Part shown: positions 1 through 59,255 of the stretch, piece after piece | Numbering within the stretch: position 1 is the stretch's first letter | Layout: every line of letters starts with the position of its first letter | Origin: Flavobacteriales bacterium | GTDB lineage: Bacteria; Bacteroidota; Bacteroidia; Palsa-965 | Assembly (NCBI GenBank): GCA_040377305.1 | Contig: JBEIPA010000032.1 | Coordinates: forward strand, 1 to 59,255 | DNA length: 59,255 nt | Direction: 5' to 3' | Translations under genes and position numbers: made by a program | The notes under the pieces: model-generated | Databases searched by the model: none | What the model saw: the letters and a program-made list of their open reading frames with translations, nothing else | What the model was told of the DNA's origin: nothing

Positions 1-2
1 CT

Positions 3-1625
3 TACCTGTGGACTCCGGGCAACCTCACCAACGCAACCGAACCAGGATTGCCGCAAGGAACTTACGTATGCGTTGTAACCGACGGTAACATGTGTACCGC
101 TTCTGCAACTACGACTATTACAGAACCAACTGCGATTGTTACCACAACTGCAGCGGTTGATGCGAACTGTAACCTGTCTGACGGATCTGTTTCTGCTAAC
201 GCAAACGGAGGGACCGGAACGATCACATACCAGTGGTTAAATGGTGGACCAGGTACTTTTGACTGGAACAACATACCAAGCGGAACGTACACTGTTGTTG
301 TTATGGATCAGAACGGATGTACTGATACGCTCACACAGGCTATACAAAACCTCAATGGTGTCAATGCTGTTTTGAATTCATCAACGAATCTCACTTGCTT
401 CAACGATGCAAGCGGTGCGATAGATATTGACGCAACTGGTGGTGTGGGTCCATACAGTTATTCATGGACACCAAACGTTTCTACCACCGATACAGCTTCC
501 GGTATTGCAGCGGGCAATTATTCAATTATTGTGACAGATCAATCGGGATGTACTTCCACCGTTACGGTTCTTGTTACTGAGCCTTCGCTTATGACGGTGC
601 AGGCAAGCGCAAACCCAACAACTGTGTGTGTAGGAACGCAAGTAACATTAAACAGTAATGCGGGTGGAGGAACCCCAGGTTACGTATTTGAATGGACTCC
701 TTCTCCACTGCCGCTAATTGGGCAAACACAAAACATTGTTCCTCTGGCGACCACGACTTATACTGTAACTGTAACAGATGCTAACGGATGCACGGCAACG
801 TCACCAATCCTGGTAACGGTTAATCCGCTACCAACACCATTGTTCCAGGGAGATATTCTTCAGGGATGTGCGCCTGTCTGTGTGAACTTCTCTGATCTAA
901 CAACTGTAGCCTCAGGAACAATCACCGGCTGGTCGTGGGATTTTGGTGACAACACAACATCCACACAGCAGAACCCACCACAACATTGCTACACAACACC
1001 TGGTGTTTATACGGTGATTCTTACTGTCACTACAAACTCCGGATGTACACAAACCATTACGATGGCGAACTACATCACTGTGTTTGAAAATCCAATTGCA
1101 GCATTTGGTGCGGGTCCGCAGCCTACAACCATTCTGAATCCGACAATTCAGTTTACAGATTCATCGTACCTCGCAGCATCGTGGTTGTGGAATTTCGGTG
1201 ACGTGATTAACTCTTCGTCTACCGATCAGAATCCATCGTTCACATACCCTGAGCCGGATTGTTACCTCGTTGAACTTGAAGTAACCTCCCCTGATGGATG
1301 TACTGATACCGATACGCAAACCGTTTGCATCGCACCTGATGTGTCCATTTACGTTCCGAACACATTCACTCCGGATGATAACGGACTGAACGATATCTTC
1401 AACGTAGTATCAATCGGACTCGATCCAGGCAACTTCGAGATGTGGATTTTCGATCGCTGGGGTAATATGATTTATTACACTGATGAGCTAGACGAAGGTT
1501 GGGACGGACGTGTACAGGGTGAAGATGAAATCTGCCAGATCGATACCTATGTATGGAAGATTAAAGCGCAAGACGTGTTGGGCAATAAGCACAACCTCAT
1601 TGGTCATGTTAACCTGATCAAATAA
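3..1625 (+). CDS. T9SS type-B (CHU_C / gliding-motility-associated C-terminal domain) surface protein with SprB-like repeats and PKD domains; 5'-truncated by window edge
   Basis: Frame is open from position 3 (YLWTPG...), so the TTG at 48 is not the true start. GxYxVxVTDxNGC repeats, PKD motifs (WSWDFGD, WLWNFGD) and C-terminal 'IYVPNTFTPDDNGLND...IFDRWG...GWDG...GHVNLIK'. Confidence 0.9.
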   Translation, partial: YLWTPGNLTNATEPGLPQGTYVCVVTDGNMCTASATTTITEPTAIVTTTAAVDANCNLSDGSVSANANGGTGTITYQWLNGGPGTFDWNNIPSGTYTVVVMDQNGCTDTLTQAIQNLNGVNAVLNSSTNLTCFNDASGAIDIDATGGVGPYSYSWTPNVSTTDTASGIAAGNYSIIVTDQSGCTSTVTVLVTEPSLMTVQASANPTTVCVGTQVTLNSNAGGGTPGYVFEWTPSPLPLIGQTQNIVPLATTTYTVTVTDANGCTATSPILVTVNPLPTPLFQGDILQGCAPVCVNFSDLTTVASGTITGWSWDFGDNTTSTQQNPPQHCYTTPGVYTVILTVTTNSGCTQTITMANYITVFENPIAAFGAGPQPTTILNPTIQFTDSSYLAASWLWNFGDVINSSSTDQNPSFTYPEPDCYLVELEVTSPDGCTDTDTQTVCIAPDVSIYVPNTFTPDDNGLNDIFNVVSIGLDPGNFEMWIFDRWGNMIYYTDELDEGWDGRVQGEDEICQIDTYVWKIKAQDVLGNKHNLIGHVNLIK

Positions 1626-1646
1626 TTAACTAAGCGATTAGATTAT

Positions 1647-1679
1647 AGCCTCCGAAGAACTTCTGTCGGAGGCTTTTTT
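1647..1679 (+). terminator. Rho-independent terminator
   Basis: AGCCTCCGA-loop-TCGGAGGCT followed by T run, just after the stop at 1625. Confidence 0.85.
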
Positions 1680-1726
1680 ATTCCCGCCTACCTTGAGTAT
1701 CTTAGGTGCCGGTTAAACCTTAAAAA

Positions 1727-3346
1727 ATGAAACACGGTTACAAAGGAATTCTTGTAATGGCTTTTAGCGCTGTTACAATCATGCTGAGTGCACAACCAGC
1801 TATTGAATGGGGAAATCGTTACAACGCACCTCCGGATATGGCTGATGAAGCGTACGATATTGCAGTAGATCCTGCAGGAAATGTATACGTTACCGGATCT
1901 GCATTCAACAGCAGCGCAAATCTCGATGCAGTAACAATCAAGTACGATGCGAACGGAAACCAGCTTTGGGTGCGGAACTTCGATCGCGGAATCAGCGATA
2001 ACGATTTTGCAAAATCAATTGCACTTGACGCCGCTGGGAATGTGTACATCACCGGTTTTAGCTCCGGAACTGGCACATCTGCAGATGTACTGACTGTTAA
2101 ATATGACAACAGCGGAACTCAACAATGGGCTATGTTCTATGATGGTCAACATAGCCACATGGACGAAGGCAAATCAATTGCAGTTGATGCGAGCGGAAAT
2201 GTTTTCGTATGTGGTTACACGAGCGACTCTATGTACTTGTATGATGCATTAACGATTTGTTACAACACCGCAGGAACGCAGCAATGGGCGCAAATATTTG
2301 ATGGTGTAGCAGGAAATAACGACGAGCTTCTCGATATCGCGATTGATGGATCATCGAACGTTTATGTTACTGGCAACACTACCGACACCATGTACATTGC
2401 TGATATTCTCACCATCAAATACAATTCAGCTGGAACACAGCAATGGTTGCAGACACACGGTACACTTCCTAATGGAGACTTCGGAAAAGCAATTGCACTC
2501 GACCTAAACGGAAATGTTATTGTGGGTGCGCAAAGTGGTTTACCGGGCAACTGGTTCGATTATCTCTGTGTTAAATATTCTACCGGCGGAACATTCCAAT
2601 GGGAAGCGCGTTACAACAATGGAAGTAACCGCTACGAAGATGTGTGGGAAGTGTGTACAGATAACGCGGGTTTCGTATACATCACAGGACAAAGTCAGTC
2701 GACCGGAAACAATTCTGCTCCCAACGATATTGCAACTTTGAAATACACCCCGGCCGGAAATGAGGTTTGGCTGCGTCGCTTCGATGGTGGTTTTAGTAGC
2801 GGTGATGACCGTGGATATGCGATGGTACTCGACGACACTGCGAATGTTTATGTTGCCGGCTACAGCAAAAACGCAACGAATAACGATTACATCACACTAA
2901 AATATGACAGTGCAGGAACACTCGAATTCGATTTGCGTTTCAATAGTCAATACAACGGAACCGATCAGGTGAATGCTATCGCCGTACAAGGAGGTAACAT
3001 TTATGTAACCGGTCGCTCGGCTAATTCCGCCAACGAAGATTACTTCACGATCAAGTACAGCTATGCAGCTGTCGGTATCAACGAAAGCAATTCCGTTGTT
3101 TCACTCTCTGCTTATCCAGTTCCTGCAAATACAGTCTTGAATGTAAATTTGGCTGCAATTGCGGATTCAAAATCCAAATTCGTCATTACAGATTTGTCAG
3201 GCCGCGTTGTGATCAGCGAACCAGTTACTCCTATGACCACGATTCAGCAAATCGACATTGGTGAACTTGCCGAAGGAACATACTCTTTATGCCTGATTGG
3301 GGCAGACGGAAGCCTTCTTTCGAGCCAGCTGATAGTGAAGAATTAA
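1727..3346 (+). CDS. SBBP-repeat beta-propeller protein with T9SS type-A sorting domain
   Basis: Signal peptide; repeated 'IAVDxxGNVYVTG...TIKYDxxGxQxW' units; C-terminal 'YPVPA...ITDLSGR...GTY' CTD. Confidence 0.88.
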   Translation: MKHGYKGILVMAFSAVTIMLSAQPAIEWGNRYNAPPDMADEAYDIAVDPAGNVYVTGSAFNSSANLDAVTIKYDANGNQLWVRNFDRGISDNDFAKSIALDAAGNVYITGFSSGTGTSADVLTVKYDNSGTQQWAMFYDGQHSHMDEGKSIAVDASGNVFVCGYTSDSMYLYDALTICYNTAGTQQWAQIFDGVAGNNDELLDIAIDGSSNVYVTGNTTDTMYIADILTIKYNSAGTQQWLQTHGTLPNGDFGKAIALDLNGNVIVGAQSGLPGNWFDYLCVKYSTGGTFQWEARYNNGSNRYEDVWEVCTDNAGFVYITGQSQSTGNNSAPNDIATLKYTPAGNEVWLRRFDGGFSSGDDRGYAMVLDDTANVYVAGYSKNATNNDYITLKYDSAGTLEFDLRFNSQYNGTDQVNAIAVQGGNIYVTGRSANSANEDYFTIKYSYAAVGINESNSVVSLSAYPVPANTVLNVNLAAIADSKSKFVITDLSGRVVISEPVTPMTTIQQIDIGELAEGTYSLCLIGADGSLLSSQLIVKN

Positions 3347-3365
3347 GTCATTTTAAGGGCATTTT

Positions 3366-3393
3366 AAGGGGTGGAGAAATCCACCCCTTTTTT
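3366..3393 (+). terminator. Rho-independent terminator
   Basis: AAGGGGTGGA-GAAA-TCCACCCCTT plus T run. Confidence 0.85.
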
Positions 3394-3394
3394 A

Positions 3395-3424
3395 TTGACT
3401 TTAAACGGATTTGGTATACCTTTG
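3395..3424 (+). promoter_or_regulatory. Bacteroidota sigma-A promoter (-33 TTG / -7 TACCTTTG)
   Basis: TTG at 3395-3397, 19-nt spacer, TACCTTTG at 3417-3424, matching the TTG-N19-TAnnTTTG consensus. Confidence 0.75.
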
Positions 3425-3486
3425 AATATAGTGCTGTGTAGTGTCGGCAAACACCACTGCAGCAACATGTTGCTAAGACCTGTCTC

Positions 3487-6400
3487 ATGAAGAAATTCGT
3501 ACTCGTATTTTGTGTACTTGCGATGGTATTTTTCATACCCTCACTTCACGCACAAACTTTTGGATCGACTGTTTGTCCGATTAACGCCGGAGCAGATCAA
3601 ACGATCTGTGCACCTAACTGTGCGAACCTTTCGGGAACTTATACAAATAGTAATACGCCCGGTACCGGTGCTAATGCTTATACGGTAGGCGCAATTCCAT
3701 ACGCACCGGATCCGTTCAATGTAGGAACACAACTTTTCCTGGCTGACGATCAGTGGTCAGGTGTGATCGCATTGCCTTTTCCTTTTTGCTTTTACGGTAC
3801 AACGTACAACACCTGTCTGATCGGATCGAACGGTCTTCTCACATTCAACGTAGGAACACCTAACGGTTATTGCCCTTGGCCAATTCCCGCTGCGAACGCA
3901 CCGAATGGAGGCTACGGTTGGTCAAATGGTATTGGTGGTCCGTGGCAGGATTTATATGCGTCAATCGGTGGTCAGATTCGTTACACAACTTATGGTACTG
4001 CACCTTGTCGTCGCTTCGTTGCCAGCTGGTATCAAGTGCCAATGTATGGCTGCACAGGAACACTCCTTACACAACAAATTACTTTGTACGAAACGACAAA
4101 CGTAATTGACAACTTCATTCAGGTGCGTCAAGGTTGCAGCTGGAATGGCGGACGAGCTGTTCAGGCTGTAATGAACAATGGCGGAACACAAGCTGTAGTT
4201 GTTGCAGGTCGTAATGCTACTAACGCAAACTGGACTACCAACAACGATGGTCGTCGTTACATTCCAAATGGAGCAACGAATGTTGTTGTAGGATGGTATC
4301 AAGGTGCAGTATTAGTTCAGGCGGGTGCAACTGCAACGGTTTGTCCAAATACAACGACTACTTACACGTTCCAGGCTGTCTACACAAACTGCAATGGATC
4401 TACTGTTGTTGTCAGCGATCAAGTGATTGTTAATGCCAGCAGTCTTGCGGTTACTGCAGCTCCTGCAACACAAACTATTTGTAATGGCGGAAATGCAAAC
4501 CTCACGGCGAACGCAGCGGGAGCAATCAGTTGGCAGTGGAATATTATTCCGGGCAACGCATTCGTGAGTAACCAGCAAAACCCGACGGTCAGTCCGACGG
4601 TCACTACAACCTATGTCGTCACGGCCACCGATGCGGCCGGTTGTCAGGGATTAGATACAATACAGGTCGTCGTCAGTGCAATGACAACTCAAGATGCCGG
4701 GCCTAACGATACCGTCTGTTCCGGTGCATGCACTATGCTCACTGCTACGGGTGGTATTACTTATGTGTGGTCGCCAAGCCCATTCCTGACACCGCCATTG
4801 AATACGGCCTCGGTGAACGCATGTCCAACCGGTACTACAATTTTTTACGTGACTGTAACTGATGCTAATGGTTGCACGGGAGTAGATAGTGTTACCGTAT
4901 TTGTTGCGAACACGGTCCTTTCTGTGGCATCACTTGGAACAAACGTTACCTGTAATGGTGCGTGCGACGGAACGGGTTCTGCTGCGGCGAATGGCGGTTT
5001 CCCTCCGTACCAATACACGTGGTCGAACGCCATGAACGGTGCTAACATTTCCAACCTGTGCGCCGGACCTTACACTGTAACTGTAACCGACGCTATTGGA
5101 TGTACGGCAACTGCCTCTATCAACATTACGGAACCTACTGCACTTGATGTTCAGGCAACGAATATTTCAACTGCGAACTGCGGACAGAATGATGGTTCCG
5201 TTACGATTTCTATCACCGGTGGTATTCCTAATTACCAGATACTTTGGTCTACTGGTGGAAACGGTTTAACTGAAAGCAATTTGGCTTCGGGACCTGTGAC
5301 CGTGACTGTCACCGATGCGAATGGTTGTGATACGACATTAACATTCAACGTACCAAACACACCAGGTGCAACGGTTGTCATCAGCTCATTCAATAACGTT
5401 ACGTGCTTCAGTGCATGCGATGGCGATGCTAATGCACTAGGTGGTGGTGGTACGGCACCTTATAATTATTCATGGAATACAGTTCCGGTTCAGAATACTG
5501 CAACTGCAACCAACCTATGTCCGGGAACATACACGATAACAATGGTTGATGCGGTAGGTTGTTCGGATACTGCTCAGGTCACTATTACAGAACCACCACA
5601 GCTCACGTTGATCGTTGGTACAGCTGCGACAATTTGCATTGGACAGAGCGCGAACTTAACTGCCCAAGGTAATGGTGGTACACCAATGTACATATACGCG
5701 TGGACTGATGGTGTAAACAATTGGGTCGTTCAGAACCCAACTGTTTCTCCGACAGTAACAACTACATATTCATGCATTGTGACTGACGCTAACAATTGTA
5801 CATCTTCGATTCAGAGTGTAACGATTACAGTCAATCCACCATTAGCGGTTAACGCCATTACGACGCAGATTGCTTGTCAGAACACGCAAGTGAATCTCTC
5901 AGCAGTTGCTGCAGGTGGTAACGGTAACTACACCTATACATGGACACCTGGACCATTAATGGGTTCGAATGTGACAGTAACTGCAACTCAGAATCAAACC
6001 TATACGGTAACTGTAACAGACAATTGCGGAACTCCGCTTGCGACTGACACGGTGTCTGTGCTGATTAACCCTGCGCCGATTCCGTCATTCACTACTTCGA
6101 CTCCTGCGCAAGGATGCGAACCTTTGTGTGTAACCTTTGTGAACACGACACCGAATACTGCAACATTGACGTGGACATTCGGAAATAACATTGGAACGTC
6201 TACATCAAGTCCGGCTAACTTCTGCTTTAATACAGCGGGCAGTTATGATGTTACTTTAACCGTTACAGACATTATCGGCTGCACAGGTACAACGACGATG
6301 ATGAACTATGTTACGGTTTGGCCGAATCCAATTGCAGATTTCTCTGCAAATCCAAATCCAGCAACTGAACTAAACAATATTGTGCAGTACACAGATCTTT

Positions 6401-6855
6401 CAGTTGGTGCGGTTTCGTGGGTATGGAGTTTTGGCGGTGACTCGGGAGCTTCAACTCAACAGAACCCACTTTACACATGGGATACAACAGGTACTTACCT
6501 CGTGCACCTGTACGTTGAGAATTCTTACGGATGCTGGGATACAATCTCTATTCCGCAGGTTGTGCAGGAAGACTACGCATTGTTTATTCCAAATACATTC
6601 ACACCAAATGGAGACGGGCACAATGATTTATTCTTCCCACAAGGAATCGGAATCGATGCTGAGCATTACACGATGTACATCTTTGATCGTTGGGGCAATT
6701 TAATTTATCAGACAAGCACCTGGCCTGGCGGATGGGATGGAACCGTTCAAGGCAAAGGTGAATGTCAGATTGATACGTACGTTTACAAAATTGCCACACA
6801 GGATGGAAACCGCGCGAAGCGTGTGTACATCGGACACGTGAATTTGATTCGATAG
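3487..6855 (+). CDS. Large T9SS type-B adhesin-like protein (N-terminal globular domain, Ig-like/SprB repeats, PKD domains, CHU_C CTD)
   Basis: Signal peptide; repeated 'TTYxVTxTDxxGC' and 'VTCxGACDG' units; PKD-like 'WSFG'; C-terminal 'FIPNTFTPNGDGHND...IFDRWG...GWDG...GHVNLIR'. Confidence 0.9.
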   Translation: MKKFVLVFCVLAMVFFIPSLHAQTFGSTVCPINAGADQTICAPNCANLSGTYTNSNTPGTGANAYTVGAIPYAPDPFNVGTQLFLADDQWSGVIALPFPFCFYGTTYNTCLIGSNGLLTFNVGTPNGYCPWPIPAANAPNGGYGWSNGIGGPWQDLYASIGGQIRYTTYGTAPCRRFVASWYQVPMYGCTGTLLTQQITLYETTNVIDNFIQVRQGCSWNGGRAVQAVMNNGGTQAVVVAGRNATNANWTTNNDGRRYIPNGATNVVVGWYQGAVLVQAGATATVCPNTTTTYTFQAVYTNCNGSTVVVSDQVIVNASSLAVTAAPATQTICNGGNANLTANAAGAISWQWNIIPGNAFVSNQQNPTVSPTVTTTYVVTATDAAGCQGLDTIQVVVSAMTTQDAGPNDTVCSGACTMLTATGGITYVWSPSPFLTPPLNTASVNACPTGTTIFYVTVTDANGCTGVDSVTVFVANTVLSVASLGTNVTCNGACDGTGSAAANGGFPPYQYTWSNAMNGANISNLCAGPYTVTVTDAIGCTATASINITEPTALDVQATNISTANCGQNDGSVTISITGGIPNYQILWSTGGNGLTESNLASGPVTVTVTDANGCDTTLTFNVPNTPGATVVISSFNNVTCFSACDGDANALGGGGTAPYNYSWNTVPVQNTATATNLCPGTYTITMVDAVGCSDTAQVTITEPPQLTLIVGTAATICIGQSANLTAQGNGGTPMYIYAWTDGVNNWVVQNPTVSPTVTTTYSCIVTDANNCTSSIQSVTITVNPPLAVNAITTQIACQNTQVNLSAVAAGGNGNYTYTWTPGPLMGSNVTVTATQNQTYTVTVTDNCGTPLATDTVSVLINPAPIPSFTTSTPAQGCEPLCVTFVNTTPNTATLTWTFGNNIGTSTSSPANFCFNTAGSYDVTLTVTDIIGCTGTTTMMNYVTVWPNPIADFSANPNPATELNNIVQYTDLSVGAVSWVWSFGGDSGASTQQNPLYTWDTTGTYLVHLYVENSYGCWDTISIPQVVQEDYALFIPNTFTPNGDGHNDLFFPQGIGIDAEHYTMYIFDRWGNLIYQTSTWPGGWDGTVQGKGECQIDTYVYKIATQDGNRAKRVYIGHVNLIR

Positions 6856-6865
6856 ATTTTGTTTT

Positions 6866-6902
6866 AAAAAGACTCCCGGTAAATTCCGGGAGTCTTTTTT
6901 TT
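6866..6902 (+). terminator. Rho-independent terminator (potentially bidirectional)
   Basis: AAAAAGACTCCCGG-loop-CCGGGAGTCTTTTTTTT. Confidence 0.9.
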
Positions 6903-7067
6903 ACTACTTAGCATCTTAAACTTAGGCCGCTTCCAACCGGTACAGCGACCCGATTTACGTAGCACAACAATGGAAAGTCGGCCGAACGCGACTGTCAGGT
7001 GATCGGAAACAAATGCCTGATTAAACTCAGAATATCAGTTAACCACAAAGGAACTTCTGCGTTTTTT

Positions 7068-7111
7068 GCCAATGAAACTTCTTGCTTTTCATTGGCGATA
7101 TTATATATTTG
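7068..7111 (+). promoter_or_regulatory. Sigma-A promoter of the first collagen-like gene overlapped by a 10-bp inverted repeat (candidate operator)
   Basis: TTG 7082-7084, 19-nt spacer, TATATTTG 7104-7111. GCCAATGAAA (7068-7077) and TTTCATTGGC (7087-7096) flank the -33 box. Confidence 0.7.
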
Positions 7112-7148
7112 TTATGTATGAGACTTCCCTAACGTTTCTACATAACCC

Positions 7149-9137
7149 ATGAAAAAAATCATTACGTTATTTGCTACGGCAATGTTCCTGTCTGCTGGCA
7201 TCAATGCACAAAACAATGCTGGCCTTGGAACCACTACTCCAAATGCTTCTTCAATTCTTGAAATGCAGTCCACCACGCAAGGTGTGCTCGTTCCGCGAAT
7301 GACTGCGGTACAGCGTCTGGCTGTTCCCGTGAACGCAACTACTGAAGGTTTGTTGGTGTATGACCTGGATTCTCTCTGCTTCTTCTATTACAAAGTTTCA
7401 ACGGGGTGGACATCGCTTTGCAATTCAGGTGGTGGTACAGGACCAACTGGTCCTGCGGGTCCTCCAGGTGCGAACGGGTCTTCGGGAACAAACGGAATCT
7501 CGTGCTGGGATTTAAACTCTAACGGAGTGAACGATCCAGGAGAGGATATCAATAGCGATGGTAACTGGGATGGACTTGACTGTCAAGGTGCAGTTGGTGC
7601 GGCTGGTCCGGCCGGAGCGAACGGAACAAATGGAATTTCCTGCTGGGACTTGAACGGAAACGGTGTTCAGGATCCTGCTGAAGATATTAATACTGATGGT
7701 AACTGGAACGCTGCCGATTGTGCTGGTGCTACCGGAGCTACTGGTGCTGCTGGTGCACCGGGCGCGCCTGGTGTTGCTGGTCCTACCGGAGCTTCTGGAA
7801 TAAACGGAACGAATGGAGTAACAGGACCAACTGGTCCTATCGGTCCTACAGGTCCCACAGGGTTTGGTGTAGGCCCAACTGGTCCAACTGGTGCAAACGG
7901 AACTAACGGTGCAGCCGGTCCTGCGGGTCCTGCTGGTCCTGCCGGTGCTGCTGGTCCTACCGGCGCTGCTGGTGCTGCTGGCCCAATCGGTCCTGCTGGT
8001 CCTGCTGGTCCTGCTGGTCCTACCGGCGCTGCTGGTGCTGCTGGTCCTGTTGGTGCTGCTGGTCCTGCCGGTGCTGCTGGCGCAACGGGTCCTACCGGTC
8101 CAACGTGGACCATCACTTCAACGAATTACGATACAGATGGAAATTTGGTAATCAATACTTCCATACCATCTACAATCACTTCTACTAACCGCGCATGGAT
8201 ATTAGGTGGTAACGCTAATGCTGCGACTGAAAGTTTTGGTACAACCACTGCTCAGCATGTCGACCTCATATCCAACAATATTGTTCGTGGTCGTTTATCC
8301 AACGTTGGGGAGTTCTTTATCGGAACTACGGTAACTGCATTGGCTGGCGATTTGATGAACGGTGTAAGCAACGCAGCATTCCCTTGGGCTATCAATGGTT
8401 ATTCTAACCAAAATGGTAGCGGTGTTTATGGTTCTGTTACTGCGGGTGGTACTCAGTTCGGTGGAGTGCAAGGCGAGTATTTCGGTACTAACGCTATTGG
8501 TGCTGGTGTTCGCGGTATATGCGGTGCTGGAAATCAATTAGGAGTGAACGGACAAAACGTTGCAGTAACAACTGGTTGGTCAGGATTATTTCAGGGTGAT
8601 TTAGGATACACTGGATTCTTTGGTGTTGCCTCCGACGCTAAGCTCAAGAAAAACATTCAGACGATTGATAATCCAATGGGCATGATCATGCAAATGCGTG
8701 GCGTGACCTACGAGCACCGTCTGGATCAATATCCTGACCTTGGACTGAAGACAGGAACTAACTACGGATTCATTGCGCAGGAAATTGAAATTGTTGCACC
8801 CGATTTAGTGCGTACAAAGACTCTACCTCATATTAATTCAACCAATCGTGGTACTTCGAGTGCTCCAGGTGGTTCCAATGAAACAGTGAAAACCGTTAGC
8901 TACATTGAGGTTGTTCCGATTCTTTTGGAAGGAATCAAACAACAGCAGATGATGATCGATTCACTGAAAACTTCTGTGGAGGAACAACAAAAGAAAATTG
9001 AGCAACTTGAACAGCAAATTAGAATCGGTAATGGACAAGGGTACAATTCTCCTTCCCAGAGCCAACCTGACGCTGGCAATCCTGCACAAGCGGATAAGCC
9101 TGATCCACAACAAGTTGTAGTGGTTGACCCCAAATAG
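7149..9137 (+). CDS. Secreted collagen-like fibre protein with C-terminal Peptidase_S74-type intramolecular chaperone and coiled coil
   Basis: Signal peptide; '[18 protein letters not shown]' N-domain; Gly-X-Y runs interrupted by two CWDLNxNG...DINxDGxW...C motifs; '[12 protein letters not shown]...YGFIAQE...[18 protein letters not shown]'. Confidence 0.85.
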
Positions 9138-9155
9138 TTTTCACGTAAAATTTTC

Positions 9156-9187
9156 AATCCCGGCCCAATTAGCCGGGATTTGTTTTT
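9156..9187 (+). terminator. Rho-independent terminator between the two collagen-like genes
   Basis: AATCCCGGC-loop-GCCGGGATT followed by TGTTTTT. Confidence 0.7.
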
Positions 9188-9237
9188 GATCGAAAATGGG
9201 TTATTTTTGCTTCCTTCTGAACTTAGCATATTCCCCA

Positions 9238-11829
9238 ATGAGAAAACTATTACCCCTACTACTCGTGCTTGTCAGTATGACTCGCATTAGTTACGCGCAG
9301 AACAACGCAGGTCTTGGAACCACAACACCGAACGCTTCTTCCATTCTTGAAATGCAGTCCACCACGCAAGGTGTTCTCGTTCCACGAATGACGGCTGTTC
9401 AGCGTTTGGCTGTTCCGGTAAACGCAACAACTGAAGGCTTGTTGGTGTATGACCTCGATTCACTTTGCTTCTTCTACTATAAAGTTTCAACGGGCTGGAC
9501 ATCACTTTGCAATGCAGGTGGTGGTACTGGTCCAACTGGTCCTGCGGGTCCTGCAGGTGCTAACGGTACAGCAGGCGCTAACGGAACGAATGGATATAAC
9601 TGCTGGGATCTTAACGGTGACTTGGTTCAGGATCCAGGCGAAGACATAAACTCAGATGGCGTATGGGACGCACTCGATTGTCAAGGCGCTGCGGGTCCTG
9701 CGGGGGCTGCGGGTGCAAACGGAACAAATGGAATTTCCTGCTGGGACTTGAACGGAAACGGTGTACAGGATCCTGCTGAAGATATTAATACCGATGGTAA
9801 CTGGAATGCATTGGATTGTGTTGGAGCTACTGGTGCAACCGGGGCCGCAGGTGCACCTGGAGCCGCGGGTCCTACAGGTACTCCTGGTACCAACGGAACA
9901 AACGGTGTTACCGGGCCAACTGGTCCTACGGGTCCCACGGGATTTGGTGTAGGTCCAACGGGTCCAACGGGTGCTGCCGGTCCAACTGGCGCTCCTGGTG
10001 CTAACGGGGCAACTGGTGCTGCTGGTCCTGCGGGTCCTACCGGAGCTCCTGGTGCTGCGGGCCCTACCGGTGCTGCGGGTCCTGCTGGTCCAACTGGTGC
10101 TGCTGGCGGCGTAGGTCCAACTGGTGCTGCAGGTGCTGCGGGTCCTACTGGTGCTGCGGGTCCTGTAGGTCCAACTGGTGCTGCAGGTGCTGTGGGTCCA
10201 ACTGGTGCTGCGGGTGCTGTAGGTCCAACTGGTGCTGCAGGTGCTGCGGGTCCTACTGGTGCTCCAGGCGCTGCGGGTCCTACTGGTGCTGCGGGTCCTG
10301 TAGGTCCAACCGGCGCTGCAGGTGCAGTAGGTCCGACTGGTCCAACATGGACATTGTCTTCAGTAACTTACAATACGAATGGTACTGTTACAGTTAACGG
10401 AACAGCGGGTTCAGGTGGTCCAATCACTTCAACAAACGCTGCATGGTTGACTACTGGTAATACAGGAACTAACGTTGCAACAAATTACATCGGAACAAAC
10501 GATGCAAACTCATTCGGAATCAGAACCGGTGGCGCAGCTTTGACAAACGAACGAATGCGCATTCTTAATACTGGTGAAGCGCTTTACAATAGTCAGGCAC
10601 CTGCTGCCGGAGATGTATTTGGTGTTTATGGTACTGGATATCCGGGTGCAACCAACGCATTAGGTAACTATGCAATTAATGGATATGTTGCTGGGGGTGG
10701 TGCTGCGTTGTATGGACAAAACCTTGGAACCGGTGCTGGTGTATATGGTGATGTTGCAAACGCAGTTGCTCTTGGTGTTCTTGGTCAAAACCTTGCAGCA
10801 AACGGAACTGGTGTTTATGGTGGAACTGTAGGTGGTTCAGGTAACGGTGTATGGGGTGACTACCTCGGTGTGGCGGCTAACGGAACTGCAGTTCGCGGAC
10901 AATCGGTTCAGCCAGGTTCTGCAGGTACTGCAGTTGCCGGTTTCAGTGTTGGTACCGGTAACGGTGTATATGGAAGTAACTCTGGAACGGGTCTCGGTGT
11001 ATTCGGCGTAAGCACCGGAACTAATGCAGGTGTATGGGGTCAATCTACGACAGGTGCAGATGGAGTTATTGGATTCGTAAATACAAACGCTGCATTCGGT
11101 GTGTGGGCAATTAACCAAAATGCTTCAGGTACTGGTTTGGCAGCATCGGGTAACAACCGCACTACGATTTATCTTCCTACTGGCTCCGGAGCCGCATTCA
11201 CAGGTGCTGAAGTTGGTGTATTTGGATTTGCCCGAAACCCGGCATCTGGTACTGCAGGATTAAATGGTGGTGGTTATTTCCGCGATTCAATTACCGCACT
11301 GAACAATACTTACGCTTATGTTGCTGCATATAGTGCTGGTACTGCTTACAAAGTAATCGGTCCTGGTGCGGTATCTACAATTGTACAGGATGCCAGTGGA
11401 CAAGATCGCGTGATGTATTGCCCGGAAGCTCCAGAAGTTCTTTTCGAAGATTACGGAACTGGTCAACTTGTAAATGGTCAAGCTTACATTAACCTCGATC
11501 CAATTTTCGCATTGAACGTTAAGATTGATGAACAGCATCCGATGAAAGTTTTCATCCAGCTCGAAGGAGAATGCAATGGTGTTTATGTTGATCTGAAGAC
11601 TGCACAAGGATTCCAGGTGAGTGAACTTAACGGAGGAACTTCCAATGCTAAGTTCAGCTGGCACGTTGTCTGTAACCGTGCTGACACACCAGCGTCGAAG
11701 TTTGAAGACAACCGTTTCCCGGTGTTCAACAACACAATGGATGCAGGAAACAGCAGAGAAAATATTCAATTAGTCGATCCAAAAGTTGTTCCGCAAGCAA
11801 CACCGGAGCTTCCTAAGAAAGACAACTAA
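9238..11829 (+). CDS. Secreted collagen-like fibre protein with Gly-rich GVxG repeat head (paralogue of 7149..9137)
   Basis: Likely start ATG 9238 (MRKLLPLLL signal peptide). Same N-domain as the upstream paralogue, longer GPT/GAA run, 'GxGVYG' repeats, terminal '[21 protein letters not shown]' domain. Confidence 0.82.
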
Positions 11830-11846
11830 GCTTCTATCAATATCTT

Positions 11847-11882
11847 AAAAGGCGGCTCAGCAATGAGTCGCCTTTTCTTTTT
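11847..11882 (+). terminator. Rho-independent terminator
   Basis: AAAAGGCGGCTCA-GCAA-TGAGTCGCCTTTT. Confidence 0.88.
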
Positions 11883-11973
11883 GTATTGTTGATTTCCTCC
11901 AATGCAAGCCAGTGATTCAAGTCATGCATGACCGTAACATGGTCGTTCTGTTTTGATGCGCCGGGAGTGAGTT

Positions 11974-12059
11974 CCTAGCCCCGATTGAGCCATGCACCCC
12001 GCCCTTGAGTGAATGCAAACGTGCAGGGAAGAGGCGTGTGCAGGCGAAAGCGGGACAGG
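11974..12059 (+). ncRNA. Flavo-1-like structured RNA / repeat motif (tentative)
   Basis: CTAGCCCCGATTGAGC...GCGAAAGCGGG ends resemble my recollection of the Bacteroidota Flavo-1 motif. Lies between two convergent terminators. Not verified by covariance search. Confidence 0.45.
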
Positions 12060-12110
12060 TAGAAATATGATGAGTTGCAGATCCGCTTCAAGTCAGCACC
12101 TGATATCAAC

Positions 12111-12136
12111 AAAAAAGCCGGAGATGAATCCGGCTT
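12111..12136 (-). terminator. gyrB terminator
   Basis: AAAAAAGCCGGA-loop-TCCGGCTT; reads as hairpin plus U run on the minus strand. Confidence 0.8.
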
Positions 12137-12158
12137 AATATTGTTTTTCATTGGAGAT

Positions 12159-14165
<2,007 letters not shown>

Positions 14166-14311
14166 TTACGGAATATAAAGGTTTTAGCCCCATTTTTCGG
14201 CTAACAGAGCATCAACAATCTTCAGCAAAAATGTTAATAACTCGGGGCTTAAAAAGAGGCAAAAACGGGGGTCAATAAGAAACGAAAATTGGGTGTCTAT
14301 TTCTTACGCAC

Positions 14312-15955
14312 TCAAAATGTGTAAGTCAGACCTCCCATGAGGTTGAATTTCTGTGTAGGATAACCGTTCCAACGCATATAACGTTGATTAGCAATGTTCC
14401 GGAAATCGACATAGAAGCTCAGGTACTTGTTGTACCGATATTCAACACCAAGGTTGAGATCAACAAGCCCTTTCAGGTTCGTGATTCCATAGCCCGTAGC
14501 AGCCGTTCCTGTGCGCGCGTATTGACCATTGAGGTAATAAACCTCAGAACGTACCAGAATTTTATCCGCGAGGTTATAAGAGGCCAAAAGGCTCATTCGA
14601 AGCGTTGGAGTGTGCCACGGCTTCAATTCGGCGTCCATGCTGTACTGATACCAGTCGCCGGAAGCAATGATTTTGATCTTCTCGCGCTTCTGCCAGCCGA
14701 TTTGTCCGCCAACATGAAGAACATCTGCACCGTCGTAGACCACGTTGAATTTGTTCTGCATTGGTTCGTCATCAAAAGTTGTGTTTACGAAGAATGCTGC
14801 GTTTCGCAATTTGTACATCGATGCTGAAACCTGGTAGAATACTTCTGAACTCAACGTTCCTTTCAAACCAACCTCAAGTGCGCGTGTGCGTTGCGTGTTG
14901 CGGAGTTCGACCGCATTGTATGAAGCAATGAACGGATTCATTACAGCGAGCGAGTGATAATTATTACGCTCCAATTCTCCACCATAAGAAACATACGGAA
15001 TGATGATGTGATTCACAATATCATACTGCGCGTAGAACTGCGGGAAGAAGTGTGTTGCGCCGCCGAGATTAGTTTCATGGTACAACCCGACACCGGCGTA
15101 CACGAGATATTTTTTCCCTTGCGCAATGAAGCGCGGAACAAATTTCACGATGGTTGAATTCGAGGTGTCGCCCAATCCGCTGACACGGTTGTAGTCGATG
15201 CCGAATGTTGCATCAATCATTTCTGTGCGGATGTAACGATTTGCATTTGCATTCAGCAACACGCGATCTTCAGTTACGCCTAATCGGTTGTCGAAGTGCT
15301 GGTAACCAAACCTGACGTTGTGATTCACCGCATCCGAATCGGAGTAGAAACTTTTCACACCAAGTTCGGTATTGTAGAAATTGTATTTCTGGCGTGTATA
15401 GTCTTTCGTGAAGACATTCGAATCGGCAATGCTTCCGTAGTTGTACACCACATCGCGGTCGTAACCGAATCCTGCAGAGAGCTCATGTTTCTTGGTGAAG
15501 CGTTTACCGAAGAGATCAACGTTCTGCGAACAGTAACCAGCAAATTCTCCGGGCACATCTTTCGGACCTGATCCTGCAGACCAATGACCTGCGTGTAATC
15601 CCCATGCGCCGTTTTTGGAACGCACTGACATCACGTTGAATTCGCCCATGAAAGAAGAATAATTTCCTACTCCAAATTTCGTGTAGGTGCGATACAATTT
15701 CTGCAAAGGTTCGCTTCCCATTTTTGCCGGGAGAATTGTGTCCAGTCCGAAAGAAGTTGAATATTTTTTCGACTGAATTCCATAATTGAAATTCGGAACA
15801 GCAAGGACAGTGTCTTTGGTTTTCGCTACTTCAGGAATCTTACGTACTTCAGTTCGAATTACGGGCACAGGATCAGTCGTTGCATCGATCTGAAACTGTT
15901 GTGCACTTCCCACAAATGGAATCAATGCAGCTAGTATGACGATTACTTTTCTCAT
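14312..15955 (-). CDS. Outer-membrane beta-barrel protein (TonB-dependent-receptor-like)
   Basis: Signal peptide, amphipathic strands, C-terminal 'NIANQRY...GGLTYTF'; 4-bp overlap with the TPR gene. Confidence 0.75.
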   Translation of the reverse strand: MRKVIVILAALIPFVGSAQQFQIDATTDPVPVIRTEVRKIPEVAKTKDTVLAVPNFNYGIQSKKYSTSFGLDTILPAKMGSEPLQKLYRTYTKFGVGNYSSFMGEFNVMSVRSKNGAWGLHAGHWSAGSGPKDVPGEFAGYCSQNVDLFGKRFTKKHELSAGFGYDRDVVYNYGSIADSNVFTKDYTRQKYNFYNTELGVKSFYSDSDAVNHNVRFGYQHFDNRLGVTEDRVLLNANANRYIRTEMIDATFGIDYNRVSGLGDTSNSTIVKFVPRFIAQGKKYLVYAGVGLYHETNLGGATHFFPQFYAQYDIVNHIIIPYVSYGGELERNNYHSLAVMNPFIASYNAVELRNTQRTRALEVGLKGTLSSEVFYQVSASMYKLRNAAFFVNTTFDDEPMQNKFNVVYDGADVLHVGGQIGWQKREKIKIIASGDWYQYSMDAELKPWHTPTLRMSLLASYNLADKILVRSEVYYLNGQYARTGTAATGYGITNLKGLVDLNLGVEYRYNKYLSFYVDFRNIANQRYMRWNGYPTQKFNLMGGLTYTF

Positions 15956-18900
15956 TGCTGACCTCCTTCTCCGTTACCACCACCATTTTCGAAGAGCTTC
16001 TGATCGTTCGGATCTCCAACAGGCAGAATAATTTCTTCCTGTCGCCGCTCTGCAGGATTTGATTGCGCATTTTCAATAGCCATGAGCTTATCTTTTGCGC
16101 GCTGTACATGCGACGGTGAATCACCATTCTCGATGTAACCATCCAGTACAATCTTCGCTCCGTTCGTGTCTTTCAGCGCGAGGTAATTATCGGCAAGCAG
16201 CAGCCAGCCTTCACCTGACCATTCCGGGAATCCATCATAGTCGTTGATGTGTTTAAGAATCGCAGTCTGCACGCCCTTCGAAGGTTTCGCTCTGAACTTG
16301 ATGTAGCAAACCTGATAGCTCGCTTCTGCGGCGTACACTGTATTTGGTGCAAGTCCATCGACTTTATTGAAGTAGGTCTCAGCACCCGTTAAATCACCGG
16401 CATTCAATGCGGCTTTTCCCTTCACGTAATTCGCTTCACCCTTCACGGAGTTTGCAATTCCGTTCAAGGTGAGAACCTGTGTTGCATACACGTTTGCCGA
16501 ATCAATATTCTTCGCGAACAAGTACGTGCGCATCGCGTTTACATTCGCATCATTCCGATCGTTCTCGTTCTTCGCTTCCCTTGCGAGTCGGGAATAAATA
16601 CGTGATGCATTGTTCCAGTCTTTGCGTGTGTAATAAATGTAACCTGCGCGCTTCATTGAAATATCGGAATACTTCGTCTGCCCTTTGGTGAGAATGTAGT
16701 TGTAGCTCGCCAGTGCATTTGTGGTATCGCCATTCTTGTATGAACATTCAGCACGCATGTAATATATCTCGGTGATGTAAACTCCTGAAGGATATTTCAG
16801 GATGTATTTATTCGCCTGTGCCAATGCTTCTCCGCAATTGCCGGCGTTGTACATTTTCGCTGCCTGCGCATACGAAGTTGAATCCGCAACAATCTGCGAC
16901 TCCGCATAACCCATGCTGCCCGCATACGTCTCCCACTGGTCCAGCTGATTTTTTGCGAGATAAATTTCCTTGATCTCCTTCATTACGGCACTGAAATCAC
17001 TTGTTCCTTTTCCACGCAAGAGCTGTGCTGCATCTTTATACATCGCGAGCGCATTTTCAGTATCACCTTTGATGCTGTAGATGGAAGCCATATTCGTAAG
17101 ACACGACACGGCAAACACTCCGGTCTTGTCGTCCATGTACACTTCATTGTACAATGACAACGCCTTATCGTAATCTTTCAGCTCGTGCAATGTGCGCGCT
17201 TCCTGGTACTTTGAATTTCCCTGCTTCACGTATCGCGATTCCGGATAATCAAGCCGCAGTTTTTTCAGAGCATCCGCTTTCTCCTGCTTCTTGCCGAGGT
17301 AACCATACGCCATTGCCTGTTGATACAAGGCGTAATCCTTGTTAAATCCGTATGGTGTTGGAGTAGCAACAGCCTTGCCGTAGAATTCTGAAGCGTTTAT
17401 AAATTCTTTCATGCGAAAATATCCATCGCCCATACAGAGGTATGCATCAAACACACGCTCATTCGGATCGTTCGCATTTTTGTTCGTCACATATTTCCGC
17501 AACCAGATAACCGCTTCTTCATACTTGTGCAATTCCATGTAGCAATACCCGATGTTGTAATTCGCAGTATTGTAGTTCGCAAGTACCGGAGCACCTGGTG
17601 TTACCTGAAATTTCTTGTAGCAGTCAATTGCTTTGTTGTAACCGGTAGAGTCAGTACGCTTCGCCTCCGCTTGCGCATACCAGCTTTCACCTTTCCAGTA
17701 TTGTGCCTGTGAATTCAATTCGCGACTAATCGGATACGTTAAGGATTTATCGAAGTGCGCAATTGCACCGGTGTAATCCGACTGATTGAACAATTCAATT
17801 CCACGGTTGAAAGCAACTTTCTGATATGTCGCCTGCATTGCGGGATTCAGAACTTTGATTTTCTCAATCGAAGAAAGTGCAAGTGCATAGTTTTTCGAAC
17901 TGAGATAAACATTCGTGAGCAGCATGTATGCTTCATCGCTGCGCGGGTTGTTCGGATATTCAGCGAGATACGCGTTCAACGCGACAATCGCTTCGTTGAA
18001 CGGACTGAATGAAAGCTCGTAGCTCAACTCTGCGTAGCTGAATAAAGCATCTTCGCGAATAATTGGATCGAACTTCATGGAAGAAGCTTTACCGAATGCC
18101 GTCCGCGCGTTTTGTTTGTCGCCATTACGCATGTGCGCGTCTGCGAGGTGATACCAGGCATTTTGTGCGAGTGCATCGGTGGAATCTCCGGCCGCAGCAG
18201 TCAGGTACGGAATGGACTGAGCCATCGAATCCGATTTGTAGTAGGAGAAGCCCAGTTCGTACGATTCCTGACGCGAGAGTGAGCTTACTTTGTCAGAATG
18301 CTTAAGCAAGAACGGAATTGCTTCCTGGTAGCGATTTAATCGGTAGTAAGATGCACCAATGATGTGCGCGATTTCCGGAACTTTTTTTGTGTCGGATGAA
18401 TCGAGCAAAGGTGGAGCGAAGGAAATTACGAGTTCATATTTACCCTGCAGGTAATAAATCTGAGCGATGTACCACGGCATGAGCGGACCGAAAACCGGAT
18501 CTTCCTGTAACCTGAGGAATCCATTGATTGCGGTTTCGTAGTTGCCTTCCGTATAGGCGATGTGCGAGTAATAATAGTTCGCCGCCGGAGAATACTTCGA
18601 TTTGATTTCGCGGATCTCAAAGAAATCTTTCTTCGCAGAATCGATGTGACCGATCTGGTAATGTGCGTAGCCGCGCTTGAAATAGTATTCTGAAAGTTCT
18701 TCGTCGCTCAGATCATAAATTTCTACCTGACGAAACCAAAGCAAGGCTTCATCGTAGTCTTTCTTCCGATAGTTATAACGTCCGAGCTGGAAGTTCACCA
18801 GGCGGCAACGTGGACTTTCCGGATGATGCGAAAGAAAGGCTTTGAGTCGCACTTCTGCGTCTTTGTGGAATAATTCCATTGCGCAGATCGCTGCGTAGTA

Positions 18901-19122
18901 TTCTGCGTCGGTAACCAGAAGATCGTTCTGATTTTTCGCCGACGCTACAATTCCGTCAAACACATCCTGTGCTTCCGCGTACTTCTGCTTCTCAAATAAT
19001 TCCAGTCCCTGACGGAACTCGTAATCAGGCGCAACTAAGTCCTGGGAACGTTGAGCGAATGTCGCTGATGGAGCGAGCAGTGAGAGTAGACCACAAAACA
19101 GGATTATCCTGTACACACCCAT
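15952..19122 (-). CDS. Large exported tetratricopeptide-repeat protein
   Basis: Signal peptide; numerous TPR-like helical pairs (YYxGxxYY...A...F) over 1056 aa. Confidence 0.88.
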   Translation of the reverse strand: MGVYRIILFCGLLSLLAPSATFAQRSQDLVAPDYEFRQGLELFEKQKYAEAQDVFDGIVASAKNQNDLLVTDAEYYAAICAMELFHKDAEVRLKAFLSHHPESPRCRLVNFQLGRYNYRKKDYDEALLWFRQVEIYDLSDEELSEYYFKRGYAHYQIGHIDSAKKDFFEIREIKSKYSPAANYYYSHIAYTEGNYETAINGFLRLQEDPVFGPLMPWYIAQIYYLQGKYELVISFAPPLLDSSDTKKVPEIAHIIGASYYRLNRYQEAIPFLLKHSDKVSSLSRQESYELGFSYYKSDSMAQSIPYLTAAAGDSTDALAQNAWYHLADAHMRNGDKQNARTAFGKASSMKFDPIIREDALFSYAELSYELSFSPFNEAIVALNAYLAEYPNNPRSDEAYMLLTNVYLSSKNYALALSSIEKIKVLNPAMQATYQKVAFNRGIELFNQSDYTGAIAHFDKSLTYPISRELNSQAQYWKGESWYAQAEAKRTDSTGYNKAIDCYKKFQVTPGAPVLANYNTANYNIGYCYMELHKYEEAVIWLRKYVTNKNANDPNERVFDAYLCMGDGYFRMKEFINASEFYGKAVATPTPYGFNKDYALYQQAMAYGYLGKKQEKADALKKLRLDYPESRYVKQGNSKYQEARTLHELKDYDKALSLYNEVYMDDKTGVFAVSCLTNMASIYSIKGDTENALAMYKDAAQLLRGKGTSDFSAVMKEIKEIYLAKNQLDQWETYAGSMGYAESQIVADSTSYAQAAKMYNAGNCGEALAQANKYILKYPSGVYITEIYYMRAECSYKNGDTTNALASYNYILTKGQTKYSDISMKRAGYIYYTRKDWNNASRIYSRLAREAKNENDRNDANVNAMRTYLFAKNIDSANVYATQVLTLNGIANSVKGEANYVKGKAALNAGDLTGAETYFNKVDGLAPNTVYAAEASYQVCYIKFRAKPSKGVQTAILKHINDYDGFPEWSGEGWLLLADNYLALKDTNGAKIVLDGYIENGDSPSHVQRAKDKLMAIENAQSNPAERRQEEIILPVGDPNDQKLFENGGGNGEGGQQ

Positions 19123-19233
19123 TGCAAAATAGTTTAGTCAATAAAGGTAGTAGGCGTGTATTCATGGCTGGAACTGCTATGTTCTACTTATCAACGGGAC
19201 CATGTTAAGATTATTGCACGCAAACCTCGAGCA

Positions 19234-19368
19234 AGTTGCAGCGGCAGTCGCAGCGGCAGTAAGTAGGCTGTAATCAGGCCGAATCAGCATTAATTTTTGT
19301 TAATCTCAGAATTTGACCTCGAACGTGTTGACTGTTTACTGACTGCAACTGCCGCTGCAACTGCGACT
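19234..19368. repeat. Inverted pair of GCAGYN hexamer tracts in the divergent TPR/ftsE intergenic region
   Basis: AGTTGCAGCGGCAGTCGCAGCGGCAGT (19234-19260) and complementary ACTGCAACTGCCGCTGCAACTGCGACT (to 19368). A 23-bp stretch (19336-19358) is identical to 27697-27719. Confidence 0.85.
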
Positions 19369-19389
19369 TTTTCTTTAGGTTTGTGCAAC

Positions 19390-20061
19390 ATGGAAAGCGA
19401 AACAATCATCTCTCTCGAAAAAGTATCGGTGTTTCAGAAACACAACATGGTGCTTAACAATGTGAACTTCACAGTATCGAAAGGTGAGTTTGTTTACCTG
19501 CTTGGTAAAACCGGTAGCGGTAAAAGTTCTTTAATGAAAACGCTTTACTGCGATGTTCCTTTCAAAGAAGGTCGCGCGACGATTGCCGGCTACGACCTTG
19601 CAAACATTGCGAAGAAGGATGTACCCTATCTCCGCCGGAAGACCGGAATTATTTTTCAGGATTTTCAGTTGCTGTATGATCGGAGCGTGAACGAGAATTT
19701 GTTCTTCGTGATGGAAGCGACTGGCTGGAAAGACAAAGAGAAGATGAAAGATCGCGCGCAGGAAGTTTTGGACAAAGTTGGTCTTGCGACGAAAGGACAT
19801 AAAATTCCGCATGAACTTTCTGGCGGCGAGCAGCAGCGTGTCTCCATTGCGCGTGCGTTGATTAATCATCCGGAAGTAATTCTTGCTGATGAGCCGACAG
19901 GAAATCTGGATCCGGAGACTTCGGAGGAGATTATGAAACTGCTTACTGATATTTCGAAGACGGGAACTGCGGTTGTGATTGCGACACATGATATGCTGGT
20001 GGTGAATAAATTTCCTGCACGTACTCTGCGATGCGAGAATGGTGAGGTGACACAACTTTAG
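19390..20061 (+). CDS. ftsE: FtsE-like ABC ATP-binding protein
   Basis: GKTGSGKS, IIFQDFQLL, LSGGEQQRV, LADEPTGNLD, ATHD. Probable start ATG 19390, just after TAGGTTTG. No ftsX adjacent. Confidence 0.75.
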   Translation: MESETIISLEKVSVFQKHNMVLNNVNFTVSKGEFVYLLGKTGSGKSSLMKTLYCDVPFKEGRATIAGYDLANIAKKDVPYLRRKTGIIFQDFQLLYDRSVNENLFFVMEATGWKDKEKMKDRAQEVLDKVGLATKGHKIPHELSGGEQQRVSIARALINHPEVILADEPTGNLDPETSEEIMKLLTDISKTGTAVVIATHDMLVVNKFPARTLRCENGEVTQL

Positions 20062-20157
20062 GTTGCCTGCGGCGCTTTACACGGCGACACAGCGAAACGG
20101 AGCCCTTTGTTTTCTAAGTGTTTCCCACGAGAAACGGCGGATCGCAAAAGCGATCAT

Positions 20158-20219
20158 TGGTGAATAAATTTCCGGCGAGAACACTTCGCTGTGAAAACGG
20201 AGAAGTGACTCAGCTTTAG
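20158..20219 (+). pseudogene. Orphan duplicate of the last 19 codons plus stop of the ftsE-like gene, differing only synonymously
   Basis: 20160-20219 translates to VNKFPARTLRCENGEVTQL*, identical to 20002-20061. A 16-bp identical start (TGGTGAATAAATTTCC) is followed by 14 differences, all synonymous. Confidence 0.92.
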
Positions 20220-20224
20220 GAAAT

Positions 20225-20418
20225 GGAACGCGGATTTTGATGTTCGTGGCGTGCTAGTCGTTTCCTTCGGATGATACTAGTATATACTTCGAGAGGGTAT
20301 TGGATTTTATGAGATAAACTCAAACGTATCTCATGAGATCAAAATTCGCGAATTCTGTATTTACCACACACATCCGAGAACAGTAATAGAAAACAAAGGG
20401 CTTCAAAAGCCGCGTTCC
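20225..20418. repeat. ~194-bp nested palindromic intergenic element, copy A
   Basis: GGAACGCGG...CCGCGTTCC ends; TCGGATG...CATCCGA middle; ATGAGATA-AACTCAAACG-TATCTCAT centre. Homologous to 49508-49700 and 59098-59255. Confidence 0.92.
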
Positions 20419-20434
20419 CATTTCGCGTTCCCTT

Positions 20435-21547
20435 CTAAATCAATGCCAGAATCTTCTCGGCATTCTTGCGGTTCGAGAAACGTTCATCCAGAACAGATTT
20501 GCGTTTTACAATATCGGCTTGACTGAATTCAAGTTCCTGAATGGCTTGCAGTCCCACTCGCATGGAAGCCGCGTCTTCGTGAATGATGCAAAGCGATTCC
20601 AATCCTGTATTTGCAACCATTGTTGAATTCACGATGCAGTGCCGGCCGCGCATGAGTGCAGCGAGCAATTTCAGTTTGATTCCGGTTGCCTGGAAAGTTG
20701 GCAGAATATTTACGTGAGCAGATGAAATCAGTTCGTCGATTTCTGCTGTACTGATGTTGGACTTAAGTGTGATCCTGGACTTTCCGTTCACCGCCGCAGC
20801 AAGTTCTGCAGAAGGATTGTTCCCTGCGATCACGAGCGGATAATCAACTTCACTGAACACTTCATTCACCAGAAATAAAGCAGCCTGATTGTTCTCGCCC
20901 ACTTCCAGATTACCATGATAGAATGCGAACGATCCTTTGCCTTCGCGGATATTTACTTCTTCGTTGGAATGAAAGGCCATTACATGCTCGACATTCTTGT
21001 ATCGTGAAGAAAGCTCCTTGGCGTCAGCCGGTGAAATTGCAAGAACATGCTGTGCATCATGCAGCACCGATTCGAACTTCTCCAGTTTGTTTGCTTCGCG
21101 ACGGAAGTATTGTCGTTTGGACCACTTCTTCTCTACTCTTTCCAGCGCGCGGTAGTAATCGTGTTCGATGTTGTGTGTGCGGACAATCTTTTTTCGATTC
21201 TTCAATGAAGGATGTGAAACGTAAGCGCAACAGTGCAATCCCTCAAACAAAATTGGTGCATCATCGCTTTGCAGATTTTTCAACAGCTCATCCGCTCGAC
21301 GGGAATTCACAATGAAAGGTTCCGAAGAACAGAGTTGGAAAATGGAAGTCTTGCGTGAATAGTAAAAAACCTTCTTGCAATACTTTTCGAGTTCAGAAGA
21401 TTTTGCCCGACCGTAGTGAAAGCAGTGAAGTGTTATTTCTACTCCGAGTGCGTGGAGAGCTTTGATTTTATAAAACACGTCGATTACTCCACCGTAATTT
21501 GCGGGATAGGGGATGTCGAATGAGATGATATTTAGGTGCTTAGACAA
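20435..21547 (-). CDS. Glycosyltransferase (GT4-like)
   Basis: 'PYPANYGGVID', 'HNIEHDYY', 'TGIKLKLLAAL' GT-B features; TTG start. Confidence 0.8.
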   Translation of the reverse strand: MSKHLNIISFDIPYPANYGGVIDVFYKIKALHALGVEITLHCFHYGRAKSSELEKYCKKVFYYSRKTSIFQLCSSEPFIVNSRRADELLKNLQSDDAPILFEGLHCCAYVSHPSLKNRKKIVRTHNIEHDYYRALERVEKKWSKRQYFRREANKLEKFESVLHDAQHVLAISPADAKELSSRYKNVEHVMAFHSNEEVNIREGKGSFAFYHGNLEVGENNQAALFLVNEVFSEVDYPLVIAGNNPSAELAAAVNGKSRITLKSNISTAEIDELISSAHVNILPTFQATGIKLKLLAALMRGRHCIVNSTMVANTGLESLCIIHEDAASMRVGLQAIQELEFSQADIVKRKSVLDERFSNRKNAEKILALI

Positions 21548-21556
21548 ACGGTTGCC

Positions 21557-21588
21557 GATGATGGGATGATTGGATGATCAGATGATAG
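21557..21588. repeat. 8-mer tandem tract (GATGATNN)x4
   Basis: GATGATGG GATGATTG GATGATCA GATGATAG fills the gap between the two GT genes. Confidence 0.8.
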
Positions 21589-21592
21589 AATG

Positions 21593-22708
21593 TCAAAGGT
21601 ATTGTGAATAAACTTTGATAAGGTGCGCTTCGTCGGCTTCCCAGCAAAGTTCTTCTGTCGCTTTCGCTGTGTTTGATTTCCAGATGGAATATTCCGGTGA
21701 ATTCAATGCGTTCGAAATTGTTTCCGCCAATTTTTCCGGCTCGAAGGTATCTGCCACTGCGCCCACTTTGTAATCGCGAACTATTCTTGCAACCTCCGGT
21801 AAATCGGAACACAAAACCGGCACTCCTGCGCGAATGTAATCGAATATTTTATTGGGCAGACTGAGACGGTAATTGATATTGGTCGGCTTGTCTAGTGTTA
21901 CTCCCAAATCGGCTACGCTGGTGTATTTCTGCAAAGCCTCGTGAGGCACTTTTCCCGTAAATTTTATGCGATCAGTCAAACGTTCTTGCGTCACTATCTG
22001 CTGTAATTTCGGAATCACATCGCCACTTCCCACAATCAGCAAATGAACATCGGGCAAATATTTCATTGCCTCAACGAGTTCTTCTGATCCGCGATCGACG
22101 TTGATGCCCGCGCCTTGTAACAAAACAATTTTCTTATCGGAAGGTAAATTCAATTCTGCACGCGTTGCCGTTGCATGTATGCCGCTTCCTTTTCTCGGCA
22201 TGTTGCGCACAACGAGCGGACGAACTTTGTATTTGTCGTAGAACCAATCGGAGATGGATTGATTGACGGTGAAAACGTTTTTCAGTTTCGGGAAGATCCA
22301 CTTCTCTACGCTGCGCCAAACTCCCTGCTTGAAATTCTGTCCGACGAGCTCCGGTACTTCTGTGAAGATTTCATGTGAGTCGTAAACGAGGGGAATGCCT
22401 TTGATTTTAGAGATGAGATAGTTCGGTAGGAGCGTATCCAGATCGTTTGACACCAACACGTGATGTTTACGAAACAGGAGATAGAAAAACAGGCGCAACT
22501 GAAAGAAGGAGTAAAACAGAACTCCGTTTTCGAACAGTAGCTTCATGCGATGTGTGCGATATTCGCGTGGCGCAAGATCGAGACTTGCGCGCTGTTTGCG
22601 TCCGACGAGCACAACATCGAAGCCGAGATTTTTGAGCGTGGTGCAGACTTTATGCACGCGCTGATCGGTGACGAGGTCGTTGATGACGGAGACGGTGGCT
22701 GTTTTCAC
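21593..22708 (-). CDS. Glycosyltransferase family 4
   Basis: 'DQRVHK', 'VYDSHE', 'SLPNKIFDYIRAGVPVLCSD'; GTG start. Confidence 0.88.
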   Translation of the reverse strand: MKTATVSVINDLVTDQRVHKVCTTLKNLGFDVVLVGRKQRASLDLAPREYRTHRMKLLFENGVLFYSFFQLRLFFYLLFRKHHVLVSNDLDTLLPNYLISKIKGIPLVYDSHEIFTEVPELVGQNFKQGVWRSVEKWIFPKLKNVFTVNQSISDWFYDKYKVRPLVVRNMPRKGSGIHATATRAELNLPSDKKIVLLQGAGINVDRGSEELVEAMKYLPDVHLLIVGSGDVIPKLQQIVTQERLTDRIKFTGKVPHEALQKYTSVADLGVTLDKPTNINYRLSLPNKIFDYIRAGVPVLCSDLPEVARIVRDYKVGAVADTFEPEKLAETISNALNSPEYSIWKSNTAKATEELCWEADEAHLIKVYSQYL

Positions 22709-22812
22709 AAATGTGGTTGCGGTGCGAAAATAGGGAATAACTAGAAGTGGGCGAGGTAACGTCAGCGGTGCTGAATTATTACATTTGCATGCACAAGAAA
22801 ACTAACAAGCTG

Positions 22813-22852
22813 GTCTGAAATCCAGACTGTGTCAGGATTATGATCCTGACAC
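22813..22852. repeat. REP-like palindromes (GTCAGGAT-N4-ATCCTGAC family)
   Basis: GTGTCAGGAT-TATG-ATCCTGACAC (22829-22852) preceded by a degenerate GTCTG...CAGAC copy; same motif at 40018-40064. Confidence 0.75.
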
Positions 22853-22860
22853 CACCCAAG

Positions 22861-23874
22861 ATGAAAACCGAAGAAAATTACTCGTTGCGCAACCTGAATA
22901 CGTTCGGAATGGACGTATCGGCGAAGTTGTTCGCGAAGTTTACTTCGGAGGAGACGCTGGATGCGCTGGCACGGACGAAAGAATGGCAGGAAAATGCACC
23001 GTTTATTCTTGGCGGAGGCAGCAATATTCTTTTTACGAAAGATGTAGACACGCTCGTTGCATTCAATGGCATGAAGGGAATTGAAAATCGTGGTGGGGAT
23101 GATGATTACGTTTACTTACGTGTTGGAGCCGGAGAAGTATGGCATGATTTCGTGATGTATTGCATTGAGAACGGATATGGCGGTGTGGAAAATCTTTCCT
23201 TGATTCCGGGAAGTGTGGGTGCTGGTCCGATGCAGAATATTGGTGCGTACGGCGTGGAACTGAAAGATGTGTTTCAGGAACTGGAGGCGTATCACATGCA
23301 GGGAAGATATTTTGTGAAGTTCAAAGCAGATGAATGCAACTTCGGATATCGCGAGAGTGTATTCAAGAATAAATTCAAAGGTCAGTTTGTGATTACGCGA
23401 GTGACGTTTAAGTTGTCGCGTAAACCGAAGTTCAATACATCTTACGGTGCTATTGAAAAAGAAATCGAGCGCATGGGTGTGAAAGAAATTTCCATCAAGG
23501 CCATTAGTGATGCTGTGATTAATATTCGCAGAAGCAAATTGCCGGATCCGAAAGTGATTGGAAATGCGGGAAGCTTTTTCAAGAACCCGGTGATTAGTGG
23601 TTCACAGTTTGAAATTCTGAAAATGAAATTTCCGGAAGTGGTTTCTTATCCTGCGGGAAGTGATTTCAAATTAGCTGCGGGATGGCTGATTGAGCAGTGC
23701 GGCTGGAAAGGATTCCGTGAAGGTGATGCGGGAGTGCATAAAGATCAGGCGTTGGTGATTGTGAATTATGGGAATGCGAAAGGCAATGAGCTTTATGATT
23801 TGTCGCAGCGCGTGCTGGATTCTGTGAAGGAGAAGTTTGGGGTTGAGTTGGAGCGGGAAGTTAACATTCGCTAG
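22861..23874 (+). CDS. murB: UDP-N-acetylenolpyruvoylglucosamine reductase
   Basis: LGGGSNILF, IPGSVGAGPMQNIGAYG, GNAGSFFKNP, LEREVN. ATG 22861 preferred because ATG 22840 lies in the REP-like palindrome. Confidence 0.96.
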   Translation: MKTEENYSLRNLNTFGMDVSAKLFAKFTSEETLDALARTKEWQENAPFILGGGSNILFTKDVDTLVAFNGMKGIENRGGDDDYVYLRVGAGEVWHDFVMYCIENGYGGVENLSLIPGSVGAGPMQNIGAYGVELKDVFQELEAYHMQGRYFVKFKADECNFGYRESVFKNKFKGQFVITRVTFKLSRKPKFNTSYGAIEKEIERMGVKEISIKAISDAVINIRRSKLPDPKVIGNAGSFFKNPVISGSQFEILKMKFPEVVSYPAGSDFKLAAGWLIEQCGWKGFREGDAGVHKDQALVIVNYGNAKGNELYDLSQRVLDSVKEKFGVELEREVNIR

Positions 23875-23885
23875 AAAAATAGGAT

Positions 23886-23978
23886 GCGGATCGAGCGGAT
23901 GAAGCGGATCAAAATGGATTTTCTGAGAACCCTGAATTGTGGCTAAATTTTGCCGCAGATTCGCAGATTGCGCAGATT
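23886..23978. repeat. Short tandem tracts (GCGGATnnn)x3 and (CGCAGATT)x3 between convergent murB and aroA
   Basis: GCGGAT at 23886, 23895, 23904; CGCAGATT at 23954, 23962, 23971, the last overlapping the aroA stop. Confidence 0.8.
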
Positions 23979-25230
23979 AAGAAATCTTAGCGCCGAGTTT
24001 TTTCAACTCTTCCCAGAAGCCAGGCCATGATTTGCCGACAACAGATGGTTCATTCAGAATCAAATCAGGATACATGATTGCAAGTGGTGCGAAAGCCATT
24101 GCCATGCGGTGATCTTCGTATGAATCCACTTCAACCGGAGTTTTTACAGGCTCATCAAATGTTCTGATCTCGAGTAATCCTTTGCCAGGTTCGGTGCAGT
24201 TGGCTCCGAATTTTTTCAGCTCTGTAATCAATGCATGAATGCGATCTGTTTCTTTCACACGCAAAGTGCTGAGACCGCGCATGAGCAATGGAATTTTTTT
24301 CGCGGTTGCAACAACTGCACAGGTTTGCACGATGTCCGGGCACTCTTCGAAGTCGAATGCGAATGCTTTGGGTTTGTAATTATTCTTAACGATGCGAACT
24401 CCATTCTCCTCGAACTTCGTGCTAACACCAAGAAAAGGAAACACCCACTGCAGCACTGAATCTCCCTGAAGACTTTGTTCGCGCAATCCTTCCATGAAAA
24501 TGTCTGCTTCGTCTGCAATTGCTGCAAGACTGTAACAATATGATGCAGCGCTCCAATCGGCCTCGACGCGGAATTGATTTTCGGGATCATCTACTTTGAA
24601 CGACTGATTGCTCACCGATAAAGTATCACCATCCCAGATTCCGAAAACGCCGAAACGCTCCATGATGCGCAAGGTCATCAGGATGTACGGCATGGAAGCA
24701 ATCGCACTCTTGAATTTAATTACAAGTCCATTGTGCAATGTTGGAGCAATCAATAGCAATGCAGTAACGAATTGACTGCTCACACTCCCGTCGAGTTCAA
24801 TTTGTCCGCCTTGTAATTTCTTGCCGGTAATTTCAATCGGAGCGAAACCTTCTTCGCCTTTGTAGGTGATCTGTGCGCCGAGTGAACGTAATGCATCTAC
24901 TAAAATTCCCAGCGGACGTTTTTGCATGCGGGCTGATCCCGTAAGCGTGCGTGTTCCTTCAAGCGTTGCAAAGTATGCAGTAAGAAAACGCATGGTTGTT
25001 CCTGCAGGACCGCAGTCGTACAGAGAATCACTTGAAGCTTTTTCAGATTTATCGAGAAGTTGCGCGAGCACTTGTGAGTCCTGTGCATCGGACATCCCGT
25101 GCATGGGCTCTTCTGTAGCAGTCAAGGCGCGAATGATGAGCAAACGATTGCATTCACTCTTGGACAGCGGCAATCGAACCGAGCCTTTCAGCTTTCTCGG
25201 GATTGTAATGACTGCCTTGGGTTTGCTCAT
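23977..25230 (-). CDS. aroA: 3-phosphoshikimate 1-carboxyvinyltransferase
   Basis: SKSECNR, AGTTMRF, SSQF, RVKETDRI, DHRMAMAF. Confidence 0.96.
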   Translation of the reverse strand: MSKPKAVITIPRKLKGSVRLPLSKSECNRLLIIRALTATEEPMHGMSDAQDSQVLAQLLDKSEKASSDSLYDCGPAGTTMRFLTAYFATLEGTRTLTGSARMQKRPLGILVDALRSLGAQITYKGEEGFAPIEITGKKLQGGQIELDGSVSSQFVTALLLIAPTLHNGLVIKFKSAIASMPYILMTLRIMERFGVFGIWDGDTLSVSNQSFKVDDPENQFRVEADWSAASYCYSLAAIADEADIFMEGLREQSLQGDSVLQWVFPFLGVSTKFEENGVRIVKNNYKPKAFAFDFEECPDIVQTCAVVATAKKIPLLMRGLSTLRVKETDRIHALITELKKFGANCTEPGKGLLEIRTFDEPVKTPVEVDSYEDHRMAMAFAPLAIMYPDLILNEPSVVGKSWPGFWEELKKLGAKIS

Positions 25231-25241
25231 ATTGGTTAAAA

Positions 25242-26312
25242 TTACGACAAGGATCTGTAATAATCGAGTGCCGCTATAATTCTGTCAGGAGTTACGGACT
25301 TTCCGGTATGGCACGTTCCAATTGATTTCAGCAGAACCATACGGATGTCGCCTTTCTCATTCTTCTTATCGTGACGCATCAATTCAATGATGCGGTGATC
25401 ATCCATCGCGTTCAGTGTTTGTAACGGAAAATACCTGCAAATGTTACGGACGATTTCCTCGTGTTGTTCCTCCTCTAGTTTCGTCTCCTGCACAGAAATC
25501 CACGATTCACAGATCATTCCGAGTGCAACAGCTTCACCATGCAAAAGCGTTCTCTCCTGCCGTTCGAGTACAAATCCTTCAACGGCGTGACCAATCGTGT
25601 GACCAAAATTCAGTTTCCTGCGTTCGCCATTTTCATTGGGATCGGTCGCTACAATTGCTGATTTTATATCAATCGATTTGCGGATGATTACTTCAAGATT
25701 GTCGGCATTGGTCAGATCAGTATTGATGCATTCGTTCCAGTAATCTGCATCAGTAACCAGTCCGTGTTTGAGAATTTCTGCCAGTCCGGAGATGAGTTCG
25801 CGCTTCGGAAGCGTCTTCAGAAAATTCGGCCAAATGAACAATTCCTGAGGTTCAGCAAACACGCCTACTTCATTCTTGAGTGGACCTAAATCGACTCCGG
25901 TCTTGCCGCCTACAGAAGCGTCAACCTGTGCAAGTAGCGTTGTAGGAATATTGATGAACGAAATTCCCCGCTTGAAAGTAGAAGCAACAAATCCGCCCAG
26001 GTCTGTAATGACACCACCACCGAGATTTACTATGAGTGAATGACGATCAGCGGCAAGTTCGCCGAGGGCTTTCCAAACGTTCGTGCAGATTTCGAGATTC
26101 TTGTTCTTCTCCCCGCTTTCGAGTTCGATCACTTCAGCTTCCAGGAGTTTGGGAACGTTAGTCACCAGCACCGGAAGGCAATGCTTCAGGGAGTTTTCGT
26201 CGACAAGAATGAACAGGGATGAGAATTTATTCCGCTTCAGGTATTGAGCCAGCTTCGCAAATACATTGTCGCCAATTGTGATGCGGGAAGAGTCGACTTG
26301 ATCAGCAGACAT
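25242..26312 (-). CDS. aroB: 3-dehydroquinate synthase
   Basis: LGGGVITDLGGF, PTTLLAQVDASVGGKTG, LNFGHTIGHA, HGEAVA. Confidence 0.97.
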   Translation of the reverse strand: MSADQVDSSRITIGDNVFAKLAQYLKRNKFSSLFILVDENSLKHCLPVLVTNVPKLLEAEVIELESGEKNKNLEICTNVWKALGELAADRHSLIVNLGGGVITDLGGFVASTFKRGISFINIPTTLLAQVDASVGGKTGVDLGPLKNEVGVFAEPQELFIWPNFLKTLPKRELISGLAEILKHGLVTDADYWNECINTDLTNADNLEVIIRKSIDIKSAIVATDPNENGERRKLNFGHTIGHAVEGFVLERQERTLLHGEAVALGMICESWISVQETKLEEEQHEEIVRNICRYFPLQTLNAMDDHRIIELMRHDKKNEKGDIRMVLLKSIGTCHTGKSVTPDRIIAALDYYRSLS

Positions 26313-26340
26313 AGAGTACTAAAGTAAAGGAAAAAGCGGT

Positions 26341-26439
26341 GATTCGGTATTAAGGGATTGTGGGATTAGGGAATTCGGGTTCAAATTATCTAAGCCTAAA
26401 TTCCTCAATCCGCGAATCCCCCAATCCCCTAATACCTAA
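26341..26439. repeat. Inverted pair of 8-mer (GGGATT/AATCCC) tracts in the divergent aroB/proline dehydrogenase gap
   Basis: AGGGATTGTGGGATTAGGGAATT versus AATTCCTCAATCCGCGAATCCCCCAATCCCCTAAT. Confidence 0.8.
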
Positions 26440-26452
26440 CTTTGCGTATTCT

Positions 26453-27628
26453 ATGGTTTCATTCGACAATACAGAAGTAGCTTTTTCGGGAAAGACACCC
26501 GGAGCGTTGAAACGGTCTTACTGGCTGTTCAAGGTAATTTCAAGTCCCACGATTGTAACGATTAGTAAAGCGCTCACCAATTTTGCGTTGGCCCTTCATA
26601 TTCCGATTCGTTGGGCGCTCAAGCCAACCATTTTCAAACAGTTTGTTGGCGGAGAAAATATCGAAGAGTGTTCGCGTACGATTGCGGAGCTTGGCAAGTA
26701 TAAAGTTGGAACCATTCTCGACTACTCTGTGGAAGGTAAAGAATCGGAAGCGGATTTTAATGCGGGTGCGAAGGAAATCATTGCAACAGTTGCACGTGCG
26801 AAGACTGATCCGAATATTCCATTTTGTGTTTTCAAAGTGACCGGACTTGGACGTTTTGAATTGCTCGAAAAAGTTTCTGCGCGCGAAAAGCTTACCACAG
26901 CAGAAGAACAAGAATGGAAAAGGGTTTGGCAACGAGTGGAAGATATTTGTGCTGCTGCTGAAGCCATTTCGAAACCCATTTTCGTTGATGCTGAAGACAG
27001 TTGGATTCAACAGGCGATTGACGATCTCGCTGATGAAATGATGGAGCGGCATAACAAGAAAATGCCGGTTGTGTACAACACGTATCAGTTGTACAGAAAA
27101 GATCGTCTGGAGTTTTTGAAAACATCATTCGCCAAAGCGCAGGCGGGAAATTATTTTCTCGGCGCTAAACTCGTTCGCGGTGCATACATGGAGAAAGAAA
27201 GAGCACGCGCGAAAGAGAAAGGTTATGCTGATCCGATTCATGACACCAAAGAAAACACTGATCGCGATTACGATTTAGCCGTTGCATTCTGCGTTGATCA
27301 CATTGATCGGATCGGACTTTGCGCCGGAACACACAATGAACTCAGTTCACAGAAGCTTGCAGAGGTTCTCGACGCGAAAAAGATTCCGCATAATCATCCG
27401 CACATCTATTTCTCACAACTTCTGGGAATGAGCGATCACATTTCCTTCAATCTGGCGCACAACGGTTATAATGTGGCGAAATATGTTCCGTACGGTCCCG
27501 TTCGCGATGTACTTCCGTATTTGATCCGCAGAGCGCAGGAAAATACTTCTGTGAAGGGGCAGACGGGAAGAGAACTTAGTTTGATTATTAAAGAGAAGGA
27601 AAGAAGAAAACAGTCGCAGCGGCAGTAG
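26453..27628 (+). CDS. Monofunctional proline dehydrogenase
   Basis: VDAED, YNTYQLY, KLVRGAY, GTHN, QLLGM, KYVPYG, YLIRRAQEN. Likely start ATG 26453, 8 nt after TAACTTTG. Confidence 0.92.
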   Translation: MVSFDNTEVAFSGKTPGALKRSYWLFKVISSPTIVTISKALTNFALALHIPIRWALKPTIFKQFVGGENIEECSRTIAELGKYKVGTILDYSVEGKESEADFNAGAKEIIATVARAKTDPNIPFCVFKVTGLGRFELLEKVSAREKLTTAEEQEWKRVWQRVEDICAAAEAISKPIFVDAEDSWIQQAIDDLADEMMERHNKKMPVVYNTYQLYRKDRLEFLKTSFAKAQAGNYFLGAKLVRGAYMEKERARAKEKGYADPIHDTKENTDRDYDLAVAFCVDHIDRIGLCAGTHNELSSQKLAEVLDAKKIPHNHPHIYFSQLLGMSDHISFNLAHNGYNVAKYVPYGPVRDVLPYLIRRAQENTSVKGQTGRELSLIIKEKERRKQSQRQ

Positions 27629-27723
27629 CAGTCAGTTTTCAGTATTAAAAAAGAAACTCCCGATATGAAGATCATATCGGGAGTTTTGTTTACTGCTTAC
27701 TGACTGCAACTGCCGCTGCTACT
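27611..27723. repeat. Inverted GCAGYN tracts bracketing a terminator
   Basis: CAGTCGCAGCGGCAGTAGCAGTCAGT (27611-27636, encodes QSQRQ*) and ACTGCTTACTGACTGCAACTGCCGCTGCTACT (27692-27723). Confidence 0.85.
27654..27690. terminator. Bidirectional terminator
   Basis: AAACTCCCGATATGA-loop-TCATATCGGGAGTTT between convergent genes. Confidence 0.88.
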
Positions 27724-27726
27724 TCT

Positions 27727-30700
27727 TTACTGCACTTCCAGCTTGCGCGAGAAGCTCTGTTCCCCTGCTGTAAAGTTGAGGAAGTAAATTCCGGTTGCGA
27801 GATTGTTTGCGTCGATAACCCAACGGTTAGTTCCCGGAGTGCAGTTCAATTGTAGTGTCTGCACCTGCTGTCCGAGCGAATTCACGATGGTGAGATTTGC
27901 TTCACGAACGTCGCCGCTGTTTGCAAATTCAATGGTGAAATCACCTTCTGTTGGATTTGGATACATGTTCATTGTTGCAGATGCACTCGCTGAACCGATT
28001 CCGCTACAAACATCAACCAGAACCGGGGAGTTTATACTTCCGGTACATCCTGCGGTATCCGTGTATGTGTACGTGATCGTATGCAAGCCAAGACCTGCAA
28101 CAGCCGGATCAAATACTCCACCGCTAACACCAGGACCGGAATAAACTCCGCCCGCAGGTGAACCGCCAGTCAATGTAAATGCACTCGCGATTGAACATGT
28201 TGTATCGTACGGTGTTGTGTTCAATGAAATGTTTGACGCACCAACTACAACCGTTACAGGTGTACGTGGTGAGTGACAGCCATCGAGTGTCAATGTCCAA
28301 TTGTACAAGTAGTAGTAGAATGCCGGTCCAGCGGAAGAGCCTGTGATGCTCAAAACACCTGGAGAGGTGTACGGATAACTAGCACTTGCGTTGTTACGAT
28401 AGAGATTCATTTGTGTACCTCCCAAACGATATGAGCCTGGAGTCAATGGAATATTCAGCGTTACGGTTTGCTGACCCGTTGCAGGAACATTGACAGTGTA
28501 ATTGTTGATGAGGTTACCCGCATTGTCCCACAATGTGAATGTTTTGTTTCCGGAAGAACCTGCATACACCACTCCAGTTGTTAGCGTACAAGCCTGGTAA
28601 ACCGTGAACTCTTCGTATTGAATAGAAGTGTTGTTGTGTTGACCACCTGTTCCGAAAGTATTGTTAACCGGACCAACTGTTACGGGCGCTTGTGCTGTGA
28701 GATTTTCTACGTAGTAAGTTGTTGTTGTACTGATCGCCGGTGTTGTGTACGATGTTCCGGTACCGAGCGCTGTTCCTCCAATTGCCTGCGAGTACCAGCT
28801 CAACTGACCATTACCCGTTGCGTTCAGGGTCACACTTCCTGGATTACAAATCTGCGTTCCTGTTGCAGTTGGTGCAGCTGGTGGATTGATTGTGATATAG
28901 GAGTTTTGAGTAGTCTGGTCTGTGCCGCATGCAGAGGAAACAGAAACAGAAACATTGTAAGTTCCCGGTGCCGTGTAAGTATGAGAAGGACTGTATGCTG
29001 TATCTGTGGTCATATCCCCGAAATCCCAGAATGCGGTTGTTGCATTCGTACTTGTATTGGTGAATGTAATTGTAGTTGGAACTGAACAAGACGTAAGGAT
29101 GTTGCCTGAGAAACTCGCTGCTACAGTTGCGCTGAACGCCGGTCCAACTCCACATGCGTACCACGCATTTGCAACATCAATCTGTTCAGGAGAACATGCT
29201 CCGAATAAATCCTGTGCTGCCTGAATTGCGCCGACACGTGCATCCATGTATTCTGATGTGCTCACGAGATAAACGGTGTTGTTACGGAAAGCCACCGCGC
29301 CTGCATCGGCCCAGCCAAAACCGGTCACATTGAAAGCATCGCCGAGATCGTTTGTTCCGCTACCACCTTGTGAGCAGAGATAATACCAGTAATTCTGAAC
29401 ACCGCTGTTTGTGTGAACACCGCCGTTGTCGCCTGTACCAGTGTACCAGTTTGTGCCGGTGTAACAATCAGGATCGCCAAACTGATTTGGATTTGACATA
29501 CTACGAAGCGCGCTGTTTGAATTTACAGTAACGTCTTCACCGATCAGGAAGTCAGCATTGGCTGGCGTGAGATGCCATTCGAGCATGGTTCCGAAAATAT
29601 CGGAGAATGATTCGTTCAGCGCACCTGATTCATACGAGTAATCAAGGTTAGATGAGTTTTCTGTAACTCCATGTGTAAATTCATGTCCGCACACGTCGAG
29701 TGCAACCAGAGGATTGAATCCACCAGGCTGTTGTGAGCCGTCGCCATACGACATAGATTGTCCATCCCAATACGCATTGTCCAATCCACTGTCGTAATGC
29801 ACATAGGATAGCATCAGCATTCCATTGTTGTCGAGACCATCGCGTCCAAAAACATTCATGTAATAGTCATACGTTCCTTCTGCGCCCCAATGTGCATCAC
29901 GCGCAGCATCATCGCCCCCGGCAGTTGAAGTCCAGCTCGTAGTTGCGTTTGTAAAATCTACCGCGTTGCCCTGATTGGTTGTATTCTGACAATTGAGCGT
30001 GCGAATACCTTGTCCGCGTCCTGATTCACGAAGACGATAAGATCCGGCGTTGCTATCGCAAGTGAAACTTTGTGTTCCTGAATACATCGTTGTTCCGGTT
30101 GCGGGAGTATCAATGTTGTGAATTCTGTTTTTGGTGTGAACGATTGCACCAGTTTGTGCATCAACGAAAATCCAGTTACGGGTTACAGGTTCTGCAGCAT
30201 AGATGTCGAGCTTCCATGCGAGCACGTAGTCTTTCTTCATCATGTCTCCATCGCGACACACGATTACCAGTTCTCCCTGCGGATAATAAGTTGCATTCGG
30301 ATTACCCGTAATTTCTTTCAGAGAATTCTCAAAAGCAGGATCCTGCCAACGATACTTTGAAGCACCAACATACGCAACTGCTTTCGCAACTGCAGCATCT
30401 TTCGTCAATGCCGGATTTGTGTTCACTGTAATTCCATCGAACCACATTCCGTTTGTTGCGTACACGTATCCGTCTTTCGAGTGAATAATGTACTCGCCAT
30501 TCTCTACACGGATATCGCTGTACATCTGATTCACGCGTTCGTGTGTATAACCGAGGAGATCTTTCTCCACATGCTTCGTACGCATGCCATCAGCAAACTG
30601 CATGTGCAACGCCGGACGAAGTACATCCTGAATTTCAGTCGGAACAATTTTGCTGTCTTCGCGGAACCAGATAAACGATGGTACGCGAGATTGGCGATTA

Positions 30701-30828
30701 ATCTGTACTGATTTACTGCCCTGGCAGAGTGCAGTAGCTTCAACACCATTAAATTGTTGTTGAGCAGATAAGTTCATTCCTGCAAATAGGATAGCGATTG
30801 CAAGAACACTTAGTTTAGTTGTCTTCAT
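27727..30828 (-). CDS. Thermolysin-family (M4) metallopeptidase with propeptide, PKD/Ig-like domains and T9SS type-A CTD
   Basis: NAYW, HEFTH, GALNESFSD, GGVHTNSG; WDFGD PKD; C-terminal 'MYPNP...IVNSLGQ...GIYFL'. Confidence 0.93.
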   Translation of the reverse strand: MKTTKLSVLAIAILFAGMNLSAQQQFNGVEATALCQGSKSVQINRQSRVPSFIWFREDSKIVPTEIQDVLRPALHMQFADGMRTKHVEKDLLGYTHERVNQMYSDIRVENGEYIIHSKDGYVYATNGMWFDGITVNTNPALTKDAAVAKAVAYVGASKYRWQDPAFENSLKEITGNPNATYYPQGELVIVCRDGDMMKKDYVLAWKLDIYAAEPVTRNWIFVDAQTGAIVHTKNRIHNIDTPATGTTMYSGTQSFTCDSNAGSYRLRESGRGQGIRTLNCQNTTNQGNAVDFTNATTSWTSTAGGDDAARDAHWGAEGTYDYYMNVFGRDGLDNNGMLMLSYVHYDSGLDNAYWDGQSMSYGDGSQQPGGFNPLVALDVCGHEFTHGVTENSSNLDYSYESGALNESFSDIFGTMLEWHLTPANADFLIGEDVTVNSNSALRSMSNPNQFGDPDCYTGTNWYTGTGDNGGVHTNSGVQNYWYYLCSQGGSGTNDLGDAFNVTGFGWADAGAVAFRNNTVYLVSTSEYMDARVGAIQAAQDLFGACSPEQIDVANAWYACGVGPAFSATVAASFSGNILTSCSVPTTITFTNTSTNATTAFWDFGDMTTDTAYSPSHTYTAPGTYNVSVSVSSACGTDQTTQNSYITINPPAAPTATGTQICNPGSVTLNATGNGQLSWYSQAIGGTALGTGTSYTTPAISTTTTYYVENLTAQAPVTVGPVNNTFGTGGQHNNTSIQYEEFTVYQACTLTTGVVYAGSSGNKTFTLWDNAGNLINNYTVNVPATGQQTVTLNIPLTPGSYRLGGTQMNLYRNNASASYPYTSPGVLSITGSSAGPAFYYYLYNWTLTLDGCHSPRTPVTVVVGASNISLNTTPYDTTCSIASAFTLTGGSPAGGVYSGPGVSGGVFDPAVAGLGLHTITYTYTDTAGCTGSINSPVLVDVCSGIGSASASATMNMYPNPTEGDFTIEFANSGDVREANLTIVNSLGQQVQTLQLNCTPGTNRWVIDANNLATGIYFLNFTAGEQSFSRKLEVQ

Positions 30829-30983
30829 TTCCTGGTAAAGTTGGTCTGATTGGTGTGCTTATTGGTTTACAAGGTAAACGCAACTTTCTGCAAATCCAAT
30901 AGGAGAAAACGCCAATTACTTTATGGAATTCGCCGTGAAATGTCCCTAAGGAAATTCCAGAGAGAGAGTTGAAGGTTTTGGGA

Positions 30984-31358
30984 CTAAATTCCCTCTAGCT
31001 TCAACAATGTCGCAGTACTGTCAGCAACGCATACTTTCACGTACGCCTGAAGAGTTTTCGCAGCGTGATCGAATTCAATCAGGTACTCATGACATGGCTC
31101 TTTCTGCGCCTGGCTGCGACCGAAATCGACTTTTCCGTTTGCGAGTCTTGTCCGCAATGTGTCCGGGGTAAGATTTACCGATTTCATTTTCACCAGGAGT
31201 GTTGAATCAATCTCGATTGTTTTCATCAGATAAATTTGCTCGGTTACTCGTCCACCCGGAGAGCACGCATCGAACGTTCTTCCACGAAACATGATGAGAC
31301 AGATGATCAGGCCGAGGCCGACTCCGATTAAATACAATTTGATTCTACGCCAGGTCAT
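30984..31358 (-). CDS. Small membrane-anchored hypothetical protein (DUF4258-like)
   Basis: 'RRIKLYLIGVGLGLII' TM followed by 'GKVDFGRS...PCHEY', resembling the small gene commonly downstream of Bacteroidota ald. Confidence 0.65.
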   Translation of the reverse strand: MTWRRIKLYLIGVGLGLIICLIMFRGRTFDACSPGGRVTEQIYLMKTIEIDSTLLVKMKSVNLTPDTLRTRLANGKVDFGRSQAQKEPCHEYLIEFDHAAKTLQAYVKVCVADSTATLLKLEGI

Positions 31359-31361
31359 AAT

Positions 31362-31397
31362 GATGTGCCGATGTGCCTAAATGCCAATGTGCCGATG
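31362..31397. repeat. 8-mer tandem tract (GATGTGCC)
   Basis: GATGTGCC GATGTGCC TAAATGCC AATGTGCC GATG; same unit at 33646-33680. Confidence 0.8.
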
Positions 31398-31464
31398 CAA
31401 TTAGCTGATATTTGATTTTTGATTCGCCGATGCTCGCTTGCCATTACTTCCCCGGGGGAGGACA

Positions 31465-32685
31465 TTACAAAGCAGCCAACAACAACTCAATATCCTTTGA
31501 TGGAATATTGAACAGATCGCCGAGGTATTTCTTGGTGAGAATTCCGTTGTAGAGATAAACACCACTTCGAACTCCTGCGTGATCGCGGATCATGTTTGGA
31601 AGTCCGCCTTCGTCGCCCATCTGCTGAAGAATCGGAGTGAAAATTGTACTCAGTGCGTATGATGCAGTACGTGCAACACGCGAAGCAATGTTTGGAACGC
31701 AATAGTGAATTACACCGTGTTTGCGGAAAACCGGATTCGTGTGGTTCGTCACTTTTGAGGTTTCGAAACATCCGCCCTGGTCTATACTTACGTCAACGAT
31801 TACGGCACCAACTTTCATCTCAGCCACCATCTCTTCAGTCACAACGCAAGGCGTTCGGCCGCCACTTGCACGCAACGCTCCAATGGCAACATCGCACGAT
31901 TTCAAATGCTTCGTGAGAACGCGCGGTTGAATAATTGATGTGAACACACGAGTACCCATTGAGTTCTGTAAGCGGCGCAAGCGATAAACGGAATTGTCAA
32001 ATACTTTCACCGTCGCACCCAGTCCGATAGCAGCACGAGCGGCATATTCGCCAACTGTTCCCGCGCCAATGATCACAACTTCTGTTGGGGCCACGCCGGA
32101 AATTCCACCGAGAATGGAGCCTTGTCCGTTGTTTGCATTCGAAAGATATTCTGCTGCAATAAGAATAGAAGTTCCGCCCGCGATTTCGCCCATTGAACGG
32201 ATCACCGGAAAAACCTGGTCTTCGTCTTTGATCCACTCAAATGCGAGTGCAGTAATTTTTTTATCCAGCAGCTTGCGCAGGAAATTTTCGGGTTGGGCAG
32301 GAAGCTGAAGTGTTGACAACAACGTCTGCTTCGGTTGCATGTATTCAATTTCCTGAATAGACGGGGGAGCCACTTTTAAAATGATTTCCGCATTCTTATA
32401 AAGTTCCTCCGGCGAAAGTGCAATGCGTGCACCCGCCTCGGAATAATCGTTGTCCTGGAAATTGGCGTTCTTACCCGCCCCTGCTTCAACAAGAACCTGG
32501 TGTCCGTGGTTTACGAGCAAAGCCACGTCATCCGGTACGAGTGTTACGCGGTTTTCCTGGAAGGAGATTTCGCGTGGAATACCAATGTTAAGTGAACCTT
32601 TTTTGCGTGCAACCTCAAGCATTTCTTCCTGAGGCATGAGGGCTCCTTTGGTCAAGGAAAGGAGTACATCGCGCGATGTTTTCAT
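31465..32685 (-). CDS. ald: Alanine dehydrogenase family protein
   Basis: IGIPRE...ENRV, IIGAGTVG, VIVDVSIDQGGCFETS, HYCVPNI. Confidence 0.88.
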   Translation of the reverse strand: MKTSRDVLLSLTKGALMPQEEMLEVARKKGSLNIGIPREISFQENRVTLVPDDVALLVNHGHQVLVEAGAGKNANFQDNDYSEAGARIALSPEELYKNAEIILKVAPPSIQEIEYMQPKQTLLSTLQLPAQPENFLRKLLDKKITALAFEWIKDEDQVFPVIRSMGEIAGGTSILIAAEYLSNANNGQGSILGGISGVAPTEVVIIGAGTVGEYAARAAIGLGATVKVFDNSVYRLRRLQNSMGTRVFTSIIQPRVLTKHLKSCDVAIGALRASGGRTPCVVTEEMVAEMKVGAVIVDVSIDQGGCFETSKVTNHTNPVFRKHGVIHYCVPNIASRVARTASYALSTIFTPILQQMGDEGGLPNMIRDHAGVRSGVYLYNGILTKKYLGDLFNIPSKDIELLLAAL

Positions 32686-32860
32686 AAGGAGATCAAGGTA
32701 ATGCCGAAAGATACGAAATTCGGTCTGGAGTCAGGCGTTCAATGCACCGGCAGTCGATGGATTATGGTCATGAAAGTGCTCTTAATCCGATTATTGGTCT
32801 CAGTCCAGCCTATCAAACGGGGATCAACATGCTTTGCGGGAATCCTGGACGCAATTTCAA

Positions 32861-33280
32861 TCAACTTTGCGATGAAGCGGTAATCACCCGGGTCTCGCCT
32901 TCAGTGGTGATACGCACGTGAACAGCTCCAGTAGGCAATAATGACGGCACTTTCTCCGGCCATTCCACGAAGCAGTAATTACCCGAATCGAAATACTCGT
33001 GAAGTCCGGCCTGATAGGCATCGTTCTCATTGTCGATGCGGTAGAAATCGAAGTGAAAAATGGTTTCGCCCTGATCCGAGTTGTATTCATTCACCAGGGA
33101 AAACGTCGGGCTTGACATGCCATCCTTCACACCAAGTTCTGTGCAGATAGCCTTGATAAATGTCGTTTTTCCCGCGCCCATTTCGCCGTGAAAGGCAAAC
33201 GCACGCGATGCAGGAAATGAATCGAGCAAAGTTTTCGCTGCCGATGCTAGTTCAGATTCGGAATGAATGGTGATTTTCAC
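32861..33280 (-). CDS. tsaE: tRNA threonylcarbamoyladenosine biosynthesis ATPase
   Basis: GEMGAGKTT, SPTFSLVNEY, HFDFYR, VEWP. Probable GTG start at 33280 overlapping the upstream TGA. Confidence 0.95.
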   Translation of the reverse strand: MKITIHSESELASAAKTLLDSFPASRAFAFHGEMGAGKTTFIKAICTELGVKDGMSSPTFSLVNEYNSDQGETIFHFDFYRIDNENDAYQAGLHEYFDSGNYCFVEWPEKVPSLLPTGAVHVRITTEGETRVITASSQS

Positions 33281-33654
33281 TTCGGGAGATCTTTCTCGCG
33301 AATATACATGCGGGCATTGTAGTAGCCGAGCGGTAGACGGTAATATTTCCAGCCCTTCGCCGGAATAAGTCGTGAACTGTCGGAGCAAAGTGAATCCGTA
33401 TAAAAGACAAACCGTTGACTTACTTCCGGTTTCGACTCCTTGAATTGTGTTTTCGCATAACCAATTCCGGCCTCTTCGTAAACCGTAACCGCCGAATCGG
33501 CTTCAACACGCATGATCGAAGCAGGGCCACGTTTGTTTTTGTCGACGCAATACACTGGTGTTCCTGTATCGTTGAAGACCGCGTAGGTAAGGTGGTATGC
33601 CGGATCGCATGCGGTTAATGTCGCCATCAGTAAGAACACTGAAACGATGTGCAA
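33277..33654 (-). CDS. Hypothetical lipoprotein between porX and tsaE
   Basis: Hydrophobic 'IVSVFLLMATLTA-C' lipobox. Start uncertain (TTG 33654 proposed). Stop is coupled to the tsaE start. Confidence 0.6.
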   Translation of the reverse strand: MHIVSVFLLMATLTACDPAYHLTYAVFNDTGTPVYCVDKNKRGPASIMRVEADSAVTVYEEAGIGYAKTQFKESKPEVSQRFVFYTDSLCSDSSRLIPAKGWKYYRLPLGYYNARMYIREKDLPK

Positions 33655-33680
33655 ATGTGCCGATGTGCCGATATGCCGAT
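33646..33680. repeat. 8-mer tandem tract (GATGTGCC)
   Basis: GATGTGCA AATGTGCC GATGTGCC GATATGCC GAT abutting the porX stop. Confidence 0.8.
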
Positions 33681-35233
33681 TAACGGGGAACAAGTGATAT
33701 ATAAGGAATAATCATTTCCTCCAGAGAAACGCCACCATGCTGGAAAGTATTGCGATAGTATTGCACGTAGTGGTTATAATTATTCGGATAAGCGAAAAAT
33801 TTATCTTCTGTTGCAAAGATGTATGCAGAGCTTACGTTGTTCTTCGGCAGGAATGCATCCGATGGAGTACGAACCTCGAACACATCTTTCTTCACGTAAT
33901 CAAGATTCTTTCCTTGCTTGTAGCGGAGATTCGTGTTCACGTTACGGTCACCAACCACTTTCGTAGGCTCAGTCACTTTGATTGTTCCGTGATCGGTTGC
34001 GATAACCATTCTGCATTTCTTATCCGCAATGATCTTGATGATATCGTGTAGCGCCGAGTGTTCGAACCACGAAAGTGTAATCGAACGATAAGCCGCATCG
34101 TCGTCTGCCAACTCGCGGATTACTTCCATTTCAGTTCTCGCGTGCGAAAGCATATCTACGAAATTGTAAACGATCACATTCAGCTTGTTCTGCATGAGAT
34201 TGTTCACACTTTCCGAAAGCTTTTTGCCGGCTGCGTAATTCGTAATCTTGTGGTAAGAGAACTTTACATCTTTTCCAATACGTTTCAATTGTGCAGCAAG
34301 GAAATCTTCCTCGTGCATATTTTTTCCGCCTTCATCGTCATCGTTCTTCCAGAGTTTCGGAAAGTTCTTTTCGATTTCAGATGGAAGTAATCCTGCGAAG
34401 AGTGCGTTACGCGCATATTGTGTGGCTGTAGGAAGAATGCTGCAGAACAACTCTTCTTCTTCAACCCGGAAATACTGATTGATCACAGGCTGCAACATTT
34501 TCCATTGATCGTAACGGAGGTTATCAATCAACAGGAAGAAAACCGGACCATCCTTATCCAACATAGGCGCCACTTTTGTTTTAATCAACGTGTGCGACTG
34601 CATTGGAGGTGCCTTATCTTTTCCGTTGAGCCAATTGATATAATTCTGTCCGATGAATTTCGCGAAAGCAACATTCGCTTCACGTTTCTGCATCGTGAGA
34701 ATTTCGTGCATGCTCGCGTCGTTCGATTTCTCGAGCTCGAGTTCCCAATACACAAGTTTCTTGTACACTTCTACCCACTCCGGCCAGCTCAATCGGTCAG
34801 ACAAAGTCATTCCGATGCTGCGGAACTCCTGCATGTAGCCGCTGGTGGTTTTCTCACTCACCAGGCGCTTGTTCTCGAGAATCTTCTTGAGCGAAAGCAA
34901 TATCTGATTCGGGTTTACCGGTTTGATGAGGTAATCGGCAATTTTCGAACCGATTGCGTCTTCCATCAAATTCTCTTCCTCACTTTTCGTGATCATCACA
35001 ATCGGAATTTCCGAACGCTTTGCTTTGATACGGGTCAATGTTTCGATTCCGGAAATACCAGGCATGTTCTCATCGAGGAAAACGATGTCAACCGGCTCTC
35101 TGGAAATGATGTCTACAGCTTCGTTGCCACTGGTAGACGTAATTACCTCGTAACCTTTTTCCTCGAGAAACATGATATGTGGCTTGAGCAAATCGATTTC
35201 ATCATCGGCCCAGAGAATGCGGATTTTGTCCAT
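33680..35233 (-). CDS. porX: PorX response regulator (receiver + PglZ alkaline-phosphatase-like domain)
   Basis: ILWADDE...FLDENMPG receiver; IDNLRYDQW, LPTATQYARN, TDHG, FQHGGVSLEEM. Confidence 0.93.
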   Translation of the reverse strand: MDKIRILWADDEIDLLKPHIMFLEEKGYEVITSTSGNEAVDIISREPVDIVFLDENMPGISGIETLTRIKAKRSEIPIVMITKSEEENLMEDAIGSKIADYLIKPVNPNQILLSLKKILENKRLVSEKTTSGYMQEFRSIGMTLSDRLSWPEWVEVYKKLVYWELELEKSNDASMHEILTMQKREANVAFAKFIGQNYINWLNGKDKAPPMQSHTLIKTKVAPMLDKDGPVFFLLIDNLRYDQWKMLQPVINQYFRVEEEELFCSILPTATQYARNALFAGLLPSEIEKNFPKLWKNDDDEGGKNMHEEDFLAAQLKRIGKDVKFSYHKITNYAAGKKLSESVNNLMQNKLNVIVYNFVDMLSHARTEMEVIRELADDDAAYRSITLSWFEHSALHDIIKIIADKKCRMVIATDHGTIKVTEPTKVVGDRNVNTNLRYKQGKNLDYVKKDVFEVRTPSDAFLPKNNVSSAYIFATEDKFFAYPNNYNHYVQYYRNTFQHGGVSLEEMIIPYISLVPR

Positions 35234-35429
35234 AAGTAATGCTTACTAGTGCGTTTTATGTTTTACGGAAATGTCCTAAAGATGACACGACCGGGATCAA
35301 TCTTAACGATGCTTAAAGGTACATATTGTGTGCCGTAAACCACGGTGGCGCGGAGATTAAAGGAGCCGCGGTAACGTAGTCGCCATCTCGTTTGGTATTG
35401 CGGCCTACGACGCCACCACGATCCGCGAA

Positions 35430-35442
35430 TTAATTACCTTTG
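35430..35442 (+). promoter_or_regulatory. -7 promoter box of the HD-domain gene
   Basis: TACCTTTG ends at 35442, 8 nt before ATG 35451. Confidence 0.65.
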
Positions 35443-35450
35443 CCCCGCTC

Positions 35451-36701
35451 ATGAAGCAATCTCCTAAACGCAAGATTTTTAACGACCCGGTTTACGGATT
35501 TGTTTCCGTTCCCAATGAACTTGCGTTTCAGCTGATCAATCACCCGTGGTTTCAGCGATTGAGAAGAATCCGTCAGTTAGGATTAACCAACCTCGTTTAT
35601 CCCGGTGCGTTGCACACGCGTTTTCATCATGCAATGGGCGCAATGCATCTGATGGGAGAAGCGATTGAAGTGTTGCGTTCGAAAGGCGTTCACATTTCAC
35701 GCGAGGAAGCGGAAGGTGTAACTGTAGCTATTCTTCTACACGATATTGGTCACGGACCTTTTTCGCATTCTCTGGAATCGAGTATTGTCCACAACATTAC
35801 GCATGAAGATGTTTCTTCCATTTTCATGGATCGGCTGAACCAGGAATTCAAAGGTCGCTTGGATCTTGCCATTCGCATCTTCAACAACAAATACGAAAAA
35901 AAATTTCTGCACCAGCTCGTTTCCAGTCAGCTCGACATGGATCGACTCGATTACCTGTTGCGCGATAGCTTCTTCACCGGAGTTTCCGAAGGAATTGTGA
36001 GCAGTGACCGCATCGTGAAAATGCTTGCTGTAGTAGACGACCAACTCGTTGTAGAAGACAAAGGAATTTACTCGATTGAGAAATTCATTGTTGCCCGCCG
36101 CTTAATGTACTGGCAGGTGTATTTGCATAAAACTGTTTTGTGCGCAGAGCATTTGCTGGTGAATATTCTTCGCAGAGCAAAAGAACTTTCAGAAGAAGGC
36201 GCAGATTTATTCGCTCCACCTGCTTTGAAAATGTTTTTGCAGAATCGTTTTACGAAATCGCATTTTCTCAAGAAGAAAGAAGTACTTGAAGCCTTTGCCA
36301 AACTGGATGATTACGACATCATGACCTCCATCAAAGTGTGGTGTGATCACGAAGACATGGTCCTTTCGTGGCTTTGCAAGTGTATGGTGAACCGAAAACT
36401 TTACGCAGTTGAACTGCAGAACAAACCTTTCGCAGGTTCATACGTGGAGAAGCTTCAGAATAAAGCGAAGAAACATCTCAAACTCAGCAAGCACGACCTC
36501 GATTACTTTGTATTTACGGGTGCCGTACAAAACAGTGCGTATAGCAGCGACAATGTGAACAACAATATCCGCATCAATATTTTATTCAAAGACGGAACTG
36601 TACGTGACATCGCTGAAGCAGCCGATCTCCTGAACATATCCGTCCTCGCGCACCCCGTGAAAAAATATTTCCTTTGTTATCCTAAAGAGCTGCGCAGTTA
36701 A
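35451..36701 (+). CDS. HD-domain phosphohydrolase (SAMHD1/dNTPase-like)
   Basis: FQRLRRIRQLG, HTRFHH, LLHDIGHGPFSH, DMDRLDYL, MYWQVYLHK. Confidence 0.92.
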   Translation: MKQSPKRKIFNDPVYGFVSVPNELAFQLINHPWFQRLRRIRQLGLTNLVYPGALHTRFHHAMGAMHLMGEAIEVLRSKGVHISREEAEGVTVAILLHDIGHGPFSHSLESSIVHNITHEDVSSIFMDRLNQEFKGRLDLAIRIFNNKYEKKFLHQLVSSQLDMDRLDYLLRDSFFTGVSEGIVSSDRIVKMLAVVDDQLVVEDKGIYSIEKFIVARRLMYWQVYLHKTVLCAEHLLVNILRRAKELSEEGADLFAPPALKMFLQNRFTKSHFLKKKEVLEAFAKLDDYDIMTSIKVWCDHEDMVLSWLCKCMVNRKLYAVELQNKPFAGSYVEKLQNKAKKHLKLSKHDLDYFVFTGAVQNSAYSSDNVNNNIRINILFKDGTVRDIAEAADLLNISVLAHPVKKYFLCYPKELRS

Positions 36702-36706
36702 TTTTT

Positions 36707-37933
36707 ATGTCGGAACCAAAAAGCGGTAACAAAGCACTACTCTTCATTTTCATAACACTGTTCATCGACGTGATGGGGGTTGGAATTATTATTCCAGTCC
36801 TACCGAAGCTGATCATGAATATGGAGCATTGCACAATTGAGCGTGCGAACATTATCGGTGGTATGATGATGTTTATTTTCTCCTTCATGCAGTTTGTATT
36901 CTCTCCGCTGCTCGGTGCGTTGAGTGATCGTTACGGAAGAAGAATCGTGTTGCTGATATCACTTTTCGGTTTCGGAATCGATTACCTCTTCATGGGCTTT
37001 GCCGGAACAATTGCGATGCTTTTTGTGGGTCGGTTAATTGCCGGAATTACGGGGGCGAGTTTCACAGTGGCTGGTGCATATATCGCAGATATAAGTCCTC
37101 CGGAAAAACGTGCTCAGAATTTCGGAATCATTGGTGCTGCATTCGGATTAGGTTTCATTGCCGGACCTGCACTTGGAGGATTGATCAGCGGATTTGGGGA
37201 CCGCGTTCCATTTTTTGTTGCAGCCGGATTAGCTTTGCTCAACTGGTTGTACGGATTCTTCGTCCTTCCTGAATCACTGAAGCCGGAAAACAGAAGAAAC
37301 TTTGAATGGAAACGGGCTAATCCGGTTGGTGCATTGATTCAACTTGTGAAGAAACCAGTTGTTGCGCGTATTGCTGTAATTTTCTTCCTTATCAACCTTG
37401 CAGGTCAAAGCTTACCTATGTGCTGGTCGTATTTTGCCATTGAGAAATTCCAGTGGACAGAAACCGGAATCGGATTTTCGCTTGCGTTTGTTGGCGTTTG
37501 CGTAGCAATTGTGCAAGGCGGATTAACCCGCGTGATTATTCCAAGAATCGGAGAGCGGCGTGCAGTAATATGGGGGATTTTCTTCGCGATGATTGGAATG
37601 ATTGGAATTGCATTCGCCTGGGAAGGTTGGGTATTATTCGCCGCAACTGTTCCGCTTGCATTGGGTGGAATAAACGGACCAAGTCTTCAGTCGCTTGCCT
37701 CCAAAGAAATTGCTGCCAATGAACAAGGCGAGTTGCAGGGAATTCTCACAAGTGTGATGAGCGTAACGGCTATTCTCGGACCCTGGGTCTTCCCGTGGTT
37801 GTTCAGCACTTTCTCCGCTGGATTCCGAGGAATTGTAATGCCGGGAGCTCCGTATTTATTCGCTGCTGTTCTACAATTCTCCGCGCTAATCTATGCGGCG
37901 TACTTACTTCGCCAGCGAAAAGTAGCTGCTTAG
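36707..37933 (+). CDS. MFS transporter, TetA/DHA1-like family
   Basis: [11 protein letters not shown] motif [24 protein letters not shown]; about 12 TM segments. Confidence 0.9.
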
Positions 37934-38868
37934 TCGATAAGCATCTTCCCGGAAATAATTGAAGCATCGGGCAAAATCACTGAATAAAAATACATTCCCG
38001 ATTCCATTCCTGATCTGTCTATATAAAGCTGATTGCCCGTGAATGAAATTTCTTTGATGGTGCGACCATGAACGTCAGTTATAATGAAATATGATTGTGT
38101 GTTTGGGTGAAGCAGTTCTGTTTTAAACACAATCGAAGAAGCGTCGCACACTGGATGCGGTGCAATTTCAACACCAGATTGATTCTGTATCTCATCAAAT
38201 CCCGGCATTAAACAAACCCAACAAGAACCTGCTACGCAATAGGTAACAGAACCACTAATTGTTCCCGCATTCACATCACCCAATCCACCCGGTGTCGCAT
38301 CACAGATATCGATATTGCCAGAAATCTGATCAACATTCACAAAATTCTGTGCAATGCAAAATCGCCCCTGGTTGCCACTTACGTTCCCGCTGTTCGCCCA
38401 GTTACTACAACTTACACTCGTGTTATTGATAAAGTCATCGCTGGTTATCAACTGCGAGGAGACGCAAATCCCAAGACCATTATTGATCATGAGACCGCTT
38501 TGAGTCAACTCTACTACATCAATCTGGTTATAATTCACAACAGAGTCGTTTGCTCCTACTATCAAAACGCACAAGCTGGTATAACCCCGAATCTCCATCA
38601 CATCCCCGCCAAACGTGAGAGTATCTGTTGGTCCACCGGCAAGTGATCCACTAGTCGCCACCTTGAATAAAGAATTTCCGAAGTAGATATTCCCACCTTG
38701 AAAGAATACGTTGGTAGCAACGATGATCGAGTCATCCGATAGTTGTGGAATACCAACAGGCGACCAAATATTAGGGTCACTCCAATTTCCATTCAGAACG
38801 GAAGTCCGAGTTAATGCTTGAGATGCAAAAGGGATAATCAGTAAAATTGCGAGTACAAGTTTCTTCAT
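37930..38868 (-). CDS. Hypothetical secreted protein with T9SS type-A CTD
   Basis: Likely start ATG 38868 (MKKLVLAILL); 'NGNWSDPNIWSP' N-motif; C-terminal 'APHP...ITDVHGR...SGMYFY'. Confidence 0.78.
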   Translation of the reverse strand: MKKLVLAILLIIPFASQALTRTSVLNGNWSDPNIWSPVGIPQLSDDSIIVATNVFFQGGNIYFGNSLFKVATSGSLAGGPTDTLTFGGDVMEIRGYTSLCVLIVGANDSVVNYNQIDVVELTQSGLMINNGLGICVSSQLITSDDFINNTSVSCSNWANSGNVSGNQGRFCIAQNFVNVDQISGNIDICDATPGGLGDVNAGTISGSVTYCVAGSCWVCLMPGFDEIQNQSGVEIAPHPVCDASSIVFKTELLHPNTQSYFIITDVHGRTIKEISFTGNQLYIDRSGMESGMYFYSVILPDASIISGKMLID

Positions 38869-38999
38869 GGGTTGTTGTTTGTCTTGGAATGTGCACAATG
38901 TTAAGGCATTTCCCAAAGAGCGGTTTGGACACTGCAAAATCGGCAGAAATCATACCATTATTGCCATTTTCAGGGTGCATTTTTCACTAAATTTACGCG

Positions 39000-40037
39000 A
39001 TGAAATTTTCGGCAAAGGACATTGCTGCATTGGCAGGCGGAAAAGTGGAAGGAAATCCGGACGCAACCGTTTCTCAATTGGCAAAAATTGAAGAAGGCAA
39101 GCCCGGTGCTCTTTCGTTCCTGTCTAATCCTGCTTACGCGCAATTTATTTACACAACCGCAGCAACTGTTGTGATTGTGAACAATGATTTTGTGGCTGAA
39201 CAGGCATTGCCGAAAGATCTCACACTCGTTCGTGTTCCTGATGCGCGACAGGCTTTTGCAAAATTGCTTGATGCGTACAACCAATTTCGCATGAACAAAG
39301 TTGGCATTGAGAAATCAGCAGCCATTTCTGACTCAGCGAAAGTTGGCAACAAGGTTTACATCGGCGCAAATTCTGTGATCGGTGACAACGCCATGATTGC
39401 CGACGGAGCAAAAATTTATCCGAACGTTACAATTGGCGAGAACGCAAAAATTGGTGAAAACACAATCATTTATCCAGGTGTTGTTGTGTATCACGATTGC
39501 GTGATCGGAAATAACTGCATTCTTCAGTCGGGAACAATTGTTGGCGGAGATGGGTTTGGTTTTCAGCCGAACAGCAGCAACAACTACACGAAAGTTCCGC
39601 ACATCGGAAATGTGATCATTGAAGATCATGTTGAGATCGGCGCAAATACTGCAATCGACCGCGCAACGATGGGTTCAACTATTATTCGTCGCGGTGTGAA
39701 ACTTGATAACCTGATACAGATTGCGCACAACGTTGAGATTGGTGAGAACACCGTGATCGCTGCACAAACAGGTGTTGCCGGTTCAACCAAAATCGGAAAG
39801 AACTGTTTGATTGGCGGACAAGTTGGAATCATTGGTCACCTGGTGATTGGTGATGGTGTGAAGATCGCAGCTCAGTCGGGAATCGGTAATAATCTTGCTG
39901 ACAATGAAATCGTGCAAGGTTCGCCTGCTTTCGGAATTGGTGATTACAAACGTAGTTATGTGATGTTCCGAAAACTGCCGGAGCTCGCAGATAAGATTAA
40001 GGAATTGGAAAAAGGAGTGTCAGGATTGGGATCCTGA
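39000..40037 (+). CDS. lpxD: UDP-3-O-acylglucosamine N-acyltransferase
   Basis: Hexapeptide repeats, [26 protein letters not shown]. Confidence 0.95.
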
Positions 40038-40064
40038 CAACACCGTCAGGAGTGAAATCCTGAC
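40018..40064. repeat. Two tandem REP-like palindromes (GTCAGGA...TCCTGAC)
   Basis: TGTCAGGAT-TGGG-ATCCTGACA and GTCAGGA-GTGAAA-TCCTGAC; the first contains the lpxD stop. Confidence 0.78.
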
Positions 40065-40080
40065 AACACATACGTGACGC

Positions 40081-41511
40081 ATGGCTAAGCAAAGAACAAT
40101 TGAAAAATCAGTATCAGTAACAGGAGTTGGACTTCACACCGGAAAGAAATGTACGCTGACATTTCATCCTGCTGAAGACAACCACGGTTTCAAATTTCGT
40201 CGCGTTGACATGGATGGTAAACCGGTTGTTGATGCTGACATAGACAACGTAGTCGACACCGCGCGCGGAACCACTCTTGAACAGAATGGCGCCCGTGTCT
40301 ACACCACAGAGCATGTACTTGCAGCCGTAGTTGGGTGCAATCTCGATAACATCATGATTGACCTTGACGCACCGGAAGTTCCGATTATGGACGGAAGCTC
40401 ATGGCCATTCATTCTTGCGCTGGAAGAAGCCGGCTCGGTTGAACAATCAACTGAACGTTATGTTTTTCAATTAACAGAAAACCTCACGTTCGAAGACCCG
40501 ATTAAGAAAGTTGAAATGCTTGCTGTTCCACAAGACACGTATCGTGTGACTGTGATGGTTGATTACAACTCGGAACTTCTCGGAACTCAACATGCATCGA
40601 TGTACAGCATCGGTGAATTCAGAACTGAAATTTCAAAGTGCAGAACATTTGTGTTCCTTCACGAACTTGAAGCGTTGTTGCAACACGATCTGATCAAAGG
40701 CGGTGATCTCGATAACGCAATCGTATTGGTAGACAAACCGATTGCTCAGGACAAAATGGATCACCTGCGCAAGGTGTTCAACAAACCGGATGTGGAAGTG
40801 AAAGGTCGCGGTGTTCTCAACAACACGCAACTGCATTTTTTCAATGAACCGGCGCGTCACAAATTGCTCGACATTGTTGGTGACCTTGCACTCGTGGGTG
40901 CACACATGAACATTCACGTTCTTGCGGCACGCCCTGGTCATGCGGGTAACGTTGCATTCGCGAAGAAACTGAAAGCTCTTGTAAAAGCAGATCGTTCGAA
41001 GAAAGTAGCTGAAGTAAACTTCGATCCGCAAGCACCTGCAATTTTTGATGTACGTGAGATCATGAACATCCTGCCGCATCGTCAGCCATTCCTGTTCGTA
41101 GATAAAATCATTGAGCTTACACCGACTTACGTTGTTGGTGTGAAGAATATCACCATGAGTGAATTCTGGACACAAGGACATTTTCCGGATGAACCAATTT
41201 TCCCGGGCGTACTTCAGGTTGAAGCTATGGCTCAAACCGGAGGCATTCTTTGTCTGAAAACAGTTCCTGATCCGGAAAATTATCAAACGTACTTTTTGAA
41301 AATTGAAAGTGTGAAGTTCAAAATGAAAGTTGTGCCGGGCGACACCTGCGTTTTCAAATTAGAACTCCTCACTCCTATTCGTCGCGGATTGTGTCACATG
41401 AAAGGCACGACATACGTGAACAATAAAATTGCTTCTGAAGCGGAAATGCTTGCGCAAATCGTAAAAGTGCGTGGTATCGAGCAGAAGAAAACAGAACCTG
41501 CCAGTGTATGA
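40081..41511 (+). CDS. lpxC-fabZ: Bifunctional LpxC/FabZ
   Basis: GVGLHTG, TTEHVLAA, HKLLDIVGD (LpxC); LPHRQPFLFVD, GHFP, PGVLQVEAMAQ (FabZ). Confidence 0.96.
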   Translation: MAKQRTIEKSVSVTGVGLHTGKKCTLTFHPAEDNHGFKFRRVDMDGKPVVDADIDNVVDTARGTTLEQNGARVYTTEHVLAAVVGCNLDNIMIDLDAPEVPIMDGSSWPFILALEEAGSVEQSTERYVFQLTENLTFEDPIKKVEMLAVPQDTYRVTVMVDYNSELLGTQHASMYSIGEFRTEISKCRTFVFLHELEALLQHDLIKGGDLDNAIVLVDKPIAQDKMDHLRKVFNKPDVEVKGRGVLNNTQLHFFNEPARHKLLDIVGDLALVGAHMNIHVLAARPGHAGNVAFAKKLKALVKADRSKKVAEVNFDPQAPAIFDVREIMNILPHRQPFLFVDKIIELTPTYVVGVKNITMSEFWTQGHFPDEPIFPGVLQVEAMAQTGGILCLKTVPDPENYQTYFLKIESVKFKMKVVPGDTCVFKLELLTPIRRGLCHMKGTTYVNNKIASEAEMLAQIVKVRGIEQKKTEPASV

Positions 41512-42284
41512 TTTCTCCGCTCGCCTCTATTGACCCCAAAGCAAAAATCGGGAACAACGTAACAGTTTCTCCATTCGCTTTCATCGAAGGTGATGTTGTG
41601 ATTGGTGATGACACATGGATTGGTCCCAATGCGGTGATCATGAACGGTGCGCGTATCGGAAAGAATTGCAAAATATTTCCCGGAGCTGTAATTAGCGCCA
41701 TTCCGCAGGATTTGAAATTTGACGGTGAAGAAACCACCACTGAGGTCGGAGATAATACAATCATTCGCGAGTGTGTTACACTGAATCGCGGCACAAAGGA
41801 CAAGTGGAAAACTGCGGTGGGAAACAATTGCCTGCTGATGGCCTATGTACACGTTGCGCACGACAGCATCATTGGCAATAATGTGATTCTTGCTAACTCC
41901 GTGAATATTGCAGGTCACGTTGTGATTGAAGATTGGGTAATTCTCGAAGGCTATGTAGGAGTATCGCAGTTCGTTCACATCGGAGCACATGCGTTTATAG
42001 CCGGACAGTGCGGCGCACGCAAAAATGTTCCGCCATTTGTGAAGGCCGCACGCGAACCGCTTTCTTATGTTGGTGTAAACACCGTTGGAATGCGTCGTAG
42101 GGGATTTACCAACGAAGCCATTCAACACGTTGAAGATATTTACCGCACGCTTTATGTGAAGGGTCTGAATGTTTCGAATGCACTTGACGTAATTGCGAAA
42201 GAAGCACCAGACACAGCGGAGAAAAATCACATTCTGGAATTTATCCGTGGTTCGAAAGACGGTATTATCCGCGGAATGGTCTAA
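41508..42284 (+). CDS. lpxA: Acyl-ACP--UDP-N-acetylglucosamine O-acyltransferase
   Basis: PQDLKF, IRECVTLNRGT, HVAHD, GMRRRGF. Confidence 0.96.
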   Translation: MISPLASIDPKAKIGNNVTVSPFAFIEGDVVIGDDTWIGPNAVIMNGARIGKNCKIFPGAVISAIPQDLKFDGEETTTEVGDNTIIRECVTLNRGTKDKWKTAVGNNCLLMAYVHVAHDSIIGNNVILANSVNIAGHVVIEDWVILEGYVGVSQFVHIGAHAFIAGQCGARKNVPPFVKAAREPLSYVGVNTVGMRRRGFTNEAIQHVEDIYRTLYVKGLNVSNALDVIAKEAPDTAEKNHILEFIRGSKDGIIRGMV

Positions 42285-42394
42285 AACCGCAGGGACGCGA
42301 AGACGGATCAACGCACAAGTAAATTATTTCCGGAAACGTTAAACCTGAGAATTCCAGTTACGTCTTACGTTCGCAAACCCAGAACGTATAACCC

Positions 42395-44689
42395 ATGCAG
42401 TACCTATACCTCCTCGCATTCCTGCTTTTTCCTGCTTCAACTTTCGCGCAAACTACCGGCAATCTCTACTATCTATCGAGCACAACCGGCGCAGCGTGTT
42501 ATGAAATTGAATACCACAACAACCGTATTTACGCCGGAGCCGGAAATACACTCATGGTGTACAACCTCGATATCAACGGAACTCCCGACAGTGTCATTTA
42601 TGAGGAGCGACTTCCTTCCACAATCGTCGACATCAAATTCCGCGGAAACATCATGGTCCTTGCCGTAAATCACGCTGGACTATACACATATAACGTATCC
42701 AGCGGACTTCCGGTTTTCGCAGATCGTTTTCAACCTGCCTCAAACGATGAAGCTGCATACGACATTGCTTTCAAAGGAAGCGACACCGTTTTTGTTGCCT
42801 ACAAATCGAAAATGGCGCGCTTCACCGTTAACGTCAACGGAGGAATAAGTTTCGTGGATGTATTCGCGCAGCAGGTTGCAGGCACTTACGTCATGGGATG
42901 TGATGTAAAAAACAATCTCCTCGCTTTTGCTACGGGCGCGTTTGATGCCACTGTTGCAGGCAATGCGCGCACAGGAGTTCATCTGTGCGATGCAGTAACA
43001 CCCACAACGGAATATGGCTTTCATCAGCAGGACACATGTGATCCGCACGACGTAATTTTCGGACAGAACACCAATCTGCTTCACGTCATGGGCGGAACGG
43101 AGTCGTGGGTAAATACGAATGCTATCGGAATTTACTACGCACTGAATGTTTCGAATCCATCTGCACCAACGCTTGCGTATCACGACATACTCCCATACAA
43201 TTTCTTCTTTAACATTGCCCAGCCGATGAATGGAGAACTTCGCAACGACACACTTTTCATTGCAACAGAAGCCGCTTGGGATACGGCGCAATCTATACAG
43301 CTTTACGGACACGTCTATGTTTACGACGCTACTAATAATAACGTAGTTTACATCAACGAACTCTATGCCGGACTCTGGCATTTCGATCTTACTTTGAACG
43401 GTAACCGTATGTACGTGGCATCGGAGTGGTACGGAATCAAAACGATTGACATTAGCGACGTAATGAACGAAGTTGATCTCGGAAACACGCTCACAGGAGG
43501 ATGGAACATGTCGAGCGACGTAGCAGGAAATCGTCTTGCTGTTGCAAACGAAGGATATGGATTCAAATGGTACGATTTTACCAATCCACTGAATCCACAA
43601 TATATCGGCTCTAAAAACGATACCGGCTTCTGCATGGGAATCAGTTTCTCAGATGATGCGTCTCTGCTATATGGCTGGTATTACACCGTCGATGATTTCC
43701 GTGTGTTTGACACTACGTTGAATTTTACGGTGGTTGGTTCACTCCCATTGGTTGCAATTGCGGAGTATCGCGATCCGTATGTGTACAACGATATTGCAAT
43801 TGCAGAGCAGATCATCCCGGGATTACCACCTACTCATTATTTTGTTGCCGTTGATGCAAGTAATCCAGCAGCGCCAGTTCAAGACACCACAATTCTGATT
43901 GGCAATGCCTTCATTGCGCGCGACATTTGCTTGAGTGATAGTTTCCTCTTCGCTGTTACCACTGGACAAATCAAAGTATACAACATCGAGAATAATTATA
44001 CCATGGTGTCTTCTACCAATGCACCTGCGTTTCAAACATTCGAGTGTGCGGCCATCCGCAACGACACCCTTTATGTTTACGTTGGCGGGTTGAATCCGAA
44101 TGGAATCAGAAAGCATTTTTTCAACGGAACAACGCTTACCTATGTCAGCGGAAATACAGCGTTAACCGGTGTTGGTATACCAAAGTTTCTCGCAGTGGAT
44201 TCGTTTGCGCTCTATGCTTCTTATCAGGAAGATGGATTGTATGCTTACAACAAAAACACACTCGCTCAAGAAGGACATTACCGCAATAGCATGGAATACT
44301 ATCGTCCTGACAATTGGGGACAACAGCAATTGTTTTGCGAAGACGGATATATTTTCAATGTGGAATATCAGGGACAAACTTCTGTGCTTACTATGAACAG
44401 CACGTTGACTCATGAACCGACTGTATCCAGCCAACCCGATGCAGGGGCACTTCTTCCGTTTCCAAATCCTATACAACAAGGAAATGTGTTGACTATTGCA
44501 AACCCATTGTGGACTACCCAAGGAGTTTGCGAAGTTTACAATGCACAAGGACAAGTTATATTACGTCGGGATTTGAATGGTGAATCTTCTGTGATGATCA
44601 GCACAACCGAAATGCCATCGGGAGTTTACCTTGTGACGTTTACTAATAGACTATTCGATACGTATACCGGAAAGTTCATTGTAGAGTAG
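42395..44689 (+). CDS. Secreted beta-propeller protein (LVIVD-like repeats) with T9SS type-A CTD
   Basis: Signal peptide; 'YVA...GIKTIDIS', 'LNVSNPSAP', 'VDASNPAAP' repeats; C-terminal 'FPNP...YNAQGQ...SGVYLV'. Confidence 0.8.
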   Translation: MQYLYLLAFLLFPASTFAQTTGNLYYLSSTTGAACYEIEYHNNRIYAGAGNTLMVYNLDINGTPDSVIYEERLPSTIVDIKFRGNIMVLAVNHAGLYTYNVSSGLPVFADRFQPASNDEAAYDIAFKGSDTVFVAYKSKMARFTVNVNGGISFVDVFAQQVAGTYVMGCDVKNNLLAFATGAFDATVAGNARTGVHLCDAVTPTTEYGFHQQDTCDPHDVIFGQNTNLLHVMGGTESWVNTNAIGIYYALNVSNPSAPTLAYHDILPYNFFFNIAQPMNGELRNDTLFIATEAAWDTAQSIQLYGHVYVYDATNNNVVYINELYAGLWHFDLTLNGNRMYVASEWYGIKTIDISDVMNEVDLGNTLTGGWNMSSDVAGNRLAVANEGYGFKWYDFTNPLNPQYIGSKNDTGFCMGISFSDDASLLYGWYYTVDDFRVFDTTLNFTVVGSLPLVAIAEYRDPYVYNDIAIAEQIIPGLPPTHYFVAVDASNPAAPVQDTTILIGNAFIARDICLSDSFLFAVTTGQIKVYNIENNYTMVSSTNAPAFQTFECAAIRNDTLYVYVGGLNPNGIRKHFFNGTTLTYVSGNTALTGVGIPKFLAVDSFALYASYQEDGLYAYNKNTLAQEGHYRNSMEYYRPDNWGQQQLFCEDGYIFNVEYQGQTSVLTMNSTLTHEPTVSSQPDAGALLPFPNPIQQGNVLTIANPLWTTQGVCEVYNAQGQVILRRDLNGESSVMISTTEMPSGVYLVTFTNRLFDTYTGKFIVE

Positions 44690-45172
44690 TTAAGAATGTT
44701 CCTGAATCAAAAACTCCAGATCGAAATAGTATTTTGACTTATCGGTTTTGTCGATGTACAAAATGGTTTCGTTCTGAAAATCCAGCTTGAAGAGCAAGGT
44801 AATTTGGTCTATTAATACCACTGGACTCACGTAATCATAGTGCACCAGCCCTTCGGTAATTCTGAATATGATCTGCGATTGATTCACATTCACTTGCTTC
44901 GTATTCGAAGAGCCATCGCCATACAGACTATCCAGTGCCTGCACGCGCCAGCTTCCTGATTTGAGTATGGGTTCCGAATGTGAATTGCTAACCACTTTGC
45001 ATTCGCGCAAGGGAACTTTCACCTGATTGGCATTCAACTTAAATTCTTCGAGTTCTTTCCTTAGCTTATTCGGATTAACGAATGCTTTCGTCCCGTTCAC
45101 TTTCGACGCAATCAGATATGCAATAGTCAACATGACTAAGATGAAAACAAGAGCGCAAAGGAAGAGTAACAT
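44690..45172 (-). CDS. Hypothetical membrane-anchored protein
   Basis: 160-aa ORF with N-terminal TM helix, abutting neighbours; no recognisable motif. Confidence 0.65.
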   Translation of the reverse strand: MLLFLCALVFILVMLTIAYLIASKVNGTKAFVNPNKLRKELEEFKLNANQVKVPLRECKVVSNSHSEPILKSGSWRVQALDSLYGDGSSNTKQVNVNQSQIIFRITEGLVHYDYVSPVVLIDQITLLFKLDFQNETILYIDKTDKSKYYFDLEFLIQEHS

Positions 45173-45173
45173 A

Positions 45174-45641
45174 TTACTGTCTCACAAAAAAGTTCCGGTG
45201 ATAATAAGTCCTTCCGTTTGCATCGTGCACATCATCGAAAGGATATTCATCCACGATCAACGTATCAACAGCGCGATCGAACAAATCCATGCTCATCTCT
45301 TTCTTCTCTTTATTATCTCCGCGTAAACGGATTGCAAACCAGGTAGGGGAAATTGCTTCGAAACGTTTGATCACAATGCGATCCTTCGTGGACTCTTCAT
45401 CCTGCCAGCGATACATAATTCCTTTATCAAGAAATTGTAGTTTGTATTTTTTTGGAAAACTATCGGCTTCGATCACTGCCTCAAGATTTGCCTGGGTGAA
45501 AATATTCGGATCGACATATTCTTCCGTGTAAATCCACTTCCATTCTCCCACGAGAATTTCTTTCTCGTCTTCGAGTTTGGTGCGACAACCCAATAGAATT
45601 CCGCAAGCAATCACAAAAAGGAAAGGGCCGGAAGTTTTCAT
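45174..45641 (-). CDS. Hypothetical lipoprotein (lipocalin-like start)
   Basis: 'ILLG-C' lipobox followed by 'LVGEWKW'. Confidence 0.7.
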   Translation of the reverse strand: MKTSGPFLFVIACGILLGCRTKLEDEKEILVGEWKWIYTEEYVDPNIFTQANLEAVIEADSFPKKYKLQFLDKGIMYRWQDEESTKDRIVIKRFEAISPTWFAIRLRGDNKEKKEMSMDLFDRAVDTLIVDEYPFDDVHDANGRTYYHRNFFVRQ

Positions 45642-45710
45642 CGGTTATTATTCCAAATAAATATAGCAAATAGTATACGAGTGGTAGCTTCTCTCAAAGA
45701 ACTCCCAACA

Positions 45711-45735
45711 AACCGAGCACCGAGAACTGAGAACT
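45711..45735. repeat. 7-mer tandem tract (AACYGAG)
   Basis: AACCGAG CACCGAG AACTGAG AACT upstream of a TAACTTCG -7-like box. Confidence 0.6.
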
Positions 45736-45751
45736 TGTAACTTCGTCTTCA

Positions 45752-46372
45752 ATGAAAATCACCCTCACCGGCATAGGAAAGAAATACGGTCGCGAATGGA
45801 TCTTCCGCAACGTTAATCACACGTTCGCAGATGGAAGCGCAACAGTAATTATGGGTTCTAACGGTTCCGGAAAATCGACATTGCTGCAAGTCGTTTCCGG
45901 CTACATCATTCCGAATGAAGGCACATTGGAAGTTGCGAACGGAAGCATAGTTGAGAGCGAAAAAATACACAAGTGTTTTGCATTTGCATCTCCTTATATC
46001 GAGCTGATGGAAGAGTTCACATTTCGCGAATGTGTAGAATTTCAGCAGCGGTTTCGGGGGTGGCAAAGCGGCCTCGATGCCAACACGGTGATTGAACTTA
46101 GCGGGCTCCATCATGCCAGTGACAAGCAGATTCGCAATTACTCATCGGGCATGAAACAGCGGGCGAAACTTGCTTTGGCCATTCTATCAAATTCCCCATT
46201 TTTGTTGCTGGACGAACCCTGTTCGAACCTCGACAAGCAGGCACAGGATTGGTATGCTACATTAATCACCGATTTTCGCGAAAACCGCGGGGTTATTGTG
46301 TGTTCTAATGCCGTAAAAGAGGAGCATTTTTTCTGCGATTCCGCGCTCGATATCACGCAATTTAAGAGCTAA
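45752..46372 (+). CDS. ABC transporter ATP-binding protein
   Basis: GSNGSGKST, YSSGMKQR, LLDEP; H-loop His appears replaced (VCSN). Confidence 0.88.
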   Translation: MKITLTGIGKKYGREWIFRNVNHTFADGSATVIMGSNGSGKSTLLQVVSGYIIPNEGTLEVANGSIVESEKIHKCFAFASPYIELMEEFTFRECVEFQQRFRGWQSGLDANTVIELSGLHHASDKQIRNYSSGMKQRAKLALAILSNSPFLLLDEPCSNLDKQAQDWYATLITDFRENRGVIVCSNAVKEEHFFCDSALDITQFKS

Positions 46373-46388
46373 AAACGGCTCCATTTGC

Positions 46389-46427
46389 TATATTTGCCGC
46401 CTGCTGAGACAAAACGTTTCGTCTCAG
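46389..46427 (+). promoter_or_regulatory. efp promoter -7 box and 5'-leader hairpin
   Basis: TATATTTG 46389-46396, then CTGAGAC-N10-GTCTCAG (46404-46427). Confidence 0.6.
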
Positions 46428-46467
46428 TCCCTTTTAAACAAAGTCAAATCGATTAATACCCAATACA

Positions 46468-47031
46468 ATGGCAGATACAGGCGACGTAAGCATCGGAACA
46501 TTCCTCAAGTACAACGGAGAACTTGTTCAGGTTGTTGAATGGCAACACCGCACACCAGGAAACCTGCGTGCATTTTATCAAGGCAAAATGAGAAACCTGC
46601 TCAACAACAAAATTGTTGAGAACCGTTTCCGTTCAGGAGAAGGTGTGGAAATTGTCTGGGTGGAATATAAAAACCTGCAATTCATCTATCCGGAAGACAC
46701 GAACATCGTGCTGATGGATAAAGACACGTTCGAGCAAACATACATTCCTAAAGTGATGGTTTCAAACGGGCTCGAATTCCTGAAAGAAGGAATGGACGTA
46801 AAAGTTTGGTTCGAAAGCGAACAGCCTATTTCTGCGGAAGCTCCTGCAACGGTTGAGTTGCTTATCACTTATACTGAACCAGGACTCAAAGGAGATACTG
46901 CAACAAACACTTTGAAACCAGCGAAAGTGGAAACAGGTGCGGAAGTTCGCGTGCCTCTTTTCATTAGCGAAGGCGACAAGATTAAGATTGATACAAAGAC
47001 CGGTGCTTATATGGAGCGCGTGAAGCAATAA
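46468..47031 (+). CDS. efp: Elongation factor P (PGN tip variant)
   Basis: HRTPGNLRAF loop, TEPGLKGDTA, KPAKVETG, VPLFI, Y-ER. Confidence 0.95.
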   Translation: MADTGDVSIGTFLKYNGELVQVVEWQHRTPGNLRAFYQGKMRNLLNNKIVENRFRSGEGVEIVWVEYKNLQFIYPEDTNIVLMDKDTFEQTYIPKVMVSNGLEFLKEGMDVKVWFESEQPISAEAPATVELLITYTEPGLKGDTATNTLKPAKVETGAEVRVPLFISEGDKIKIDTKTGAYMERVKQ

Positions 47032-47153
47032 TTCCGAGATTTCGGATTCCGTATTTCGTGATTCCAAGAACATATATTATTTAAACAAAGATGCCGTTGT
47101 AAACTCAACGGCATCTTTGTTTTCGGAATTTCGAAATTCGCAATCTCGGAATT
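47030..47153. repeat. Inverted ~7-mer tracts bracketing the efp terminator
   Basis: AATTCCGAGATTTCGGATTCCGTATTTCGTGATTCC versus GGAATTTCGAAATTCGCAATCTCGGAATT; outermost 11 bp are a perfect inverted pair. Confidence 0.82.
47083..47123 (+). terminator. efp terminator
   Basis: AAACAAAGATGCCGTTG-loop-CAACGGCATCTTTGTTT. Confidence 0.88.
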
Positions 47154-47260
47154 CTACAAGTTCGATGGATTCCTGGAGTTTAAAATAACTGCTCGCCTTC
47201 CCACCCATAAGGCTTCTCCCTGAGCACCGATAATTCGTACTTTTACGCAAACATTTTACC

Positions 47261-48199
47261 GTGAAAATTCCCGCACACAAGCTCTCCGAAATCGCTGCAC
47301 TGATCAATGCAAAATTTATCGGCGATCCGAATCATGAGGTAACAGGATTGAATGAAGTTCACCGTGTTGAAGCGGGCGATCTCATGTTTGTAGATCATCC
47401 AAAATACTACGACAAAGCATTGCAAAGTGCGGCAACAACAATTCTCATCAACAAAGATGTTGAGTGTCCGGCAGGAAAAGGATTGATTGTTTCTGATGAT
47501 CCGTTCCGCGATTTCAATAAGCTGATCATTCATTTCGAACTGAAAGGACATTCATTGGTTCCGATCAGTGATGACGCTAAAATCGGGAAGGACACGGTAA
47601 TATATCCCAACGTTTACATTGGACGTGACGTGAAGATTGGCGACAACTGCGTAATCAAAGCAGGGGCGTTTATTGGCGATCATACAGAAATCGGAAACAA
47701 CGTGATCATTCACCCAAATGTAGTTTTGGGAGGTGAAGCGTTCTACTACAAACGTCGTGAAGGGTATTTCGACAAGCTTTTGACTTGCGGAAGAGTGATC
47801 ATCAAGGATGATGTTGAGATTGGCGCTGGCTGCACACTCGATCGCGGTGTAACTGCAGATACAATCATCGGTAAAGGAACCAAGCTTGACAATCTTTGTC
47901 ATATCGGTCACGACACGGTCGTTGGTGAAATGTGTTTGTTCGCAGCAGGAGTTGCAATCGCCGGTGTAACAACCGTTGAAGACAGAGTGACTTTGTGGGG
48001 GCGCGTTTCGGTAACAAGTGATGTTGTTATTGGAAAAGGTTGCGTGGTACTTGCCACTTCAGGTGTTTCGAAATCGCTCGAGGCCGGAAAAACATATTTC
48101 GGTGCGCCTGCGGAAGAAGCGCGAGGCAAATGGAGAGAGCTTGCAGCGATCAGACAGCTGCCCGACTTCATGGCGGCCAATCACAAAAAGAACGAGTAA
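47261..48199 (+). CDS. lpxD: Second LpxD-like acyltransferase
   Basis: Hexapeptide repeats; 'EAFYYKRR', 'LDRGVTADT', 'KLDNLCHIGHD'; the paralogue usually found after efp in Bacteroidota. Confidence 0.82.
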   Translation: MKIPAHKLSEIAALINAKFIGDPNHEVTGLNEVHRVEAGDLMFVDHPKYYDKALQSAATTILINKDVECPAGKGLIVSDDPFRDFNKLIIHFELKGHSLVPISDDAKIGKDTVIYPNVYIGRDVKIGDNCVIKAGAFIGDHTEIGNNVIIHPNVVLGGEAFYYKRREGYFDKLLTCGRVIIKDDVEIGAGCTLDRGVTADTIIGKGTKLDNLCHIGHDTVVGEMCLFAAGVAIAGVTTVEDRVTLWGRVSVTSDVVIGKGCVVLATSGVSKSLEAGKTYFGAPAEEARGKWRELAAIRQLPDFMAANHKKNE

Positions 48200-48278
48200 T
48201 TGGTGCGTTGATCGTGAATAGACTACTCTTGGTCTAAACATAAAATAGCCGCTAGAATTAATAGTTATCTTAGTAGAG

Positions 48279-49508
48279 ATGGCTAAGTCACACGAAGCGA
48301 GACAACGTGCACCAAGGTTGAAGGATTTCAAGCTGAATGCTTTGCTTGACATTACGAAAGCCATCAACAACAACCAACCGGTTTCTGAGCTTCTTACTGT
48401 ATTCGAAGAAATAGTTCGGGTAAAACTCAACATCGGCAAACTGGTTTTGTTCAGTCACGATGGTGTGAGCTGGCAACGCTTGTTAAGTTTCGGTGATGAT
48501 GCACATTTCGCAGCCATTGTTCCCGAACGCGACTTCGCCGGAATCTCTGAAATCACAACGATCGATTTTTCTCAGAAGTCCTTGCACCGTTCTTTCGAAA
48601 TCATCATTCCTGTTTTTCATAAATCAAATGCACTCGCGTATGTTCTCATCGGCGATCTGAATGAAGATGAAAACGGAATGAGTGCTGCGATTAAACATTT
48701 GCCTTTTGTACAAACGCTCACGAACATTATGATCGTAGCGATTGAAAATAAAAAGCTCTTCCGTGAAAATCTGAAACGCGCTGCGATGCACCGTGAGCTG
48801 GAGCTTGCATGGGAAGTGCAACGTATGTTGTTCCCGGAGAAGCTTCCGCACAATGAATATCTCGACATGGATGCGTTGTACCTGCCTCACCAATCTGTTG
48901 GCGGAGATTACTACGACTTCATTCAGCTCAACGAAAACGAAGTTGCATTTTGCGTAGCCGATGTTTCCGGAAAGGGTGTTCCTGCTGCGTTGCTGATGTC
49001 GAACTTTCAGGCGAGCTTGCAGATATTACTACGGCACATCAGTGATCTTTCTGAACTTGTGCATGAACTGAATGCGAAAGTTATACGCAACAGCAAAGGC
49101 GAAAAATTCATCACGCTCTTCATTGCGAAATACAATACGGTTACACGTGTACTCAATTACATCAACGCAGGGCATAATCCACCTTTGATTGTGGACCACG
49201 ATGGAACGAATCTTCTCACCGTTGGTTGCACCGGATTGGGTATGTTCGACCAGCTTGAACGTGTGCGTGAAGGAATTGTGAACGTCCGCGCTGGTGCACT
49301 TCTCATTTGCTATACAGACGGATTGGTTGAACAATCGAACGATCAGGAAGAGGAATTCGGCATGGACCGTTTGCAACAACTCGTTCGTAGTTCGCGTGAA
49401 AAAACTCCAACCGAAATCAACCACATGCTTTTGCAGGAACTCAATAAGCACAAGGGAGATCGGGCGTATGTGGATGACATTGCCTTGATCACAGCCCGGA
49501 TTAAATAG
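48279..49508 (+). CDS. SpoIIE/RsbU-family PP2C phosphatase with N-terminal GAF-like domain
   Basis: VGGDYYD, ADVSGKGVPAALLM, INAGHNPP, YTDGLVE, DDIAL. Confidence 0.9.
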   Translation: MAKSHEARQRAPRLKDFKLNALLDITKAINNNQPVSELLTVFEEIVRVKLNIGKLVLFSHDGVSWQRLLSFGDDAHFAAIVPERDFAGISEITTIDFSQKSLHRSFEIIIPVFHKSNALAYVLIGDLNEDENGMSAAIKHLPFVQTLTNIMIVAIENKKLFRENLKRAAMHRELELAWEVQRMLFPEKLPHNEYLDMDALYLPHQSVGGDYYDFIQLNENEVAFCVADVSGKGVPAALLMSNFQASLQILLRHISDLSELVHELNAKVIRNSKGEKFITLFIAKYNTVTRVLNYINAGHNPPLIVDHDGTNLLTVGCTGLGMFDQLERVREGIVNVRAGALLICYTDGLVEQSNDQEEEFGMDRLQQLVRSSREKTPTEINHMLLQELNKHKGDRAYVDDIALITARIK

Positions 49509-49700
49509 GAAAGCGGATTTCTACGTCCAATACCTACTCGTCTTTCCGTCGGATCACTTGGGTAAATTGAAAATTTCGGTATTCGATCTTATGAGATACA
49601 TTTAAGTTTATCTCATTCAATCCAATTCATACTTTGAAAATTCAATTGGATCATCCGAAGGAAACGTTAAGCAAACAACGGATATAAAAATCCGTGTTCC
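49508..49700. repeat. ~193-bp nested palindromic intergenic element, copy B (inverted relative to A)
   Basis: GGAAAGCGGAT...ATCCGTGTTCC; TCGGATCA...TCATCCGA; ATGAGATA-CATTTAAGTT-TATCTCAT. Its reverse complement aligns without gaps to copy A across the left arm and centre. Confidence 0.92.
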
Positions 49701-49702
49701 AT

Positions 49703-51157
49703 TTACTGCTTCGTATCCTGCTTCTTACGCAAAGCAATATCCGCCGCCACAAGCATCGCAGCAAATCCCCAGAAAGGAACGGAAGCTTTATCAGTATCAA
49801 GGAAGTTGTTGAGCGTACCGTGAATGAGATACGTTACAATTCCCAGGAAGACCGCAAGTAATGCAGCGCGTTGAGGGCCGGGATCCATCCGTAAGTACAC
49901 TCTCCACCCGGTTACAACAATTGCGATGGACACTGCGAGGAATGTGAGCATTCCTAACACACCCGATTCTGCAAGCGGACCGATGTATTCACTGTGAGCG
50001 TTACCCATGTCGCCGGCATTGGTCGAGATAATAGTTTTCTCAGCCGACAACTGATAAGGCGCGTACATGAAGCTGTACGTTCCCGGTCCGAAACCAAGAA
50101 TGGGTCTTTCTTCGAACATACGGAATGCAGAGTTCCAGCGGTTGAGTCGTTCGAGGTTGGATGCGTCGGTAGAAATGTTGGAGATTGAACTGATATGTTC
50201 GGCAATATCATCGGAAGTATCCTGACGGTTTTGCTCGAGTTGCATTACGATATCCGTCCACGAAACAGCGACATAAAGAATCCCGATTACAAACACTCCA
50301 ACGATGTACTGCCACTTCACACGGAAATAGAGAATCGCATACAAGCCAAGTGCGCCCACGAGACTCACCCATGCAGCACGTGTGAAGGAAAGAATCAGTG
50401 CGACTGTAAACACCGCTAAGAGGAAACCTGCAATGATGCGAACGTTGTTGGAGTATCCACTGCGAAATGTGAATATGATCAATGCCGGGTAGAACATCGC
50501 GAGTGCAGCACCATAGGCCGTGTGGTCATTGTAGAATGGGGACATTACCCAGTGAGCCGGATCTTCCTCGAAACCAAACAACCAGTGCTGATAGATTGTA
50601 TACCCGATTACAATGGTTAGCGGAAGAATGTACAACCAGATAAAGCGGCGAACATTTTTCGGATCTGAAAACATGTAATATCCGAGGAAGTAGAAAGGCA
50701 CAACAAACCACAAGCGCGCCATCAACCATTTGAAAGACACGACCGGCATCTGACTGGTGATGGATGTGATCATGATCCATGCCAGATTGATGAGAATCAG
50801 AATTGTGACCGGGTGCTTAAGGAACTCCATATTCATTTTGCCCGAGTGCAGAAGCCGAACAAAAAACAGCAACAAAATACCAATGAGAATTGGCTCAACC
50901 GGTAAACTCAGTCCAAGTCGTATCTCATTGCTGGAAAGGTTTACAGAAAGCGGAACGAGGAATACACAAAACAATAAGAGCTTATCGAGTTGGGTAACCG
51001 CCATGTAGATAACCATGAGCACCGGTGGCAGCAGATTCAGCCAAAAAAATTCGTGCGCAATGCAGATGGTGTTCGCAATGAGAAACGCAAAGCTGATTCC
51101 ATACACCCACCAGAGCGTTCTCTTCTCTTCTTTTTCGGTGAGTTCGAGTTCAGCCAT
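49703..51157 (-). CDS. O-antigen ligase/polymerase family (Wzy_C) membrane protein
   Basis: Many TM helices; 'SFTRAAW', 'SNLERL...PILGFGPG', 'AHSEY'. Confidence 0.88.
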   Translation of the reverse strand: MAELELTEKEEKRTLWWVYGISFAFLIANTICIAHEFFWLNLLPPVLMVIYMAVTQLDKLLLFCVFLVPLSVNLSSNEIRLGLSLPVEPILIGILLLFFVRLLHSGKMNMEFLKHPVTILILINLAWIMITSITSQMPVVSFKWLMARLWFVVPFYFLGYYMFSDPKNVRRFIWLYILPLTIVIGYTIYQHWLFGFEEDPAHWVMSPFYNDHTAYGAALAMFYPALIIFTFRSGYSNNVRIIAGFLLAVFTVALILSFTRAAWVSLVGALGLYAILYFRVKWQYIVGVFVIGILYVAVSWTDIVMQLEQNRQDTSDDIAEHISSISNISTDASNLERLNRWNSAFRMFEERPILGFGPGTYSFMYAPYQLSAEKTIISTNAGDMGNAHSEYIGPLAESGVLGMLTFLAVSIAIVVTGWRVYLRMDPGPQRAALLAVFLGIVTYLIHGTLNNFLDTDKASVPFWGFAAMLVAADIALRKKQDTKQ

Positions 51158-51160
51158 GAA

Positions 51161-52108
51161 CTAGACCGTTTTTTTTCTGTCGATAATGATAAAGCAGATC
51201 AGCGACAACATGAACATCGACATTACGCTGACGAGAACGATTATCCAGCGAACAGGATACGATTTACTATCGGCAGGGAACGGATTCGCCATGATGTTTG
51301 TGTACGTCAGTTCTTTCGTCATGTCGCTCACAGCCTGGTCATAATTCGTTCTGATGGTGTTGTAATCCTCCTGTAAAGATTTCTCCTGGCTCGACAATGA
51401 CAGAAGGTCGCCGCCCTTGTACTCGAGGTGACGGTACATGGAATCTACACCCCGATACTGAGAAACGGGCGAGTTATTCGATGCAAGCTTCAGATAGGAT
51501 TTAAGAACTTCTTTCGATTGAAGTTTGTAATCGAGTAGACCATAACGCGTACGCAAAATATCGAGTTGCTCCGTCACCGAATCAAGGGCCAATTTCTTCA
51601 GGCGCAACTGATCAGCATAAATCTGAACAACCTCTGCCGTTTTCTCCCGCTGCACACCCCGTGCTTTCAGATCGACGAAGTGAATGAGTTCTGAAACCAT
51701 TTCACTCGCAACAATCGGATCCTTGTCGAGAATATCAATACGCACAGACTCGAATTCTGTACGACGAACCGTAACGTGCTCATCATACATCAGGTAAAGA
51801 CGACTCTTACCCGAAGAAGACGCAGTATCGATTTCGTAATAGTCAGGCAAACGGAAACGCTTCACCATCATGTTTCGAACATCCGAAGAACCGAACAGCT
51901 GCAACAACTGCTCTGTCGGAGTTTCCATTGAATAAGGAATGATATTCACCGGATAAACGTAAGCCGTGGATTTGTACTTCGGCGTAATGAATCGCTCCCC
52001 CGAAAACACGACACTGAGAATGCCCGCCATAAGCACCGCAGCAACAAGATGCATACGTCGCCTTTGCAGCACTTTCAGTAACTCGATATTCTGAAAAAAC
52101 TTCGTCAT
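51161..52108 (-). CDS. Wzz-like polysaccharide co-polymerase (chain-length determinant)
   Basis: N-terminal TM, 'PKYKSTA', coiled coil, 'KSYPVRW' and C-terminal TM. Confidence 0.8.
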   Translation of the reverse strand: MTKFFQNIELLKVLQRRRMHLVAAVLMAGILSVVFSGERFITPKYKSTAYVYPVNIIPYSMETPTEQLLQLFGSSDVRNMMVKRFRLPDYYEIDTASSSGKSRLYLMYDEHVTVRRTEFESVRIDILDKDPIVASEMVSELIHFVDLKARGVQREKTAEVVQIYADQLRLKKLALDSVTEQLDILRTRYGLLDYKLQSKEVLKSYLKLASNNSPVSQYRGVDSMYRHLEYKGGDLLSLSSQEKSLQEDYNTIRTNYDQAVSDMTKELTYTNIMANPFPADSKSYPVRWIIVLVSVMSMFMLSLICFIIIDRKKTV

Positions 52109-52112
52109 GGGT

Positions 52113-53156
52113 TTATGCGGTTTCGTTCTTCAGATTTTTTTCCCGGTTGCGAATAATACGGATGTTGTCAAACAGAATCAGGAATAAGATACCAAATACC
52201 ATCGACGCGGTAGTACTTACGACAACAATGAGCCAACGGATGGGGTACGACTTTCTTTCTGCTGCATACGCCGGGTTCACAATGAATTTATAGGAAAGAA
52301 CCGCATCAGCATCAACTTTTGCTTCCTCATACTTCTTTTTTAGGAGGTTAAGCTGTTCACGCTGGATATAAAGATTTTCACGAATGGCAATGTACGCGCT
52401 TCCGTAAGTAGCAAGAATCTTGAGTTGTGCTTCGAGCGATTGAATACCACGTTGGTTCCCGCTAGCCAATGCCTTTGCATACTCCGATGAAGTTACTTCT
52501 GATTGTGATTCGTAATCGTAAACGCCTTTCTCGTTCAACACGCGCATGGAGTCAGTCATACGATCGACTTCCGCACGCTTCGCATAGTACGCCTGTTCCA
52601 CAATTGACAACGCCTGCAAAGCACGATCGCGCTGCATACGACGCTTGGTTGAATCGAGCAATGCAGCAATGTCGTTTGCAATATCAGCAGCCATCTGCGG
52701 ATCAATGTCCATCACGTCAACACGAACAGACATGAACTCGGTGCGCTTGAAAGTAATGTTCTCGTTATAAGTTTCGAAAAGCCGGGTGTTCTTGAAACGA
52801 TCGGTTGGATCAATCTCATAATGCATCATGAGATCGTATTTCTTACAGATTTTATTTCTGATTTCATCTGAATTCAGAATCTGTAACATCTGCTCCGCCT
52901 GCTCTTCTTCACCGAACTGTAAGATGTCTTGCTTACCCGTAACGTCTTCAGTCAAGAGCGCTTTCGAAATCGCGTTCGATTGAACCGGGAACATAATCAC
53001 GGTCGATTTGTACTTCTCTTTAATGATTAGGGCAATTGCCGAAGAAACGAGCACAGCAGCCACACCGATGAGTATCAACGGTTTTCTCCAGCCCCAGAAA
53101 AACTCAATCAGGCTGGTTGAATCAAAATATCCTACTTTATTCTTTTCCTGGGCCAT
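52113..53156 (-). CDS. Wzz-like polysaccharide co-polymerase (chain-length determinant)
   Basis: N-terminal TM, 'EKYKST', coiled coil, 'KSYPIRW' and C-terminal TM. Confidence 0.82.
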   Translation of the reverse strand: MAQEKNKVGYFDSTSLIEFFWGWRKPLILIGVAAVLVSSAIALIIKEKYKSTVIMFPVQSNAISKALLTEDVTGKQDILQFGEEEQAEQMLQILNSDEIRNKICKKYDLMMHYEIDPTDRFKNTRLFETYNENITFKRTEFMSVRVDVMDIDPQMAADIANDIAALLDSTKRRMQRDRALQALSIVEQAYYAKRAEVDRMTDSMRVLNEKGVYDYESQSEVTSSEYAKALASGNQRGIQSLEAQLKILATYGSAYIAIRENLYIQREQLNLLKKKYEEAKVDADAVLSYKFIVNPAYAAERKSYPIRWLIVVVSTTASMVFGILFLILFDNIRIIRNREKNLKNETA

Positions 53157-53187
53157 TTACGGTGTGCGAAAACGCTTAAACGGTCGC

Positions 53188-53195
53188 CAAAAGTA
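53188..53195 (-). promoter_or_regulatory. -7 promoter box for wzz-wzz-wzy
   Basis: TACTTTTG on the minus strand about 30 nt upstream of ATG 53156. Confidence 0.55.
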
Positions 53196-53354
53196 ACAAA
53201 AAACAGCCCCGAAATTTCGGAAATTTCAAGATTAAGGAAAGTGCAAAATCCTTTCAACCATCTGATTACCAGCTAATTTAAGCGGAACGATTAAACAAGT
53301 ATTTTATTGTGTGGACTCAGAAAGAAAATCTGATGGTTTACAGACGCCCAATTG

Positions 53355-54929
53355 CTACCCGTATTTCAGGATGCGGAACATACCTTTTATGCTGACCAGT
53401 CGCGTTGCAAGCGCCCAAAGGAAAGAGGTACCGGCCATGAGAATGAATCCAGGAACCCAACCTGTCTTTCCTGTTCCGATCAGGTATGTGTGACACACCA
53501 GTGCAATCGCAATTACACCTGCCACAAACACGATGAGGTTGATGATCAATCTCCAGTTGGTTCTGAATTTGAATATTCGCTGGACAATAAGCACTTGAGC
53601 AACCGCAGTCAACAGCTGAGTACTCAAACTCGAAATTGCAGTGCCAAGAGCTTCGAGTTCGAACACTTTGATGAAGACAATATTCATTCCTACGTTCAGC
53701 ACCATTCCGCAGAACGCCATGATGTTCAGCTCGCGCAAATTCCCGTTCGCCGTTAGCAGGGAGCCGAAAACATACGTGGTAGATACCGCGATGAAACAAT
53801 TCATCAGCAACGCAAACAACAATGGTTCCCCACCAAGTAAATGCTCGCCATATTGTAGTATCATTATTTCGTGACTGTAGAAACCACAGCCAACGGCGAC
53901 AATTACGGCGACAGTTATTAAGAGCGTAAACGACAGTTTGACCAGTTGCTCGACGGACTCTTTAAACTTTAGCATCCGTGAGAATATCGGAATGAGAAGG
54001 ACAGAGAACAAGTAGGCAATCATGTTGGTTGCATCAAGCAAGCGATACGCCTTCGCGTACAATCCTGCTTGTTCGGGACCGGTGTGGGTCAATTCATTTT
54101 CCAGTTCATTCTTGCGAACCGTTTGTTCAGGAGTAAGTTCAACATGCGGATCACGAAGTCTCGTAAGCTCAGCCGATTTTGTTGAATCACCTGCGGGCAT
54201 CATGCGCTCAAGCATCACCGGGTCAATGCGGTTGTAGAAAGTCATCAGCAACACCAACACGGCGAACGGAAAGCTTTTCTTGAGAATCATGAGAGAGAAC
54301 GGCCAGCTCCACCTCAGCTTCATCACTTCTGTTTTTGCAATTACGGCGAAGAATGCAATTACTGCTGTGAGGAAATAACCCGCGAGCTGAGCATATGCAA
54401 AATCCATCACATCCATTCTGCGATTGAGGATGTTCGTCCACAACATCATCGCAACTATACTGATCATGATCACACGATCAAGAACTGAAATGAGCGCGTC
54501 TGTGCGGAACAAGTGCAGCGCCTGCAAATTGGATCGCAGGTAAAGCACCATGGAAATGAGAAACTGGTTGAATCCAAGCAACAGCAGAAGCTTGATTAAA
54601 CGCATTTCGAACTGGAAAACAAATGCACAGATAATGGTTGCAACGATGTATACAACTCCAAGCGCTAATTTGAGAATGAACAGTCCGGAGAAATGCTTGT
54701 CGAGCAAGTGGTTGTTCTGCGCAATATTCTTGTTGTTAAAATTCGTAATTCCAAAATCCAGGAGGATGTTCAGGAGGAACGAAAAGTTGAACAACACGAA
54801 ATAGGTTCCGTAATCGGCGTTACCCACTTCAATCTGAACATGAGGCTCAATTCCTAAAATCCAGAACGGCTTTATCAGCAAGTTCAGGCAAAGGAGAATG
54901 ATCAGATTGGTGACGAATTTCTTCTGCAC
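53355..54929 (-). CDS. Wzx-type oligosaccharide flippase
   Basis: 'YGTYF...LLDFGI', 'FYNRID', 'AGLYAKAYRL'; about 12-14 TM; GTG start. Confidence 0.85.
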   Translation of the reverse strand: MQKKFVTNLIILLCLNLLIKPFWILGIEPHVQIEVGNADYGTYFVLFNFSFLLNILLDFGITNFNNKNIAQNNHLLDKHFSGLFILKLALGVVYIVATIICAFVFQFEMRLIKLLLLLGFNQFLISMVLYLRSNLQALHLFRTDALISVLDRVIMISIVAMMLWTNILNRRMDVMDFAYAQLAGYFLTAVIAFFAVIAKTEVMKLRWSWPFSLMILKKSFPFAVLVLLMTFYNRIDPVMLERMMPAGDSTKSAELTRLRDPHVELTPEQTVRKNELENELTHTGPEQAGLYAKAYRLLDATNMIAYLFSVLLIPIFSRMLKFKESVEQLVKLSFTLLITVAVIVAVGCGFYSHEIMILQYGEHLLGGEPLLFALLMNCFIAVSTTYVFGSLLTANGNLRELNIMAFCGMVLNVGMNIVFIKVFELEALGTAISSLSTQLLTAVAQVLIVQRIFKFRTNWRLIINLIVFVAGVIAIALVCHTYLIGTGKTGWVPGFILMAGTSFLWALATRLVSIKGMFRILKYG

Positions 54930-54964
54930 GTCAGGTAGTTGTGGGACGCGAAGATACTAAAACA

Positions 54965-54991
54965 GATGGGAGTCGGGAGACGGGAGTCGGG
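54965..54991. repeat. 7-mer tandem tract (GWCGGGA)
   Basis: GATGGGA GTCGGGA GACGGGA GTCGGG. Confidence 0.75.
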
Positions 54992-55002
54992 CGTAAAATT
55001 GG

Positions 55003-55743
55003 TTAAAGAGGACGCGCCAGAAAGTTAATTCTCCCGGCATGTTTAACAGCATCATACGCCACATGCACTCCATTGTCATTAATCGTGATCTCGTAATTCC
55101 ACTTGCGGAAGAAATCGAAACAGGCATTCTTGTTTTCGTTTTCCCAGAGTTCAAGATAGATGAGCGGACGATGTGTTGCCACCAACTTCTCTGCACCTGC
55201 CAAAACGAAGCGTTCGAAATTCTCTACATCCATTTTAATACCGGTAACTTTTGCTCCTGTTGCGAAGAGATAATCAATACTATCGAGTTGCTTCAGGGGC
55301 ACTTTGAAACGTATGCCGTCGTTGTGTTCCGTAATCGTGCTGTGTACCACGTGACTCAGTCCCTGCTGTTTTGCGCTTCCCGTTACAGGCAAAACCATTT
55401 CTGCTTCTCCGTCATGGTCACCCAGTGCAATCGCTTCGACTTTCACATTCTTCAGATCGAACTTCTTAATCACGTGCTCCAATGCGTGCAGATTATCGGG
55501 CATAGGTTCAAAGGCAATCACTTGGCCCTTATTTACTTTCCGCGCAAGGTGCGCAACGAGAAATCCGAGGTTAGCGCCGATGTCCAAAACAATACCGTTT
55601 TCCGGAAGCAATTTCAAAAACGCAAAAAAATCGTCTTCTCTCTTGTCCTTGTGCAGATTGTTTACTTTGTAAGATGCGAAAACGCGCAGGTATCTCCGGT
55701 AACCCAGAATTCCCTGTAAGAGAGCCTTTATCGCATTTTTCAC
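55003..55743 (-). CDS. FkbM-family methyltransferase
   Basis: VLDIGANLG, AFEP, IKMDVENFE. Confidence 0.9.
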   Translation of the reverse strand: MKNAIKALLQGILGYRRYLRVFASYKVNNLHKDKREDDFFAFLKLLPENGIVLDIGANLGFLVAHLARKVNKGQVIAFEPMPDNLHALEHVIKKFDLKNVKVEAIALGDHDGEAEMVLPVTGSAKQQGLSHVVHSTITEHNDGIRFKVPLKQLDSIDYLFATGAKVTGIKMDVENFERFVLAGAEKLVATHRPLIYLELWENENKNACFDFFRKWNYEITINDNGVHVAYDAVKHAGRINFLARPL

Positions 55744-55759
55744 GCCGCGAATATAACAC

Positions 55760-55853
55760 GTTCCCAGTTCCCAGTTCCCAGTTTCCTGTTCTGTATTGTG
55801 AAATTGTTTTCATATCTCTTCTTCCGGAACAGGGAACCGGAAACAGGGAACTG
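55760..55853. repeat. Inverted pair of 7-mer (TTCCCAG / AGGGAAC) tracts in a divergent promoter gap
   Basis: (TTCCCAG)x3 TTTCCTG versus GGAAC AGGGAAC CGGAAAC AGGGAAC TG. Confidence 0.85.
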
Positions 55854-55867
55854 AGTACCTTCGGCCA

Positions 55868-57004
55868 GTGATCATCGTAGTCAACACCCGCCTTCTTATT
55901 CACAATCGCCTGGACGGAATCGGACGTTTCGCGTACGAGACATTGCTGCGTATCACACAAAAACAGGAAGACGTAAATTTTGTTTTTCTGTTCGACCGTA
56001 AGATTCACGAAGACTTTGTTTTCTCGGAGAACATTACGCCCGCAAAAATATTTCCACCGGCTCGTCGTACGTGGTTGTTCAACTGGTGGTTGAATTTTTC
56101 TGTGCACGGCGTGCTGCGTGATCTTAAACCCGATTTGTTTTTTTCACCCGACGGATTTCTTCCTACACGAGGAGATACGAAATGTCTGCCGGTCATTCAC
56201 GATCTTAATTTCGAGCACTACCCGCAAGATCTGCCCGAACATTATTCGAAATGGTACCGTAAGAAATTTCCGCTGTTCGCACGTCGCGCAGAACGAATCG
56301 TTACCGTATCCGAATTTTCAAAAGCCGATATCCACAAGCAATATCATATCGATCTGAATAAAATTGATGTGGTGGGAAATGCAGCATCCCCTGGATTCGC
56401 GCCGTTGACTCATGAACGTGTAACAGCAGCAAGAATCAAGTGGAGCAAAGGTGATCCGTACTTCCTGTATGTTGGATCGTTACATCCACGAAAAAATCTC
56501 GCACGTTTAGTTGAAGCATTTGCCGCGTACAAAAAACAACATGGCGGTAACCTCAAACTTGTTCTTACAGGTGAACGTTACTGGAAGAATGAAAAAATGG
56601 AAGCGGTCATCGCCCAACTTCCCGACAGAAACGATGTGATTTTCACCGGAAGAGTTTCCGATGCTGATCTGCACGAAATCACCGGAGCAGCTTTAGCTCT
56701 TACTTACGTTCCATACTTCGAAGGATTCGGAATTCCCATTGTTGAAGCAATGGCTTGCGACGTTCCGGTCATCAGCGCGAATGTGACGTCGATGCCTGAG
56801 GTTGCCGGAGAAGCGGCATTGTACTGCGATCCTTTTTCAGTAGCAAGTATCGCAGAAGCCATGCACTCCGTGGCCAATGATGCCAACTTACGTGAAGCCC
56901 TGATTTCTAAAGGACGGATTCAACGCGAGAAATATTCCTGGGACAAATCAGCAGATGATCTTTGGAACGTCATGCTTAAAACCATGGGACATGTTAAAGC
57001 ATAG
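55868..57004 (+). CDS. Glycosyltransferase family 4 (mannosyltransferase-like)
   Basis: IHDL, VSEFSK, VGSLHPRKN, EGFGIPIVEAMAC. Confidence 0.92.
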   Translation: MIIVVNTRLLIHNRLDGIGRFAYETLLRITQKQEDVNFVFLFDRKIHEDFVFSENITPAKIFPPARRTWLFNWWLNFSVHGVLRDLKPDLFFSPDGFLPTRGDTKCLPVIHDLNFEHYPQDLPEHYSKWYRKKFPLFARRAERIVTVSEFSKADIHKQYHIDLNKIDVVGNAASPGFAPLTHERVTAARIKWSKGDPYFLYVGSLHPRKNLARLVEAFAAYKKQHGGNLKLVLTGERYWKNEKMEAVIAQLPDRNDVIFTGRVSDADLHEITGAALALTYVPYFEGFGIPIVEAMACDVPVISANVTSMPEVAGEAALYCDPFSVASIAEAMHSVANDANLREALISKGRIQREKYSWDKSADDLWNVMLKTMGHVKA

Positions 57005-57611
57005 TTACCACAAAGATTTGCTCGAAGCTGGTTGCGATGAAGCCGGTCGCGGTTGCTTTGCGGGACCTGTGTTCGCCGCAGCGGTAATTCTGCCGCGCGA
57101 TTTCAAACACAAATTGCTCAACGATTCCAAGAAGATGACGCATGAGCAGCGCATGGAAGTTCGACCGTACATCGAAGAAAAAGCATTGGCGTGGGCAGTT
57201 GCAAGTTGTACGGCCGAAGAAATCGACACCATCAATATTCTACGCGCTTCTTTTCAGGCCATGCATCGCGCGATCGCACAACTGAAAGTACTTCCGCAGC
57301 ATTTGCTCATCGATGGAAATCGTTTCAATCCGTATGAAGGAATTCCACACCTCTGTATCATCGAAGGCGACGGCAAATACAAAAATATTGCAGCTGCATC
57401 AGTTCTCGCCAAAACGTACCGCGATGATTACATGGTGAAACTTCACGAAGAATTTCCGCATTACGATTGGCACAGCAATAAAGGATACGGTACACCAAAA
57501 CACCGTCAGGCGATTCAGGTATACGGAATTACAGATCATCACCGCAAGAGCTTTCGATTGATGCCCGATCAGTTGGAACTATTCAGTAAAATCGACGAGC
57601 ACAAAGCGTAA
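56991..57611 (+). CDS. rnhB: Ribonuclease HII
   Basis: GCDEAGRG, NDSKK, IDG, IAAASVLAK, KGYGT, HRKSF; likely start ATG 56991. Confidence 0.96.
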   Translation: MLKHSYHKDLLEAGCDEAGRGCFAGPVFAAAVILPRDFKHKLLNDSKKMTHEQRMEVRPYIEEKALAWAVASCTAEEIDTINILRASFQAMHRAIAQLKVLPQHLLIDGNRFNPYEGIPHLCIIEGDGKYKNIAAASVLAKTYRDDYMVKLHEEFPHYDWHSNKGYGTPKHRQAIQVYGITDHHRKSFRLMPDQLELFSKIDEHKA

Positions 57612-57666
57612 AATCATCGCATGAAGTTCCCCGCGCCGACACACAGTACAAATCAAAACCGCTGAG

Positions 57667-58278
57667 ATGATTGAAGAAACTCCACCATACGAACAAGCCA
57701 CATCAGCTCCGGATTCTTCTAAGCAAACACCAGGGAAAACAGGCATGTTGCTCGCCGCAGTATTTCTGGTTACAACACTCATCTGTGCTGTCGGTTGGTA
57801 CAGTGCAGCAACACCGAGAGTCGACACAGAAGGATACAAAAATTACGCAGGCTCATGGGGAATGGATGGTACGGTGTTCACTCAACGATGGAAAGTTAAT
57901 GGCAATCGCTCTTCCGTGTTGCTGGATCTGAACTATGATCTCAACTTCGAAAAATATTCCATCTACAACATTTCTGATCAGCTCATCAGTGAAGAGTTTG
58001 ATGAAAATGAAGATGGAGTCGCTGAAAGAACCCTTCGTTATTCACCCGAATGTAAAGTTCGTTATGAGTATCTGGATGCGGATGGGAACGGTTGGTATGA
58101 ACGTATGTTGAGTTATGGACGCACCATCACCATTGAATATAAAGATTCCGATTTTGACTGCGAATACGATTCGATTTATGTTTACGAAAACGAACTCCTG
58201 ATAAATTCTCTGACTGTTGCCGAAATGGGTAAATTCTTCAAGACACAGCGCAGCGACTCCACAAGATCAAACAGGTAA
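57667..58278 (+). CDS. Hypothetical membrane-anchored protein with DxDxDG-like repeats
   Basis: One TM helix; DLNYDLNFE, DENEDGVAE, DADGNGWYE, DSDFDCEYD at 22-23 aa spacing. Confidence 0.7.
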   Translation: MIEETPPYEQATSAPDSSKQTPGKTGMLLAAVFLVTTLICAVGWYSAATPRVDTEGYKNYAGSWGMDGTVFTQRWKVNGNRSSVLLDLNYDLNFEKYSIYNISDQLISEEFDENEDGVAERTLRYSPECKVRYEYLDADGNGWYERMLSYGRTITIEYKDSDFDCEYDSIYVYENELLINSLTVAEMGKFFKTQRSDSTRSNR

Positions 58279-58352
58279 AGGTGAAATATTGCTAAAAGAC
58301 CAATAGCCATATTCTTTCGCACTACATTCGGTGAGAATTAAACCACTCGCCC

Positions 58353-59093
58353 ATGAACAAGTTTCTTCTTACCATTCCTGCAATTGCGCTCTTCGCTTCC
58401 TGCGGAGTTGACACTACTCGTGAAATTGCCGCAAAAGAGCGCACCATCACAGTTACCGGTGCTGCCGATACGAAATTGTCCCCGGATGAAATGATACTCA
58501 CTATCAATATTGCTGAATATTATAAAGAGCAGTATGAAGATGGAAAAACCGAGAAGGATTATAAAACGCTCGTGAAGCTGGAAGAAATTGAAAAGACGTT
58601 AATGGATCTTCTGCATACGAACGGAATTGCGGATTCGTTAGTGAGCTTCAGTTATGTGAACACGAGCTGGAACTGGTACTACTACGACGGCGAGAAGAAA
58701 CCGGTGAAGTTCGAGAAGACGATGAAGGTGAAATTGTCTGATCACAACAAAGCGGTTGCAATCATCCGCGACATAGATACGAAAGGAATTTCCTACTTGT
58801 CGCTCGGCGATTTTCATTCCTCAAAAGAGCAAGAGATGCGCAGAGAACTGAAAGCAGAAGCCTTGAAAGCGGCGAAAGAAAAAGCGGCGTATATGCTCAG
58901 CAAAGTCGACAAAGAACTTGGTGAGATCATCACGATCAAGGAGCTGAACGACGATTATCCATACTGGAGCTGGCGCGGACCTGCACAAACTTCTGTGAGC
59001 AACACTTCTTTTGAGTACGACAGCAGCGAGCCTGCGGGGCCGGATGAGATTATGATGCGGTATGAAGTCGAGGCGGAGTTTGAGATTCAGTAG
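58353..59093 (+). CDS. SIMPL (DUF541) domain lipoprotein
   Basis: 'LFAS-C' lipobox; 'ITVTG...PD', 'ALKAAKEKA', 'LGEIITIKE', terminal 'VEAEFEI'. Confidence 0.85.
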   Translation: MNKFLLTIPAIALFASCGVDTTREIAAKERTITVTGAADTKLSPDEMILTINIAEYYKEQYEDGKTEKDYKTLVKLEEIEKTLMDLLHTNGIADSLVSFSYVNTSWNWYYYDGEKKPVKFEKTMKVKLSDHNKAVAIIRDIDTKGISYLSLGDFHSSKEQEMRRELKAEALKAAKEKAAYMLSKVDKELGEIITIKELNDDYPYWSWRGPAQTSVSNTSFEYDSSEPAGPDEIMMRYEVEAEFEIQ

Positions 59094-59097
59094 AATT

Positions 59098-59255
59098 GGA
59101 ACGCGGATCTTGATGTGTTTTAGGTGTTAGTCCTTCCGTCGGATGATTTCGGTGAATAGAACGTGTGTGGAATTTGATCTTATGAGATACGTTTGAGTTT
59201 ATCTCATAAAATCCAATTACGAATTTTCAAGTTCTGTAGAGTCATCCGAGCGAGC
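59098..59255. repeat. Nested palindromic intergenic element, copy C (truncated by window end; same orientation as B)
   Basis: GGAACGCGGAT; TCGGATGA...TCATCCGA; ATGAGATA-CGTTTGAGTT-TATCTCAT, the exact reverse complement of the copy A centre. Confidence 0.92.

What the first reader, a model, noticed from the sequence alone, without database searches (positions are those of the whole stretch)
20000..20219. The ftsE-like 3' end is duplicated as a synonymously diverged copy (integration-scar signature)
Seen: 20002-20061 and 20160-20219 both encode VNKFPARTLRCENGEVTQL*. After a 16-bp identical core (TGGTGAATAAATTTCC), 13 of the last 15 sense codons differ (14 nt), all synonymously. The ~97-nt spacer holds an 8-mer tract (ACACGGCG ACACAGCG AAACGGAG) and a GATCGC-AAAA-GCGATC hairpin. 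Established: elements integrating into coding genes restore them with their own copy of the 3' end. Inference: both tails evolved under selection in separate lineages and were joined recently by recombination at the core. The insert is only ~158 bp, has no integrase, and the orphan tail abuts palindromic element A.
Basis: partly seen in the sequence, partly recalled or inferred. Interest (0 to 1): 0.75.

Follow-up and report, generated by a model that had tools for sequence, protein, structure and literature searches.

The report
Displaced gene tail behind a repeat
The end of the ftsE-like gene is present twice, spelled with different codons either side of a small repeat element, and the same layout recurs at about fifteen genes of this genome; it is likely the footprint of imported DNA from relatives pushing the resident gene end downstream, not of an integrase-driven element.

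Summary
Window 20002-20061 and 20160-20219 both encode VNKFPARTLRCENGEVTQL*. A 16-nt identical core is followed by 14 differences, all synonymous. Independent contigs of the source run support both junctions, and a wastewater relative carries the downstream junction.

The two tails did evolve as coding sequence apart and were joined by recombination, but this is not an integrase scar.
- The 95-nt spacer is a complete copy of a repeat family (B) with at least 37 copies in the genome.
- There is no recombinase between 7 and 35 kb of the window.
- The layout (gene tail, stop, short hairpin repeat, orphan tail, stop) recurs at about 15 genes, including recG, asd, lepB, an rsmF-like gene and SpoIIE-type sensors.
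- In 3 of 3 informative loci (recG, asd, one SpoIIE gene) the orphan matches the closest relative's single tail and downstream flank. The working tail end plus the repeat is therefore the insert.
- The sharp switch from identical to saturated divergence marks a recombination breakpoint.

Best reading (about 0.5): silent C-terminal displacement, with one homologous and one illegitimate junction. For ftsE itself, which tail is resident is inferred by analogy. I rate it a new variant of a known kind, of moderate to high interest.

The parts
19390..20061 (+). ftsE-like ABC ATPase gene (223 aa), intact, ending in tail copy 1
Evidence: ORF. Pfam ABC_tran E=1.1e-34. Orthologues in 24 of 24 same-genus genomes drawn (tails).
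20000..20015 (+). Core copy 1, TGGTGAATAAATTTCC, identical in both tail copies; the likely end of the homologous junction
20016..20061 (+). Tail end X (15 codons plus TAG), in use; inferred to be the imported part
   Evidence: Imported status is inferred by analogy with recG, asd and SpoIIE. Its last 27 nt differ at one base from metagenome contig L074.
20062..20156 (+). Complete copy of repeat family B (about 95 nt), with octamer tract 20079-20102 and terminal hairpin 20140-20155
   Evidence: about 40 matches in the genome; 37 copies that include the 5' end; hairpins at both ends with compensatory changes. No Rfam match at E<=1.
20158..20173 (+). Core copy 2
20174..20219 (+). Orphan tail end Y (15 codons plus TAG), not part of any plausible gene; inferred to be the displaced resident tail
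   Evidence: A contig of run X2 (wastewater) covers 20138-20261 with 5 differences.
20217..20424 (.). Palindromic repeat family A (about 205 nt), between the orphan tail and the convergent gene
   Evidence: dozens of matches in the genome. Relatives have the convergent gene directly after ftsE.
20435..21547 (-). Convergent glycosyltransferase-like gene; conserved neighbour of ftsE in relatives
   Evidence: Weak Pfam Glyco_transf_4 match, below the curated cut-off. Synteny.

Best explanation
The second ftsE tail is likely the resident gene end, displaced downstream when a short piece of DNA from a related lineage was inserted ahead of it. That piece carried the last 15 codons of the donor's ftsE, its stop codon and the B repeat that followed it. 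Shown: the duplication itself, its synonymous-only divergence, the sharp boundary after the 16-nt core, the spacer being a whole B copy, and the recurrence of the layout at about 15 genes. Also shown: at recG, asd and one SpoIIE gene the orphan is the resident tail. Inferred: the left junction is a homologous crossover ending in the core. The right junction is an illegitimate join of the fragment's end, which lies 0-18 nt past a stable hairpin in the 9 spacers I inspected, to resident DNA 16-45 nt upstream of the crossover. This duplicates that short resident stretch. It is the pattern of homology-facilitated illegitimate recombination, or C-terminal displacement, but here it is silent because the incoming tail encodes the same peptide. 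The gene stays intact; the orphan is a by-product with no function of its own.
For: 1. ftsE: 16 identical nt are followed by 14 synonymous differences in 45 nt.
2. The spacer aligns end to end with other B copies.
3. Recurrence: 26 forward hits against 4 control hits. I judged 15 of the 26 to be real genes; 9 of these were confirmed by Pfam.
4. recG: the orphan is 83% identical to the closest relative G015, the working tail 68%, and the two tails 66% to each other over 126 nt.
5. asd: G015 has a single tail ...LVANKLI* followed by a B-like element, which matches G000's orphan and its flank. By my hand count there are 2 differences in the last 24 nt against 9 for the working tail. The working tail's residues L..V are those of other species.
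6. SpoIIE gene on C10: G015's tail end and downstream flank match the orphan and its flank.
7. asd, SpoIIE and ftsE all show an identical 5' part and a saturated 3' part.
8. 4 of 37 B copies and 3 of 54 copies of a second hairpin family have such flanking tail repeats. The repeats therefore usually sit after stop codons without any duplication, as they would in a donor.
9. The recG array has a hybrid middle copy, which shows that recombination between the tail types does occur.
10. A wild relative shares the recG working tail at 98% and the ftsE B/orphan junction.
11. The mechanism has been proposed for T6SS effector arrays and for Rhs loci (PMC5361080, passages read).
Against: For ftsE itself the direction is not shown. 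Both tails are about equally far from the closest available orthologue, L074 (10 differences each in 45 nt, my hand count), and G015's ftsE 3' end is missing from its assembly. No donor carrying an X-type tail next to a B copy was found in 35 genomes of the order or in 8 metagenome contigs. recG has no identical core. In the rsmF-like gene the working tail departs from a stretch that is nearly invariant in 5 relatives, including at synonymous sites, which is odd for a donor from this genus. Some pairs are identical or nearly so (33/33 and 48/49 nt) and need only a local duplication. According to the paper read, illegitimate recombination of this kind is orders of magnitude rarer than ordinary recombination (PMC5361080), so about 15 cases in one genome call for an added factor. 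Competence for DNA uptake was not examined. In 727 kb of G015 no genuine case was found; about 2 would be expected at G000's density, so this is uninformative.
Confidence: 0.5

Rival explanations
1. Two steps. First, a local duplication of the gene end arose when the repeat inserted or by slippage at its hairpin, giving identical copies. Later, ordinary homologous recombination with DNA from a relative replaced the working copy only.
For: Identical or near-identical pairs exist (33/33 nt on C11, 48/49 nt on C10). Tandem [tail+repeat] units exist (C50, two units; recG). One orphan, on C48, shows neutral decay with a stop codon and replacements. Divergence between pairs runs in a continuum from 100% to 66% identity.
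Against: The replacing tract would have to end within the last codons of the working tail or inside the repeat, which requires homology there. At asd the repeat after the working tail differs in its 5' start from the B-like element after the orphan and after G015's tail, so the two are not simple duplicates.
Confidence: 0.2
2. The repeats themselves do it. B and the other hairpin elements are non-autonomous ssDNA transposons (IS200/IS605-like or REP-like) that sometimes excise with a piece of the upstream gene end. They then re-insert at the equivalent position of the same gene in the same or another genome.
For: B has small hairpins at both ends with compensatory changes and no terminal inverted repeats. 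B copies often start right after TA, so that the element's first G completes a TAG. The genome has 10 PF01797 (Y1 transposase) matches, 7 of them at 72-96 bits. The inserts end just past a hairpin.
Against: None of the 7 Y1 genes inspected has an A, B or H copy within 900 nt. The spacers belong to several unrelated families and one is unique. No shared target motif is visible at the left edges of the duplications. Only 4 of 37 B copies carry tail repeats.
Confidence: 0.13
3. Scar of a site-specific integrative element: attL carries the element's own tail, attR the host's, and the cargo and integrase were later deleted.
For: An identical 16-nt core flanks the insert. The layout equals that of e14 in icd with the icdC fragment (PMC13626634).
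Against: No integrase in the insert or between 7 and 35 kb. The spacer is exactly one whole B copy plus 2 nt, which leaves no room for arm remnants. About 15 loci have spacers of 34-139 nt, which random deletions would not give. recG has no core.
Confidence: 0.07
4. Functional design: the orphan tail and hairpin form a 3' regulatory switch in which the hairpin arm pairs either with the real tail or with its copy.
For: In the SpoIIE-type genes the 3' arm of the spacer hairpin overlaps the first codons of the orphan, so its 5' arm is also complementary to the real tail (by eye). Six paralogues show the layout.
Against: No such complementarity was seen in the ftsE spacer (one search lists none between B and either tail). 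The closest relative lacks the arrangement at recG, at the SpoIIE gene and at 3 other loci. The orphans carry a frameshift (asd), a stop (C48) and replacements.
Confidence: 0.05
5. Assembly artefact that joins two strains.
For: None found.
Against: Contigs built separately from the source run cover both junctions with 0 differences at single-copy depth. The same holds for recG, where the repeated unit shows doubled depth. A contig from another study's run carries the B/orphan/A junction.
Confidence: 0.02

Closest known systems
C-terminal displacement in Rhs, CDI and T6SS effector loci, proposed to run by homology-facilitated illegitimate recombination (Jackson et al. 2009, as cited in PMC5361080; Kirchberger et al. 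2017, PMC5361080, passages read)
   Same: Incoming DNA is anchored by homology in the conserved upstream part of the gene. The new 3' end plus its downstream DNA is inserted, and the old 3' end is pushed downstream and kept as an orphan. Repeated events build arrays, as at recG here.
   Different: In those systems the new end encodes a different toxin with its immunity gene and is selected for. Here the new end encodes the same peptide, the cargo is a 34-139-nt repeat, the targets are housekeeping genes, and no benefit is evident.
e14 prophage in icd of E. coli K-12, with the icdC fragment (Hill et al. 1989, as cited in PMC13626634; passages of PMC13626634 read)
   Same: The working gene end belongs to the insert. 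The host's own end lies downstream as a fragment that differs mostly at synonymous sites.
   Different: e14 is 15 kb, encodes its integrase and excises. Here the insert is 158 bp with no recombinase, and about 15 loci are affected.
Partial C-terminal duplications of atp6 and cob next to homing-endonuclease ORFs in fungal mitochondria (PMC6279837, one passage read; the Allomyces atp6 hybrid gene is recalled, not read)
   Same: A foreign gene end is fused in frame and the resident end is left downstream.
   Different: An endonuclease ORF lies between the copies there; none lies between them here.
REP/BIME elements and MITEs (PMC2817692, search listing and abstract only)
   Same: The spacers are short, dispersed, hairpin-bearing intergenic repeats. 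Y1 transposase genes are present in the genome.
   Different: I did not find in the papers searched that these elements are known to be flanked by recoded copies of a gene end.

Membership tests
Integrative element att scar (tyrosine or serine integrase type) | Recombinase gene inside or beside the insert | tested here: not met
   The insert is 158 bp. Pfam scans of the 16 ORFs between 7 and 35 kb found no recombinase.
Integrative element att scar (tyrosine or serine integrase type) | Identical core sequence at both junctions | tested here: met
   The 16-nt TGGTGAATAAATTTCC occurs at both junctions. No such core exists at recG.
Integrative element att scar (tyrosine or serine integrase type) | Cargo or arm sequences of an element between the cores | tested here: not met
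   Between the cores lie only the tail end, one whole B repeat and 2 nt.
C-terminal displacement by homology-facilitated illegitimate recombination | Resident 3' end retained downstream of an incoming 3' end | tested here: met
   The orphan is the resident tail at recG, asd and SpoIIE. For ftsE this is inferred by analogy.
C-terminal displacement by homology-facilitated illegitimate recombination | One homologous junction and one non-homologous junction | tested here: met
   The reading frame is seamless at the left. At the right the repeat abuts resident DNA with no homology.
C-terminal displacement by homology-facilitated illegitimate recombination | Foreign origin of the incoming piece, with a donor identified | tested here: inconclusive
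   Divergence and residue states point to another lineage. No donor was found in 35 genomes of the order or in 8 metagenome contigs.
C-terminal displacement by homology-facilitated illegitimate recombination | Route of DNA entry (competence or conjugation) | not tested
   No search for competence genes was made.
Transposon or MITE with target-site duplication | Duplication of fixed length, identical at birth, flanking an element with defined ends | tested here: not met
   The duplicated stretches range from about 33 to 123 nt and the spacers belong to different families. 33 of 37 B copies have no flanking repeat.
Diversity-generating retroelement (template and variable repeats) | Differences confined to adenines of one copy | tested here: not met
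   The 14 differences involve all four bases in both copies. A reverse transcriptase was not searched for.
Homing-endonuclease-linked C-terminal duplication | Endonuclease ORF between the copies | tested here: not met
   No ORF fits in the 97-nt spacer.

The most novel reading that the evidence does not exclude
The small hairpin repeats of this lineage spread as 'tail cassettes'. Each cassette is a repeat plus the last codons of the gene it sits behind, and it uses that gene end as a homing arm to enter the same essential gene in other genomes. The recoded tail keeps the host gene intact and also protects the insert from being lost by recombination with the displaced resident tail. That would be a new way for non-autonomous elements to parasitise the 3' ends of housekeeping genes.
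Probability: 0.15. Interest if true: 0.85.

Novelty: new variant of a known kind. Interest (0 to 1): 0.6.

Why it matters
Orphan, recoded gene ends are normally read as marks of prophages and islands, or of toxin diversification. Here the same mark appears at about fifteen ordinary genes of one genome (ftsE, recG, asd, lepB and others), with inserts of only 34-139 nt of repeat DNA. If the reading holds, these sites are natural footprints of one-sided, illegitimate recombination with diverged relatives. That process is known mainly from laboratory transformation experiments. The sites would then give a way to count such events, to date them, and to ask whether hairpin repeats promote them or ride on them. 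They also warn annotators that a recoded 3' duplication is not by itself evidence of an integrative element.

Tried and rejected
- Rfam on 18900-20700 found no family at E<=1.
- DGR-type mutagenesis was rejected: the changes are not adenine-specific.
- Read-through or bypass joining the two tails was rejected: the spacings 158 and 131 are out of frame and the in-frame recG spacer holds a stop.
- Gradual in-place divergence was rejected for ftsE, asd and the SpoIIE gene because of the abrupt boundary. It was rejected for recG because, by three-point arithmetic (distances 43, 40 and 21), the working tail would carry 31 of 126 changed sites against 12 for the orphan.
- A sliding-window search for a donor tract inside ftsE had no resolution. 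The same search in recG showed a drop only over the last ~60 codons.
- A scan of 727 kb of G015 found 0 genuine cases; this is uninformative.
- Link of Y1 transposase genes to the repeats: none within 900 nt.
- Runs X3 and X9 and other small-share runs gave only conserved ABC-motif matches. X2 gave no cover over 19958-20051 or over the recG orphans, which proves nothing.
- The scan's earlier notes hold nothing on this repeat or on duplicated tails in this genome.
I did not repeat it and give hand counts instead.
- PMC122325 (Prudhomme et al. 2002) is not held, so whether laboratory events include duplications rather than deletions was not checked.

Full report
**What is there.** The window is contig C44 of a 5.18-Mb genome in 60 contigs. 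An intact ABC-ATPase gene of the ftsE type runs from 19390 to 20061 (Pfam ABC_tran). Its last 19 codons and stop (20002-20061) recur at 20160-20219 and encode the same peptide, VNKFPARTLRCENGEVTQL*. The two copies share TGGTGAATAAATTTCC (20000-20015 and 20158-20173). They then differ at 14 of 45 nt, always synonymously. Outside the core, 12 of 14 degenerate codons differ, against 9.0 expected at full saturation under this genome's codon usage. Real ftsE orthologues differ at 0.40-0.58 of such codons. All 13 changed codons lie in the last 15 of 19, which by my hypergeometric arithmetic has a probability of about 0.004 under an even spread. The divergence therefore begins abruptly, as at a recombination breakpoint.

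**Is it real?** Contigs built independently from the source run (X1) cover 19300-20090 and 20073-20332 without a difference. None skips the 158 bp. A 168-nt contig from a wastewater run of another study (X2) covers 20138-20261 with 5 differences. That stretch is the end of the repeat, the orphan tail and the start of the next repeat. Another X2 contig covers 19390-19773 at 98%. A close wild relative therefore has the same downstream junction. Contigs cannot exclude a rare excised form.

**The spacer.**
- The 95 nt between the tails (20062-20156) are a whole copy of a dispersed repeat that I call B. About 40 matches lie in the genome, 24 of them were aligned end to end, and 37 include the 5' end.
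- B has a conserved 5' part, a variable middle and a terminal hairpin GATCGC-N4-GCGATC. The small hairpins at both ends show compensatory changes.
- No Rfam family matches at E<=1.
- The orphan tail is followed by a second, roughly 205-nt palindromic repeat, A.
- In relatives the convergent glycosyltransferase-like gene follows ftsE directly.

**No integrase.** No recombinase was found in the 16 neighbouring ORFs scanned between 7 and 35 kb. They include gyrB, a TPR protein, glycosyltransferases, murB, aroA and aroB.

**The same layout elsewhere in the genome.**
- An exact-peptide scan and a Smith-Waterman scan of the last 45 residues of 6,992 ORFs against the 450 nt downstream were run.
- 26 hits passed the filter on the forward strand: the match reaches the end of the tail, is followed by a stop, and is not inside a long ORF. 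The reverse-complement control gave 4.
- I set 11 of the 26 aside by eye as out-of-frame or antisense ORFs of repeat proteins, or as the antisense of the recG array.
- The other 15 lie in long genes. Nine were confirmed by Pfam: ftsE-like, recG, a DUF4835 protein, a TPR-SpoIIE sensor, asd, signal peptidase I, an RsmB/F-type methyltransferase, an HI0933-like flavoprotein and an ECF sigma factor.
- Six were not scanned. Five of these have SpoIIE-like ends; the sixth is an 813-aa ORF.
- accC shows a partial case outside the filter.
- The spacers are 34-139 nt. They comprise B (ftsE, asd, lepB and a tandem pair on C50), a short hairpin family TTGTCAGACYGAGC...GACAA (3 of 54 strict matches), a hairpin shared by the SpoIIE-type genes, octamer-repeat DNA (recG) and one unique palindrome.
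- Identity between the two tails runs from 33/33 and 48/49 nt down to 66%.

**Which tail is the resident one?** G015 is the closest genome sampled (79-87% nt identity at these genes).
- recG: G015 has a single tail. G000's most downstream orphan is 83% identical to it and the working tail 68%; the two G000 tails are 66% alike. The working tail uses codons typical of this genome, whereas the orphan and G015 share an unusual G-ending bias. The middle copy of the recG array is a hybrid of the two types.
- asd: G015's single tail (...LVANKLI*) and the B-like element after it correspond to G000's orphan and its flank. By my hand count there are 2 differences in the last 24 nt, against 9 for the working tail. 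The working tail's residues (L..V) are those of other species of the genus. A resident stretch of about 45 nt stands on both sides of the insert, and the orphan side carries a 4-nt frameshift.
- SpoIIE gene on C10: G015's tail end and downstream flank match the orphan and its flank, and G015 has no insert.
- In 3 of 3 informative loci, then, the orphan is the resident end and the working end plus the repeat is the insert.
- ftsE, the DUF4835 gene and the rsmF-like gene are uninformative. For ftsE, G015's 3' end is not in its assembly. The closest orthologue found, metagenome contig L074 (94.6% aa, single tail ending TQL*), resembles the orphan in its first half and the working tail in its last 27 nt.
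- Among the 27 genomes of the genus and the 35 of the order, only G000 has two matches to the tail pattern.

**How it most likely arose.** The differences between the tails are overwhelmingly synonymous or conservative, so both evolved as coding sequence. The orphan cannot have done so where it now lies. The boundary between identical and saturated sequence is sharp. The incoming piece always ends 0-18 nt past a stable hairpin in the 9 spacers I inspected. These repeats usually sit just after stop codons without any duplication: 33 of 37 B copies do so, and G015 has a B copy straight after the stop of the DUF4835 gene.

I therefore infer the following sequence of events. DNA from a related lineage, carrying the gene end and the repeat behind it, paired with the resident gene. 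It crossed over within the conserved tail. Its far end, trimmed back to or cut at the hairpin, was then joined illegitimately a few dozen bases upstream of the crossover. That join duplicated the short resident stretch and pushed the resident end downstream.

This is the scheme proposed for T6SS effector arrays and Rhs loci under the names homology-facilitated illegitimate recombination and C-terminal displacement (PMC5361080, passages read). It gives the same picture as e14 in icd with its icdC fragment (PMC13626634, passages read) and as endonuclease-linked C-terminal duplications in fungal mitochondria (PMC6279837, one passage read). What differs here is that the displacement is silent, the cargo is tiny, the targets are housekeeping genes and the events are many.

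**What speaks against it, and the rivals.**
- No donor was found.
- The paper read calls this kind of recombination very rare, so about 15 events need an added factor.
- Some pairs are identical and need only a local duplication.
- The rsmF-like working tail departs from a stretch that is nearly invariant in 5 relatives.
- A two-step route (local duplication, then ordinary replacement of the working copy) remains possible.
- So does an active role of the repeats, for instance through the Y1 transposases of which the genome has 10 matches. However, none of the 7 inspected lies beside a repeat.
- An integrase scar, a regulatory design and an artefact are unlikely, for the reasons given under the rivals.

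**Literature.** I found no description of recoded gene-end duplications beside REP-like or MITE-like repeats (listings and abstracts only). These searches cover open-access text only. Earlier notes of this scan on the same genome describe octamer-armed intergenic palindromes (e1-725776), which agrees with what I saw in the spacers. They also describe an integron-like cassette array (e1-4554573), which I did not test against these hairpins.

**Verdict.** The feature is one instance of a recurrent, silent displacement of gene ends in this genome. I rate it a new variant of a known kind, with interest 0.6.

Noticed in passing
G000 contig C11:142400-142856 (locus L041:1100-1557): recG ends in an array of three tail copies in 165-nt units. 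The working tail is followed by two orphan copies, each behind a 42-nt octamer-repeat spacer. The middle copy is a hybrid of the two sequence types. The repeated unit shows doubled depth in the source run's contigs.
   Followed up: yes
window 20062-20156 and about 40 other places in G000: Repeat family B is about 95 nt long. It has a conserved 5' part, a variable middle and small hairpins at both ends with compensatory changes. Copies are often arranged in inverted pairs and often start right after TA, so that the element's first G completes a TAG stop. It is also present in G015 and G007.
   Followed up: partly
G000, 54 strict matches, for example C10:100811 and C51:13968: A short hairpin family (TTGTCAGACYGAGC...GACAA, 31-60 nt) lies in intergenic DNA, sometimes in inverted pairs. 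Three copies sit between a gene tail and its orphan copy.
   Followed up: partly
G000 C10 (minus strand), C11 (two genes), C26, C21, C50: Six SpoIIE/PP2C-type sensor paralogues each have an orphan copy of their ...DDVxVxGxRx* end behind a related hairpin spacer. The 3' arm of that hairpin overlaps the first codons of the orphan, so its 5' arm is also complementary to the real tail.
   Followed up: partly
G000 C51:13925-13966 and orthologues in G015, G013, G014, G007 and G010: The last codons of the rsmF-like gene are nearly invariant at the nucleotide level in five relatives, synonymous sites included. G000's working tail departs from them at six positions, while its orphan keeps them.
   Followed up: no
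G000 C8:16381, C19:335, C1:655, C43:12128, C4:46567, C38:2472, C46:1073: There are seven strong and three weak matches to the Y1 (IS200-like or REP-associated) transposase family PF01797. Several lie near contig ends. None of the seven strong ones has an A, B or H repeat within 900 nt.
   Followed up: partly
window 19234-19368: A 20-nt inverted repeat made of GCAGCGGCAGT-type units brackets the region just upstream of the ftsE start.
   Followed up: no
window 20101-20116 and 20387-20402: A perfect 16-nt inverted repeat links the B copy to the far end of the A repeat and brackets the orphan tail. The end of A seems to contain an inverted B fragment.
   Followed up: no
window 7149-11826: Two large ORFs contain collagen-like triple-helix repeats. 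One also has an endosialidase-chaperone (Peptidase_S74) domain.
   Followed up: no

Follow-up and report, generated by a model that had tools for sequence, protein, structure and literature searches.

What kind of genetic element lies between ftsE and a glycosyltransferase gene in the 59,255-nt contig analyzed here (the window, meaning this whole stretch), where three nested inverted blocks surround a short core, and what maintains it? The initial annotation, made from the sequence alone, described three copies of this element (A, B, and C) and offered as readings a protein-binding or recombination site, a REPIN-like unit moved in trans, or a long-hairpin RNA. In the window sequence, the blocks of copy A stand where they were annotated, the left outer one at 20225-20235 and the left inner one at 20309-20316; the right-hand middle and outer blocks carry one mismatch apiece, and a conserved A-rich flank reaches about 5 nt beyond the element on both sides (Table 1). 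Copies A and B are complete, whereas copy C, also annotated as full, is cut by the contig end and lacks the right outer block.

Table 1. Positions of the element copies, their parts, and adjacent repeats in the window.
Feature	Position	Strand	Remarks
Copy A, gene-less element (left arm, 10-nt core, right arm)	20225..20418	+	From the sequence and the genome profile
Left arm of copy A	20225..20316	+	Outer block 20225-20238, middle 20267-20274, inner 20302-20316
Core of copy A	20317..20326	+	Slot of the GxxExxY gene in the full form; tandem arms and inserts break there
Right arm of copy A, inverted	20327..20418	-	Inner block 20327-20334, middle 20370-20377, outer 20408-20418
Copy B	49508..49700	-	Core 49599-49608; between two convergent stop codons
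Copy C	59098..59255	-	Core 59190-59199; 4 nt past a stop codon; truncated by the contig end
Arm of second repeat family	20063..20157	+	Matches the flank of another GxxExxY gene, G000 C11:48941-49378
Duplicate of the ftsE 3′ end (original 20002-20061)	20160..20219	+	Supplies the stop codon beside copy A

Recurrence and geometry of the element

A profile built from the three copies gave 87 non-overlapping matches at E<=1e-3, 53 of them full length, in the 5.18-Mb genome that contains the window (G000), a recurrence far beyond chance. Geometry was measured on 68 paired copies, 53 from G000 and 15 from a second genome of the genus, G015. The arms are 89-91 nt long in 119 of 130 measurable cases (six further arms were not measurable), the outer and middle blocks are 40-42 nt apart in 124 of 129 arms, and the middle block lies 48-50 nt from the core, again in 124 of 129. 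The fixed spacing originally annotated from three copies therefore held as more copies were aligned, with each block distance confined to a 3-nt range in nearly every arm. The 10-nt core was also correctly described for most copies (54/68), but the core has 13 nt in 12 copies and 11 nt in two.

Sequence is much less constrained than length. Arms of different copies share a mean identity of 65%, falling to about 40% at variable columns, and the best cross-copy arm identity is 0.93, with no near-identical dispersed pair indicating recent movement. These values agree with the earlier view of constrained geometry rather than recent copying. Most arm matches (106/147) are paired across a core, forming extragenic inverted doublets at a conserved distance. 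The element has a size within 70-300 bp, terminal inverted repeats, and no coding capacity, and its arm consensus contains neither a 20-40 bp palindromic REP unit nor a GTAG or CGTC tag. Conservation along the arm gave no clear peak at the helical period of 10.5. Each copy combines one arm of each of two loosely defined flavours (PC1 correlation -0.78). Variants along the arm lose their linkage over about 10 nt, yet some positions 20-42 nt out stay tied to core direction, and a simple crossover model cannot fit both.

The GxxExxY gene and the core

One locus outside the window, G000 C60:144401-145017, has a 132-aa ORF between two arms where the core would be; two more tandem arms stand upstream. 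The ORF belongs to the GxxExxY family, with 131 bits to TIGR04256 (cut-off 35) and a match to PF13366. A co-occurring GxxExxY gene was among the partners that the initial annotation had proposed to look for, and its enclosure by arms elsewhere in the genome supports the idea of a REPIN-like unit served by a trans-acting protein from outside the window. GxxExxY is the only gene found enclosed by two arms. G015 carries a 79%-identical gene within the same arms at the orthologous site; these two are the only gene-bearing loci seen, and they have one origin. In five further genomes of the genus, the neighboring radical-SAM gene has no GxxExxY gene directly after it; G008 has a short empty hairpin at that place.

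The association extends beyond this locus. All eight GxxExxY genes of G000 have inverted flanks of their own, one of only 18 nt. Among relatives, 65 loci were fetched and 60 had enough flank; the same terminal motif stands inverted on both sides in 44 of the 60, against 0 of 60 control windows, and is usually followed by 9-nt repeats. In the GxxExxY tree, of which row L082, translated on the wrong strand, is to be disregarded, the two long-arm proteins sit in a supported six-member group (99/96) nested among relatives. Taken with the enclosed gene, these flanks make it very probable that the element is tied to GxxExxY.

The C60 protein is predicted with a pLDDT of 92.6. Structure comparison by Foldseek returned Cas4 SSO0001 and lambda-type exonucleases at a modest best E of 1e-3, and VIA-align returned restriction-endonuclease-like folds, also modestly (best Z 8.0, rmsd 3.5, 97 aligned residues); a search of the PDB by sequence profile gave no match. 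These fold matches modestly place the protein among the PD-(D/E)XK nucleases without naming an activity. An active site of this class is expected to comprise acidic residues, a lysine, and a QxxxY motif. In the predicted protein the site looks intact, as E33, D72, E82, K84, Q96, and Y100 (numbered from the first Met) show no or almost no variation across 30 sequences. The available part of one classification lists PF13366 as of unknown function (PMC3424549).

An arm lies 53 nt from the GxxExxY match. If an ordinary transposase, of the Y1/HUH or DDE type, moved the element as a MITE or REPIN and the gene were only a passenger fallen into its core, the 10 Y1 transposase genes of G000, the other DNA that has also landed in the core, and the finding of only one gene-bearing copy per genome would be accounted for. 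The Y1 genes, however, lie at least 2.2 kb from the nearest arm, three of them on arm-free contigs, and a target duplication was not in excess for k = 2-8 at nine boundary offsets in 52 copies. GxxExxY relatives across phyla are, moreover, flanked by the same terminus, and a transposase with a passenger gene is an improbable explanation.

The core itself carries traces of the gene. In gene-bearing copies, each arm is followed inward by bases that match one half of the empty core. The 13-nt core type looks like the 13 nt that come first on the 5′ side of the gene, and the G015 gene-bearing copy retains a whole 10-nt core on the 3′ side. Given this match between core halves and inner ends, core direction would, most simply, record the direction of a lost gene, as judged from two loci. 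By eye, all tandem arms (17 in G000 and three in G015) continue for 5-9 nt into the core before giving way to outside sequence; as serial copies in about nine arrays, they do not represent 20 independent events. A 10-nt insert and an insert of about 105 nt both sit in the core, as does the GxxExxY gene. The core is the one place where the element breaks.

Single loci show further arrangements of arms. At G000 C29:2534-2758 the core is made of two same-type halves, both of the gene's 5′ side, followed by a third arm, a structure that fits a recombination joint in the core. A single arm directly precedes a small ORF at C42:940-1300, and tandem arms at C38:1-321 are interleaved with another short palindromic repeat.

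Inverted arms around a directional core had also suggested a site-specific recombination site, either a tyrosine-recombinase core or an attC-like site, at which the core would be inverted or capture cassettes. The inner blocks are inverted 12-bp sequences around an asymmetric spacer. Arm flavour is only loosely tied to core direction (59:41), and the core is reversed at two of the five sites shared whole between G000 and G015 (two further copies keep the same direction and one has a different core type). At the two reversed sites, however, the arm flavours are flipped too, so that the whole element has turned or been re-inserted. Tyrosine-recombinase cores have a 6-8 nt spacer, which the 10- or 13-nt spacer here exceeds. 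None of the seven tyrosine-recombinase genes lies within 2.7 kb of any arm, neither a cognate recombinase or integron integrase nor a cassette array was found near the arms, and the copies are dispersed beside housekeeping genes. With core direction explained instead by the joined inner ends of the gene-bearing form, a recombination site of either type is quite unlikely.

Arm complementarity and turnover of sites

As RNA, copy A folds at -63.5 kcal/mol with a z-score of -5.2 (200 shuffles), as would be expected of a structured non-coding RNA forming one long hairpin. Such a z-score can mislead, since the arms of one copy are in fact less complementary to each other than to the arms of other copies. 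At variable positions in the 53 copies of G000, pairing is 0.40 within a copy versus 0.47 between copies, with 0 of 10,000 permutations as low; in G015 it is 0.41 versus 0.47, with 14 of 10,000 as low. The deficit persists after a rough control for flavour (0.395 versus 0.439; 37 copies). Folded as DNA, real copies are weaker than shuffled arm pairs (-34.0 versus -38.9 kcal/mol, p 6e-5). In an RNAalifold consensus of 20 copies, the pairs fall almost only in the invariant blocks; the covariation term is +0.44, and just two of 26 pairs show any double change. Rfam gave no match over the whole window at the gathering threshold. The RNA reading is thus largely refuted and retains very little probability. 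The negative covariation of the arms can be measured and is an unusual sign that selection acts against palindrome formation. Inverted repeats that are longer, more similar, and more closely spaced are less stable, according to the available part of one study (PMC7999016), and this instability provides a simple selective reason for arms that avoid complementarity.

The long-arm family is restricted to G000 and G015 among 27 genomes of the genus (a tally that includes G012, on which no claim rests). No copy was found in 400 other genomes of the class with an exact pattern that diverged relatives would escape, and a metagenome scan with the inner pattern gave no match. A looser pattern gave 12 metagenome matches, which score at most 13 bits against the arm profile, have no element structure, and were taken as chance.

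Within G000, a stop codon lies within 20 nt of 43 of the 53 copies, against about 6 under a rough null (maximum 14 in 1000), and convergent junctions account for 18 of 52 copies versus 190 of 1159 long intergenic regions, by ORF calls made in this analysis. Copy A had been annotated, like the others, as starting 0-5 nt from a stop codon, but the stop 5 nt before this element comes from a duplicated piece of the 3′ end of ftsE; the genuine ftsE stop lies 163 nt off, and that of the glycosyltransferase gene is 16 nt from the other end. This preference for gene ends, together with blocks that are intact despite the age of the copies, might be expected of a formerly selfish repeat now kept by the host as a binding or regulatory element (a terminator aid, an mRNA-end stabilizer, or a nucleoid-protein site). 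However, relatives have nothing or an unrelated hairpin at the same junctions, only the two genomes among the 27 carry the family, and there is no sense-strand G-U bias (166 G-U versus 189 A-C). Retention by the host is accordingly an unlikely account of the element.

Occupancy was compared at 17 G015 loci. One is the gene-bearing copy, five are shared whole and two in part with G000, and seven have both flanks orthologous with the element absent in G000; another has a single orthologous flank and the last no flank match. Six of the seven element-free G000 sites hold another hairpin repeat, as judged by eye, one of which is a short 9-nt form with the same terminus. The junction of copy A is short and element-free in G035 and G032, has other genes in G038 and G008, and is unassembled in G015. 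That of copy B is empty in G032, is occupied by three other hairpin families in G015, G038, and G035, and has another neighbor gene in G008. Copies therefore come and go between species and are often swapped for other hairpin families. At a coding-DNA identity of about 80%, G000 and G015 yielded no clean pre-insertion site, and contig comparison at 85% gave only joints explained by other element copies. At the G015 site matching copy C (L158, after position 2238), there is an apparent decayed single arm below the profile threshold.

Known repeat systems, a proposed mechanism, and neighboring repeats

In the available text on REPIN/RAYT systems, inverted doublets at a conserved distance are extragenic, number in the tens, and form tandem arrays that include flanking DNA, and each repeat family has one enzyme gene, situated among its repeats and proposed to act in trans (PMC3116915). 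The present element resembles these systems in its doublets, extragenic position, tens of copies, tandem arrays, and a single enzyme gene proposed to act in trans. In contrast to RAYT, an HUH tyrosine transposase, the partner here is a protein of predicted PD-(D/E)XK fold, and its gene lies inside the center of the doublet. The arms, at about 95 bp, are not built from short self-palindromic REPs, which are described as 20-40 bp palindromes usually tagged with GTAG or CGTC (PMC3733652, in part), and they avoid complementarity, whereas REPINs form a long hairpin. TIRtrons come closer in architecture: according to the same partial source, a small enzyme gene (TIRYT) lies directly between long terminal inverted repeats that also occur dispersed as dimers and clusters (PMC3733652). 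An arm-flanked small enzyme gene with the same repeats dispersed is likewise found here. TIRYT, as described there, retains the IS200/IS605-group HUH motif and catalytic tyrosine, while the enzyme here is TIGR04256/PF13366; since it is not an HUH transposase, the element falls outside both REPIN/RAYT and TIRtrons. On our best reading, it would work like REPIN/RAYT, be built like a TIRtron, and be run by a nuclease instead of a transposase.

Bacterial MITEs such as RUP, NEMIS/Correia, and ERIC, as far as the available text describes them (PMC3733652), are similar in their 70-300 bp size, inverted ends, lack of an ORF, location beside genes, and gene-bearing full form. The element differs in that conserved blocks extend over the entire arm, that its full form carries no transposase, and that near-identical dispersed copies are missing, and it fails MITE membership because it has no target duplication. 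With the short-armed GxxExxY elements it shares the gene family, the terminal motif, the pairing of gene-bearing and empty forms, and the same junction sites. The short forms repeat a 9-nt unit over 30-40 bp; the present arm is a 90-nt non-repetitive sequence with three blocks at fixed distances, a directional core, and two flavours.

A further comparison is offered by the Rpn family, which belongs to PDDEXK_2 and for which we know of no flanking repeat family. The PDDEXK_2 row of one classification, available in part, falls in the PD-(D/E)XK class (PMC3424549), and the available text on Rpn (YhgA-like, PF04754) describes putative mobilizing proteins tied to RecA-independent horizontal transfer (PMC5350276). 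Another partial source reads Rpn proteins as toxic and anti-phage (PMC10400941). Rpn is thus alike in its putative mobilizing role and PD-(D/E)XK class, but is a different family from GxxExxY.

The evidence favors the element as the gene-less form of a small GxxExxY-bearing element, copied and maintained in trans by that predicted nuclease, to which we assign a probability of roughly 0.6. It is likely a selfish repeat spread by this protein, not a folded RNA or a recombinase switch. Under the proposed mechanism, the GxxExxY protein would bind the conserved blocks in trans on duplex DNA, several subunits reading the three GAT-containing blocks of each arm, which would fix the spacing and leave the spacer sequence free. 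The protein would then cut inside the core, and host recombination would draw on another copy, or on the allele of a relative, to repair the cut. Such repair may account for the loss of the gene, the tandem arrays of arms, the flips of whole elements, and the swap of one repeat family for another, and copies whose ~95-bp arms become too similar would be lost as unstable palindromes. We hold this cut-and-repair route at slightly below even odds. A broader proposal is more tentative and would at present be doubted: that GxxExxY proteins are the mobilizing enzymes of widespread tiny elements without a transposase, acting through a nuclease cut and homing-like repair at gene junctions, with the three fixed-distance blocks of each arm aiming the cut at the core and the spacers driven away from self-pairing so that a 194-bp palindrome survives.

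As a working class, GxxExxY-associated inverted-repeat elements are represented here by a TIGR04256/PF13366 gene directly between inverted arms and by dispersed gene-less copies of polymorphic occupancy. They apparently constitute an undescribed nuclease-associated class; a literature search, with most subscription papers and supplements outside its scope, turned up no paper that connects GxxExxY with repeats. The novelty lies in the type of arm, which is long, of fixed geometry, and anti-complementary, and this long-armed form makes the class directly testable. The family gives PF13366 a defined candidate substrate, in which 68 natural variants separate the bases and distances that matter and the breakpoints predict the place of the cut. 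If the reading is true, a restriction-fold nuclease, and not only an HUH transposase, can run REPIN-like repeat systems.

A second GxxExxY repeat family adjoins copy A. Its arm in the window and the locus at G000 C11:48941-49670 have dozens of matches in G015, and the downstream flank of the C11 gene has a short block in common with the long-arm element, which hints at exchange between the families. The ftsE 3′ duplicate that flanks this arm encodes an identical 19-residue peptide with 14 nucleotide differences, all silent, a pattern that fits repair from relatives. A genome-wide screen found 12 duplicated gene ends that conserve the peptide, most of them beside repeat arms and some matching at just 28-33 of 45 nt, which suggests that alleles of relatives are captured where junctions bear repeats.

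Other intergenic hairpins in the window, built of 6-8-nt tandem units, lie at 19297-19370, 27600-27735, 31355-31400, 33640-33685, and 47025-47160, and some enclose a terminator-like stem. The window also encodes T9SS-type proteins, which probably indicate a Bacteroidota host, and, at 7149-9137 and 9196-11829, two collagen-repeat paralogs in tandem, the first of which has a Peptidase_S74 chaperone domain. Elsewhere in G000, a motif with AAACGTTT at its center occurs upstream of the Y1 genes at C1:655, C38:2472, C43:12128, and C4:46567 and of the GxxExxY genes on C10 and C11; this AAACGTTT-centered motif is possibly a common promoter or regulator site.
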